From Mobula hypostoma (Eukaryota), in assembly GCF_963921235.1 (NCBI RefSeq), contig NC_086108.1, forward strand, positions 70,620,001-70,684,000: DNA of 64,000 nucleotides. The letters are read 5' to 3'. Of this stretch, positions 1-64,000 are shown one piece after another. The notes beneath the pieces were generated by a model, which was not told the DNA's origin, made no database searches, and saw only the letters and a program-made list of their open reading frames with translations. Every line of letters starts with the position of its first letter. Within the stretch, counting starts at the first letter, position 1. The position numbers and the translations under genes were made by a program.

Positions 1-171
1 CTACCCATCGCAGCCACTTCAAAACAGTGTGTTCATCAAATGAAAATTTGAAAAAAAACATAGTTACCAAAATTGAGACGTTACTGTTTCTAGATATGTG
101 GTTGATTCAAAGATTGTACTTTTAAAAATATGAATCACCATGCATTCATGCAAATCTGAATGATAACTTGC

Positions 172-995
172 CTTTCCATTTGTTAGAATGCTTTTCTCAA
201 AGACATAATACAGTTCCCCTGTTTCTGACACATTGTCCACATCATCAACAACACTGCAGCTCAAAGTTTCAGTTTCTGTTGTGCAAGTCTGTGAGGTAGT
301 TGAAATGCAACTGGCAGTGCAATTTGTTCCTTCAGAGCAGTGTACTTCAAGTTTGCAACTATCTTTATGTCTTAGTGACTGCAAATTGGCTGGTGGCATC
401 ACATTTTCCATACTGTTAGACACAAATCCTGTTCCTTTCAGCTCCGCTTGTTTTGAACAAATCTCTGAAGAATCAGACAACTTCAGAGTTCTAGTGGAAT
501 GCTCCACTGAATTGCAGCTGAGCAATCTTTCATTGGCATCTGTTGTACAGTTGCCAGTCTCTTGATTTCCCATATCAGATTTTAGCAAATTCACTGCAAT
601 TCCACCAGTGGGAGATGAAACACTCTTCAATTCTAAATGTTCAAGCTCTGTTTTTACACTTTCAATAGACTCAGCAGCTATGTTAGCAAATACCAGAGTT
701 CCACAGTTACTTGTCCCGTTTATCATTTCTCCATTGGAGGAATGTTCTTTCATATCTCTCTCTGCAGCAGTTCCCTTTTGTGGCAGACGACAATTCCCTG
801 GATGTTCTTCCAGTTTTGCAATCTTTTTATTGCAAATTTTCCCTTTTTTCCTTGCATCTGGTTTTACTTTGATCCCATCTTTTACTTGACGAGAAGCAAA
901 ATATTTATATGCAGTCCTAAATCGCTCCAGAATATACTCATACACCATCTGGCTGTTCAAACTCCGAGCAATATTTCTCTTTAGTGCAAAAGGAT
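172..995 (-). CDS. TUT4: TUT4 coding exon 12 (824 nt): (D)PFALKRNIARSLNSQMVYEYILERF...YYVFEKSILTNGK
   Basis: Acceptor AG at 997-996; enters phase 1, exits phase 0 at AAG|GCAAGT (GC donor); ORF track 64..960. Confidence 0.9.
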
Positions 996-1539
996 CTGTT
1001 AAAAAAAAACAGTATTAAGTTTCCCAGTATCTTTAAAACTAATTATGTATACTTTTAATGCATACAATGACATTTTTAGCACAGTTCTTAAAAATTTAAG
1101 ATATTATTTGCCTGAATGTTGCCATGAAACAAGGTTAAGTAAAGTTTAACATTTCTGATTTTTTTTTAAAGCAAGTGCAAACAAAAATATGTTCCTTTGA
1201 AAAGCAGAAATTTCAATTCAAATTATTTCACTTCGAAGTGTTATGTTTTCTGCTGGAAAATTAGTATAAGTAATTTACCAATATGACCTCAGTATTTACC
1301 AAAACAGCACAATAAACTCTGAATTCCAACAGAACTATCGAGGAAATATAAATATCAGTCTTTTTTTCACCTCTCATCAGCCTATATATGATTTGTACTG
1401 GATTAGGAACAACTATTATTTTACAGTTAGAAGATGGTACACAGAATTATAAGTAAAATTTGAAAGGCCAATATAGCAGAACTAAAATAAATTAAAAGGA
1501 GAAACACTCAAATTAAGAAAAAGCTAACAGTAATGTGTC

Positions 1540-1750
1540 TTTGAAGAAAGCCCTTAACTCCGAGTGGAGTCATTGGGACGTCATCATGACGCCGTTTTTT
1601 TAGCAGGCTTTCTTATTTTTACGAGGCCGAGTTACTAGCTCGACACTCAACCCAGCACGGATGGAAAGCGTGCAAGGGAGCCAGCTGGATTCAAACTCGG
1701 GAGCCTTTGCTCCAAAGTCTGGCGCTGATACCACTACGCCACCAGCTGGC
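1540..1750 (-). mobile_element. tRNA-derived SINE
   Basis: Minus strand begins GCCAGCTGGTGGCGTAGTGG (A box) followed by GAGTTTGAATCC (B box). Confidence 0.7.
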
Positions 1751-2834
1751 TTTAGAACAACTTAATGTTTTCCATCCTGAGCAATGACGGCATATGGATT
1801 GAATACGTTTGAGTTTGCCAAGAACAGACTTCAATTCATAGAAGTTAAAAGAGAAGAAAATCACAACTATTAATTCCCTATTGAATAAAATGAACCTGAC
1901 CACTCAAACATTTCCTTTGTTTCTCATTGTACTTCTATGAAGGGAGTTAGATCACACTGAAATCAATACAATGTAATCAATATTCAATGCAATCGCAGTG
2001 CTCAAACTTACATAGAGGCTGCATAATCAGTGAAAATCATCCACCCACCCTGTCCTACCTCTTCAGTCCTCAAAATACAAACATTCATCAGTTGAGTAAA
2101 TTAGTTTTAAGTGTATTATTATAGTTAATACCAGAATTACAATGTCTTATTTCTGTACACCAAATATAGAAACTTTTTATCCAAATGATCATGGGCACTA
2201 AATGTAGAGTGTACATTAGTGTGCAGTTATCACCCAGTCTTAAAAGCAGCCTTCTCACACTGAGGGTGTGCCTATGGAATTACTTCCTTGGTATTATAAG
2301 ATAGTAAACAAAAATATGTAAATGGAGTTAGACAATAGAAACCATGATCTTTATGAATGGTGAACCAGTTTGAGGGACTTTTCTAGTTTCTAAAAGGGAA
2401 ATTCTTAACATAGAAAGCCATATTCTAAGTGTATTTTATAAATGTTATTTTAATACAATTTAATCCCTTAATAGCATAAACCATGTTTCATTGGTCTTGT
2501 CGATCTGTTTGCACCAAGAATCAATCTGGACTCTGCATTCGAGGCTTGAAAGAAGGTTGTTGCTTTAGAACTGGGTGTGTTACCACTGAACCAAACTGAT
2601 ATTCTGAATAACAAGGACTGGTTTTAGCATAGGAGGTTTCTTCACTAATAATGGACATCTCATCTTAATACTAATCTTCAAAATCTCAAATTTAACCCTC
2701 AGAAATTTTGTAGCACTTTACTATTGTCAATTTTGAGATTTTCCAAGATTCATTTTATTAGAAACTAAGTATTGATTAGATCAACTTTTCATTTATTAAA
2801 CGTATTATTATTTAAGAAATAATTGTTCAATTAC

Positions 2835-3009
2835 CCTCAATGGCCATTCTCCTCTTTGGCCAGTTTTTGTGTTCTCTTGTTACAAGATCTTTTACCCGTA
2901 TACAGATGACATATTCTTCCAATGCAAACTCTAGAGTGTAAAATTTCAATAATTCTAGCCAGAGGCGTCCAACTGAAACCTGGTGTGGTGAACCAAACTT
3001 CAATGCAGC
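2835..3009 (-). CDS. TUT4: TUT4 coding exon 11 (175 nt): AALKFGSPHQVSVGRLWLELLKFYTLEFALEEYVICIRVKDLVTREHKNWPKRRMAIE
   Basis: Hand translation; PAP-associated-like motif LWLELLKFYT...IEDPF; AG/GT boundaries, phase 0 to 1. Confidence 0.95.
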
Positions 3010-3034
3010 CTAAAAAAAAGAAATGAGAAAGTGT

Positions 3035-4220
3035 TGGTGCATGACAGGTAAGGGAGAGATGATGAGCAGATAAAACCAGATGGGGAAGAATTTAGAAAGG
3101 GTAGGCCAAGGAACAAGAAACCCAGAAGGAGGGGAGTTTGGGTGATAGACAGATAGAACCAGGTAGACAATGGTAATGAATCTAAGAAATGGAGAGGGTA
3201 CAAGTGAAGGACAGCAGGGCTGTAAGTGGTCAAGGTGAATAAAAGGAGAAAGAACCTAGGAGTGGAAGAGGACGAGCACAAGAGAGGTGGTTAAGTAAGA
3301 AAAAAAATGTTCACATCATTGGGCTGTAGTCTATCCAAGTGGAATATGAGGCACTGATCTTCCAGTTGCTTTTGGCCAGGCCAAGGACAGACAGGCTGTT
3401 CTGGGAATGGAATGGGAATTAAAGTGACATGCAACTGGAAGCTCAAGATGGTCATTACAGACACTAAGTGTTTCGCAAAACAGTCGCCTCGTCTGAGCTT
3501 GGTCTCTCAAGTTTAGAAGAGGCGACATTGAGAGCACTGAATGCAATAGGCCAGGATAGAGGAGCTGCATGTGAATGGAAGGGCCATTTAGATCCCTGGA
3601 TCTAAGAGAAGAGGTGTAGGGACATCCAATAGTTTCAGGGGAAAGTACCAGGAGTTGGGGAGCAGCAGGTGTGGAGGAATGAGTGAACCAGAGAGTGATC
3701 CTGTGGAAAGCAGAAAGGCTGGGAGAAGGAAAGATGTAACTGAGGTGGGATCTCCTTGCAGCTGGTGGAAATGTTGAAGGATTCAGACCCCTATGGGGTG
3801 AATTTGAGGACCAAGGAAGCTCCCACGTCTATTCTTTCTGGGAGGAGGAGGCTGCTGAGAACAGTCTTCCAGGAAATGGATGAAATGTGACTGAGGGTTC
3901 CATCAACCACAGTAGACAGGAAACTACACTCCCTCAAACAAAAGGGTATTTCAAAATGGAATGCCTCATCATGAGAACAAATTCAATGCAGGTAGAGAAA
4001 CTGAAAGAAAGATATGGTGTCTTCATAGGAGACAGGTTGGGAGGAGGTGTAGTCAAGGTGTCTATGGGAGTCAGTAGGTTTATAATACAGATCGGTGGAT
4101 AGTTTGTCTCCTCAGAGATGGAGAGATCCAGAAAGAGAGAGAAGTATCAGAAATAGTCCAACTGACTTTGAGGGCAGAGTGGAATTTAGTAGCAAAGGCG
4201 ATAAAACTGATGAGTTCTGC
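3035..4220 (-). mobile_element. Old degenerate Penelope-like element (RT C-terminus, GIY-YIG, pyrimidine-rich tail)
   Basis: Relics YKPTDSHRHLDY (about 4050-4085) and LPVACHFNSHS / LIFHLDRLQP (3310-3450), homologous to younger copies in the window. Confidence 0.75.
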
Positions 4221-4364
4221 AGAAATGTCATGGACTCGATGAGCAAAATCATTTCAGTCTGTATTGCAAGCAAAAACAGAAGTACCAAAAACCTAAGCAG
4301 TATTACAGAATATTAATTATAAAAGGAAAACTATTAAAACACAAAAAAACAGTACTGCACTTAC

Positions 4365-4592
4365 TCTGCCTTGTTTTTCCTTCAGTGAACTATTTTGGGC
4401 ATTGGATTCACTGCTTTCCATCTTTCTGTTACATTTTCTGTGATCGATTTTATTTAAGCTTTTTCCATCTCCACTGTTTATGCTTTTTGATTCTCCAGAA
4501 CCTGCTGGTCTGTGTTCCCACAAAACATATTCATCATTTTGTATTCCCTTCAGGTAATACTCATCGATCTTTTTCAAGTCAAAGCCTTCAAT
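4365..4592 (-). CDS. TUT4: TUT4 coding exon 10 (228 nt): IEGFDLKKIDEYYLKGIQNDEYVLWE...LKEKQGR
   Basis: AG at 4594-4593, donor GTAAGT; phase 0 to 0; overlaps ORF 4317..4577. Confidence 0.92.
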
Positions 4593-4849
4593 CTAATTCG
4601 TGGAAGATAATAATATAAAACTCCTGCATTATCTCAAAAATCAAACTGACAGCATAGATTATGGAACATACAGTAAATAAATATAACACTTGCACAATGA
4701 ATACTGATAGATACTTTACAGAAGTAAATAGAGAAATGTAGATAGTTTTCGTGCCAGGAGTAGCCATGAGAATTGATATTTCCATCACATTTAAATAACT
4801 GAGCCAAGTGGGGTGGAGCTACGATGGTGTCCAATAGCAACTCCTTCAA

Positions 4850-5700
4850 GCTCATCTGTGGAAACAGCTCAATTTCTACCTTGATGTCTCTCTTTTTCCT
4901 TTCCGGGTGGATGGGGTTCTATTGAAGACGGGGACCCAGAGTTACACTCAGACTTTGGCTCTTTGTGGTGGTGGGACCCGCTCCCAGGGGCTCATGACCC
5001 CTGGGATCCCCACTTTTTGAAATCCCAAGGACACAGCCTAGAGGACAAGTGCACCTTCAGGGTTTCAAGGTTTCGCGGTCCTGTGGATGGGTTAATTCTA
5101 TGCTAGTGCCGCTGACTGAAGTGTTGCAGGAGAAAACAAAACATCGAGAGCAGTGGATCAGCTGTCAGAGGCTCTGTTCTCCCTAAACTGCATGCTCTTG
5201 CTCTCACCCTCTGTCTCATTGATGAAAGAGAGTTTGTTGCTGATACTTGGGTCAGAGACCTCAAAAAGAATGGTGTGACAGACTTTATCATTGCAAATCA
5301 GGAAGTTGTTTTATTAAGTCTCCCTGCGAAAGGGGACACCTCTTTTTCCTTCTTTTTAGGGAGAGGGGGAGGGGGAGGGGAGACACTGTGGAATGCCAAA
5401 TTGTCAGATGAACGCTTAGTTTTTGTTGTACTGTAGATCATGGTCTTTATTGGGGACTTTGCTATTGCATGCTTAGTGGGTGGAGGTTGCTGATTTTTTT
5501 TGCTGAAGTAGGTGGGGGAGGGTTGTTGCTTTGTTGTTGTTTGTGTGTGGGGATGTGGAAGTGGGGGGGAGGGGTTCTAACATTTTAACCATCACTCATC
5601 CTTTGGGGCACTCTTCTGTTTTCGTGGATGTCTGCGAAGATCAAGATTTTCAGGATGTATATTGTATACATTTCTCTGATAATAAATGAAACTAGACTAT
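4850..5700 (+). mobile_element. Interspersed retroelement-like repeat, family unassigned
   Basis: Its 3' part (5570-5695) matches the reverse complement of 22090-22132 plus 22976-23060; ends with AATAAA. Confidence 0.55.
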
Positions 5701-5777
5701 TGAAGTTACATATGGATATCAAGGAAAACAAAAGAGTAAGCTCTCTTCTCAAAGAAAAAAATATTATTAATTCTCAC

Positions 5778-5897
5778 CCATGAGCCCAAGTAAGCAGGTA
5801 AAAGAGGCTCTTGTCTTTGTTGAAGAAAGAAGATTACCATCAATGTAAATGAATATGAAGGAATGCCACCTTCTGCTTGGCAATCTATATGACAAAT
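5778..5897 (-). CDS. TUT4: TUT4 coding exon 9 (120 nt): ICHIDCQAEGGIPSYSFTLMVIFLLQQRQEPLLPAYLGSW
   Basis: Hand translation; GGIPSY..LM..FLQQ motif of TUTases; AG/GT boundaries. Confidence 0.95.
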
Positions 5898-6301
5898 CTA
5901 AAATCAAAAGGTATTACAAACCTTAAATAGTTAACTGTAGTTACAGTATAATACAATATAAATTATTTCATAAATCGGACAAAAATATTGTTCCAACTCC
6001 TTAAAAATGCTGATAAAAGTTAAATGTTGGACAACAACATTTATACGTGACCTATAAATCATGAGGTTAAGCCATCTCATTGAAATTTAAGGAAAGCAAA
6101 AGAGGTTACAAAAAACTTAGTCAAAGAGATGGGTTCTAAAGAAGATCTAAAAACACAGGGAAATTGCAAGGCAAAAGATACTCGGAGGAAGCATCTGACA
6201 GCAAAATGAAATTGAAAGCACATCTTCAACATCTGGGCAAAAGGAGGAAGAAAGCACAAGAACCAAGATCAGAAAAATGGCAAGTGTGAAAAGAGATTAG
6301 T

Positions 6302-6481
6302 ACACAAGAGATCCTGCAGGTACTGGAAATCCAAAGCCACACACACAAACTGCTGGAGGAACTGAGCAGGTCAGGTGGCATCAATGGAAAGTCCACGTTT
6401 CAGACCCAAGACAAGATGAAGGACCATTTCCATAGATGCTGCCTGACCTGCTGAGTTCCTCCAGCATTTGTGTGTGTTGCA
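6302..6481. mobile_element. Older fold-back Penelope-tail element
   Basis: Inverted arms ACACACAAACTGCTGGAGGAACTGAGCAGG / CCTGCTGAGTTCCTCCAGCATTTGTGTGTGT. Confidence 0.75.
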
Positions 6482-7751
6482 AGAGTGTGTTACAAGCTTC
6501 TTCATTTGTTTGTTGCCCTTTGACAATTCTATCCAGCCACAGGCAGTTCTGCAATATGATGCAATATTTACATTCCTATGAAACTTAGGACAGCAAAATT
6601 AAATTGAAAGCATGTCTTCAATGTCTGGGCAAGAGGAGGAGGAAAGCACAAGAACCAGGAGCAGAAAAATCCTGGTCTCAGGGATATTTCAAAAGGGTTT
6701 AAGCAATGGTGGAATTTTGGATTTTAAATGTGGTCAGGAAAGCACAGTATAATGGATCTCATACAGAACTGAATAAGCACAACTGAGTTTAATAAACTAA
6801 GATTATTTAGAGTGAAACATGAAGTCTAACTACAGATGCCAAAAGAGCCAATGATAAAGCTGTAGATGCCATAATAGATATTGGATCATTTCAGTGTTTA
6901 GCCAAACAGCTCTATGTCTCATCCAAGATGAGCTACTAGGCCATTTGGTTTAAAATACATCATCAATAAAGGGCTCCAGAGAGGTGATAGAGATTTAGGG
7001 TCATCAGTAATTCAGTGGGAGCTGAATCAGTAACAGTTAGTTTTGCAACAACATGAGTTTCCATAATGCAATCTGGTTATAAAGCAATTGACAGATTAGG
7101 GAACACAATTTGCATTACACAACTTTCTATAAAGCCAAGCTTCTTAGGAATGTAACTATTGCATCATATTGCAGAACTAACTGTGTCTGGATAGAATTAC
7201 CAAAGGACAACATACCAATGAAGAGGTGGACAAGGCCAAGGATGAATGCCTGGGTAACTCATAACAAGGCAGTAAGAGGATGACAAAAGCTATTCCTAGA
7301 ATTTGCAAGTCAGAGATAGTTCCTTTTTAGAAATATAGTAGTGAAGAGGCAACTTTAAAAGACTGCTCAGCACAATCTAAGTATGCTGAAAAAAGCCACT
7401 CTCTCTTGTTAATATTCTGTAGCACAAGTCAGGAATTCCATTTCAGTTTTCAGATTTTGTATTATTTTTAGTACAATATTGTATTACAATTCAGGTATGG
7501 AATTTAAGACAAGTAATCATCATAACTTTTACTTTCCTGCAAATTCATTTTCAGTAACTAATTCCAGAGTGAAAGTTTTAACCTGAACTACTTGGCTGAC
7601 TTATCTGTAACCTTTAACCTTTAATAACAGAAATACTTTTATTGTGAAACCCTTCAATAAAGATTCAGTTCACAACTTTCTTTTTACTTTAAATTCTAAT
7701 TTTCACTTCTATTATTTAGATCAATAGTTTGCAGAAAACGAAAATACTCAC

Positions 7752-7878
7752 TCTTGCCCAACACCGAAAGGCTAAAACCAGTGGGATCAGTCGCGGCTCC
7801 AGTTTAACCAGTGTTGCCAAGAGATTTGTAGTAAGGCAGGCCATATCATTCCCTGCACTAACTTTACAAATCAGTCCA
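7752..7878 (-). CDS. TUT4: TUT4 coding exon 8 (127 nt): GLICKVSAGNDMACLTTNLLATLVKLEPRLIPLVLAFRCWAR
   Basis: CAG acceptor, GTGAGT donor; phase 2 to 0. Confidence 0.95.
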
Positions 7879-8037
7879 CTGCAGTTGAAGAGAACAAAGT
7901 GTGTAAGTACTTTCTACAGGTACTGCATTTAAAAGAACAAACTTTTTTTTTTGCATTTGTCCATTTTTTCTAGTTAGTAGATTTGCTACCTAGTTTGCAA
8001 ATTTGGAGAAAAAAGAAAAACAGCTGACAGTAGATCA

Positions 8038-8281
8038 CACAAACACGAAGAAATCTGCAGATGCTGGAAATTCAAGCAACACACACAAAATGCCGGTGGA
8101 ACACAGCAGGCCAGGCAACATCTATAGGAAGAGGTACAGTCGGCGTTTCAGGCTGAGACCCTTGATCAGGTATCAAAGTATGTACATGCCTGACGAAGGG
8201 TCTCGGCCCGAAACATCGACTGTACCTCTTCCTATAGATGCTGCCTGGCCTGCTGCGTTCCACCAGCATTTTGTGTGTGCA
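8038..8281. mobile_element. Fold-back Penelope-tail element with hammerhead relics on both strands
   Basis: About 95-bp imperfect inverted arms around an 18-bp spacer; CTGACGA...GAAAC at 8190-8214; flanks ACAGTAGATCA (8027-8037) and ACAGGAGATCA (8282-8292). Confidence 0.85.
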
Positions 8282-9357
8282 ACAGGAGATCAGTTACAGT
8301 AATAGTATATGGAGAGAGCTCTGGTTTGGAAAATTGCAATCTATTATCTGAATCTCATTCCTATAAATAAGCATTTAATGAAGGTTAGAGAAGAAATATG
8401 TTTTCACAGCTTACAATAGGGTTGTAATTTGGAGCATTGGGGTAAACATGCAAAAAAGGGATCTGATAACTACAACAGAAAGGATCTAGATTAATTTAGA
8501 ACATTCAAAACTGCAAGTGGTCCCAAAGTATTTTACTGCTAATGAAGAACTTCTAAAGTATAGCCACTGATGGCATATTGAAAATTATGTGCACATTTTG
8601 ACTGCTACAAAGTCTCAAAACTAGCATTTGATTCATAAGATAATTTCCTTTCATTGTTTTGATTCGTGAATAAATGTAATCCAGGAAACTGGAACTTTCC
8701 TGTCCTCCTTCAGTCTGGTATGTTTATTTTACATCTGAAAGAACATGTGAGGGGGTAACCAATGTGATAGTAGGGTAGTGGACATTGTCTCTATACAGTT
8801 TAGCAAGGTCCTTCATGACAGGCTATTTTGAAAAGTGAGATTGCATGGGATCCAGGGGGAGCTGGCCAACTGGATTCTTATTGGCTCAGTTGTAAGAAGC
8901 AGAGGGTGATGGCTCTCAGATTGGAGGCCTGTGTCTAGCAGTGTTCTACAGGAGCTGGTGCTGGAATTTTGTTGTTTGTAATTTATATAGACAACTTGAT
9001 GTGAATGTGTAAGGCATGGTAGTTTGCGAATTATACTAAAATAGGTAGTGCTGTAGATTGTGTAGAAAATTATGAAAAATTACAAGGGGATCTTGGTCAG
9101 CTAGATAGGTAGGCTGGGGATTGGTAACTGGCTGTCAATCCAGATAAATACAATGTGCATTTTGGTGTTCATCCAGGGTAGGGCCCCAGAGAGGATTTAG
9201 CAGTGCAAATGCATAGTTTGTTGAAAAACTGCCTCACAGGTCGAAAGGCTGTCATCAGTCAGGACAATGAGTATAGAGATAGGAAGTTATATTGTAATTA
9301 TAAAAGAAGCTGGTGAAACTACACGTAAGAGTATTGTGTGTATTTTGGTTACATTGT

Positions 9358-12300
9358 CATAGAGTCATAGAACACAGCAGCACAGAAACAAGCCCTTTGG
9401 CACACCTAGCTAGCACTGAAACATTAATCTGCCTAGTTCTATTGATCTGCAGCCAGACCACAGCCCTTCATACACCTCTCATCCATGTAACTATCCAAAT
9501 TTCTCTCAAATGTTGAAATCAACCATGCAGCCACCACTTGCCCTGGCAGCTTATTTTATACACTCAGCACCCTCTGAGTGAAGACATTCCCTCTTCATGT
9601 TACCCTTAAACATTACATCTTTCACCCTTAACCCTTATCTAGTGTCAGCCAACCTCAGTGAAAGCCTGCTTGCATTTACCTTGTCCATACCTCTCATAGT
9701 TTTGTACATCTCTATCAATTCTCCCCTCAATCCTCTACATTCTAGGGAATAAAGTCCTCACCTTTAAAGTCCAACCCCTTTCCCTATACCTCAGGACCTC
9801 AAGTCCTGGAAACATTCTTGTAAATTCTTGCTGCAGTCTTTCAATCTTATTTCAATCTCTCCTGTAGGCAGGTGACCAGAACTACACACAATACTCCAAA
9901 TTAGGCATCACCAACGTCTTATACAATTTCAACATAACATCCTAACTCCAGTACTCAATACAGGAAGGTCAATGTGCCAAAAGCTTTCTTCACAACCCTC
10001 TCTACTTGTGACGCCACTTTCAAGGAATTGTGGACGGTATTCCCAGAGCCCTCTGCTCTACCACACTCCTCAGTGCCCCACTGCTCACTGTGTAAAATCC
10101 ACCCAGGTTATCCTTCCCAAAGTGCAACACCTCAACCTTGTCTGCATTAAATTCCATCCGCCAATTTTCAGCCCATTTTACCAGCCAGTCTAGATGCTGC
10201 TGTAAGCTTTGAAAGTCTTCCTCATTGTCCACTACACCCCAAACTCTGATGTCATCTGCAAATGTGCTGATCCAGTTTACCACATTATCATCCAAATCAC
10301 TAATATAGACAACAAATAATAATGGATCAGAATCGATCCCTGCGGCACTCTACTAATCACAGGCTTCCTGTCAGAGAGGCAACCATCCACTACTGCTCTC
10401 TGGCTTCTTCCACAAAGCCAATATCTAATCCAATTTACTACCTTTTCTTGAATGCCAAGCAACTGAACCTTCTTGACCAACCTCCTAATGGGACCTCATC
10501 AAAGGCCTCGCTAAAGTCCATATAGATGACATCCACTGCCTCAACTTCATCAGCTTTCCTGGTAACTTCCTCAAAAAAACTCTAAAAGCATGGTTAAACA
10601 GGACTTACCATGCACAAAGCAACATTGACTATCCTTAATCAATCTCTGGCTATCCAAATACTTATCAACCTGGTCCCTCAGAATACCTTCCAATATCTTT
10701 CCCGCTACTGATGTCAGGCTCACCGGCCTATAATTTCCTGGTCTATTCTTAGAGCCCCTGCAATTTCTGCACTAGCTTTCCTAAGGGTCTGAGCAAACAC
10801 ATTGTCAGGCCCTGAGGATTTATCCATCCTAATTTGCTTCAAGACAGCAAGCACCTCCTCCTCTGTAATCCATATAGGGTTCATGACCTCAATGCTGTAT
10901 TGCTTCGCATCAATAGACTCTGTGTCCATCTCCAGAGTAAATACAGATGCAAAAATTCCATTTAAGATCTCCCCCATCTCTTTCAGCTCCACGCAAAGAT
11001 TACCACTCTGATCTTCCAAAGAACCATTTTTATCCCTCACTATCCTTTTGTTCTTAATATACCTGTAGAAGTCTCAGGATTCTCCTTCACTTTGTTTGCT
11101 ACAGCAACCTCACGTCTCCTTTTTGCTTTCCTGATTAAGTGTTCTCTTGCATTTTTTATTAACTTCAAGTACCTAATTTGTTCATGCTTGCCTATACTTG
11201 CTATCACCACCTTCTTTTCTTAACCAGAGCCTCAATATCTCTCGAAAACCAAGGCTCCCTAAACTTGTTACCCTTGCCTTTTATTCTGACGGGAATATAC
11301 AAACTCCCAAAATTTCACTTTTGAAGGCCTCCCACCTACCAAGTACATCTTAGCCAGAAGACAACTTGCCCCAATCCACATCTGCCAGATACTTTCTGAC
11401 GCCATCAAAATAGGTCTTTCTCCAATTTAGAATCTCAATCTGAGGACCAGACCGATCCTTTTCCATAATTATCTTGAAACTAATAGCATTATGATCACTA
11501 GATGCAAAACGTTCCCCTACACATACTTCAGTCACCTGCCCTGTCTCATTCCTTCATAGGAAATCTAGAATTACATTCTCTGTAGTTGGGACTTCTATGT
11601 ACTGATTAAGGAAACCTTCCTGAACACATTTGACAAACTTTACCCCATCCAGTCCTTTTACAGTATGGGAGTCCAAATCAATATGTGAACGTAAAATCAC
11701 CTACTACCATAACCTCAAAGAAGAGAGAATCTACAAATGCTGGAAATCCAAGCAACACACACAAAATACTGGAGGAACTCAGCAGGCCAATCAGCATCTA
11801 TGGAAAAGAGTACAGTCGACGTTGCGGGCCGAGACTCTTCGGGCCCAAAATGTCAACTGTACTCTTTTCCATAGATGCTGCCTGGCCTGCGAAGTTCCTC
11901 CACCATTTTGTGTGTGCCACTATCACAACCTTCTGTTTCTTGCAACAGTCTGCGATGTCTCTATAAATTTGCTCCTCTAAATCCCACAGACTGTAGTGTG
12001 ATCTATAATATAATCCCATTAACATGGGCATATCTTTCTTATTCCTCATTACTAACAAGAAAGCCTCACTGGACAAGCTCTCTAGTCTGTTCTGTCTGAG
12101 CACTGCCATGAACACTTCTCTGTTTAGTAATGCCATCCCTCCCACTCAATCACATGTAAAACAACAGAACCAAGGAACATTGAGCTGCCAGCCCTGCCCC
12201 TCCTGCAACCAAGTCTCAGCAATGGCTACAATGTCAATTCTACGTACTGATCCATCCTCGAAGTTCATTCACCTTTCCTACAATACTGCTTGCAATGTAA

Positions 12301-12600
12301 TTCCTTTTCCGCTCCTGATAGTCACCTGCTTACCTGTGCCCTGCACCTTGGGTGTAACTACCTCTCTTTAAGTACTGTCTATCAATCCCTCAGCCTCCTG
12401 AATGATCCGGAGTTCATCCAGTTCCAGCGCCAGCTCCCTACTGTGGATTGTTAAAAGCTGCAACTTGATGCACTTCTTGAGGGTATAGTTATCAGGGACA
12501 CTAGGGGTCTGCCCGCCTTCCCACATCCTTCAAGAGGAGCATTCCAGTATCCTGTCTGGCACTCCCACTGCTCTAAACGTGCAATAACAAAAAAAAGAAA
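9358..12600 (-). mobile_element. Long degenerate CR1 LINE (APE endonuclease + RT)
   Basis: ORF relics FASSDHNAISF (APE), KSSGPDNV, VPQGSIL, FADDIR, WRMEFNADK. Confidence 0.9.
11716..11916. mobile_element. Fold-back Penelope-tail element inserted in the CR1 endonuclease region
   Basis: Inverted arms around GGCCGAGACTCTTCGGGCC; degraded 15-bp flanking repeat (12/15 match) at 11701-11715 and 11917-11931. Confidence 0.8.
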
Positions 12601-13707
12601 GAAATGAATAATTAAAAAAAAAAATCTACCTATGGTCTAGGCTTTCCTCACCAAAGTCTTGATGAACCAAAGCCTCACCTCCCAACTCCAACACTGGCAC
12701 ACTCGCACAATGGCCACTCACTTTAAACCTAAGATTTTTTTTTATTGGTCCTCGCGAAATGCCAAATAATTCACAATCCAATATGCCAACTGCCCCTTCA
12801 CTGCTCACTTCCTTTAAACTCTCCCTCCCTGCAAACAATCTGGCGTCTTCTCGGGACTGTGGACACAAGAATGTTATTAAACTAGAAAGACCGCAGAAAA
12901 CATTTACCAGGATGTTGTCTGGATTTGAGCACCTGAGTTACAAAGAAAAGTTGTGTAGACTAGTACTTTATTCAGGAGATTGAGGACTGGCCTAACACAT
13001 AAATAAGACCGTAAGATATAGCAGCAGAATTGAGCCAATTGGCCCATCGAGTCTGCTCTGCCATTCCACCCATGGCTGATCCATTTCCGTCTCAGCCCCA
13101 ATCTCCTGCTGTCTTCCATATCCCTTCATGCCCTGACTAATCAAGAATCTATCAAACTCTGCCTTAGACATACCTAATGGCTTGGCCTACATAGCCACCT
13201 ATGGCAACAAATTCCACAGATTAACCATTCTCTGGCTAAATAAGGTCATGAAAGGCCTACATAGAGTGAAAGCATATTTTTAAAAAATCTCTATGGAAGG
13301 AGTGCGAAAAACAAGAGGAGATAGGTTTAAGACCAGAGCCAAGAAACTTAAAAAGAACATCTGGGACAGTTTCTTCATACAAAGGGTGTTGTGTATTTGG
13401 AATAAGCTACCAGAAATAGTGTTTGTCCCAGGCACATTAGCTGGATAGGTACATCCGTAAGACAGGTTTGGAAGGCTATGAGTAAATATGGGAAGATGAG
13501 ATTAGCTCACTGGGCCACAAGAGGAAACTGATGATCGAAAACTTTTTATCTGAATGGACAGTTGAAATTTAGATCCCTACAGGTCATTCTTCGCTCCATA
13601 AAGTCAATTAAATGGTATCTTCCATATATTTAAAATATCAAGCAAGAAGCTTCAGCAAACATTAAGTTGTATAATTAATATTTCATGTAACAGCAGTTAA
13701 CACAAAC

Positions 13708-13777
13708 CTTTTTATATCTCTACAGCATATAATTGGAACTTTGGCATGGAAATCGGACTCGACATCTGAATATAAAG
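13708..13777 (-). CDS. TUT4: TUT4 coding exon 7 (70 nt): LYSDVESDFHAKVPIICCRDIK
   Basis: DFHAKVP motif; TAG acceptor, GTTTGT donor; phase 1 to 2. Confidence 0.93.
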
Positions 13778-15385
13778 CTAGAAGGTAACATAAAATATTT
13801 TAAAGATAACTGCAAGAACAATCTGTCTGAATTAGAGAAGTAACAAATAATTAAGGTTAAAATCCTACTATTATTATTGCTGATATGTGTGCAACACTCA
13901 GAGTAGATATTCTGCTAAACATTTGAAGTTAACTTTAACTGACAAATATGATACATTGATGGTGGATCAATCTTTATATATTGGTTTTCAAAAAACTTCA
14001 TTGATCATCTATCCAGTAAGTAATTTCTCAAACAAAGACTTATAATTAACATTTTTTAAATTCTTCTTTTCTGTTATTTCCTTGGGATAGAGGATGACTA
14101 ACTTCTTTAGTTTTATGGGTTCTGAGGTATCTAATGAGGCCAATGTGGGAACAACAGACTCATCCATAAATAGTGTTATGCGGTGATTCACAGGGCAGAT
14201 ATGTTAGTAGTTAATGAAATGGTTCACTCTTTCTGTCCTTGGCCAAGGCCTTTAGATATTCTCTTTGTTTGTCTTTGAGGTCCACGGTAGCATCTCAAAT
14301 GTTCAGTCTTCACTATGGTCATGTGCCAGAGGTTTCAAGGAGTCACTGAGAGTGTTGCATTTCTTCGGGGCTTTAACAACATCCTTTTATCATTACTCAT
14401 GTCAACCTGGCATCTTTCCAGCACAGAGCTCAGAACAGAGCATTTGTTTCAATCAGGCTTCAAAGTTACTTTGCCTGCTCAGAACAGCCAAATGAATTTT
14501 GATGGGACTTCATTGCTGAGGATATTGGCCTAGAAGTGGTACTTATTTCCTCAATGCCTAATGCAGGCAGCTCAGCATTTCAGATCATGGGTTCTGTTCT
14601 CGATCTGAAGGCTTTATCTCCAAATGTACTTTTTCTTTGTCAAACAAAGCTCAGCACAAATTATTATGTGTTGTATTCTGAATTAGTATTTTCTAAATCT
14701 AATACGCATTTGAAATCATCTGCTCCCAAGGCTTCTGCTGTTTCTATAAGAAGCCAATTCTCTATATTGTCCAACTAAAGATCAAAATGTTATTTCACAA
14801 GTGTGTGTAAACTTACCCTGCCTGAAACACAAAGCACATTAATTGGTATTATTTCAAATGAGGCAAATTTGTTCCCCCCCCCATGGTAAGTTATTTTTCA
14901 GAAACTAAACAACAGCAATTTATCACATCACATCCTTCTTTTCTCAAATGGTAACTTAAATTTAAAAAACACGCTGAAACATCATGTATAAAAATCATTT
15001 GGAAGCATTTATGCTTTTTAAAAAAATATATTTGAGTTGTAAAAACATTTTCTTTAATAATTTATTTTAAGATTTTTCTTTTACACTTCTAAACTGTCTT
15101 AATATTCAGGTGGTAACAGTTAAAAGTCAGACACATTGTATGGATCAGATATCACATGGAGTTAAGATAAGGACTCCCTTTCCGAAAATACGAGCAACAT
15201 TACTGTTGCAACGATTTCGCTTAACTGCATGAATTTAAGTTTCAGTGGTGTGATGGGATTTGCTGTTGACAATAACATCTCAGAACTGGGACTCACTTTG
15301 TGAGATCACCCAATGCTTGCAATAAAGCCATAGGCGTTTACAATAGTCAAGCTTTAAAATCATCAAAGTCAGTCAGAAAACTTAC

Positions 15386-15437
15386 AGCTCTCTTTAATAA
15401 TGTCCAGAACTTGTATCAAAACATCAGGCTGATTCAA
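15386..15437 (-). CDS. TUT4: TUT4 coding exon 6 (52 nt): LNQPDVLIQVLDIIKES
   Basis: CAG acceptor, GTAAGT donor; phase 0 to 1. Confidence 0.92.
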
Positions 15438-16205
15438 CTGAAACAGAAACAATCATAAACAAAACTTAATTTTCACAATGAACAGAAAGAAAGAACCAAA
15501 ACAGCATTTAAAACAATTCTATAATACAAAATGTGGATCTTGAAAGAAATGTTGTCTTTGATTTCCTGGGATGCATAAGTTTTGGATCTGTACTGAATCT
15601 TGCACATCAAGTGTTGTCTTTTATTTTTATTCTTTTTTTTCCCCTTTAAATTTGGTTCTTTCTGGTTTCTTGCTTTGTGGTTAACTGTGAACAAGCTCAA
15701 TGTTGTATAATTCGTACGTTCTTTGATAATAAATGTATTTGAGTCTTGAAATCCAGACTTCTTAAAAGATTTCATAGATTCTTAAACACAAAGTCCTTTA
15801 TCAGCATAATTGCACACTTCCTTTTACTTCCACGTCTGTTTGATAGGCAAGATGTCTCTGTTCCATGCCCTCAAAGAAAAGAATTGAGATTAGAGGCATG
15901 AAAAAAACTTCCAAAAACAAGTCAAATTCCTCTTCTGCCTGCTATGTTCGACTGTGAATGTCTTTGGGAGAGATTATGTTGTTTTGTGACTTTTTTACCA
16001 ATCGTGGATGAAAAAACAAAAGCATTTTAGAAACAACTATTAATTTTAGATGAGTATAGATGCTGGGATTGAAGACAAGGAACTACAGTTCTGTGGTCCA
16101 CAATGCTGGTTAAAATAGTAACATCATGCATTCAGAATATATTGATTAAATGATCATTTTTCCACACATTGAAAAATATTATTGGAAATATTTAGCATCA
16201 CATAC

Positions 16206-16294
16206 ATGAGAGGGGAATTTCACATCAACGTTGATGTCACTGGTTTTGAAAGCAAATCTTGTAAGACATGAACCATACAACCTAAGTGAACAAT
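16206..16294 (-). CDS. TUT4: TUT4 coding exon 5 (89 nt): (D)CSLRLYGSCLTRFAFKTSDINVDVKFPSH
   Basis: Degenerate hGS..DxD NTase signature; CAG/GTATGT boundaries; phase 1 to 0. Confidence 0.95.
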
Positions 16295-17009
16295 CTGTAA
16301 AACAAAATACAAACAACAGGCTTAGTTCATCTGATTTACCTTTAACTGAACACTTTGGAGCTTTGATGTTCCTTCTATACTTGTAGCACACTGATGCTAA
16401 AATGAAGGACACTTGTAAAACTTAAGAACTTCTCTTGTTTCTTGTACAAAGTGAGCCAATCCTCTAGTGATTGCTCCTTGTGATACTTTTTAATAAACAG
16501 CACCTCATAACTTCTAGAGATTACCTTTCACATTTTGAAACAAAACTTGACATCTTGGCTTACTTCAATTTATTGCCAATTAGCATATAACCTCACTCTT
16601 ATTACAAGCACCAGATATAATCCTACCATGATGATTGATTGGATCCTCTGCTTCTTAGATTTGAATAACTGCTACAGTCATGAAACTTAGCAGTAAACCT
16701 TTACTAATCTTGGTGATTCCCAATGGAACTTCTCTTCTCCCAGCTTACTTGAATTCATTTTAATTAACAAAGTATAATTATCTCTCTTTTTCAAATTTAC
16801 ACGTTTGGCGTGTGCTTTTTAATGTAAACAAGGATATTATCAACCTCTAGACAATCTCTTCCCTGGATGTCCTCGCTTAATCTATGATAAAAACATATAT
16901 TACAAATCAGAGTTCTGTGAATTCAAATTTAATAATGTCCGTTGATATACAGTGGGCATTTTCCCTTTGCTTTATTGGTGATAATTTGGTGAATGAAAGT
17001 AAAGCACAC

Positions 17010-17187
17010 CTGGTAAATGGTGCTGAATAATTTCTTCCATTTCATTCACAATATTTTTCCGGATTTGGTAATCCTCATCAGAAATCCCTTCTTGCTGTGC
17101 AGCTTGTAACACAGCAGAAGTCAGAGCAGCCAAATGTTCAGGTGTTGGTGGTTTTATGTTGCGAAGTTCATTCTCTTCTTGCTTTTC
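17010..17187 (-). CDS. TUT4: TUT4 coding exon 4 (178 nt): EKQEENELRNIKPPTPEHLAALTSAV...EMEEIIQHHLP
   Basis: TAG acceptor, GTGTGC donor; phase 0 to 1. Confidence 0.93.
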
Positions 17188-17377
17188 CTAAAGCCAGAGG
17201 TCAGAAAAAAAAGAATTTATTCCTAAAATAAATTGCTTTATTTGACAAAATAACATGCCTATGAATGACTTAAAAAGGTTCACTAATTTTGAGAAGTACT
17301 TAACACAATTCTTAAGTTCCGAACAAGTAAACATTACAATGAAAGTGACAAATATTCAATGTACAAAAAGTACTTAC

Positions 17378-17494
17378 GGTAATATTTTTCTTATGTCGTT
17401 TCTCCTTTATATGTTTATGAGCTCCCTGGATATTTTCAATGTGAACCAGGCAAAGTTTGCATAGGTACTGACATGAAGGATATTCTGGTGAACG
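17378..17494 (-). CDS. TUT4: TUT4 coding exon 3 (117 nt): RSPEYPSCQYLCKLCLVHIENIQGAHKHIKEKRHKKNIT (C2H2 zinc finger)
   Basis: CxxC...H...H finger; TAG/GTAAGT boundaries; phase 0 to 0. Confidence 0.96.
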
Positions 17495-18444
17495 CTACAA
17501 AACAAAACATAGACAAAAATAGCTTAGTATCAGCTCATATCAAATAATAAAGATTGAATATGGTAACAGGACTTTTGTTGATGAGATTGAGATGATTGAG
17601 TAAATTACTTGGCAATAAAGCTGAATACTACTATAAGTGACTGTGACTGCTAACATACATACAATTTGTATGTAACAATCCCTTCTTTATTATGGAAAAA
17701 TTATCTTTCTCTTAATTGAGAGAAGTTAATGTGGTCCATTTTCTCTGTTCTTTAACTGAGTAACTTGACATTGCTAAGCAACAGCCGGTTTGCTGGGGAC
17801 ACCTCACCTTCGTCAATTCCTTGTTGTTGTCAACATATATTCTGCATAATAGATTACTATCACATAAAGAATATTTTATGGCAAGTATTTTTAATCTATC
17901 ATATGAAAGATCCAGCCCTCACCACAATCAACAAGGCTCAGAACCATTGTACAATGGCTCACCGTGTCAGTTCTCTGCTTATGCAATTCAAAATTCTGTG
18001 GTGTATGAAAAGAAACACAACCTCACGAAACACTAAAATATTGGCCTGAATCTTCTGTTTGACATGCTGGAAGTTGGAACTGCCAACTTTTACCTACATA
18101 ATGGTTCAGGAGCTTAGAACTCCATAGCAAAGGTGAAGTATTAACAGCTAATCACCATTCCTCAGGTAATTAGATTTAAGCTAGGAAAAATACCCACTAA
18201 ACCTGTAAGTGTTAGTCCTAATGCATCCACTGGACCAATTCATCTGGAAGGTAAAGAACAACTATATAAAGTAAGGAAAGTATAATTTGAGATAATACTA
18301 TGATTGAATTCAGATGATTTAAATCAATTTATTTTTAATTGTTTTCCAGAATTTTCATAAATATTCTAGCATTTTGATAGTTTTGCAAGTCTGTAAGATA
18401 AAATGACTATTATTCAACCAGTCTTGCACATTGAAAATAATTGA

Positions 18445-19361
18445 GAAAAAAAGCCTCCGGATCCAGCACATTATCCTCCGCAACTCCCGCCACCTTCAAT
18501 TGGACCCCACCACTAAGCACATATTTCCCTCTCCACCCCTCTCCGCTTTCTGCAGGGATCGGTCCCTCTGCGACTCCCTTATCCGCACGTCCATCCCCAC
18601 TGATCTCCCACTTGACACTTATCCCTGTAAGCGTAAGTGCTACAGCTGTCCCTACACCTCATCTCTTGCAACCATTCAGGGCCCCAAACAGTCCTTCCAG
18701 GTGAGACAACACTTCACTTGAGTCTGTTGGGGTCATCTATTGCATCCGGTGCTCCCGGTGCGGCCTCCTCTACATCAGTGAAACCTGACGCAGATTGGGG
18801 GACCGCTTCGTCGAGCACCTCCACTCCGTCCGCCACAACAGACAGGATCTCCCGGTAGCCACCCACTTCAACCCTGCTTCCCATTCCCATTCAGATATGT
18901 CCATACATGGCCTCCTCTACTGCCATGATGAGGCTAAACTCAGGTTGGAGGAGCAACACCTCATATACCGTCTAGGTAGTCTCCAGCCCCTTGGTATGAA
19001 CATAGAATTCTCCAACTTCTGGTAATTCCCTCCCCCTCCCTTCCTCTATCCCTATTTCACTCTACCCCCTCCCCCAGCTCCCTCATGGTTCCGCCTCCTT
19101 CTTCTACCACCCATTGTTTTCAGGGCTATGACGTCAATGCTTCCCCTCCCCCACCCCTTTGTCTTTCAAATTACTGGTCTTTCAACTGAAGCTACAAGCA
19201 TTCTTCAAATCCTTCCCCATCTTTCATTCTTCAGTCCTGACGAAGGGTCCCGGCCTGAAACGTCAACTCATCATTTCTAACTGATGCTGCCCGACCTGCT
19301 GAGTTCATCCAGCATACTGAAAGTGTTGCTTTGATCACAGCATCTGCAGATTATTTTGTGC
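18445..19361 (+). mobile_element. 5'-truncated Penelope-like element (Cys motif + GIY-YIG endonuclease + tail)
   Basis: YPCKRKCYSCPY, GDRFVEH..PVATHFN..RLEEQHLIYRLGSLQPLGMN; exact 13-bp TSD TGAAAATAATTGA at 18432-18444 and 19362-19374. Confidence 0.92.
19232..19269 (+). ncRNA. Minimal hammerhead ribozyme motif (one stem I mismatch)
   Basis: CAGTC-CTGACGA-A-GGGT CCCG GCCT-GAAAC-GTC-AACTC. Confidence 0.6.
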
Positions 19362-19855
19362 TGAAAATAATTGACATCTGTATAGAGTAGTAACACACCA
19401 TGCCAAAATTCTAGAAATGTTGGCATTGATTTGACTCTCATGATCCTGACTGGGTCAAATTTTGGTTGTTCATGTTTAATTGGGGATAAATTGATCAGAA
19501 GTTAAGATATCCTCATGGAAGCTCAGAAACATTGCACATTGGTTCACCATGCCAATGCCAGTTCTCTGCTAAAGTAATTCAGAAACAATCCCAATCAGAA
19601 ATAATGCTAAATATCGGTTTTTGACCCTGCTTTACAAATATGTTTTGACAGTTAATTAGCAATCACAGAATGTTAATATTTCTTTTTACCAAAGATACCA
19701 TATTACAGAATATCATACTTTTTAAAATCCTACCAAATGTTAAACTTTAAAACCATCCTTCCCCAAAAATCAACATTTATTTATTCTTGATTTTCAATTT
19801 TAATAAATTTTACCACCATCATAGTTTAATTCTACTTTCATAGCAAATGCCTTAC

Positions 19856-20019
19856 TTTTTCCAAACGAAAGATATAATCTCGCTCCAATCTTTCCTCTGC
19901 TTGTTTCAGTCCAAGCTGTTGTTCTGCTGTCATTTTAGACTCATCAATCACTGGTGTGCTCTCCGCATTATTCTTCTCCAAAGGATGTGCTTTGCCTGCA
20001 TTTGCAGCAGCAACTTTAC
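19856..20019 (-). CDS. TUT4: TUT4 coding exon 2 (164 nt): ...DESKMTAEQQLGLKQAEERLERDYIFRLEK
   Basis: EQQLGLKQAEERLERD motif; TAG/GTAAGG boundaries; phase 1 to 0. Confidence 0.95.
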
Positions 20020-20444
20020 CTAAATAATACAAATTTAAACAATATTTTTAAATATTTTTATTCAAACTGTTTAACAGACAAAATCAACATGCAATGAACA
20101 TACATCATTCATCTCAGGAACCAGAAGTTTTTGAGAGCCTAGTACTTTCAGATTCTCTGTAGTAGTTTTAACTCAAGAGACCACAACACAAGAAAAGCAC
20201 AATATTGTGTGTGAAAAATTCTCTCGTTTTATTCTGGTGTAGAAAGGTTGCTCTTCTGAGGTTGAGGTTGAGGATGAAATACACAGTGAAGTAGTGAGTG
20301 GCAAAAAGAAATTTGCCAAACAGAACCAACCCTGGATCTCATTGTATTACATAAAGGACTCAGTTGTCATGGTCATGGATTTTCCACAGATTGCAAAAAA
20401 AAAAACAAGTATTGAGACACGAAGGCAGAAAGAAAGGTCACCCT

Positions 20445-20675
20445 CTTCTCTGGATGTAACAACTTCCATGGAGGTTTTATCTGGTAGGCTTCAACTGTGG
20501 TTGGCCTCAGTTTGTCAGAAAGGAAAGGAAAGGAAAGGTACATCACATCCGGAGTTCCTCCGGTTAGCGGACGATTTCCCTCCACGCCTCTCCGAAGTAG
20601 TGGGGAGTCGCGTACGAGGCAAGTTACAGCAGTGGTTTGCCATTGCCTTCTGCCGGGTGAGTTTCCAAAGAACAA
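20445..20675 (-). mobile_element. SINE-like fragment
   Basis: Contains GAAGGCAATGGCAAACCAC on the minus strand, a motif seen in RTE-related SINEs; CpG-rich. Confidence 0.45.
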
Positions 20676-20699
20676 GCTGAAAAACACACGTATTAGTGT

Positions 20700-21090
20700 G
20701 ACAAGAGAAACATTTGATGGTTCTGGGCTGTACTTATGAGTTTAGAAGAATGGGGGGGGGAGAGATCTCACTGAAACCTACCAAATATTGAAAGGCCTAG
20801 ATACAGTGTACATGCAGAGGATATTTCCAACAGTGGGAAAGTCTAGGACCAGAAGATACAGCCTCAGAATAGAAGGACATCCTTTTAGGACAGAAATGAG
20901 GATGAATTTATTGCCACTGACAGCTGTGCAGACCAAGTCATTGGGTAGTAGGTAGTTAATTAATAAGGGTGTCAAAGGTTATGGAAAAAAGACAGGAGAA
21001 TGGGGTTGAGTCAGAAAATAAATAGGCTATGATTGAATGGCACCTCATGGGCTGAATAGCCTAATTCTGCTCCTACATCCTAAGGTCTAA
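20700..21090 (+). mobile_element. CR1 LINE 3' fragment
   Basis: Homologous to CR1 3' ends at 36000-36300 and 56000-57050. Confidence 0.8.
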
Positions 21091-21279
21091 TGGTTTTCTA
21101 GACGCCAGCGCTGGTTGTAAATCCACTCAGTGATCTTGGCCCCAGCCATAAATCTACGCATCTTCCTGACCCACAGTTTTCCCAACCATACACCAACTGA
21201 TATTTAACCCTGTGCCAGCATCATACAATCAAATTCCATGGCAAAAAGGATTCACTGGACACCACAGGAGAGGGATCTG

Positions 21280-21876
21280 GAGGAAACTGGAGTAGGGTGC
21301 CGTGCACAATCCTGATTTGATGGAGACAGATGTGAGAGCACGGAGGAACATCTGGAGAAACTTCTGAAATGCCTGTTTCGCTGCTGCTGCTACTGTGTGA
21401 TCCAGAATCTCTGGAGGGGAAGGCCCCGAGTCCTCGGCTTTGCTTGTTACTCGGCGGCCGGGGCGGGGTCGAAGCGCTCAGCAGAGATGGTGCTCAGTGT
21501 CGGAGGGTTGGTCAGTTTTTGGACGGACTCAGAGTCAGCTGCGGTCGGGTGCTTCCAATGCATCGGCAAGTTTGCGGCGCTTGGAGGTTTATGGCACAGA
21601 GAATTTCTCCCTTCTACCATCTGTGTGAGATGATGGGGCTATCAGGACTTGAGAGTTTTTTTTACCATGCCCATGGTCTGCTCATTATCAAATTACGGTA
21701 TTGCTCTGCACTGTTGTAACTGTATGTTATAATTATGTGGTTTTGTCAGTTTTAGTCTTGGTTTGTCCTGTGTTTCTATGATATCTTTCTGGAGGAACAC
21801 TGTATCATTTTTTATTAAATGCATTTCTAAATGACAATAAACGAGGACTGAGTGTCCTCATAATCTAATCTAATCT
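21280..21876 (+). mobile_element. Non-LTR retroelement-like repeat with (TAATC)n tail
   Basis: CpG-retaining body ending AATAAA...CATAATCTAATCTAATCT. Confidence 0.55.
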
Positions 21877-22132
21877 GCTCACTGCCAGTAACGAATGGTG
21901 GACATCTAAGTCAGCAGATAATAAGGGCCTAGTATGCTTAATTTATTTGTTCTGCAAGTACAGGTCGACCTTCTATAATCCGCCACCATTGGAACTTGAC
22001 GAGTGCCAGATTAGTGAAAATGCTGAATTATAGAAGGATCACATTAAGCAATAGTTAACCGCCTCATCATACCTTTAAAATACCAAAGGATTCAAAGGTT
22101 CATTTAATGTCAGAGAAATGTATACAATATAC

Positions 22133-22967
22133 CAGGGGTCCCCAACCTTTTTCACAATATTGACAATATTCTTGCGGACCAGCCGACTGGGGTGGCGGGG
22201 GGGTGGTGTTCAACTAAGGTTAAACTCACCTCAATATGTCTTTTACAGTTAGGGTTGCCAACTTTCTCACACCCAAATAAAGGACAGAAGTAGCAGTCAA
22301 ATCCTGACGAAGGATCCCGGCCCAAAATGTCGACTGTACCTCTTCCTAGATGTTGCCTGGCCTGCTGTGTTCACCAGCATTTTGACTACCATGACCATGA
22401 AGCCTTGTGCGGGCACCTGTGTGCACATGTGTGACGTGTGCATATGTGACGTGGGTATGCACGTACGTGCCGATTTTTTTGCTCCACAAATTGGTTTTGG
22501 CTTAACCTTCCCGACTACACTGTACACACATTATTTTTACTTTATATAGGCTGTGTATTTATCATGTCATTAATGCTTTTACTATATGTTAGAGTTATTT
22601 TAGGTTTTATGTGTTATTTGGTAGGTTATCTTTTGGGTCTGGGAACGCTCAAAATTTTTCCCATATAAATTAATGGTAATTGCTTCTTCGCTTTACGACA
22701 TTTCAGCACGAAAGGTTTCATAGGAATGCTCTACCTTAGTGGGGGAAATATGGGACAAGGGCGGTCCCGTATGGGACAAACAAATTTAGCCCAATATACG
22801 GGATGTCCTGGCAAATACGGGACAGTTGGCAACCCTATGTTCAAGTTCAACAGTGCGTGACAGGGAATGAGGAAAGGTGCAGCTGACTCATATCATTTCC
22901 TCGCGGCCCGGTAGCACATGCTTTGCGGCCCAGTACCGGTCCTCAGCCTGGTGGTTGGGGACCGCTG
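22133..22967. mobile_element. Non-autonomous hAT element (composite)
   Basis: TIRs CAGGGGTCCCCAACC / GGTTGGGGACCGCTG; exact 8-bp TSD CAATATAC at 22125-22132 and 22968-22975. Confidence 0.92.
22215..22837. mobile_element. Inner hAT-like element with TAGGGTTGCCAAC ends
   Basis: TAGGGTTGCCAAC at 22250 and GTTGGCAACCCTA ending 22837; possible TSD TGTTCAAC (22207-22214) / TGTTCAAG (22838-22845). Confidence 0.7.
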
Positions 22968-23213
22968 CAATATACATCCTGTAATGCTTTTTCTTCGCAA
23001 CCATCTATGAAAACAGAGGAATGCCCCAAAGGATGAACGACAGTTAAACGTTAGAACCCCTACGATCCCCCACCGCCCCCGCTCGTAAGCGGCAGCAAGC
23101 AACAATCCCCCCTCCCCACCGGCAAGAAATAAAGCGCACCTATTACCAGCACTCAAGCGTAAGCTAAGCGATAGCAAAGACACAGACTTGCAGTTACCCC
23201 AAAGACTACATTG

Positions 23214-23310
23214 CACTCACAGTTACTGAGGGAATCCTTGTTAGTTTCTTTTCCTCTGCTTAATAATACGCTTAAATTCAGCGAGTCACCATGTCTGATC
23301 TGAGGTTGTA
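23214..23310 (-). pseudogene. Degenerate fragment of the 28S rRNA 5' end (probable ITS2 remnant at 23311-23440)
   Basis: Minus strand ACCTCAGATCAGACATGGTGACTCGCTGAATTTAAGCGTATTATTAAGCAGAGGAAAAGAAACTAACAAGGATTCCCTCAGTAACTGTGAGTG resembles the conserved eukaryotic LSU 5' end. Confidence 0.9.
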
Positions 23311-25260
23311 GGCAGAAGAGAATGGGGCGCCACCGGAGAGTAGTGCACAACTGCCAGCAGGCGCGCGAGAAGGAAGACCAACCCAGCGCGTGCCAGATGG
23401 CGGGTGAGACAGGCGGGTGCCGGGTGGCCGCGCCTCACACAAATGATATTAATAAATGCAGGAAAACAAGCAGGAATCACCTGTCTGTGCTTACAAGCAT
23501 GCACCAACATGTGAAGAGATCTAGCGCAACCAAAACAATGTGCAGCAGATTGGTACGGTGGCCTGGAAAATTTGAAAATACAGTTGTGTGGAAAATTTGA
23601 AATCATTGCGGATTATCAAAGGAACTGGATTACAGGTAGTCGGATTAAAGGTCGACCTGTACCAGTTTCTGTAAAGGCTGCAGCTTTCATTTTGTTTGAT
23701 CTCTGTAGAATCCTGGGAGGAAGTGATACAAATTGCAGTATAATTTGCCATTTTACAAAACATACTAGTAAAACTTTGTTTTAATGATTAAATTAAATGT
23801 AAAGCAGTGCATATTTTAAAATCAAAGGAAACCAATTAGATCAAAAGACAAGACTAAAAGTGAGACTAAAGGACTAATAAAGATTTTAAAAAGAACTTTC
23901 AAGTGTAGTATGCTGCTTGGAACATGAAATAACCAGTCACGATTCCCCACATTTTAAACAAAGAAACCATTTATTTTGCTGTTGTTAGTATTAAGGGGAA
24001 CAGAAACAAGGCTGTTAATAAATACTAGCATTTCCAACTAAAAGTAATATCTGATCATGTAATTTAAAATAAAATATATCATGTGAGAAACCCTCAGAAG
24101 TATTTCAGATTGTCAAATCAGCCCTGTCTGCAAAGATGTTATACATTATTTTCATAAACAATGAAAAAAAATACTTCAGGAGGCATAGACAGGCTAGTGA
24201 AAAGTGTATAGATCACGATAAAATAGTATGAAGCAATTCATTTTGATTGGAGAAAGAGGAATCACAAAATAAAAGGGTTGGTGGAAGAGGTGTGTGTGTC
24301 TGTGTGTACACATCGTCGAAAGTGCTGAATGACATCTACTGGACCATTGGAGTTATAAATTGAGAAAGAGCGCAAAAGCAATGATACACCTTTTAATATC
24401 ACTGGTTAGGCCCCTGGTGGTCATTTTCAGTCACCAGACTTTAAGGACATCAAAGCCAAAGAGAGAATACTTCATTTACTTCTGATACATGAGGCTATTC
24501 TGCTCATCTAGTCCACGCCAGCTCCCAACAAGTACAATCCCATCAATCCCTTCATCCATCCCCATTCCTTGTAGCTTTGCAACTCATTTTCCTTGATTCT
24601 TTTATAATTAAACAATGTTAAAGGTTACATTTAAAGCAATCCATTGATCTTCTTCTGACACACCTTTCATCATTTTACTGATGACTGAAAGTATAGGAAT
24701 GAAACTGCATTTAGGTGGATTCAATTAGGTATTTTTTTATGGGTAGAGTACACCTGAGCAATTCTCTATACTGGCAGGTAGATAAGAATGCTGAACTTGT
24801 GTGTTACAACTTGGAATGGGCACGAACAGTTCTCAAGAACTTCTGAACCACATTATATAGCTTTTGATTACATTATGCTCTCAGCCACATCCACAATCCA
24901 GCAGAAAGGCAGAAAAGGCACAAATGATTTGAATGCCCTACTCTAGCTCCAGTGAGAGCGAAATCTTGAAACTAAAGTAAATCCAGCTCAAAACCTCTAG
25001 GTACAATACTTAGTGAAAAATGCTTCTGTTGCACTAATGTTTTCATTAAGTCACAACTTTTCAAAGTCTGAATCAAAGCTATAAGAATTAAACATTGATA
25101 AATCTCAATCTGCTTGAATACTTCAAATGTCTAATGTCAGAACTGATTTTGGTATTAGTCAAGTAAGAATTCAGAGCTAAGTAGACTCAGTTCTTATTAG
25201 TATTTGGATGGCAGACTGCCTAGGAGTACAAGGGGCATTTAAACAAGATTCTGATCAATG

Positions 25261-26090
25261 AACATACATCAAAGTTGCTGGTGAACGCAGCAGGCCAAGC
25301 AGCATCTGTAGGAAGAGGTGCAGTCGACGTTTCAGGCCGAGACCCTTCGTCAGGACTAACTGAAGGAAGAGTGAGTAAGGGATTTGAAAGTTGGAGGGGG
25401 AGGGGGAGATGCAAAATGATAGGAGAAGACAGGAGGGGGAGGGATAGAGCCGAGAGCTGGACAGGTGATAGGCAAAAGGGGATACGAGAGGATCATGGGA
25501 CAGGAGGTCCGGGAAGTAAGACAGGGGGGGGGGGTGACCCAGAGGATGGGCAAGAGGTATATTCAGAGGGACAGAGGGAGAAAAAGGAGAGTGAGAGAAA
25601 GAATGTGTGCATATAAATGAGTAACAGATGGGGTACGAGGGGGAGGTGGGGCCTTAGCGGAAGTTAGAGAAGTCGATGTTCATGCCATCAGGTTGGAGGC
25701 TACCCAGACGGAATATAAGGTGTTGTTCCTCCAACCTGAGTGTGGCTTCATCTTTACAGTAGAGGAGGCCATGGATAGACATGTCAGAATGGGAATGGGA
25801 TGTGGAATTAAAATGTGTGGCCACTGGGAGATCCTGCTGTCTCTGGCGGACAGAGCGTAGATGTTCAGCAAAGCGGTCTCCCAGTCCGCGTCGGGTCTCG
25901 CCAATATATAAAAGGCCACATCGGGAGCACCGGACGCAGTATATCACCCCAGTCGACTCACAGGTGAAGTGATGCCTCACCTGGCAGGACTGTTTGGGGC
26001 CCTGAATGGTGGTAAGGGAGGAAGTGTAAGGGCATGTGTAGCACTTGTTCCGCTTACACGGATAAGTGCCAGGAGGGAGATCAGTGGGGA
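25261..26090 (-). mobile_element. Young 5'-truncated Penelope-like element with open GIY-YIG frame
   Basis: ORF 25654..26139 contains GVIYCVRCSRCGLLYIGET..DRFAEH..RLEEQHLIFRLGSLQPDGMN; flanking repeat GATCAATGAAC at 25253-25263 and 26089-26099. Confidence 0.93.
25321..25358 (-). ncRNA. Minimal type I hammerhead ribozyme motif (intact core)
   Basis: UAGUC-CUGACGA-A-GGGU CUCG GCCU-GAAAC-GUC-GACUG: stem I UAGUC/GACUG, core CUGAnGA + GAAA, cleavage triplet GUC. Confidence 0.75.
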
Positions 26091-26420
26091 TCAATGAACT
26101 CAGTTTCAGTCTAAGGTCATTATACATTGTTATTGTCAAAAGCAGTATTGCAAATGAGCAATGAGATTATTTGTTCGGTGAAATTGATACTTCCACCCAT
26201 CCGTTAATACCATAAAGTATTTTTTCCAGGTAGAAGTTGTCAAGAGTGAACTACTGTGATCTGCCTAAAATGATAGGAATATTTTCACATTTCACACCTA
26301 GGTTTCACATTAATCATTTTCATTACAACATTAATCAGCAAGATAATTGATGTCATTTAAATGTTTTTCAAGAGTGCATGAATAACAGTTCTTAAATGAA
26401 ATATAACTGTAAGACCTTAC

Positions 26421-27042
26421 CGACCACATCTGCTTTCTTTTCCGCTTCTTTTAGATCCCGCTTGGCTTTCCCAAGCAAAGCATAATTTTCACCATTTGAT
26501 TGTATAGATGGCTTGCTTGCCTGTGCCATACATTCCATTTTCATCTCTTCCTTTGGTTTCACAGGTAAGCATTCTTTTTCGTTAACAGTCTTTGCACCAC
26601 TGCTGCAGTGAGAGTTCATAAATTTCCCAGCAGACTGCTGCTGTGACTTGACGTGCTTCTGTTTCACCTTTTCAACAGATGCCATCCCACTAGATGTCCA
26701 GTTTCCTTGGTAGTGGTCATGTGTACTCCGTATTCCTGAATTTCTTGAGCTAGTCATACAGTTTGCTACGTCTTGTTTGCTGCCCTTGCTTGGTTTCACA
26801 TCTGAGCTTTTATCGATGTTCTTTCTGTCTATTTGTTCCCCATTCCATTTTGACTTTTTGTTATTCCAGTTTGAAACAGTTTTTCCACTATCCTGAGAAT
26901 TGCCCTCGGTTAGATTTCTGGAAGGTTTCTGTTCAATATCATTTTGAACAGTAACTTTCATGTCCTTACCTTCACCATGGACAACGCGAACTGATTTACC
27001 AGATTTGTGTACTTCACCTTTTCCATTTTTAGTTTCTTCCAT
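26421..27042 (-). CDS. TUT4: TUT4 first coding exon (622 coding nt; exon extends 5' to 27139 as UTR): MEETKNGKGEVHK...
   Basis: ORF 26392..27042; ACAACAATGG start context; donor G|GTAAGG at 26420; acceptor TTTTTGACAG at 27141-27140; phase 1 matches the next exon. Confidence 0.88.
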
Positions 27043-28254
27043 TGTTGTAATTCAAAGTCTTTTCTTTTTAAAAATTAAAATCTCTTAGTCATTTACAGAA
27101 TGATGCAAAACAACAAAGAACAAAGTTTTTCCTGAATTCCTGTCAAAAACAAATAATCATAATTATTAAGGATTATATTAGCAATGAATATTTGTATTCC
27201 TTTTCCAATGAATATGTTCAGAAATGTGTAAATTGCATTAATAATGAAGCTGGGCTGCTACTTCATAACATACAACAAGCTACTGGCAGTGGAATGGCTC
27301 TGTCCAGCCAAATCAAAAATCACAAAATGAGACCAATAAAAATAGTTTACACAAAGTATAACTCCTTTATCCAAACCACTCATTTAACAAGGGAATGACA
27401 GGTAATACTGTAATCTCAATAATGACTAAATGACAATTGAGTATCAATCCCATAATTTTTAAAAAATATTATTTTGAAAAATCTTTATCAAGCAGCCATA
27501 AATCCAATAAGCAATCTTTAAATAATATTCCAAAATAAGGCCTTATTGTCAAATTTTTATCTGAAGGCCAATCTTTATTGTATAAGGAGTACAAAAATTA
27601 CACCTCTGCTGAACTGGTTCTACACTGACATCAATTGAGACAGTAGGGTGCAAGGCACATTTATATGTAATAGCCTATTTTTCTTGTTAAAACCACTGCT
27701 GGTAAAAAAATACTATTGTTCAGCACTACTAACAAGTATTTAAGGAAATGAAAACACAAGTTTAAATAATGCAGAAATTAAAATGCTATATTCAGCTGGT
27801 TAGGTAGTATCCAAGTAGAAAGGCTATTGTCAAATCATATTAATGACTTTTCAAGAAAACATTTCTGACCTACTTCACGGCATTTCCTATTTTTATTGCA
27901 AGTTTTAAACATCTACAATATATTGCTTCTATAAACAATATTGCGATGATGAACATTTAGGGTTCAAGGAAAGAAGTACAGTATTTGTGTAGATAATTGC
28001 TGAACCATGACTTCTTAATCTGAGCCATATTATATACAGTTTCCTAACAGGACAGGAGGAAATAAAATCAGAGAAAGGATTGCTTCTGTTCTTAATTGCT
28101 GGCCAATAAATTAGCCGATATGGGAAAATGTTGGGAGTAGTCACTCGTGCCCACCTTGTAAAAATTGCTGATGTGTACTCCTGCAGAAAAATACTAGGGA
28201 AAGAACCCAAAGATAGTATGAATGAAAATATTATGAAACACTAACTAGATTTGT

Positions 28255-28545
28255 GAGGTGGCACTGTAGCTTAGTGGTTGTGGTTAGCACAATGCTTCAC
28301 AGTACCAGTGCCCAGGGCTCAATTCCCGCCGCTGCCTGTTAGGAGTTTGTATGTTCACCTCGTGACCATGTGGGCTTCCTTCAGGTGCTCCAGTTTCTTT
28401 CCATAGTCGAAAGACCAATCATTTGATAGGTTAATTGGTCATTATAAACTATCCTGTGATTAAGCTCAGATTAAATCAGGGAATTGCTGGGTGGCGCGGC
28501 TCAAGGGCCAGAAGGGCCTATTCTGTGTTGTATCTCAATAAAATT
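28255..28545 (+). mobile_element. tRNA-derived V-SINE (HE1-like)
   Basis: tRNA-like head plus V-domain-like GGAGTTTGTATGTTC..GTGGGCTTCC..GGTGCTCCAGTTTC; ends AATAAA. Confidence 0.8.
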
Positions 28546-29657
28546 ATTCAATTTGCAAGTGGAAGAGTTGTCAAAATATAGTTCTATCTCATCAATTCAA
28601 ATAAATTTACTTCAAATTGATAGATGTTAAACAGTAATATTACTGAATGATAAATGATCTAAAGGAGATTTTGTAAGTGATCTGGTTTGATATTTAAGTA
28701 GTAACAAAGAGGTACTTCTGGAAACTATTCTTTCAGTGTAATCGTGTCCTGAGCACAAGGAGATCAAAAGCTGGTATGTTTTGCATGGGATCAACTATCT
28801 TGATTTTACATATGCTAAAATATGTCACACAAACAGAGATTATAATAAAGCAGACAAAATTTAACAATAATAGAATAAAACCTACCAGTTTCCCTAAATC
28901 TGATTCCGATACATTTGATGCAGCCAACTTTTTATACTGCAGCTCCTCCCAGCAACTGTTCTGGGCTCAAGGACAGTAAAATAATTCATCGTGATTACAC
29001 AACCACTGGGCCACACAGACATGAACCTGCCACCACTAGAATAAAATGGAGAGAGATGTCTAATATAAATAACATAACCACTTTCTATTTTTAAAAGTAA
29101 ATAATTTTGTAATTCTGTAATTATTGTTGAGTTATGCTTCATTAAGACGCTGAATTCATGTCTGACACGGTTGCCAGTGCTTCCAGATGATAGTCCACTG
29201 TCAGGGTTTCCTCAACCACTGATATAGCAGGTACTATACTGAACTTTCAATCTCTGATACTGAAGCATTTTCACTTCTAAAATTTTCATCATTTATAAAA
29301 GTACATGAGTACACACCAACCCATTCTTGAAAAACCCAAGTGGCAGGTACTTACATCACATGACACTTAAAAATAAATGATAGATTCAGACAAAAACAAT
29401 TTCTTAGTATGCAGTTCACCCTTAATAAATGGAACACCACAGCTCAGATAGTCTTGACAGTGTGTGATTCTGAATTCACTTTCTAGCCATAAACCTGCAT
29501 CCATAAAGTGTTCGAACATGAGTGCAATACATCATTTAATTTACATTTCTAAAATTTATCTCTCAAATAATTTCACTCAAATCTTCAAATAATTGTTGCA
29601 TGTCTCACATATTGGCGAACTTCTCCAGAATTAAATGGTACTCAGATTGTGTGATTT

Positions 29658-29682
29658 TGTGTGTGTGTGTGTGTGTGTGTGT
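29658..29682. repeat. (GT)n microsatellite
   Basis: About 12 TG units. Confidence 0.9.
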
Positions 29683-30085
29683 ATAAAAGCACACCAAATC
29701 TAAAATTCTGTATTGATGAGCATCTTGTCAGAAAGAAACAATATAAAATAAGCAATGTAATAACAAATGCTTCTGATTATTCAGTAGACCATTAGAGAAT
29801 AAATAGGTGCTTGTAGAGGACAAAGCTGAGGGTGATAGAAAGATGGTAAATATACTACTTCCTCATGGTAATCACAAGCACTCATTCAAAATTCGAAACC
29901 ACTAAAAACGAAGTTGAATTCTGAGACAAGATAAAGTAACCCATGCTGTTCCTTTGTTTAAGAACGGCAATAGGGGTAATCCACAGAATTATAGTTTTAT
30001 CATCCTCACCATCAGTAGTAGGGATGTTTTTGGAGAGATCTCTTAAATTTACTCATATTTGGAAAAGTAGTCAACATGGTTTTGT

Positions 30086-30295
30086 TTAAAAACGCAAACA
30101 ACAGGAACTCTGCAGATGCTGGAAATTCAAGCAACACACATCAAAGTTGCTGGTGAACGCAGCAGGCCAGGCAGCATCTCTAGGAAGAGGTACAGTCGAC
30201 GTCAGGACGAAGGGTCTCGGCCTGAAACGTCGACTGTACCTCTTCCTAGAGATGCTGCCTGGCCTGCTGCGTTCACCAGCAACTTTGATGTGTGT
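30086..30295. mobile_element. Very young fold-back Penelope-tail element
   Basis: Perfect 69-bp inverted arms 30134-30202 / 30227-30295; exact 13-bp TSD AACATGGTTTTGT at 30073-30085 and 30296-30308. Confidence 0.92.
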
Positions 30296-30364
30296 AACAT
30301 GGTTTTGTGTAGGTAGGACAGGACATAAATTACAAACATGATGAGTTTTTTTTAAAAAAGGTGA

Positions 30365-30650
30365 CCAAGATTTTATTGTATTTAGTGACAGAGCATGAAA
30401 TACACCCTACTTGCTCCTTTGAGCAGTGCCGCCCAGCAACCCACCTAGTCGAATCACAGGACAATTTAAAATGCCAGAATGAACTACTAAACATTGTGTC
30501 TTTGGGCTGTAGGAGAAAAATGGAGTACCTGGAGGAAACACATGCACACACAGGAAGGAACATACAAACTTGCTTACAAAGGACGCTGGAATGGAACTCC
30601 GAACTCCAATACCTCAAGCTGCAATAGTGTCGTGCGAACCACTGTGCTGT
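30365..30650 (-). mobile_element. V-SINE-like element
   Basis: Reverse complement of the V-domain (GGAGTACCTGGAGGAAACACATGCACACACAGGAAGGAACATACAAACT). Confidence 0.7.
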
Positions 30651-32469
30651 CATGGCAAGTAATAAGGATAGGGGAGTGGATGCTGTTAAGGTTGGCAAAG
30701 GATACAGCAGGATACAGGCACTCACTATGTACTATTGGTTTGTCAAATACATGATGAGCCCTCTATTATCAGAAAAATTGTACAAGTAATATATGTTGTA
30801 ACCAAAACAATCTTCTACCAGGAATTTCAGAAAGAGAAACTGGCTGAAGGGTAGAATTTAACTGAAAAGTTATTCTGGATAAAAGTAGTATGTCTGACTA
30901 AAGCTCAGAACTTGATTTTTTAAAAAATATATCTACTTCCTGGATCAATATGTCTTTTCAGCCCAACAAGAAAAGCAGCCTCATTCAAATTAGTCTTGGG
31001 AAACAAAATGATCCAACTAACACTTCCAAAAGAATAGCTGAAAAGTTCAAAGTACGAACAGAAAAGATTAATGATAAGTGAAAGAGGGCGGTGAACTTGA
31101 AAGAAATAAACAAATGAAGCAAAATGACAAAAGTAACTGGATAAAAAGCTTGGCAAACAGACCTGTGGATGAGGGATACCCAAAGCATGAGACGTTTGAC
31201 TAGAAAATATACACTGCTCCAACATGAAATTTTTCATGCAAAGAACAGAGTTCAATTAATTAGCAAAAAAAAAGATTAAATGAAATCTCAAGGGAGTTTA
31301 TGAAAAATAAGATTAATAAATAGGAAAGGAATGTATGAAAATGAGGTACATCAGGACAGCTCCCATACTTTCTTGAAGTATGGCTAAAGGACTTCTTACA
31401 TTCATACAAAAGAGTGGATTTAATATACCATCTGAGAAACACACTTCAAAATTGCAACATCTCCTCAGCAATGCATTGGAAAATTAGCTTACATTTTAGT
31501 ACTCAGGGTTCTAGAGCGGGACTTAAACAAGTCAGAACCTAGAGGCAAGAATGCTACTAATTAAACCAAAACTAATACTTACAAATGAATACAGTAGTGA
31601 AGTGAGAATGAAATATACTATAAAAGGTTTATGAAATCTTGAAAAAAATAACAAAACACAAAATGGATATGTCATTGTCTATTATAACATAGATATTCAG
31701 CTGCAAAGGAAGTTAAGATGATGTTATATAGTCCCTAGCCATAACTTCTCAATTTATGAATATGCTGAATTATTCTGCTCGACTGGACAGCAAAAAATCC
31801 CTCTTTTTCAAGAAGGATGAAACAGGTTTTTCTCATTGTAAACAAACACTTAGAATCGATAATGAGAGATAAAATTTATAAATACATTAATCAATCAAGA
31901 ATTGGCAATGTGACTTTGTTGAAAGTGACTGACTGCAGAAAAAGGCATTGCATTTGTTTTCTTTTGTCTTCTACTTTACAGTGTGAAGGGAAGATACAAT
32001 TCACTGTGCACTTCAATCGTTCCATCCATCCTGGTTTTTGGGTTGGTTGCTGCACAGTAAGTTTATTATCCTAACACTGGGAAGCTTCAATATTCTGACT
32101 CTTCAGGAACCCCAAAAGTTCAGCATCGAGCACACTGGGTGCTGACTCCTGTACTGTCTCTGATACACTGTGGTGCTGGTTCCAATGAACCTTCTGACAT
32201 CCCAAAGCTCCCTTTAAAATTACTGGAACTCCAGATCCCAAGACCCACCTGGCTCTGTTACGCAGTACTCTCCTGAAACTCAGCTGGTTCTATTTCTCAT
32301 GGTCCATAACATTTCCCAGTATTTTTTCCCAGATTCACTGGAAAATTCATTGTTCTATTGCATAAACATTGAAGGAAAATGTGTTTTAATTAAACTTTTT
32401 GTGAGCATTAATAGGAACAACACAAATACTCCAGAATCTCTGCTGATCTGCACTACTGGAGCACTGAAA

Positions 32470-33602
32470 ATCTGCACCACTGTTGTAGGCCAAGTCAAGG
32501 GTGGTGTCAAGTCAACATACAAGATGGAGACTGAAAATCTGGCTGAGTGGTGCCACAACAACAACAACTTCTCAGTCAATATCAGCAAGACCAAGAAGCT
32601 GACTGTTGATATCAGGAGGAAACTAGAGGACAATGAGCCAGTCCTGATCAGAGGTGGAAAGGGTCAGCAACTTTAAATTCTTCGGTGTTTTACTTTCAGA
32701 GGATATGTCCTAGGCCCAGCACGCAAATGCTATTATGAAGAAAGCAGGACAATACCTCTACTTCCTTAGGAGTTGGCAAAAATTCGGCAGGATATCTAAA
32801 ACTCTGACAAACTTCTATGGATGTATTTTAAAGTCTGTCATGAGCCTTGTGGCCGGTGCTTATGCTGGTTTCTGTGGCGTGAAGTGACTGAGAGTACGAG
32901 ACTTCCCCCCCCCCCGCCCCTCCCATGGATAGGACGCCAGTCTATCACGAGGTTAACCCCCGCACTTGGCCATGCGCCACACTCTATGGGTGTGTGGTTG
33001 AGAGTATATTGACTAACTGCATCACAGCCTGGTATGAAAACACCAATGCCCTTGAATAGAAAATCCTACAAAAAGTAGTGGATACGGCCCAGTCCATTGG
33101 GGGTAAAGCCCTCCCCACCATCTATCCAGAGCGTTTTTGCAGGAAAGCAGCATCCATCATAAAGCATCCCTACCACCCAGGACATACTCTCTTTTAGCTG
33201 CTGCTTTCAGGAAAGTGGTATAGGAGCCTCAGGACTGACACCACCAGGTTCAGAAACAGTTAATACCCCTCAACCATCAGGCTCTTGAAGCAATGGGGAT
33301 AATTTCACTTGCCCCATTACTGAAATGTTCCCACAACCTATAGACTCACTTTCAAGGACTCTTCATCTCATGTTTTCAATATTTCTTGCTTATTAATTTA
33401 TTGCTGGTGTTGTTATTACTATTTATTATTATTTCTTTCTTTTTTGTATTTGCACAGTTTGTCATTTGCACATTGGTTGTGTGCCCTGTTGGTGCAGATT
33501 TTCATTGATTCTATTATAGTTATTGGATTTCAAGAAGATGAATCTCAGGGTTGTATATAGTAACATATATTTACTTTGATAATAAATTTACTTTGAACTT
33601 TG
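32470..33602 (+). mobile_element. Rex1/Babar-like LINE 3' fragment (short insertion at about 32830-32975)
   Basis: WCHNNN..NISKTKKLTVDIRR motif; tail AATAAATTTACTTTGAACTTT. Confidence 0.8.
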
Positions 33603-33827
33603 GCCTGGCACCGAAGTCCTGAGCAGGCCGGACTGAAGTTTTACTGCACTGTTGTCTCACCACCTTCTGCATGGATCACCCTGAGTACACACACTCCATC
33701 TTCAACAACTCGTCAATGTAGTTAATGCAGTAAAGGTAGTTTATATATATTTTCTAAAGATGTCACAGAGAGGCTGTAGAAGATTGAGATATGTTGCAGA
33801 AGAGGAAATAACATTACTTATTGGTGA

Positions 33828-34090
33828 CATACAAGAATGCAGATGCTGGAATCTGAACACACAAAATGCTGGAGGAACTCAGTAAGTTGGGCAGTATCTG
33901 TAGAGTTTCAGTCAAGACCATTCGTCTGGACTGAAAGAGGGGAGAAACAGTATAATAAAGTGAAAGGAAGGGGTGGAGTAAAAGCTAGCAGGTGACACGT
34001 GGATGTAGGTGAGGAGACTGATCAGATTAGGGTGGGAGAGAGTGGGAATGATGTCAGAAGCTGTGAGGTGATAGGTGGAAATGACAATGA
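33828..34090 (-). mobile_element. Old Penelope-tail fragment
   Basis: TGCAGATGCTGGAATC..ACACACAAAATGCTGGAGGAACTCAG followed by a purine-rich tract like those at 25360-25650 and 59690-59970. Confidence 0.7.
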
Positions 34091-34184
34091 CTGAGACTCA
34101 AACATGTTAACTGCAAATTATATAAATAATTACTGTAAATATGGTTCTAACTGAAGAATTGGAAGTATGGTATCTCATGGGTTG

Positions 34185-34515
34185 AGGAGCATGGTAGCAT
34201 AGTGGCTAGCATTAACACTTCACAGTGCCAGCAATCAGGGCTCAATACCTGCCACTGCCTTTAAAGTGTACATACGTTCTCCCTGTGAGTGTGTGGGTTT
34301 CTTCTGGGTACTTTAGTGTCCTCCCACATTCCAATGACGCAAGGGTTAGTAAAAGTTATTAAGTTGTAGGCATGCAATGTTGGCACCAGAACCATGGTGA
34401 CACTTGCAGGCTGCCCCAGCACAACCTCGGACATCGCTGGTCATTGACGCAAACATCTAATTTCACTGTATGCTTTGATGTACAGTACATGTGACAAATA
34501 AAGCTAATCTAATCT
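34185..34515 (+). mobile_element. V-SINE-like element
   Basis: tRNA-like head, CGTTCTCCCTGTGAGTGTGTGGGTTTC core, AATAAAGCTAATCTAATCT tail. Confidence 0.75.
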
Positions 34516-35969
34516 CTATAATATGCAAAAAAGGCACATGTTCAATCATGTTAACAGAATGTCATTACCAGAATGCACCTCACTTGATTGCTTCTGAGAA
34601 TGTTCATTCTGAAACGTGTTTGGTACTTGAGCTACCTTGCCTTGGTTTGGTTTGAAAGTAGTTCAAGGGAACCAAAAAAGAAAGAATCTTAATTATCAGT
34701 CCAAATGGACAGGAATGATTTGATTATCATCGTCTTCTGGGCCTCCTTTATTCTAATGAGTTAGTAAATGAAAAGTCAAAAGAATCAGTTAAGGCCGTCT
34801 TTTCTTGAGTATCTCTAAAGAATCTGGCTATTATTGGACAAATGATTGCAGGACAACAGTTTCATGAAATCTAATCAGCAATTTTACTACTATTTGTTGA
34901 GGAAGAGGAGATGAATGATAACAATGGGAAAAGAATGCTGTACATCTTAGCTAACACCAAATGTATTGTTCCATATAATTTTAAAAATAGCAGGTTTCTG
35001 TGCAATTAGTGAGACTAAACAGAGCACAAAATTTCACAAGTTTAGCAACAGATTCCAAGAACATAATATGGGTGCATGTATTTGATTTACAGGCAGTACA
35101 ACAAATATATTTCTCAGGAAGAAAAGGGCTGTCCTAAGTGAAGACTGAATATTTCTTAGTTTCAAAGAATATTGACCTTACTGAAAATTCTTAGATATTG
35201 TAATAGGTGCTGAGTGGCTCTTTTCTCTAGTTGGAGAACTTTCTGCTTTGGGTTATGATCTCAGGGCAAACGTTAGCCTTTTAAGATTAAGTTTAGCTCC
35301 TTCACTCAAAAGTTTTTGAATCTTTGGAAGTCTCTGCCACAGACAGAGATGGATCATCAGTGAATGAATTTATTTCAAACTGTGATCAATAGACATTGAT
35401 ATTAAGAGAATCAAAAGATATCGGGGTGGGTCAGGAAATTGGAGTTGATGTGGAAGTTCAGCTATGATCTGAATGAATGCAGGGCATGGCTGACAGACCA
35501 TATGGATTACTCCAGTTACTTCTTCTTAGTATTTGGTTTCCCCAAACCGAGTCAGAACATGTTATTTTGAGTTTTGACTTTCTCAGCAGTTTGAATAATT
35601 GCATAAATTTCCGATTGCAAGTTGATAAAGTTCAAGCAAACAGGTGACCATATCAACAAAGTAATAATTTATGATAATGGATCATAAATTGCACCAAGGT
35701 TTTGTATTTATATGAAATAAAACATTCTTTAAATACTTGGCCATTGTAATATTTAAATATCAGAAGTTAATGCAGAACGTACTTTGGTCTTAAATAGTAA
35801 AATGGACTTGGGAATGTTAAACACTCCCTTTCTTCATATCAGCAGCACTGGTTTTATTGCTACATTAACAGTGATGACCAAAGCACTGGCTTTAAATATT
35901 GGATGCCTCCACTGGAGGCTTGTGCAAACATGTCCTGTTTTATCTATCAGACATGAGTTAGGATCTTAG

Positions 35970-36300
35970 ACTGTAAGACATTGGAGCAGAATTAGGCTAT
36001 TCACCCATTGCGTCTGCTCCGTCATTCCATCATGGCTTACTTATTATCCTTTTTAACCCACTTCTCCTGCCTTCTTCCTGTAACCTGGCTAAACCAGAAC
36101 CTATCAACCTCTGTTTTAAATATACCCAATGACTTGGGTTTCAAAGATACTAGTGGCAATGAATTCCATAGATTCACCACCCTGTGGCAAAAGAAATTCC
36201 TCCTTATCTCTGTTCTAAATGGACATCCCTTTATTCTGAGGCTGTGCCTGCTGGTCCTAGACTCCCCCACTATAGGAAACATCCTCTCCACATTAACCAT
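35970..36300 (-). mobile_element. CR1 LINE 3' fragment
   Basis: ORF relic ESRTSRHSLRIKG..RRNFFCHRVVNLWNSLP. Confidence 0.85.
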
Positions 36301-37004
36301 CTTGGATAGAAGTTCAGAACATAAGTCTTAGACAGCTGAAGGCAGAGTCTTCACCAATGGTGTCATTAAATAAGGAGATATACAGAAGACCAGAACTGAA
36401 AGGCCTAGATATTGCAGCATCTAATTAAGAATGCATGAGTTCAAGGAAAGATCAGAAAACTCTATTTTAAAACTCTTGGCTTGAACTGTTAAAACCATAT
36501 TTAGGAAGGAGTGACATATAAACAGGATTCAATGGAAGTTGGGCCCTAAACAATGTTTTGGATGACTTTAAATTTATAGAAGGTAGAACAAGTGAGGCCA
36601 GACAGAGGTAATTAAATTTGGTGGTGACAAAGGAAACAAAAGCAAGGCTGGGGACAGGCAACGTTACAAAGGTAGACTATGTAATCTTACATATGACAGT
36701 CATAAAGCACAAATCTCAATTCAGTTTTAAATAGGACAGCAGTGTTGCCAACAGTTTGGTTCACTTTCCAAAGAGAGGGATGGAAATCAGCAGCTATAGA
36801 ACATGGCATATGCCAGGGATTCAAGGTGATATATTTAATTTTCCCAATACTTAATTGAAAGGAATTATGCTCATCAATAATGGATTTTTAAACAATCTTA
36901 AAACTTGCACTAGACTGTTCAGACATATATTTTGAAAATGGCATTTCTTAAGACAAGTTTTTAAAAGTTATGGAAATGAATATGGAAACACTATAATGGA
37001 AATA

Positions 37005-38515
37005 CAGCTGCAGGAAAAAGTTTGTGAACCCTCTGCAATTACCTGGTTTCCTGCATTAATTACTCATAAAATGTGGTCTGATCTTCATTTAAGTCACAAT
37101 AATAGACAAACACAATCTTTAGTCATTCACAGTCCAGCCTAGAAAAAGTATGTGAACCAATGTATTTAATAACTGGTAGAACCTCCTGCAGCTGCTGATC
37201 GGACTTGCATGATGGCGAGAAGCAATTTTAGACCATTCCTCCATATAAAACTGTTTCAGTTCATCAACATTTCTGGGATACCTTGCACAAACAACCCTCC
37301 TCAGGTCATGCCACAGCATCTGAATTCAGTTAAGGTCTGGACTCTGACCTGGCCAATCCAAAACACAAATTTTCTTCTTTTTTAAACGAATCTGTTGTGA
37401 TTTACTCTTGTGTTTTGTATAATTGTCTTGTAGCAGCATCCAAATGCTATCAAGTTTCAGGTGACAAACCGCTACCCCGACATTCTCCTGTAAAAAGTCT
37501 TGATACAATTTTGAACTCATTGTTCCCTCAACGATTGCAGCAGTCCAGGCCCTGAGACAGCAAAGCATTCCCAAACCATGATGCTCTTTCCACCATGCTT
37601 CACATTTGGGGTGAGGTTTTAGTGTTGGTGTGCAGTGCCCTTTTTCTTACAAACATAGTGGTGTGCATTTCTGCCATAAAGTTCAATTTTTGTCTCATTT
37701 GTCCACAGAACATTGTCCCAAAAGTATTGTGGAACATTCAGGTGGTCTTTTGCAAACTTGAATGTGCACAATTTTTTTAAAGAGAGCAGTGTTTTTTTTC
37801 CCATGGTGTCCTTCCATGAATATCATTCTTGTTCAGAGTTTTTCTTATAGTGGACACACAAACAGGGACTTTAGCAAGTTCCAGCAAAAGACCTGTTACC
37901 CCTGGGTTCTTTTTCACTTCCTTCAGCATTGTACATTGTGCTCTTGGTGTGATCTTTCCAGGATGCCCACTCCTAGGAAGATGAGCAACAGTACTGAATT
38001 TCCTCCATTTGTAGACAATTTCTCTTAAAGTGAACTGATGAACACTCCGGTCTTTAAGAAATGCTTTTGTAGCCTTTTCCAGCTTCATGCACCTCTGCAA
38101 TTCCTCTTCTATGGTCCTCAGAAAGTTGTTTTGATCGAGGCATGGTTCACATAAGCAGATCTTTCTTGAGAAGAGCAGGCTCTGTCAGTAACCTGACTTT
38201 GTGTGTCTTTTTATAAGGCAGGGCACCTCCACAACCCACACCTCCAATTTCATCTCATTGACTGGAACACCTGACTCCAAATAGCTTTTGTAGATGGCAT
38301 TACCTCAGAAATTCAATACTTTTTTTGAACCTAGACTGTGATTGTTTAAATAGTGTACTCAGTATTGATGAGAAGTGCAATTGTTTGTGTGTTATTAGTT
38401 TAGGCAAATTGTGTTTGTCCATTATAGTGACATAGGTGAACATCAGACCACATTTTATGAGTAATGTTGAAAACCAGGCGATTGCAAAGGGTTCGCAAAC
38501 TTTTTCTTGCAACTC
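37005..38515 (-). mobile_element. Near full-length degenerate Tc1-like DNA transposon
   Basis: TA-flanked long TIRs (CAGCTGCAGGAAAAAGTTTGTGAACCC / GGGTTCGCAAACTTTTTCTTGCAACTC); frameshifted transposase relics LPRSGHPGKITPR, VLWTNETKIELYG, LQDNYTKH, WPGQSPDLN. Confidence 0.93.
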
Positions 38516-38859
38516 TACTATATCTTTTGTTTGAAATTCAGTATCAACAAAGATTATTGAGATTCTTAAAAGTTCTAAGAGGATTATAAAAACTAATGTG
38601 GGTGCTTTAAGGGAAAACTTATCAAACATTGTATGATGGAACACTATTAATAATGTCAAGAATTTGAGACAAATGGAATTAGTTTAAAGTTGTCCTAACA
38701 TGAGGTTCAAAATTACACTGGGGGCTAAATGGCTTCGTTATTGGTCTCAAATATTATTGTAGAATAGCTAAGTCAGTCAATATTTAGAACTTACTTTCCT
38801 TAACTGTATTGTCCATTTACTCCTCCATGTGAAGGGGCAGTTTTCAGAATTTCAGTCTA

Positions 38860-39095
38860 ATAATCATGCTCTCTTCTTGCTGCTGCCATCAGAAAGGAGG
38901 CACAGGAATAGTTATTACCCCCCAACCATTAGGCTCCTAAACTAGAGTGGATCACTTCATTCATCCAAACATGAACTGATTCACTTTCAAGGACTCTATA
39001 TAACTAATGTTCTCAATATTTATTTATTTTTCTCTCTTTTTATGTATTTTTTGTATTTATGTATTTTAATAATAAATTTACTTTGAACTTTGATC
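38860..39095 (+). mobile_element. Rex1-like LINE 3' end fragment
   Basis: Homologous to 33180-33600, with the same tail. Confidence 0.65.
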
Positions 39096-40639
39096 ATTCA
39101 GATATGAGCCTTGACAATATACAAGGGTTTTCAACCAGAAAGTAAATCAAAATATTAAAGAACAAATACAGTATTCATGTGTAACAAATTATGGTTTGAA
39201 AGAAAAAATGATTAATGTTGGATATGCTGATTCCTAGATTGTTTATATAAGATTACACAATACCAGTTCAATGCTTACACCAGCTTTCACATGGTGTATA
39301 TTTCCAAGCATGTCAGAGGTGTATTGCGTGCTCATACTTGGTATAAATCATAAAATTATTAAAAATACACAAATACTATCATTACTCATTTTTGACATAC
39401 TTAAATGACTTGCCTTCTCTTCCTGGCATTACTATTTTGCAGGCATACAAAAGCTACAAAGCTTCAAAATTTTCCAGATAGATATCCAACATACAGAATA
39501 TTACCTTTTTCTTTGGCATTTTAAAAGGAGCAAAGATCAGTTGTACAAGTAAACAAAGCAAAATTACAACATAGTGTAATACTGTAGTGGAAAGTTGATT
39601 ATTTTATGATTAGGGCAATAATAAAAATAGACTGTCATATTAAGGGAGACAAAGAATAGTCAAACTAATTTTCCACAATAAATTATAAAATGGAATATTT
39701 TATGTTGTTACATATTTTTGACAGTTCTTCATTTTAAGATTTAATCAAATACTAAATGTGGTATTAAATATATACAAGAGGTCATTACAAATTACACTAT
39801 TTAAAGAATGGAATAGCATTCATCTATCGAGAGACTGTCAAATTAGACATTATTTTGTTTTTTTTAAGCAAAACACTGATAACTACATTGGCAAACAATT
39901 CTTCCCACCGTCAAGACGCACACACACACACAAACTCTACCATCAAGCAATACCAAAGACGCACACTTTTCATTATCGTTTTTCTTTTCAAAATGCCTCA
40001 CATAGCTTGCAAAACGCTTGTATTATGCCATTTGCTGAGTGTGTGCTTGTGAGTGTTTTAATCTCATCTTAATGATACTGATAAAAACTGGAAAAATAAT
40101 ATGTGATTACGCGAAGGAAAATGAAGATTTGTCAAAGAACTATATTAAGGTAGGCCAAATTAGTCTGCAACTATTATTCCGGAGTTCCATTTAATTGCAG
40201 TTGTGTGTGGGATAAAAAGTTGAAATACATGGATAGGTTGTTTCTAACAGCCAAAAATACCCAATCTGTAAATACTAACACCACCAGATAACACCCAAAC
40301 TAAACGAAACGAAAGCAAAACTCATTTTATTGAAGATATGGCATTAATAAAAGCATTCATTTTAAACGGGTTCATTTTGATAAATCTAATTCAAATGTTA
40401 TTTCACAATCCCCGTCCTTTTTAATAAATAACGTTCAACTTAAATGCATCAAATACAAATGATTTTGTCAATGACATGTACAAACAAAATATCGACAGGG
40501 ATCCCTTAAAGGCAACGTGCCCGAAAAAATACAATTACCCCCCATCCACGTAAACATTGCAACTGAACGTTAGTAATATTGTTTATCGTGTGAATTACGG
40601 TCAGGAATACCTTCTGGCTGAATTATAATCTCAGGGCCG

Positions 40640-41270
40640 TCAACACTTGTGACTCACGCGGTGGGTGTGAGATACTCAAATGGGAAATAAACGTCTGGGT
40701 CACCTCTGGAGACTGTTCCTAAAATGCGATCAAATACCGAGCGTGGCCGGTACCCTCCCTCCAGCGCTTTAAACCTGTCATTGGCCTAAACAAAATGACC
40801 GAAAGGGAAACCCAACAGCCCTGTTTGCGAATCGCGCTCAAGACCTCTCCGATTATCATCAGTTCACATTTTTTAAATTTTAAATATACCTCCCGGCCCA
40901 GGCCTCGGATTCTTACCGGCAAGATCGGCCAGCACTCCACAGCACATCCCACCATCTATTTAATCGGATGAAAGCTCCCGACCACCAGCAGGCCGTTCAC
41001 AAAACAAACCCAAAGCACGCAAACGCGTTGACACCTTCCGGTGGCGTCACAGATACAAATTCTCCGCCACTGCACAGAAAACTACAAGTTCCGAGAGCCA
41101 TCGCGTCTGCTTGCAGCCTCCGAGCGCGGAGAGTGGCGGCGGCGGCAGCGACGACAATCGAGCTGCGAGGGTTTCCGGGATTCCAGCGAAGGCTCCGTTG
41201 CCCTGGGAACACAATGAGTATCACCACCAACTTCAAATATTCTTCGACTGTTTAAAACTCACTCGTAAGG
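40640..41270. promoter_or_regulatory. CpG island / housekeeping promoter of TUT4
   Basis: High CpG density; ETS-like TTCCGG (about 41036 and 41173), half-CRE GCGTCAC (about 41044), ZNF143/THAP11-like ACTACAAGTTCCGAG (41081-41095), X-box-like GTTGCCCTGGGAAC (41197-41210). Confidence 0.7.
40917..41100 (-). other. TUT4: Probable TUT4 non-coding exon 1 (5' end/TSS uncertain)
   Basis: The CpG-rich unique segment nearest upstream of the first coding exon; donor CCG|GTAAGA at 40916. Confidence 0.6.
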
Positions 41271-41447
41271 TTTAAACAGATAGCACTTTCGTGAGGCATT
41301 ACATCTGGCTGAATTCCTGTTGTGGAGTTCTACCCCAGCAGGTGATTAGAATTTTAGCTTGTGTTTACGTAAATCAAATCCTTCAAGATTTCCCAACCAG
41401 CTTACAACCTGTTTGAAAAGTTCAGCACTGGAATGTGGCTTGTCTAT

Positions 41448-43445
41448 CAGAATCAGGTTTATTGTCACCGGCGTGTGACATGGAATTCGTGAATTTAGCG
41501 GCAGCAGTTCAATGCAATACATAATCTAGCAGAGAAAAAAAATAATATAAAATAAAACCAATAATAATCAATTACGTATTACAGATTTTTAAAACCTGCA
41601 AAAACAAAAATACTGTATATTAAAAAAAGTGAGGTAGTGTCCAAAGCTTCAATGTCCATTTAGTAATCAGATGGCAGAGGGGAAGAAGCTGTGCCTGAAT
41701 CGTTCAGTGTATGCCTTCAGGCTTCTGTTTCTCCTCCCTGATGGTAGCAGTGAGAAAAGGGAGGTCCTTAATAATGGACGCTGCCCTTCTGAGACACCAC
41801 TCCCTAAAAATGCCCTGGGTACTTTGTAAGCTAGTGCCCACGATGGAGCTGACTAGATTTACAATCTGCAGTTTCTTTCAGTCCTGTGCAGTAGCCCCTC
41901 CATACCAGACAGTGATGCAGCCTGTCAGAATACTCTCCACGCTACAACTATAGAAGTTTTTGAGTGTATTTGTTGACATGCCAAATCTCTTCAAACTCCT
42001 AATGAAGTATAGCTGCTGTCTTGCCTTCCTTATAACTACATCGATAGGTTGGGACAAGGTTAGATCCTCAGAGGTCTTGACACCCAGGAGCTTGAAACTG
42101 TTCACTCTCTCCACTTCTGATCCTTCTATGAGGATTGGTATGTGTTCCTTTGTCTTACCCTTCCTGGTCCACAATCAGCTCTTTCGTCTTACTGATGTTG
42201 AGTGCCAGGTTGTTGCTGCGGAACCACTCCACTAGTTGGGATATCTCACTCCTGTACACCCTCTCATCACCACCTGAGATTCTACCAACAATGGTTGTAT
42301 CGTCAGCAAATTTATAGATGGTATTTGAGCTATGCCTAGCCACACAGTCATGGGTCTATGGAGAGTAGAGCAGTGGGCTAAGCACACACCCCTGAGGTGT
42401 GCCAGTGTTGATCATCAGCGAGGAGGATATGTTATCACCAATCCGCACAGATTGTGGTCTTTCAGTTAGGAAGTCGAGGATCCAATTGCAGAGGTAGGTA
42501 CAGAGGCCCAGGTTCTGCAACTTCTCAATCAGGATTGTGGAGTGATGGTATTAAATGCTGAGCTATAGTCAATGAACAGCATTCTGACGTAGGTGTTTGT
42601 GTTGTCCGGGTGGTCTAAAGCTGTGTGGAGAACCATTGAGGTTGTGTCTGCCATTGACCTATTGTGGCAATAGGCAAAATGCAATGGGTCCAGGTCCTTG
42701 CTGAGGCAGGAGTTCAGTCTAGTCATGACCAACCTCTCAAAGCATTTCATCACTCTCAATGTGAGTGCTACCAGGCAATCATCATTAAGGCAGCCCACAT
42801 TATTCTTCTTAGGCACTGGTATAATTGTTGCCTTTTTGAAGCAAGTGGGAACTTCTGCCCATAGTAGTGAGAGGTTAAAAATGTCCTTGAATACTCCCGC
42901 TAGTTGGTTGGCACAGATTTTCAAAGCCTTACCAGGTACTCCATTGGGACCTTCCACCTTGCGAGGGTTCACTCTCTTTAAAGTCAGCCTCTGAGATGGA
43001 GATCACAGGGTCATCAGGTGCAGCAGGGATCTTCACAGCTGTAATTGTGTTCTTCCTCTCAAAGCATGCATAGAAGGCGTTGAGTTCATCTGGTAGTGAA
43101 GCATCGCTGCCATTCATGCTATTGGTTTTTGCTTTGTAGGAAGTAATGTCTTGCAAACTGTGCCAGAGTTGCCGTGCATCTGATGTCACCTCCAACCTCG
43201 TTTGAAATTGCCCTTCACCCTTGAAATAGCCCTCCGCAGACCATACCTGGCCTAGGTTGCCAGACTTGAATGCCACAGATCTAGCCTTCAGCAAACGACG
43301 TACCTCCTGGTTCATCCACAGCTCTTGGTTTGGGAATGTACAGCAAGTCTTTGTGGGAACACACTCATCCACACAGGTTTTAATGAAGTCGGTAACAACT
43401 GCAGCATACTCATCCAGGTTTGAAGATGACTCCCTGAATACAGTA
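41448..43445 (-). mobile_element. Rex1/Babar-like LINE, 5'-truncated and frameshifted
   Basis: RT relics [61 protein letters not shown]. Confidence 0.92.
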
Positions 43446-44854
43446 GAGTAAAGAAGCACATATAACTGTCTATTGGTGATCTCTGTCATTAAATGATCCG
43501 CATACCTAGATAATTGGAGAAGATGCATGTTCAAAGTACTCTTTTGTTCATAAAATAACATAAAATGTTGAAACTTTATGGAAGAACGAGAATAATCTGC
43601 CCAGTACAAATGCAGCTTAAATTTCTGCATTTAGTCAGTTGTCCAATTATTAGCCAATTGTCCAATTTGAGATACATTGTAGTTTTTGCCAGGCCAGAAC
43701 ATGTTGGTAAAATGTTGCAACATTGAAAAGGAGTGAGGGATTAAATTGTTCTTTTTTAATGTCTGTATTTTAGTGTTGTTTGCCCTGAGCTGAAAGAGTT
43801 AATTAAATTTGCCACTAATTTCCTGCTTTGTCTCTAATTCCCTAGCCTTTCTGACTCAAGACTGGATTCCAATCATGACTATTGATCATATTTCTTTCTG
43901 GAGGATGGCTGTAAAATATGACTCTGATATTCCCATTTACAGCTGACCCATCATCTGTTTGATTATTATTCTATTGATATTCCTTTCTTGCACTCATTTT
44001 TGTTAGTTGAAGTCTCTTCCAGTGGACCCAAATCAGACCTTCTCCTTAGTTCTTTCCTCCTTTCCCCCTATTTTCCCAGCCTCTGTACTTTCTTAAAACA
44101 TTATTGTATCTCTAACCTTGCCAGTCCTACTGGAAGTCTTGAACTAAAACACGATTGCCTCTCCCGTGTAAATGTTGTTTGAGAATTTCTTACATTTTTC
44201 TTGAATATACTGGGTGAGTGAACTTACACAGTTTTCTGGGGTCATGAAATTCAAAGATTCACATGTCATTGGATGAAAAAAAATCTTTTTTCTGTGCTGA
44301 ATGACTGAATCCTTATTTTGTTACTGTGACCGGAAAATGCTATATTGGTTTTCCAGACAAATCAGCATCTCTCTTCAAGTCCCATAAGAACTGAGTATAT
44401 TTCACTGAATTTTCGTCTCATTCTGTCAATAGAGTACAGGTCTGGTCTGCTTATTCTCTTCTCATACTACAAATCCTCTGTTCTAGAAATTAATAGTTGC
44501 ACCCTCTCTGCTGCAAGAATGGTCCTCTTTTGGTTGGGAAACCAGACATGTAAACGAGCTTCCAAGTGTAATTTCACCAGGATTTCATATGTAAGAAAAA
44601 TCAAATTCTCTTGTAATAAAGGCCAATGCACTTTGTAACTACTTGCTGAATCTGCAAATTAACTCCCAGTGAATTATACAGAGGGATACTTGGGTCCCTC
44701 TGAATATTACTAATACACCATGTTATAAACACTCTGCCTTTCTTTTACCTACCAAAATGGATGACTTCTCATTTTCCCAAGTTATATTTCATCTTCCTTA
44801 CCAATTCCCTTACCTTTCTATATTACCTATTAAATTTCTGCACATCCCCTTCCT

Positions 44855-45378
44855 TTAGATAGATACTTTATCGATCCCAAAGGAAATTACAGTGTCACAA
44901 TAGCATTACAAGTTCACAGATATACAAATATCAGAAGAGAAGAATAAAAAAATAAGTTACCTCAAACAACTTCCCCGGCTATAAATAGGTTGACTCATTA
45001 TAGTGCCTAATGGCTGAGGCTAAGCCTGACCTCATAGAAAGCTCTTTGGGGCAGTGCAGTTGTCTTAGTCTATTACTGAAAGTGCTCCTTTATTCAGCCA
45101 AGGTGGCATGCAGAGGGTGAGGAACATTATCCAGAATTGCCAGGATTTTCCATAGGGTCCTTTGTTCTACCACAGCCTCCAATGTGTCCAGTTTGACTCC
45201 TATGACAGAGCTACCCTTTCTAATCAGTTTATTGAGGCTGTTGGCATCACCCGTGTTGATGCCATTGCCCCAGCACACCATCACATAGAAGATTGTACTG
45301 GCAACAACAGACTAGCAGAACATGTGAAGGAGAAGCCTGCATACTCCAAAGAACCTCAGTTTCCTCAGGAAGTAGAGG
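44855..45378 (-). mobile_element. LINE 3' fragment (Rex1/L2-like)
   Basis: VCWGNGINTGDANSLNKLIRKGSSVIG..HPLH relic; (TCTA)-type tail. Confidence 0.7.
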
Positions 45379-46096
45379 CCATTTAGCTTTGAAAAATTAG
45401 AAAACCTGCATATGTTACACGCAAAACTGTCCTCCTAATTATTGATATGGATTATGAACAGCTGAGGTCCCATCACTGGCTTCTGTAGCACCTTCAGTAT
45501 ACAGCCACCCAACCCAAGACCTTAATTACAATTGAAATTCTCCACTTTCTTCTGTTTTGGTTATCCAGTAGTATGCTTTCTTCTCTTACCACTCTGTACA
45601 GCATTAAATATTGGGCATTAGGGCTACTAAAATACTAGATCCCCTTTAACTTTTGTCACTGAATATTTTGATGCCTCCCATTGAGCTTCTGTGTCACATG
45701 AATTCTTCTGCATTACATTCAAATGTCATCATTAATTTACTGTTTACTTACACAATGAGTTTAGCCTACTTTATATTTCTTTGGTTAGCCCTTCAAACGC
45801 AATGGTTGCTGGAAATCTGATTAACAGCAGGAAATACTGGAATGGCAGTGGGTTACATAGGAACTATGGCAAGGGAAATCGAATTAATGTTTCACCTCAA
45901 TGACCTCCTATCATAACTGGAAATAGTTAAAGAATGAAAGTGCAGAAAAGCGGGAAAGTAATGGGGAGATTGCCAATGAAAAAACCTTTGATGGAGTAAA
46001 AGTAGGAAAGTTAAATAGCAAGTGCAAATGGTCTAAGGTGAGAAAAGTGATAATGAGGATTCAGCATAGTAGCGTAGGAGTATGTGGTTTCCAGTA

Positions 46097-47292
46097 CAGG
46101 TTTTCCCCGACATCTGAAGGTAGAGCGTTCCTATGAAATGGTTCGTAAGCCGGAATGTCGTAAAACGAAGAAGCAATTACCATTAATTTATATGGGGAAA
46201 AATTGTTAGCGTTCGCAGACCCAAAAATAACCTACAAATCATGCCAAATAACACATAAAACCTAAAATAACAGTAACATATAGTAAAAGCAGGAATGATG
46301 TGATGAATACACAGCCTATATAAAGTAGAAATACTTTTCCACAATCATTACTGCACTGTTCTCCGTAGCAAAAAGCAATTGCGTCGCCTCTGATCTGGGC
46401 CGACATTTACATGCCGGGCGGCACCTAATTAGTTAGCTTGTTTATTTCGGCTTTTTTTCTTAAAGATGTGCTGGGTGCCTCCCGGCTACCACTGCATTCT
46501 TCGCGGATTGGTATCTGTCCGTGGTCCAGGGGTTTGGGGTGGTGGGACACTGGGGTGTCGTCTGTTTCCATCAGGGCAGGCAGGTCATCTTCTATAACTG
46601 CCTGCCTTGATGTCGAAGGTAGAGGTTCGTCGTCTGCTGTGGCTGATGTGGAAGGCTTGCTTGACTGCTCAGCCTCGCGCATTTTTAGATCATACAGTTC
46701 TTTGTAAGGACTCAAACCATCCTGCAAATATGTCCTAAACTGATGTACCCTTTCAAAATTAAAGTCATACTTTATCATTGCAGCGAAAATCTCACGCTTC
46801 ACGTTCAGTTCCTGGACAACTTCACTTTCGGTCCGTTCGCTACTGCATTCAGTTTCGATTGTTATCCTTTCCTCTTCCAATTACATCAGCTCTTCATCTA
46901 TCAGTTCTTGGTCATGGAATGCCAAAACCTCTTTAACATTATCTTCGTCAACTTCCACAAGCCAAACTCAATTTGTCCTTACTTCGTTCACCACGATCGA
47001 AATGCTTAATTAGGTCTCGTTTTACGCTAAGTGTAACACCCTTACGAGCTCTTTCAGGCTTTTCCGATACCTTAGAACTCATCTTGCTAACAGATGCTCA
47101 CAGGCACGTGTTTAAGCAATGCCGGCGAGAATGCTGTTCCGAATCTGGGGGAGGAGGGGCTGCTCGGGGCGCGCGCTGCCTTTTTTCGTAAAAGTGAAAA
47201 CACCTTCTGTTAGCGAAAACAGGTAACTACTGTAGGTCTTTCGTAACAGTGAGGTTTCGTAAAGCGAGCGTTCGAAAAGATGGGGACACCTG
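46097..47292 (-). mobile_element. Internally deleted pogo/Tigger-like DNA transposon
   Basis: TA-flanked TIRs CAGGTTTTCCCC / GGGGACACCTG; N-terminal HTH relic RARKGVTLSVKRDLIKHFDRGER joined to C-terminal ORF 46425..46880; no DDE core seen. Confidence 0.88.
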
Positions 47293-47509
47293 TATATGAG
47301 TTTGGTGAGGTAGGGCAGGTGGAGCAATTCAACACTGGTACCAGCTTGGAAATCTGACATTGCTGCAAGTCACATAACCCATTGGAGAGTTTCTGTATCA
47401 GCTTTATGAGGTATTAGTAAAGATGAATGCTGTTTTCAACATGGCGAGGGAGCTAAAAAGGAAGCTAGCTTTTTAGTGAGTGTTTGGTATGTTTAAGGTC
47501 TCTAACACA

Positions 47510-48830
47510 CAAAATAGAAGAATACAGCACAGGAGCATGCTTTTAGCCTATGACGTCCTGGCCAAACACAACGTCAAATTAAATTCAGTCTCTTCAGCCT
47601 CCGTTCCCTTGATGATGGATGCTTAAAACTTAGAACGGTACAACACCACAGGCCATTTGGCCCATGATGTTGTGCCAATCTTGATGTTGATTTATACTAA
47701 ATGTTCTCCTGCTGCTTATCATTCAAAAGCTTTCATTCTCTTCATATTCATATCTACATTTAAAAGGCTTTTAAACTCCACAAAACTGCCTGATTCCACT
47801 ACCATGCCCCCCCCCCCCCCGGTAAACCCAAACCAGGTGGCTGCATATGAAACTTGCCCCTCTAAACTTCTCCCTTATAATGTTAAAAGCATGTCCTCTG
47901 GTGCTAGACATCTCTATCCTGGGGAACAGATTCTACCTACCCCATCTCTGCTGCTCATAACATGTAGAAAACCTCTATCAGGTCTTTCCCCAGCCTCTGA
48001 TATTCTAAGGAGAGCAACCCAAGCTGTACAATCTGGCTGAACAACTCATATCCTCTAATCCAGATAATTTCCTGGTAAATTTCTTATGCACCCCTGGCAA
48101 TCCATCCCAGGCACCTACAACTTGCTATATTGAAGTCCTGGAAAACAGCATCTCCCGCCCTAACTTCATCAATCACTTTCATAACCTCCTCAAAAAACAC
48201 AGCTTTTAGTAAGACATCACCTGTCCCACATTGTCATGCTGACTGTCCCTAATTATGCCATGCTTTCCAAGTGCACCCTAATCATCCTCTCCAACAGCTT
48301 CCTTACCACTGATGTGAGGCTTACTGGCCTACAATTTTCTGTATTATCCCTATTTCCCTTCTTGAAAAAAAGAAATAATATTGGATACTTTCCAGTCCTC
48401 CAGAACTTTTGCCTTTGCTAATGAGGATACAAAGATTGTTGTCAAGGTCCCAGCAATCTCCTCTCTTTCCACTATTGGTAACCTGAGATATATTCCATCA
48501 GGCCCTGGGGACATCCACCAAGATACCCAGCACAAACTCCTTTTTGATCGCAAAATGTGCTGGCATATTGGCACACATCACATTGGTCTCACTAACCTCC
48601 ACATCCTTTTTGATGAATACAACACAAACTACTCATTTAGTTCCTTACCCACATTTTCTCACTGCAAGCATAAATTCTTTCCTTTCTCCTTGAATGAATT
48701 TACCCTCAACCCTAGTTATTCTCTTGTTTTTAATGTAAATATAAAATGGCTTGGGATTCTTTATAATCCTACTTGCCAGGGAGATTTCATGGTTCCTCCT
48801 AGTCCCCTTGCTTGAGTTCCTTCCTATATT
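47510..48830 (-). mobile_element. Degenerate CR1 LINE fragments
   Basis: SPGPDGIYLRL..EDWKVSNI relic and a CR1-type 3' end. Confidence 0.7.
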
Positions 48831-48998
48831 TTTTAAATTAAGTTGAAAATAGTACAGAACTGGTGTCAGGTAATAAAAATATATTTTTTATATATATATA
48901 AAAGTCAGTCTTCAGTTCTTAAAATGTAAATACAGTAGCAGCCAGTCATCAGCTTGAAGTTTTAAAACACAGCTTTGCAAACAAGCTCTGTATATAGG

Positions 48999-49083
48999 CA
49001 ACACACATCAAAGTTGCTGGTGAACGCAGCAGGCCAGGCAGCATCTCTAGGAAGAGGTACAGTCGACGTTTCAGGCCAAGACC
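48999..49083 (-). mobile_element. 85-bp solo Penelope-tail insertion
   Basis: Matches the young tail; exact 13-bp TSD CTGTATATAGGCA at 48988-49000 and 49083-49095. Confidence 0.88.
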
Positions 49084-49639
49084 TGTATATAGGCAGACAC
49101 TTTGTATGTGAGAAGTAGGATGTACAATAACTCACTGCACCTGCTTTATTGCTGCTCAAAGGTATAGTATAAAACAACAGGTTGCTTAATTTGGCTTGAT
49201 TCAAAACAAACTCAGTTGCTACAAACTAAGACTCTAAGTTGCATAGTTGAAGGAAGCTTGCAGACTAGATGGATAATATCATTTAGCATATCAATAACTG
49301 ATGTATTTATAGTTGGGAGTTTTATGTACTTAAGGAAGTTGGCTTCACGGCCTTAATGGTAGAAAGCTGAGATTTATGTTTCCGCAATGTTTTAGACCAT
49401 TTGTGTAAAAATGATATCTGAGGAAGTATCACATATGTGTGAATTCAACAAAGTGGGAGAAAAAGGCTATAAATATAGACAGAAGTTCAGGTTATTAGAA
49501 ATGGGGTAAGGAACATCAAGAAACCTGGAAGAAACACAGGATGAACTCGAATCCATTCCTCTGGTTTCGGTTTCTGCGATGGACGATGTGTTCATCTGCA
49601 TCATTGATATGTCTTTTTAGTTTATAAGAATTGTATCTG

Positions 49640-50215
49640 TGGTTTAGAATCAGAATCACTTCATTACCAGAATGTGAAACATACCAGAATTGATTGTGGT
49701 TTGGTGCCAAGCATAAAACACAGGACAATACCATAACAGACAACAAAATAGTCAACAATTTATAAGATAATAGTGAAAACAGCCATTAACAATTAGCAAA
49801 ACAGTCACATGTACAAATGTTACTAATCAAACTTAAATAAATGTGAACATATAAATAGATTAAAATAAGTATCAAGAGTACAAGGAGAGCAGGAAAGACC
49901 ACTTAATGGATTAAATGGCACAGTTAGGGTATTATACCTGAGTGAGGAGTTTTGTTTGAGAAGCTGGATAGTTACAGGAAAGAAGCTTCAGTGATGATGT
50001 GTAGTCCTGGTGGTGATGGACTTGTAGCATCTCCCTGATGCCGATGAATAGGTGATTGCTAGGATGGGTGGAGTCATCAGCAACTTTTTTCATCTTTTTT
50101 TCTTCACTCTTGTGACGAACAGATCTTCCAATATTGGTAGACGACAGCCAATAATCTTCTCCGCTGAGTGAATCACTTGCTGCAACCTGGACTTGGAGAG
50201 GGAACAGGCAGTGGG
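49640..50215 (-). mobile_element. Degenerate LINE 3' fragment
   Basis: (GATTCT)n-type tail at about 49645 and a DSTHPS-like relic at about 50060. Confidence 0.5.
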
Positions 50216-50779
50216 AAATCTTTTGTTCTTTGTGTTTTAGGAAAGTTTAAGATCAAAATCTTTTGTGAGTTTTAAATGAGTTTTAAGAATGTTGTTTGGA
50301 TTTAAACAGGAATCATTGCAAATAAATGAACTGTGTTTTTAAGTGTGCTGTTAGCTGGAAATATCTTCTTGGTAGGAAGAGAGGACCCACCGCTCCAATT
50401 GTGAGTATTGGCACCTGAACTCACCATGCAGAATAAACAGGGAAGTGAACTAGTCTTAGAAGGTTGGGATAGTTATAGTATAACCTCCCTTTAGTGAGAG
50501 TACTCATGGCCATTTACATCTGATAGGACTAAGGTCTTCATCTGAGTTTAGAACTTCATGGTCAGCAAACCCGATATCATCACACTATTACTCTGTGGTA
50601 GCAGAAACCGTACATGTGTGATGGTGGGAAGCAAACAATAAATAAGCATTGTTCTCCACAGAAAAGAGCAAGAGCTAAGAAGGCTATGCCTGATGCCAGG
50701 GTTCAGTGACTGGAGGGGAACAAGCAAAGGGAGGGTAAAGGGGTTATTGTGGTAAATGTAGGTGCCTACAGCATAGGAA

Positions 50780-52500
50780 AATCAGCCAGTCTAGATGAGT
50801 ATATCACCACTGTCACGCACTATAATAGAAAATGCATAGAAGACTGTGCACCAAAGAGGTCAGTCTGGGTGTTCCCAAATCGGAAACCATTGGATGAACC
50901 AGGAGATCCACTCCCTACTAAAGTATAGCATTATAGCATTTGAAATAGGTGACTTGGACCTACACAAGAAATTAAGGTACAGCCTCCATGAAGCTATCAG
51001 GGATACTAAGAGACAATACCAGTGCAAAATACCAGACTAGCCATCAATTGTTGCAGGACCTACATGCTCTAAATGGGCTACAAAATGAAATCAAGCAACA
51101 TTGACAACAGTGCATCCCTTCACTGATGAGCTTAATGTATTCCATAGATGTTTTGAGCAAAGGGGATTGGAATGTTACTGACCGCCCTGATAGCCTCTGA
51201 GGCACCTGAACCCACAGTCACTCTTGTGGACATAAGCTCAGTCTTCCAGAGAGTGAACCCACGGAAAGCATTTGGCCCAGATGGTGTCCCTGGCTGTGTG
51301 CTTACATCCTGCCCGGATCTGCTGATCGATGTATTTGCAAGCATTTTTAACCTCTCCCTGCTAAAACCTGAGGTTCCATTTGCTTTAAGAAGATCATTAA
51401 CATCCTGCTACTTAAAAAAAAACATAATATCTTTTAATGACTACCGCTAATGACTCTGATATCCAGCATCATGAAGTGCTCTGAGAGACAGGTTATGGCA
51501 CACATCAACTTCAGCCTCCCAAACAACCTTAACAATTGCAATTCACCTGCAGCTGAAACAGGTGTACAGTGGATGCCATCATCTTGACCCTTCACACTTT
51601 TATGGAGCAGCTGGACAGTAAAGATACCTCCATTACACTATTGATTATTGACAACAGCTCTGCCTTTTATACTAAAACTTCAAACACCACACATCGAGTC
51701 AATATCTCCATATACAACTAGACCGCTGACCTCGTGACCAGCAGACCACAATTACTTGGGAAAAGCAGCAACCCAAGTGCCACGATTAGTCTGAACACTA
51801 CTGCTCCACAAGTATGATCCTTAATCGCCTACTTTACTCCCTATACACACATCAGTGTAGCTAGATTCTACTCTAGCTCTGTCTACAAGTTAGCAGATGA
51901 CACCATTGTAGTGGGCTGAATTTCAAATAATGAAGAATCAGCGTAGAGGAAGGAGTTAGAGAGCCTGATGACATGGTGTCATGACACCAACCTTTCCCTT
52001 ATTGTCAGCAAAACAAAAGAACTGGTAATTGGCTTCAGGAAAGGTTGTGCATGCCATCCTATTTACACGAAAGGTGCTGAGATCAAGAGAGTTGAGAACT
52101 TCAAATTCTGAGGACTGAACATTACCAGTAGCCTGTCCTAGTCCAACTACATAGACACCCAGCCAGGAACCCTCAGCAATGCCTCTAGTTCCACAGGAGG
52201 CCGAGGAAATTCAGCATGTCCCATTTGACCTTCAACAATTTTTATTGATGCACCATAGAAAGCAATCTGTCTGAATTCATCACAGCTCGGAACGGCAACA
52301 GCTCTGCTCGTGACTGCAAGAAACATCTTAACTGATCACAAGACCATCCTCCACTGTATGGATTCTGTCTAGAATTCTGATTGCTTCAGTAATGCAGCAG
52401 ACATAATCAAAAACATTGCCCACCACAGACAGTGTTCCTTCTTCATGCCACACTCCCCCACCCCCTCACACCCACCCATCAGGCAGAAGATACAATAGCC
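50780..52500 (+). mobile_element. Degenerate Rex1/Babar-like LINE
   Basis: VNPRKAFGPDGVPG, YKLADDT and SKTKELVI relics; homologous to 41448-43445. Confidence 0.85.
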
Positions 52501-52599
52501 TGATTCAAAAATGGGAAGTCAGAAATCAGGAAACAGGAACACAGTTTGTTTCCATGATTCACAGGGAAAATTTTAGAAACTAAGACATAGGTTCCTAGA

Positions 52600-53130
52600 A
52601 GTATTCAACACAATCAGGCAAAGCTGACATGGATTTGTGAAAGGATAATCATGTTTGACCATTTATTGGAGTCTAGAGCACATAGCTTTAAGGTGAGGGA
52701 AGGGGAAAGTTGTCGCATCAAAGGTTATTACAGATGATAAACGCTCATGGTATTTGAAAAATCATCGATGAGCAAACAGGAGTCAAAAGGAGGACATAAA
52801 TGAGATACGTATGACAAGGGTGTTTTCTTTAGTGGAAATTTCTAGAAGCAGGGGCCTTTGTTTAAAGATTGAAGGGTCACTCATTTAAGAAAGAGATGTG
52901 GTGATTTTTTTTTCACTTGGAGGGTGACATGGCTTTGGAACTCTCTTCCCCAAAGAGTGGTGGAAGTAGAGTCAATATTTTGAAGTCACTATCAGATAAA
53001 TCCTTGATAAACATTAAGGTTAAAGGTTTGGATCGGTACACTGAAGAGAGAAGTATGGAGAGCAAAGGCCAGGTGCAAGTAGGCTGGACTATTAGATGGG
53101 CTGAAGGGCCTGTTTCTGCCCCTGATTTTT
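52600..53130 (+). mobile_element. Old CR1 fragments
   Basis: HGFVKG..SCLT-like and CR1 3'-end-like sequence. Confidence 0.5.
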
Positions 53131-53339
53131 ACATTTATATAAAATGAATCGTGAGATGTCATTTTTAAATTCAAACTCAAATGCTCCTCTGAAGTAGATT
53201 TAATCTTTGAATTTGACCTTGTTTGCATTAAGGATTTGAATCCATATCTAAATAATTACACTAACGGGATGATGGCAGTACAGCAATGGCTGGAGTTTCT
53301 GTAAGGCACAGGATAGATACATCCCCAACATGAAGAAAT

Positions 53340-56300
53340 ATTCTAAAGGGAGGATGAGGCAACCATGGCTGACAAGGGAAGTCAAAGAAAGCACAATGCA
53401 AAAGAGAGGGCATATAATATAGCAAAAAATAGTAGGAAGTTAGAGGATTGGGAAGCTTTTAAAAACCAACAGAAGGCAACTAAAAAAAACATAAGTGGAG
53501 AGATGGTGAAATATGAAGGTAAGCTAACCAATAATATCAAAGAAAATACCAACAGATTTTGTTATAAAGAGAGATGAGAATGGATATTGGACTGCTGAAA
53601 AATAACTTTGCAGAGGTAGCAATGGGGGACAAAGAAATGGCAGACAAACTTAATAAGTATTTTGCATCAGTCTTCTCTGTGGAAGACACTTGAATGCTTG
53701 AAAGTGAGTTACTAAGGAGAAGGTGCTTGGGAAGCTGAAAGGTCTGAGGGTAGATAAGTTACCTGGAGACATGGACTACACCCCAGGGTTCTGAAATAGG
53801 TAGCTGAAAAGATTGTAGAAGCATTAGTAATGATCTTTCAAGAACACTAGATTCTGGAATGGTTCCGGAAGGTTGCAAAATGGCAAATGTCACTCCACTC
53901 TTTAATAAAGGAAGGTGGCAGAAAAAAGAGAGCTATAGGTCAGTTAGCCTGACTTCATTGGTTGGGAAGATGTTGAAGTCGATTAGTAAGGATGAGGTTT
54001 CGGGGTACTTGGAGGTGCATGATAAAATAGGCCAAAATCAGCATAGTTTCCTTCAGGGGAAATCTTGCCTGACAAAACTGTTGGAATTCTTTGAGGAAAT
54101 AACAGGCAGAACAGACAAAGGAGAGTCAGTAGATGTTGTTGACTTGAATTTTCAGAAGACCATGACTATATAACCATATAACAATTACAGCACAGAAACA
54201 GGCCATCTCGGCCCTTCTAGTCCGTGCTGAACGCTTACTCTCACCTAGTCCCACCAACCTGCACTCAGCCCATAACCCCTAATTCCTTTCCTGTCCATAT
54301 ACCTATCCAATTTTTCTTTAAACAACAATATCGAACCTGCCTCTACCACTTCTACTGGAAGCTGGTTCCACACAGCCACCACTCTCTGAGTAAAGAAGTT
54401 CCCCCTCGTGTTACCCCTAAACTTTTGCCCCCTAACTCTCAACTCATGTCCTCTTGTTTGAATCTCCCCTACTCTCAATGGAAAAAGCCTATCCATGTCA
54501 ACTCTGTCTAGCCCCCTCATAATTTTAAATACCTCTATCAAGTCTCCCCTCAACCTTCTACGCTCCAGAGAATAAACACCTAACCTGTTCAACCTTTCTC
54601 TGTAACTCAGGTGCTGAAACCCAGGTAACATTCTAGTAAATCTTCTCCGTACTCTCTTTATTTTGTTGACATCTTTCCTATAATTTGGTGACCAGAACTG
54701 TACACAATACTCCAAATTTGGCTTTACCAATACCTTGTACAATTTTAACATTACATCCCAACACCTATACTCAAAGCTCTGATTTATAAAGGCCAGCATA
54801 CCAAAAGCTTTCTTCACCACCCTATCCACATGAGATTCCACCTTCAGGGAACTATGCACCATTATTCCTAGATCCCTCTGTTCTACTGCATTCTTCAATG
54901 CCCTTCCATTTACCATGTATGTCCTATTTTGATTAGTCCTACCAAAATGTAGCACCTCACATTTATCAGCATTAAACTCCATCTGCCATCTTTCAGCCCA
55001 CTCTTTTAACTGGCCTGAATCTCTCTGCAAACTTTGAAAACCTGCTTCATTATCCACAATGCCATCTATCTTAGTATCATCTGCATACTTACTAATCCAA
55101 TTTACCACCCCATCATCCAGATCATTAATGTATATGACAAACAACATTGGACCAAGTACAGATCCCTGAGGCACATCACTAGACCTCCAACCTGACAAAC
55201 AGTTATCCACCACCACTCTCTGGCGTCTCCCATCCAGCCACTGTTGAATCCATTTTACTACTTCAATATTAATACCTAACGATTGAATCTTCCTAACTAA
55301 CTTGATAAGGTACCTCACATGAAGCTGCTTAACAAGGTAAGAGCCCGTGGTGTTATAGGAATGATATTAGCATGAAGAGAAGATTAGCTGACTGGCAGGA
55401 GGCAAAATCAGAATAAAGTGGGCCCATTCTGGTTGGCTTTTGGTTACTGGTAGTGTTCTACAGGGGTCAGTATTGGGACCGCTTGGTTTCACTTTTGTCA
55501 ATGATTTGGATGATGGAATTGATGGCTTTGTGGTCAGGTTTGCAGGCAATAGGAAGATAGGTGGAGGGGCAAGTATTGTTGAGGAAGCAGGGAGTCTGAA
55601 GAAGGACTTGGACAAATTGGGAGAATGGCAAAGAAGTGGCAGATCGAATATAGTGGAGGCAAGTGTATGCTCATGCACTTTGATAGAAGGAACAGAGGTG
55701 CAGACTATTTTCTAAACTGGGAGAAAATTCAAAATTCAGAGATGCAAAGTACTTGGGAGTCCTTATGCAGGATTCCCTAAAGGTTAACTAGCAGGTAGAG
55801 TTGGTGGTAAGGAAGGCAAGTGCAATGTTAGCATTCATTTCAAGAATATAAAAGCAAGGATATACTGCCGAGGCTTTATAAGGCATTGGTCAAACTGCAC
55901 TTGGAGTATTGTGAACAGATTTATCCAAGAAAATATGTGCTGGCTTTGAAGAAGGTCCATAGGAGGTTCACAAGAATGATTCCAGGTATGAAAGGGTTAA
56001 CATATGAGGAACGTTTGATGGCCCTGGACCTATACTCACTGGAGTTCAGAAGAATGTAGGGGAATATAATTGAAACCTATTGAATATTGAAAGATCTAGA
56101 TAGAGTGGATGTGGAGAGGATGTTTCCTATAGTGGGAGAGTCTAGGATCAGAGGGCACAGCATCAGAATAGAGGGACATAGAAGGCAAATGCAATGTTAA
56201 CATTCATTTCAAGAGGACTAGAATATAAAAGCAAGGATGTAATGTTGAGACTTTATAAAGCATTGGTGAGGACTCACTTAGAGCAGTTTTGGGCCATTTA

Positions 56301-57055
56301 ACTTAGTAAGGATATGCTGAAACTGGAGAGGGTTCAAAGGATGTTCAAAAAATGATTCCAGGTTTGAATGCCTTGTCATATGAAGAGCATTTGGTGGCTC
56401 TGGGCCTGTATTCACTAGATTTCAGAAGAATGAGGGGTGACATTATTGAAACCTATTAAATGTTGAAAGACCTTGATAGAGTGGATGTGGAGATGATGCT
56501 TCCTATGGTGGGAGAGTCTAAGACCAGAGGACACAGCCTCAGAATAGAGGGGCGTTCTTTTGGAGGAGGAACTTCTTTAGCCAGTGAGTGGTGAATCTGT
56601 GGAATTCTTTGCCACAGGCGGCTGTGGAAGCCAAGTCTGCATGTATATTGTAAAGCAGAGGTTGATAGATTCTTGATTGCTCAGGGCATGAAGGGATACA
56701 GGGAGAAGTTTGGAGACTGGGGCTGAGAGGAAAAATGGATCAGCCATGATGAAATGCTGGAGCAGACTCGATGGGCCAAATGGCCTAATTCTTCTCCTGT
56801 GTCTTATGGACATCCATTTAGAACAGAGATCAGAAGGAATTTCTTCAGCCAGACGGTGGCTAAGGATGGCAGAGGAGACCAAGTCATTGAATATATTTAA
56901 AGTGGAGGTTGATAGGTTCTTGGTTGGTCAGGGCATCATAGGTTACTTGCAGAAGGCAGGTGAATGGGGTTGATTATAAATCAGCCATGATGGAATGGCA
57001 GAGCAGACATGATGAACCTAGTGGCCTAATTTGTTTCTATGTCTTACATCCTTAT
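53340..57055 (+). mobile_element. CR1 LINE host, interrupted at about 54165-55301 and about 56180-56810
   Basis: ORF relics ANVTPLFNKG..YRSVSLTS..GKSCLTKLLEFFEE, QGSVLGP and a 3' end; a second related 3' copy is nested at about 56180-56810. Confidence 0.88.
54166..55301 (-). mobile_element. Young 5'-truncated CR1 LINE with open RT C-terminal frame
   Basis: ORF 54245..55318 (357 aa) with VPQGSVLGP, YINDL, KYADDTK, WQMEFNADKC; tail TATATGGTTATATAG. Confidence 0.95.
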
Positions 57056-57199
57056 GGTATTATAATTGGAATACAGTAGAGATTCAAATCTCAGTTGCTG
57101 GGTCATACCAACCAACACTTTATCCTATCCCACTATAACTCTTCCAAAATGTTCGTCCTAGCTACTGGTGATGTTTCCTGCAAATTCCTATTAATAGTC

Positions 57200-57525
57200 A
57201 TAGAGAGATACAGAGTACTTCAGTCCACTGAACCCATGCTGACTATCAATCACACATTTACACCAATCCCAGTTTAATTCTCTCCATATTCTCTTCAACT
57301 GTCCAGATTCTACCCCTTACCTGCATGCTAGGGACAAATTACAGAGCCCAATTAACCTACCAACATGCATACATTAGGGATGTGGGATAACACTGGAACG
57401 TCTGGGGGAAACCCATGTGGTCACAGGGAGAAGGTGCAAACCCCACACTGACAGTAGCCAAGGTCAGGATTAAACCTGGGTCTCTGTTACTATGAGGCAG
57501 AGGCTCTATTAGCCATGCCACTTTA
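57200..57525 (-). mobile_element. V-SINE-like element
   Basis: GGAAACCCATGTGGTCACAGGGAGAAGGTGCAAAC (reverse V-domain) and a tRNA-like head at about 57460-57520. Confidence 0.75.
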
Positions 57526-58367
57526 AAAGAGATTTGTACATATATTCAGTCAAGCATTTTGCAAAGTATTCCACAGCCGACTTCAGTTGTCACTTTCTTA
57601 AAACAAAATCTCAAGGAAATTAATGAGATGCAATCTTACGTTGAACTTCATTTGCAAATTCTCAGCTGATGGAGCTACCTCAATGTCACCAAGACAACAA
57701 CCCGGCCTGGGCTGACAAATGGAAGATAAATACGTTTAACTTATCCAAATCTTCAAAAGTCACCACCATTCCCAGCCTCCAAACAAATAATATCCACAGA
57801 ATCCCCTACAGATAAAAGATCATTTTTCTTCCAATGTACCCTACCCTTTGACTGCAATGAATGCTGATGGAATATGCATTACTTGCCCCAAAGGACAAAG
57901 CTCTGACAAAACTAACCACTCTGCACCCTCCAGTATTGAGCATTTATTTGATAGTTATTTGACTCATTATTCTGTTTTGTTTCGGGAGAACACTAAGAGG
58001 AAAGAAATATAATACAATGGAATCACTCATTGCAAACTTTTCCTACAAGTCACTTATCCAATGATATTGTGATGAGGGGAAATGCCCAGTTATAGTGTCT
58101 TTAAAGTATCTTTACCACAAGGAACAGTATCATTTATATTTATTGAAGTACATAAAGTATTCACTGGCAGAGTATAAAAATGTCAAATAAGTTTAAGCTA
58201 ATTTTCTCACTTACAGCTTTGTAAAGGAGGTAAACTGGAAAGTGCTTTACACTATTCTTCCTAAAGTGGGCAAATGATGTAAATTGATGTTTTGTTTAGG
58301 AATGGAATTGTTTATGAACCTTTTATTAGAAGGTGCTAAATGATAGAAATCTGTTGGAGAAGATATA

Positions 58368-58869
58368 CACTGAATTGTCACTTCTTTAATTACATACGGG
58401 ACCTAATAAAGTGGCCACTCGGAATATGTTCATGGTCTTCTGCTGCTGTAGCCCATCAACTCCAAGGTTCAACATGCTGTGTGTTCAGAGATGCTCTTCA
58501 GCACAGCACTGTTATAACACATTCTCCTCTGGCCTCTCTCATTAACAAGGCATTTTCACCCACCCACAGAACTGCTGCTCAACTGGATTTTCCCCCCCTT
58601 TTACACCATTCTCTATAAAATCTCAAATGCATGAAAATCCTAGGAGATCTGCAGTTTCTGAGATACTCAAACCACCCTGTCTGACACCAACAGTCATTCC
58701 ACAGTCGAAGTCATTTGTAAATGTTGTTCAGACCATTCTGGTGTTTGGTCTGAACAAGACTGAACCTCTTGACCATGTCTGCATGCTTTATACATTGAGT
58801 TGCTGCCATATGATTGTCTAATAAGACAAGCAGGTCTACAGACGTCCTTAATAAAATGGCCACTGAGTG
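58368..58869. mobile_element. Non-autonomous Tc1-like element (MITE)
   Basis: TA-flanked degenerate TIRs (CACTGAATTGTCACTT / TAATAAAATGGCCACTGAGTG) with an internal TAATAAAGTGGCCACT repeat. Confidence 0.7.
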
Positions 58870-59581
58870 TATTTATGTTAGACACACTCATTTGAGTAGA
58901 GAAAATAAGTATACTTGCAACTACATCATGTATCTTAGTCTGTTTGCTAAAGTTAAGTTTGACGGATTCCTGTAAAAAAGATACAGAAAACAAAATATGG
59001 TCGGCAAATTAGTCAGATCTGCTCTGGATTAAAATAACATGGAAAATCTTCTCAAAGTTGTTCCAGAAATTTGCACCTCTGCAATTTGTCATGATTGTAG
59101 CTATAGGGAGTTTGTGTGGAGAAGCAATGTGTGTGCTTGTCTTTGTGCTACAAGCATTTGTCCACAATAGATGCAGATTAATATTTTTAAAATCCAATTA
59201 ACATCAAAAATGCATTAAAAACAAAATGCATGTTGGCATTTATCATACTCAGAGTGTAATTAAATGTTTGAAAATTTTGGAATTGCACAGGATACACAAC
59301 AGATAGCTTTTGACTCAACATGAGCATGCTGGCAGTTATGCTTGTTTCAAGTCTCCTCATGTTCTTCCTATCCAAAATGTTATCAGCATGACTGCCTCCT
59401 TCCAGGTTATATATTTCACAATCTTATGACTTTAACCCTTTCTCTTCTCAGAAGAATATAAAACATAAAATCCAACTTCCCCTTAATTATATCTCTATTG
59501 GTCACCTCAACCATTCTGTCGTAGTGAGTTTCGAATGAACACTCCATTGTGTATTTATAGCCACCCAACTCTCTACCTATG

Positions 59582-60700
59582 GCAACACACATAAAAGTTG
59601 CTGGTGAACGCAGCAGGCCAGGTAGCATCTCTAGGAAGAGGTACAGTCGACGTTTCAGGCTGAGACCCTTCGTCAGGACTAACTGAAGGAAGAGCTAGTA
59701 AGAGATTTGAAAGTGAGGGGGGAGGGGGAGATCCGAAATGATGGGAGAAGACAGGAGGGGGAGGGATGGAGCCAAGTGCTGGACAGTTGATTGACAAAAG
59801 GGATATGAGAGGATCATGGGACAGGAGGCCCAGGGAGAAAGAAAAGGGGGAGGGGGAAAAAACAAGAGGATGGGCAAGGGGTATAGTGAGGGGGATAGAG
59901 GGAGAAAAAGGAGCGAGAGATAAAGAGTATGTGTATATAAATAAATAACGGATGGGGTACGAGGGGGAGGTGGGGCATTAGCGGAAGTTTGAGAAGTCAA
60001 TATTCATGCCATCAGGTTGGAGGCTGCTCAGACGGAATATAAGGTGTTGTTCTTCCAACCTGAATGTGGCTTCATCTTTACAGTAGAGGAGGCCGTGGAT
60101 AGACATATCAAAATGGGAATGGGATGTGGAATTAAAATGTGTGGCCACTAGGAGATCCTGCTTTCTCTGGCGGACAGAGCATCGGTGTTCAGCAAAACGA
60201 TCTCCCAGTCTGTGTCGGGTCTCACCAATATATAGAAGGCTGCATCGGGAGCACCGGACGCAGTATATCACCCCAGTCGACTCACAGGTGAAGTGTCACC
60301 TCACCTGGAAGGACTGTCTGGGGCCCTGAATGATAGTGAGGGAGGAAGTGTAAGGGCATATGTACCACTTGTTCCACTTACAAGGATAAGTGCCAGGAGG
60401 GAGATTGGTGGGAGGGATGGGGGGGGACGAATGGACAAGGGAGTCGCGTAGGGAGCGATCCCTGCGGAAAGCAGAAGTGGGGGGGAGGGAAAGATGTACT
60501 TAGTGGTGGGATCCCGTTGGAGGGTTTTTTTTAAATTGCTAATGTATTGAAATTTGAAAGTAAACAATATACAGGTTCCCTCCGCCCGAAACGTCGACTG
60601 TACCTCTTCCTAGAGATGCTGCCTGGCCTGCTGCATTCACCAGCAACTTTGATGTGTGTTGCTTGAAATTCCAGCATCTGCAGATTTCCACGTGTTTGCG
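59582..60700 (-). mobile_element. Penelope-like element with inverted tail copy at its 5' end
   Basis: GIY-YIG relic ORF 59978..60271; body 59582-60523, filler about 60524-60580, inverted tail 60581-60700; 14-bp flanking repeat TCTCTACC(T/A)ATGGC at 59570-59583 and 60701-60714. Confidence 0.92.
59644..59681 (-). ncRNA. Minimal type I hammerhead ribozyme motif (intact core)
   Basis: UAGUC-CUGACGA-A-GGGU CUCA GCCU-GAAAC-GUC-GACUG. Confidence 0.72.
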
Positions 60701-61039
60701 TCTCTACCAATGGCTGCATTTTCACCTTTTTAAACAGAGCCCCCTTTCCAAAAATATGTCTAATTGCCTACTCCTATATTTTATCTTAACCCAATTTTAA
60801 ATTACTCTTAAAGCATTTGAAACTCAATTGCCAGTAATTTACTGAGGACTGTAAAGGCCCCAGTTTTAATGTGAGTGCTTTTAGAAATAGATACATACTT
60901 TAAGATTATCTTCCAGTTCCATTCGGGAATTGTCTCTAGCACAGTTGGTGCATTCGCCTTTCTAATGCCTTTAGTCCATGGTTCGAAGTTACTCAGGCTG
61001 TGCCACTATTTTGGGAAAGGAGAGCTCGGTGTAATTTTA

Positions 61040-62030
61040 ACATTTGACATTAGTGTAAAACGGACGACATTGACCCCTTTCGACCTTCCATTCCTTTGAT
61101 GTCAAAGCAAGATTATTCAAAGGGGTTTAACTATTACAAGTAAGTCGTGGAGCTTGAAGGCAGACTAAAGACAACCTTTTCGACCCGATCTCGAATACAC
61201 TTTAAGAAAACGGGAGAGAAGTTACTTTAGTCACTAAGTGACTAAAAAGAATGTTTCATTTTGATGACTGTTGGCAAACAGTAAGCATCAATTAAATTCG
61301 TGGTATTTTTGTGCTTATTGCGACGGTTTTGCGGCATTGTCTGCGCTGACCGGGGCAGCCTGGGGTTGCGTTACGACTCTGAAAGGGATCTATCTCGGCC
61401 CATTAACAGTGATGCAGGAATCTGCTTCGAAACGGTCAAATTTTGCTGCTGCCCTGCCTAAATTTAGTTTCCTTTTATTGTTCGCAACTATGTTTCTCAC
61501 CGCAGCCATGGTGATTTTCTTTCTCGTTCTCCCCTCCGAAGAAAAGAACAAAGATTTTTATAGTTTTAAAACAGTAAACATCAGAGGCAAGTTAATTTCA
61601 CTGGAGAAGTACAGAGGGTCGGTAAGTTAGCAACTCCACGCTGTAATTAACCTGGCACGGTAATGGACATTGCAAAGTTAACCATTTAATGAAACAAAAC
61701 TTAAACCTTACGAGTAAATCTAAGCTTCGAGAATAGATGCTCTAACAGAAAAATCAGTTGACTGCTGCATCGGTAAACCCAGGAGCGGCGGAGGGGCCCT
61801 TTGAGGGCTCTGACCGTATACGTGGCATCGTCAATTAAAAAAAATAACCTTTCTTCCCAGTCGTGCACACTTACCGCTGGAAAACATATAGATATGCTTA
61901 AAAGCGCTGAAAAGCAATCTTACAATATCTTACACAAGTTAGCGAATGCTTCGGGCCAATCGATTGCATTTGATAAAATCCAGCCATCGCTTTCTAAAAC
62001 TAACTAGTCGTGTTTGAACATTCAATCGTA
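61040..62030. promoter_or_regulatory. CpG-enriched GPX7 promoter / exon 1 region
   Basis: Locally elevated CpG in non-repetitive sequence around the GPX7 first exon. Confidence 0.55.
61412..61621 (+). CDS. GPX7: GPX7 (glutathione peroxidase 7) first coding exon; in-frame ATGs at 61412, 61490 and 61508
   Basis: DFYSFKTVNIRGKLISLEKYRGS resembles GPX7 (DFYDFKAVNIRGKLVSLEKYRGS) after a hydrophobic leader; donor TCG|GTAAGT at 61622; divergent from TUT4 as in mammals. Confidence 0.9.
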
Positions 62031-62519
62031 GATTAACAGATTAATACAGTTTAGAGGAAGCCTTTGGGTCCATTCTGTTGATTATTACAACTGACCAGTT
62101 ATTTCACTGTTTTTCAGAGTAATATTTTTGCCTTTGATTTCTTTTTTTCATTTGATGGATTCTTTACACGGGCATATTCTTTACACTTTATTCGAGGGAT
62201 CTCACTAACTTCAAATACTTTTAAACAGTCCTTCTGATGCATCTAATTATTTTGCTGGTTAAATCTTTGTCCTCTTGTTGATAACTTTCGGCTCCCAGAA
62301 GCAATTTCTTCTCCCTCTGTCAAATACCCCTTAACCACCTCTGTCCGAAGGAATTGATTCTGGCTTCTCTAGATTCTCCATGAAACTGATGTTGCTTATC
62401 CTGGTTCAATTCTCTTAATCCCTTCTGCACATTCTCTCTGATTTCAATCCTCCAGAAGCACGGTGAGCAGAATTCGGCAGCAGCCTAACCGATGATCTTT
62501 AAAAGCTAAATAGATATGT

Positions 62520-63030
62520 TTCAGAATCAGATTTATCATCACTAACTTAATGATGTAAAATGTTGTTTTGTGTGATAGTATAGTGCAAAGACATAAAACT
62601 ACAAAGATGAATAGTGCAAAAAGAAGGAATAATGAGGCATTGTCCATGGGATCACTGTTAAGAGGTCTGATGGCAGAGGGGGAAAAGCTATTTCTGAATG
62701 GTTGAGTGTAGGCCAGGCTTCTCCAATGGTAGTAGTGAGAAGAAGGCATATCCCAGATGGTGAGAACTAACTTTAGAGACGGATGCTGCCTTCTTGAAGC
62801 ACTGCCTCTTGAAGATGCCCTCAATAGTGGGGAGGGTTTTGTGCCTGTGATGGGATTGACTGACTCTACAACCGTCTGCAGCCCCTTGCAATACAATCAT
62901 GTGCATTGGAGCCTCCATATCAAACTGTGATTCACACAGTCAGAGTGCTCCCCACTGTACATCTATAGAAATGTGAAGTGGCTCTGGTGAAATACTGTAC
63001 CTCCTCAAACTTGTAACAGAGTAGAGCTGC
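62520..63030 (-). mobile_element. Rex1-like LINE 3' fragment in GPX7 intron 1
   Basis: LPTIEGIFKRQCFKKAAS..FSLLP and FRNSFSPSAIR relics. Confidence 0.75.
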
Positions 63031-63267
63031 TGGTGTTTTTGCACTGTGCCAATAAGGCCAAGGAAACCATTTGCTCAACTATTCATTGTGTTCCTGCATC
63101 TTTTTAAAAATCATATCAATTACAGTAGTTCATGTTGCTTCTTTCTAAAAAAGTTGTCATGAAAGCATATTTCTTTATGTTAAATTCCAAGTGGCATTAA
63201 ACTCAACTCATTCATCTAGTTATGTCATTTCGAAATGTTATTACTATTAATTATTATTATTATTAAG

Positions 63268-63997
63268 AAAACAACCTCTCCCTCATTGTCAGAAAAACAA
63301 AGGAGCTGGTTGTGGATTACAGGAGGAATGGAGATGGGTTAACCCCTATTAACATCAATGGATCTGGGGTTGAGAGGGTGAACAGCTTTAAGTTCCTCAG
63401 CATAAAAATCACGGAGGATCTCACATGGTCTGTACAAACTGGCTGTGTGGTGAAAAAAGCACAACAGCACTTCTTTCACCTCAGACGGTTGAGGAAGTTT
63501 GATATGGGCCCCCAAATCCTAAGAACTTTCTACAGGGGCACAATTGAGAGTATCCTGACTGGCTGCATCACTGCCTGGTGTGGGAACTGTACCTCCCTCA
63601 ATCACAGGATTCTATAGAGAGTAGTGTGGACAGCCCAGCACATCTGTAGTTGTGAACTTCCCATGATTCAGGACATTTACAAGGACAGGTGTGAAAAAAG
63701 GGCCCATAGGATCATTGGGGACCCGAGTCACCCCAACCATATTCTATATTCCAGCTGCTACCATCTGGGAAACAGTACCGCAGCATAAAATCCAGGATCA
63801 ACAGGCTCTGGGACCGGTTCTTCCACCAGGCCATCAGACTGATTAACTCATGCTGATTTGAGTGTATTTCTATGTTACAATGACTGTTCTATTTATTATA
63901 AATTTCTATGATTGCACATTTAGATGGAGATGTAATGTAAAGATTTTTACTCCTCATGTATGTGAAGGATGTAAGAAATAAAGTCAATTCAATTCAA
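63268..63997 (+). mobile_element. Rex1/Babar-like LINE 3' fragment with (CAATT)n tail
   Basis: ORF 63312..63617 VERVNSFKFL..TIESILTGCITAW; AATAAAGTCAATTCAATTCAAT end. Confidence 0.88.
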
Positions 63998-64000
63998 TAT

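Follow-up and report, generated by a model that had tools for sequence, protein, structure and literature searches.

A 5′-truncated Penelope-like element (copy A), located in an intron of TUT4 in the ray Mobula hypostoma, carries a minimal type I hammerhead motif (Table 1). It is very probable that this is the hammerhead of a Neptune-type pseudo-LTR, that tandem source elements would cut only with a second motif or the element protein, and that the lone copy is inert, as predicted here. The window, meaning the whole 64-kb stretch of DNA that was analyzed, contained further copies of the same family, several of them in inverted pairs.

Table 1 Coordinates in the window of the hammerhead of copy A, its element, the host exon and the other copies.
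Feature	Position	Strand	Remarks
Minimal type I hammerhead motif, copy A	25321-25358	-	Predicted cut 25326/25325
Stem I	AGUC 25357-25354 with GACU 25325-25322	-	Plus terminal U-G pair
Catalytic core C3-A9	25353-25347	-
Single extra A between positions 9 and 10.1	25346	-
Stem II, 4 bp	GGGU 25345-25342 / GCCU 25337-25334	-	Opens with G10.1-U11.1
G12-A14	25333-25331	-
Palindrome A15.1 C15.2 G16.2 U16.1 (ACGU), no loop 3	25330-25327	-
C17	25326	-	Last base before the predicted cut (after GUC)
5′-truncated Neptune-type Penelope-like element, copy A, without optional tail	25264-26088	-
Uninterrupted 3′ end of element ORF (144 aa + stop)	25654-26088	-	CX4CxxC linker, GIY-YIG with CCHH
Pyrimidine-rich (79%) spacer, 295 nt, from stop codon to motif	25359-25653	-
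Element sequence 3′ of hammerhead, 57 nt, to short (tail-less) 3′ end	25264-25320	-
Target-site duplication, 11 bp, element's 3′ side	25253-25263
Target-site duplication, 11 bp, element's 5′ side	26089-26099
First coding exon of TUT4	26413-27042	-	Next exon 20023-19856
Copy B, intact hammerhead 59644-59681	59584-60700	-	Tailed inverted arm H ~60578-60700, plus
Copy C, older subfamily, tailed; hammerhead 19232-19269	18445-19361	+	13-bp duplication
Inverted pair D, tail on left arm only	8045-8270		Both motifs broken
Inverted pair F	30086-30295		13-bp duplication; whole motif in neither arm
Inverted pair I	11723-11925		Partial motifs
Inverted pair J	6304-6488		Decayed
Short single arm E	22302-22387	+	Motif mutated at G12
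Short single arm G, starts in stem II	49001-49082	-	13-bp duplication
Old decayed copy K, tailed, pyrimidine tract upstream	33837-33929	-

A preliminary description of this DNA had assigned 38 nt to a hammerhead downstream of a GIY-YIG open reading frame (ORF), and both claims were borne out. The quoted sequence was an exact match to the reverse complement of positions 25321-25358, placing the motif on the minus strand, 295 nt after the stop codon, and the full type I numbering could be applied to it. Hammerheads share a common numbering of positions, with a core that has the catalytic role. Copy A showed the type I order: the 5′ strand of stem I, CUGANGA, stem II, GAAA, a NUH triplet and the 3′ strand of stem I. 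The core pattern was found three times in the window and in none of 100 dinucleotide shuffles. A structure-aware descriptor, which takes pairing into account, had two matches (25353 and 59676, both on the minus strand) and none in 20 shuffled windows. Stem II opened with G10.1-U11.1 in copies A, B and C, and with G-C in the other window arms. An alternative register of this stem (A10.1-U11.1, 3 bp) was rejected, having -5.4 vs -6.8 kcal/mol and a probability of 0.02 vs 0.87-0.97. In an Rfam scan, none of the six matches (E up to 5) was to a hammerhead family, and an identity with the canonical hammerheads of Rfam was discarded.

The element around the motif belonged to the Penelope-like group. 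GIY-YIG (PF01541) was recognized in copy A with an E value of 2e-4 and 22.0 bits, just below the cut-off of 22.6, and in copy B with an E value of 5e-6. The CxxC and the two His of the endonuclease were invariant in all eight aligned rows, and the linker read CX4CxxC. The ORF of copy A had 16 protein relatives, with identities of 92% for the best one (Mobula hypostoma), 76-90% for Hypanus and 63% for Rhincodon (whale shark). Reverse transcriptase (RT) was absent from the truncated copy A; two longer relatives (P0006 and L002) had an RT, below the Pfam cut-off, and a GIY-YIG in one frame. By the definitions in the accessible part of PMC8557442, and judged from the linker motif, not from an RT tree, copy A is an EN+ Penelope-like element of the Neptune type. 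The hammerhead is a component of its pseudo-LTR, sense to the RT-EN ORF. The preliminary description had spoken of the “tail”, a word that in the literature denotes an optional extension of 30-40 bp, absent from copy A. Both the anatomy and the host element support its further claim that the motif is a minimal hammerhead, of type I and with a palindrome for stem III, belonging to a Penelope-like element.

Outside the window, three ray gene models (P0003, P0004 and P0013, for mucin-2, divergent protein kinase domain 1C and chitinase domain-containing 1 isoforms) contained element coding sequence, as either annotation artefact or exonisation. An exact 32-letter pattern of the family had no match in viral, prokaryote-genome or metagenome contigs. 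Aligning the endonuclease protein against viral contigs gave 22 candidates, none of which was confirmed as a relative.

As in the Neptune EN+ elements of PMC8557442 (available in part), the GIY-YIG was C-terminal, with CCHH, and came with a CX2-5CxxC linker; according to the same text, Nematis also has a linker, in reduced form. Shared with the Neptune elements in the accessible parts of PMC8557442 and PMC3846280 were also the 5′ truncation, the inverted 5′ partner, the one-ended tail of 30-40 bp and the target duplications. Unlike in Neptune elements, the ray family had a 295-nt pyrimidine tract between stop codon and motif, its short arms measured ~80-125 bp and mostly started within the motif, and no microsatellite target was found at the duplications in the window.

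Minimal hammerheads in the pseudo-LTRs of metazoan Penelope-like elements were described by Cervera and De la Pena in 2014 (PMC4209133, available in part). The ray motif resembled them in being of type I, with CUGANGA plus one extra base, G10.1, stems I and II of 4 bp, no loop 3, palindromic positions 15.1-16.1, NUH and a U-rich 5′ flank. It matched their consensus (CUGANGAH, G10.1, GAAAN, palindrome and NUH) position by position. The genomic setting was similar too, a repeat after the RT-EN ORF with mostly dispersed, single, truncated copies. Unlike the usual G-C of that set, the ray subfamily had G10.1-U11.1, which the published descriptor permits and which occurs in its cichlid and Xenopus rows. 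In the accessible content of Table S1 and Fig. S3 of PMC4209133 we found no row for a cartilaginous fish, and the ray family adds such an example to the class. Among the papers within reach of our search, which most subscription papers were outside of, none dealt with this family. By comparison with the published set, the ray motif has every testable feature of Penelope-like minimal hammerheads, and self-cleavage as a dimer but not as a monomer would be expected of it by analogy.

PAc, a Poseidon element of Anolis carolinensis, also carries its hammerhead in the pseudo-LTR and uses uncleaved templates, as reported in the accessible part of PMC11167929. The two 3′ ends of the ray family, ~35 bp apart, correspond to the two internal RT start sites described there. 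Unlike the ray element, PAc belongs to the Poseidon clade, with an ORF beginning in stem II; the ray copies available, none of them full-length or in tandem, did not reveal where their ORF begins. Non-LTR retrozymes bear type I hammerheads related to those of Penelope pseudo-LTRs, as here (bioRxiv 10.64898/2026.07.22.740005, available in part). The same preprint reports retrozymes together with Penelope-like elements in one chondrichthyan genome, and the ray family may be among the latter. Retrozymes consist of non-coding tandem units, each with a hammerhead, whereas copy A is coding and without a tandem neighbor. An identity as retrozyme was rejected, with coding sequence present and a head-to-tail neighbor at none of the 15 arms in the window.

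Within the ray family, the motif stood out from its surroundings. Copies A and C were 92% identical over the motif, 80% over the ORF, 52% over the tract and 60% over the 3′ flank; the preliminary description had named, as part of what would refute the ribozyme, a core conserved no better than the flanking sequence, and this comparison did not refute it. For four of 24 runs, contigs were placed on 1.25 kb at 80% likeness (232,776, 207,047, 15,619 and 8,776 contigs), their summed depth not being a copy number. Among the six positions listed per run, loose contig ends at 25357 numbered 618 (X1) and 450 (X5), and at 25321 they numbered 539 (X1), 445 (X5) and 47 (X20). Ends at both outer ends of stem I indicate that other subfamilies match exactly over the motif. 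In X20, the most distant run, depth was 135,160 in the motif bin vs 18,053 and 39,941 in the bins beside it, and it peaked solely at the motif and the ORF end; in X1 and X5 the motif bin reached only ~1.4 times the depth at the ORF end. The one variant inside the motif, among the 40 of 171 listed, was U11.1>C, at 19, 29, 20 and 71% of depth. It turns G-U into G-C and keeps the pair. As 40 of the 171 variants were listed, core variants may exist beyond those seen. The sequence comparisons thus define the motif as a conserved island between subfamilies. The family is also useful in itself: its copies are very numerous and span a gradation of ages, some insertions are recent and species-specific, and the junctions can be read.

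Covariation of the stems, proposed in the preliminary description as a check, was found across distant families and not within the window. The six window rows showed two-sided covariation at none of eight pairs, and RNAalifold on six window copies returned an inactive rod, likewise without covariation. Farther away, 48 metagenome loci encoded relatives of the endonuclease, mostly 31-49% identical. In 13 of these a motif lay 105-513 nt downstream of the endonuclease match, on the sense strand; among the 41 loci having at least 400 nt of room, 11 had one. The other sense bases, 105,786 in all, had no match and the shuffles 0.02 each, and the single antisense descriptor match was an inverted arm. 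The remaining 35 of the 48 loci were without a descriptor match, some being too short and several having decayed matches. Between distant families, DNA similarity often shrank to the 32-40 bp of the motif. Across ten rows, from about four families, six of the eight stem pairs changed on both sides, as reached by one in 500 shuffles, and the rows were 92.5% paired, as reached by none of 500; these counts are not probabilities, because the descriptor used to pick the rows requires pairing and only about four families are covered. L001 (misaligned) and L004, L006, L032, L034 and L035 (duplicates of L002 or L005) were left out of the pair count. The ACGU palindrome was unchanged in all ten of these descriptor-picked rows. 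In L005 and L032-L035, the copies of a distant relative sat within a tandem repeat with a period of ~20 bp.

The search with hammerhead models, also proposed beforehand, failed with Rfam but succeeded with a covariance model made from eight non-ray rows alone: 25321-25358 and 59644-59681 (copies A and B) ranked first (E 5e-4, a rough value), the motif at 8190 and copy C came next, and the one at 22304 was missed. We infer that the motif was kept by selection on active source elements.

In the window there were 15 end pieces of the family, in ten insertions: the long copies A, B and C, the old copy K with its tract, and 11 short arms. All five related copies named in the preliminary description exist where it placed them; most of the arms were missed there, and among its six motifs only those at 25321 and 59644 are intact. 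The motif at 19232 had G1.1>A, with loss of the closing pair of stem I. The one at 8190 was without the 5′ strand of stem I and had G16.2>A, the one at 22304 had G12>A, G10.3>A and C15.2>U, and in the one at 30207 C3 and U4 were missing. Five insertions were head-to-head pairs, and in all five a ~35-bp tail was found on one arm only. Target duplications were exact in four of the ten insertions (11-13 bp), near-exact in two (by eye) and without a clear form in four. The duplication of copy A was exact (11 bp), and that of copy B was exact over 8 bp, or 14 bp with one mismatch by eye. An AT-rich filler of ~50 bp, at 60530-60578, links copy B to the inverted arm H, and the filler of pair D had 18 bp. 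Internal deletions had removed the middle of the hammerhead in the left arm of pair F (30190-30215, in one of two parses) and in an arm at L008:1637-1737.

Folding predictions, which ignore proteins and co-transcriptional order, gave for the monomer a rod as the best structure, with the core paired to the cut-site strand. Its folding energy was not outstanding compared with shuffles (z -1.24). Adding 14 upstream bases lowered the predicted probability of stem I from 0.95 to 0.01, the last 14 nt of the spacer being predicted to pair with the hammerhead core. No tandem (dimer) partner for copy A was found in the 64-kb window, and the closest intact motif on the same strand was 34 kb away. With its core sequestered and no near same-strand partner, which inverted pairs cannot provide, copy A is predicted to be carried along in the TUT4 intron without activity.

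For source elements we propose the following course. They would be arranged in partial tandem, with the motif in the 5′ part of the RNA of the downstream unit. Without a stem III of its own, the motif likely needs a second motif or the element protein to cut after GUC, a need that we derive from published results on monomers, dimers and protein-assisted cleavage. Such motifs showed no activity as monomers and low activity as dimers in the accessible part of PMC4209133. One of nine Xenopus dimers was cleaved (bioRxiv 10.64898/2026.07.22.740005, available in part), and the anole motif, which required protein for its cleavage, was dispensable for insertion in vitro (PMC11167929, available in part). 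By analogy with these systems, the ray ribozyme may have been recently active and dependent on dimers, as the preliminary description had supposed. Reverse transcription would start internally, at one of two sites 3′ of the motif, giving tail-less or tailed ends. The template would mostly be uncleaved RNA and synthesis would stop early, leaving behind scattered copies, truncated or inverted, which decay with time.

The 5′ ends of the short arms bear on the template. Ten of the 11 started at 25335-25355 (copy A coordinates, ends by eye), within the motif, on the upstream side of the cut site. None started at 25325, and an origin of the short copies from ribozyme-cut RNA was rejected. With no arm beginning at the cut site and ten extending upstream of it, the RNA that served as their template had likely not been cut, which fits the report in the accessible part of PMC11167929 of uncleaved RNA as the main template.

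The same ends could be read differently, the motif being kept mainly as a two-fold symmetric RNA clasp in which the palindromic stem III (ACGU) holds two uncut RNAs together as a dimer. A protein dimer would then prime both target strands, one at each internal start site, and the reverse transcriptases would stop and join at the clasp, giving head-to-head pairs with junctions inside the motif. Consistent with this are the ten short arms with 5′ ends in the motif and the single tailed arm in each of the five pairs. So is the anole protein, a predicted dimer that cuts and extends both strands and inserts without ribozyme cleavage (PMC11167929, available in part). In a binomial test against the sequence 3′ of the motif, p was 0.002 for all arms and 0.0025 for the tailed arm per pair, but 0.17 for the tail-less arms, and arms of one pair are not independent. 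Tailed and tail-less arms stopped in the same zone. The single arms E and G stopped there too, however, without an inverted partner, and the motif depth in X1 and X5 was just ~1.4 times that of the ORF end. A stall at a ray-specific hairpin or at the pyrimidine tract, which the short-arm ends may reflect, would account for the same ends. In the distant relatives, none of six inverted arms ended in the motif (-15, -46, -66, -89, at least -106 and at least -230 from C3; L027 gave no self-match and is outside these six), and a general rule of inverted arms stopping inside the motif was rejected. The dimer with two hammerheads was predicted at -11.1 kcal/mol, vs -30.3 for an inactive duplex. On balance we regard the clasp as unlikely. 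If true, it would account in one stroke for the restriction of the tail to one arm, the head-to-head arrangement and the 5′ ends in the motif. It would also assign a structural role to the Penelope hammerhead, so far unexplained, and this role could be tested at hundreds of thousands of junctions in the genome. Genomic sequence by itself would suffice to test how insertion proceeds, provided that the 5′ ends really do mark a dimer of ribozymes on the template.

A ribozyme switched on by splicing is a reading that we consider quite improbable. A 3′ splice site would be formed by the tract together with an AG located two bases ahead of the core, and removal of the intron would take away the sequestering strand. 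In copies A, B, C and K the pyrimidine tract indeed ends in AG right before UCCUGA, and the upstream bases are predicted to sequester the core. There is also a precedent in Drosophila virilis Penelope, whose intron ends at helix I (PMC4209133) and is needed for expression (PMC2377424), according to the accessible parts of both sources. However, the AG also belongs to stem I, which already explains its conservation, and in none of seven motifs of distant families was an AG found at that place. Short arms starting near there share no upstream exon, and none of the 15 joints listed, out of 848, used the site.

The window covers the TUT4 gene on the minus strand, with the longer exons 94-100% identical to the Mobula birostris protein and the shorter segments less so. 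Copy A lies in sense orientation in a TUT4 intron, ~330 bp past the first coding exon. In run X5 (DNA of a related organism), a contig of 3,854 nt tracks this intron up to 26089, the edge of the duplication, and continues for 1,628 nt without placement on the element. The X5 depth at the opposite flank was 41.3, near the 39.5 of the contig. The empty site in X5 is deduced from this, as the joint itself was not among the 15 of 848 joints listed. The insertion of copy A is likely recent, given its exact 11-bp duplication and its likely absence in X5. The preliminary description had called the family young, which suits this insertion but not the family. The latter is old and mixed, as indicated by the divergence of copies A and B (86-92% identity outside the motif, i.e., 8-14% different), by X1 contigs in all likeness classes (43,967 at 99% or more and 38,978 below 90%) and by the whale shark ORF relative at 63%.

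With an intact motif in this position, copy A might, by itself or together with copy B or transcripts of other copies, cut the pre-mRNA of TUT4 and so lower TUT4 output in the carrier species. A low-depth contig of a presumed RNA run does span the adjacent intron, and partners in trans may exist, the family being very abundant. We nevertheless hold such cutting to be very unlikely: the core of copy A is predicted to be sequestered in its context, and copy B is 34 kb away and may fall outside the transcript. Moreover, anole RNA-seq had no reads ending at the cut site, in the accessible part of PMC11167929, and the insertion is likely lineage-specific and thus bears no sign of long retention. 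A resemblance to hammerheads by chance within a repeat, to which the Rfam result and the folding z-score could be taken to point, has a practically negligible probability in view of the shuffle counts, the conservation between subfamilies, the covariance-model ranking and the position-specific conservation in distant relatives, the last of which rules it out.

Several minor features were seen elsewhere in the window. An old Penelope-like copy at 4220-3010 (minus strand, RT thumb and endonuclease, ~40% protein identity) lies in sense in a TUT4 intron. Its pyrimidine tract abuts the acceptor site of the exon at 3009 and may have been co-opted for splicing there; alternatively, the hammerhead end, of which none was detected, may have been deleted. 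An Rfam match to MIR2670 at 30179-30250 (E 0.004, far under the gathering score) was the perfect fold-back of the inverted pair F, and inverted pairs such as F would be expected to give RNA hairpins within the transcript region of TUT4. Other transposon debris comprised fragments of Tc1/mariner transposase and two frames for non-LTR reverse transcriptases (37326-38184, 54245-55366 and 42529-43630).
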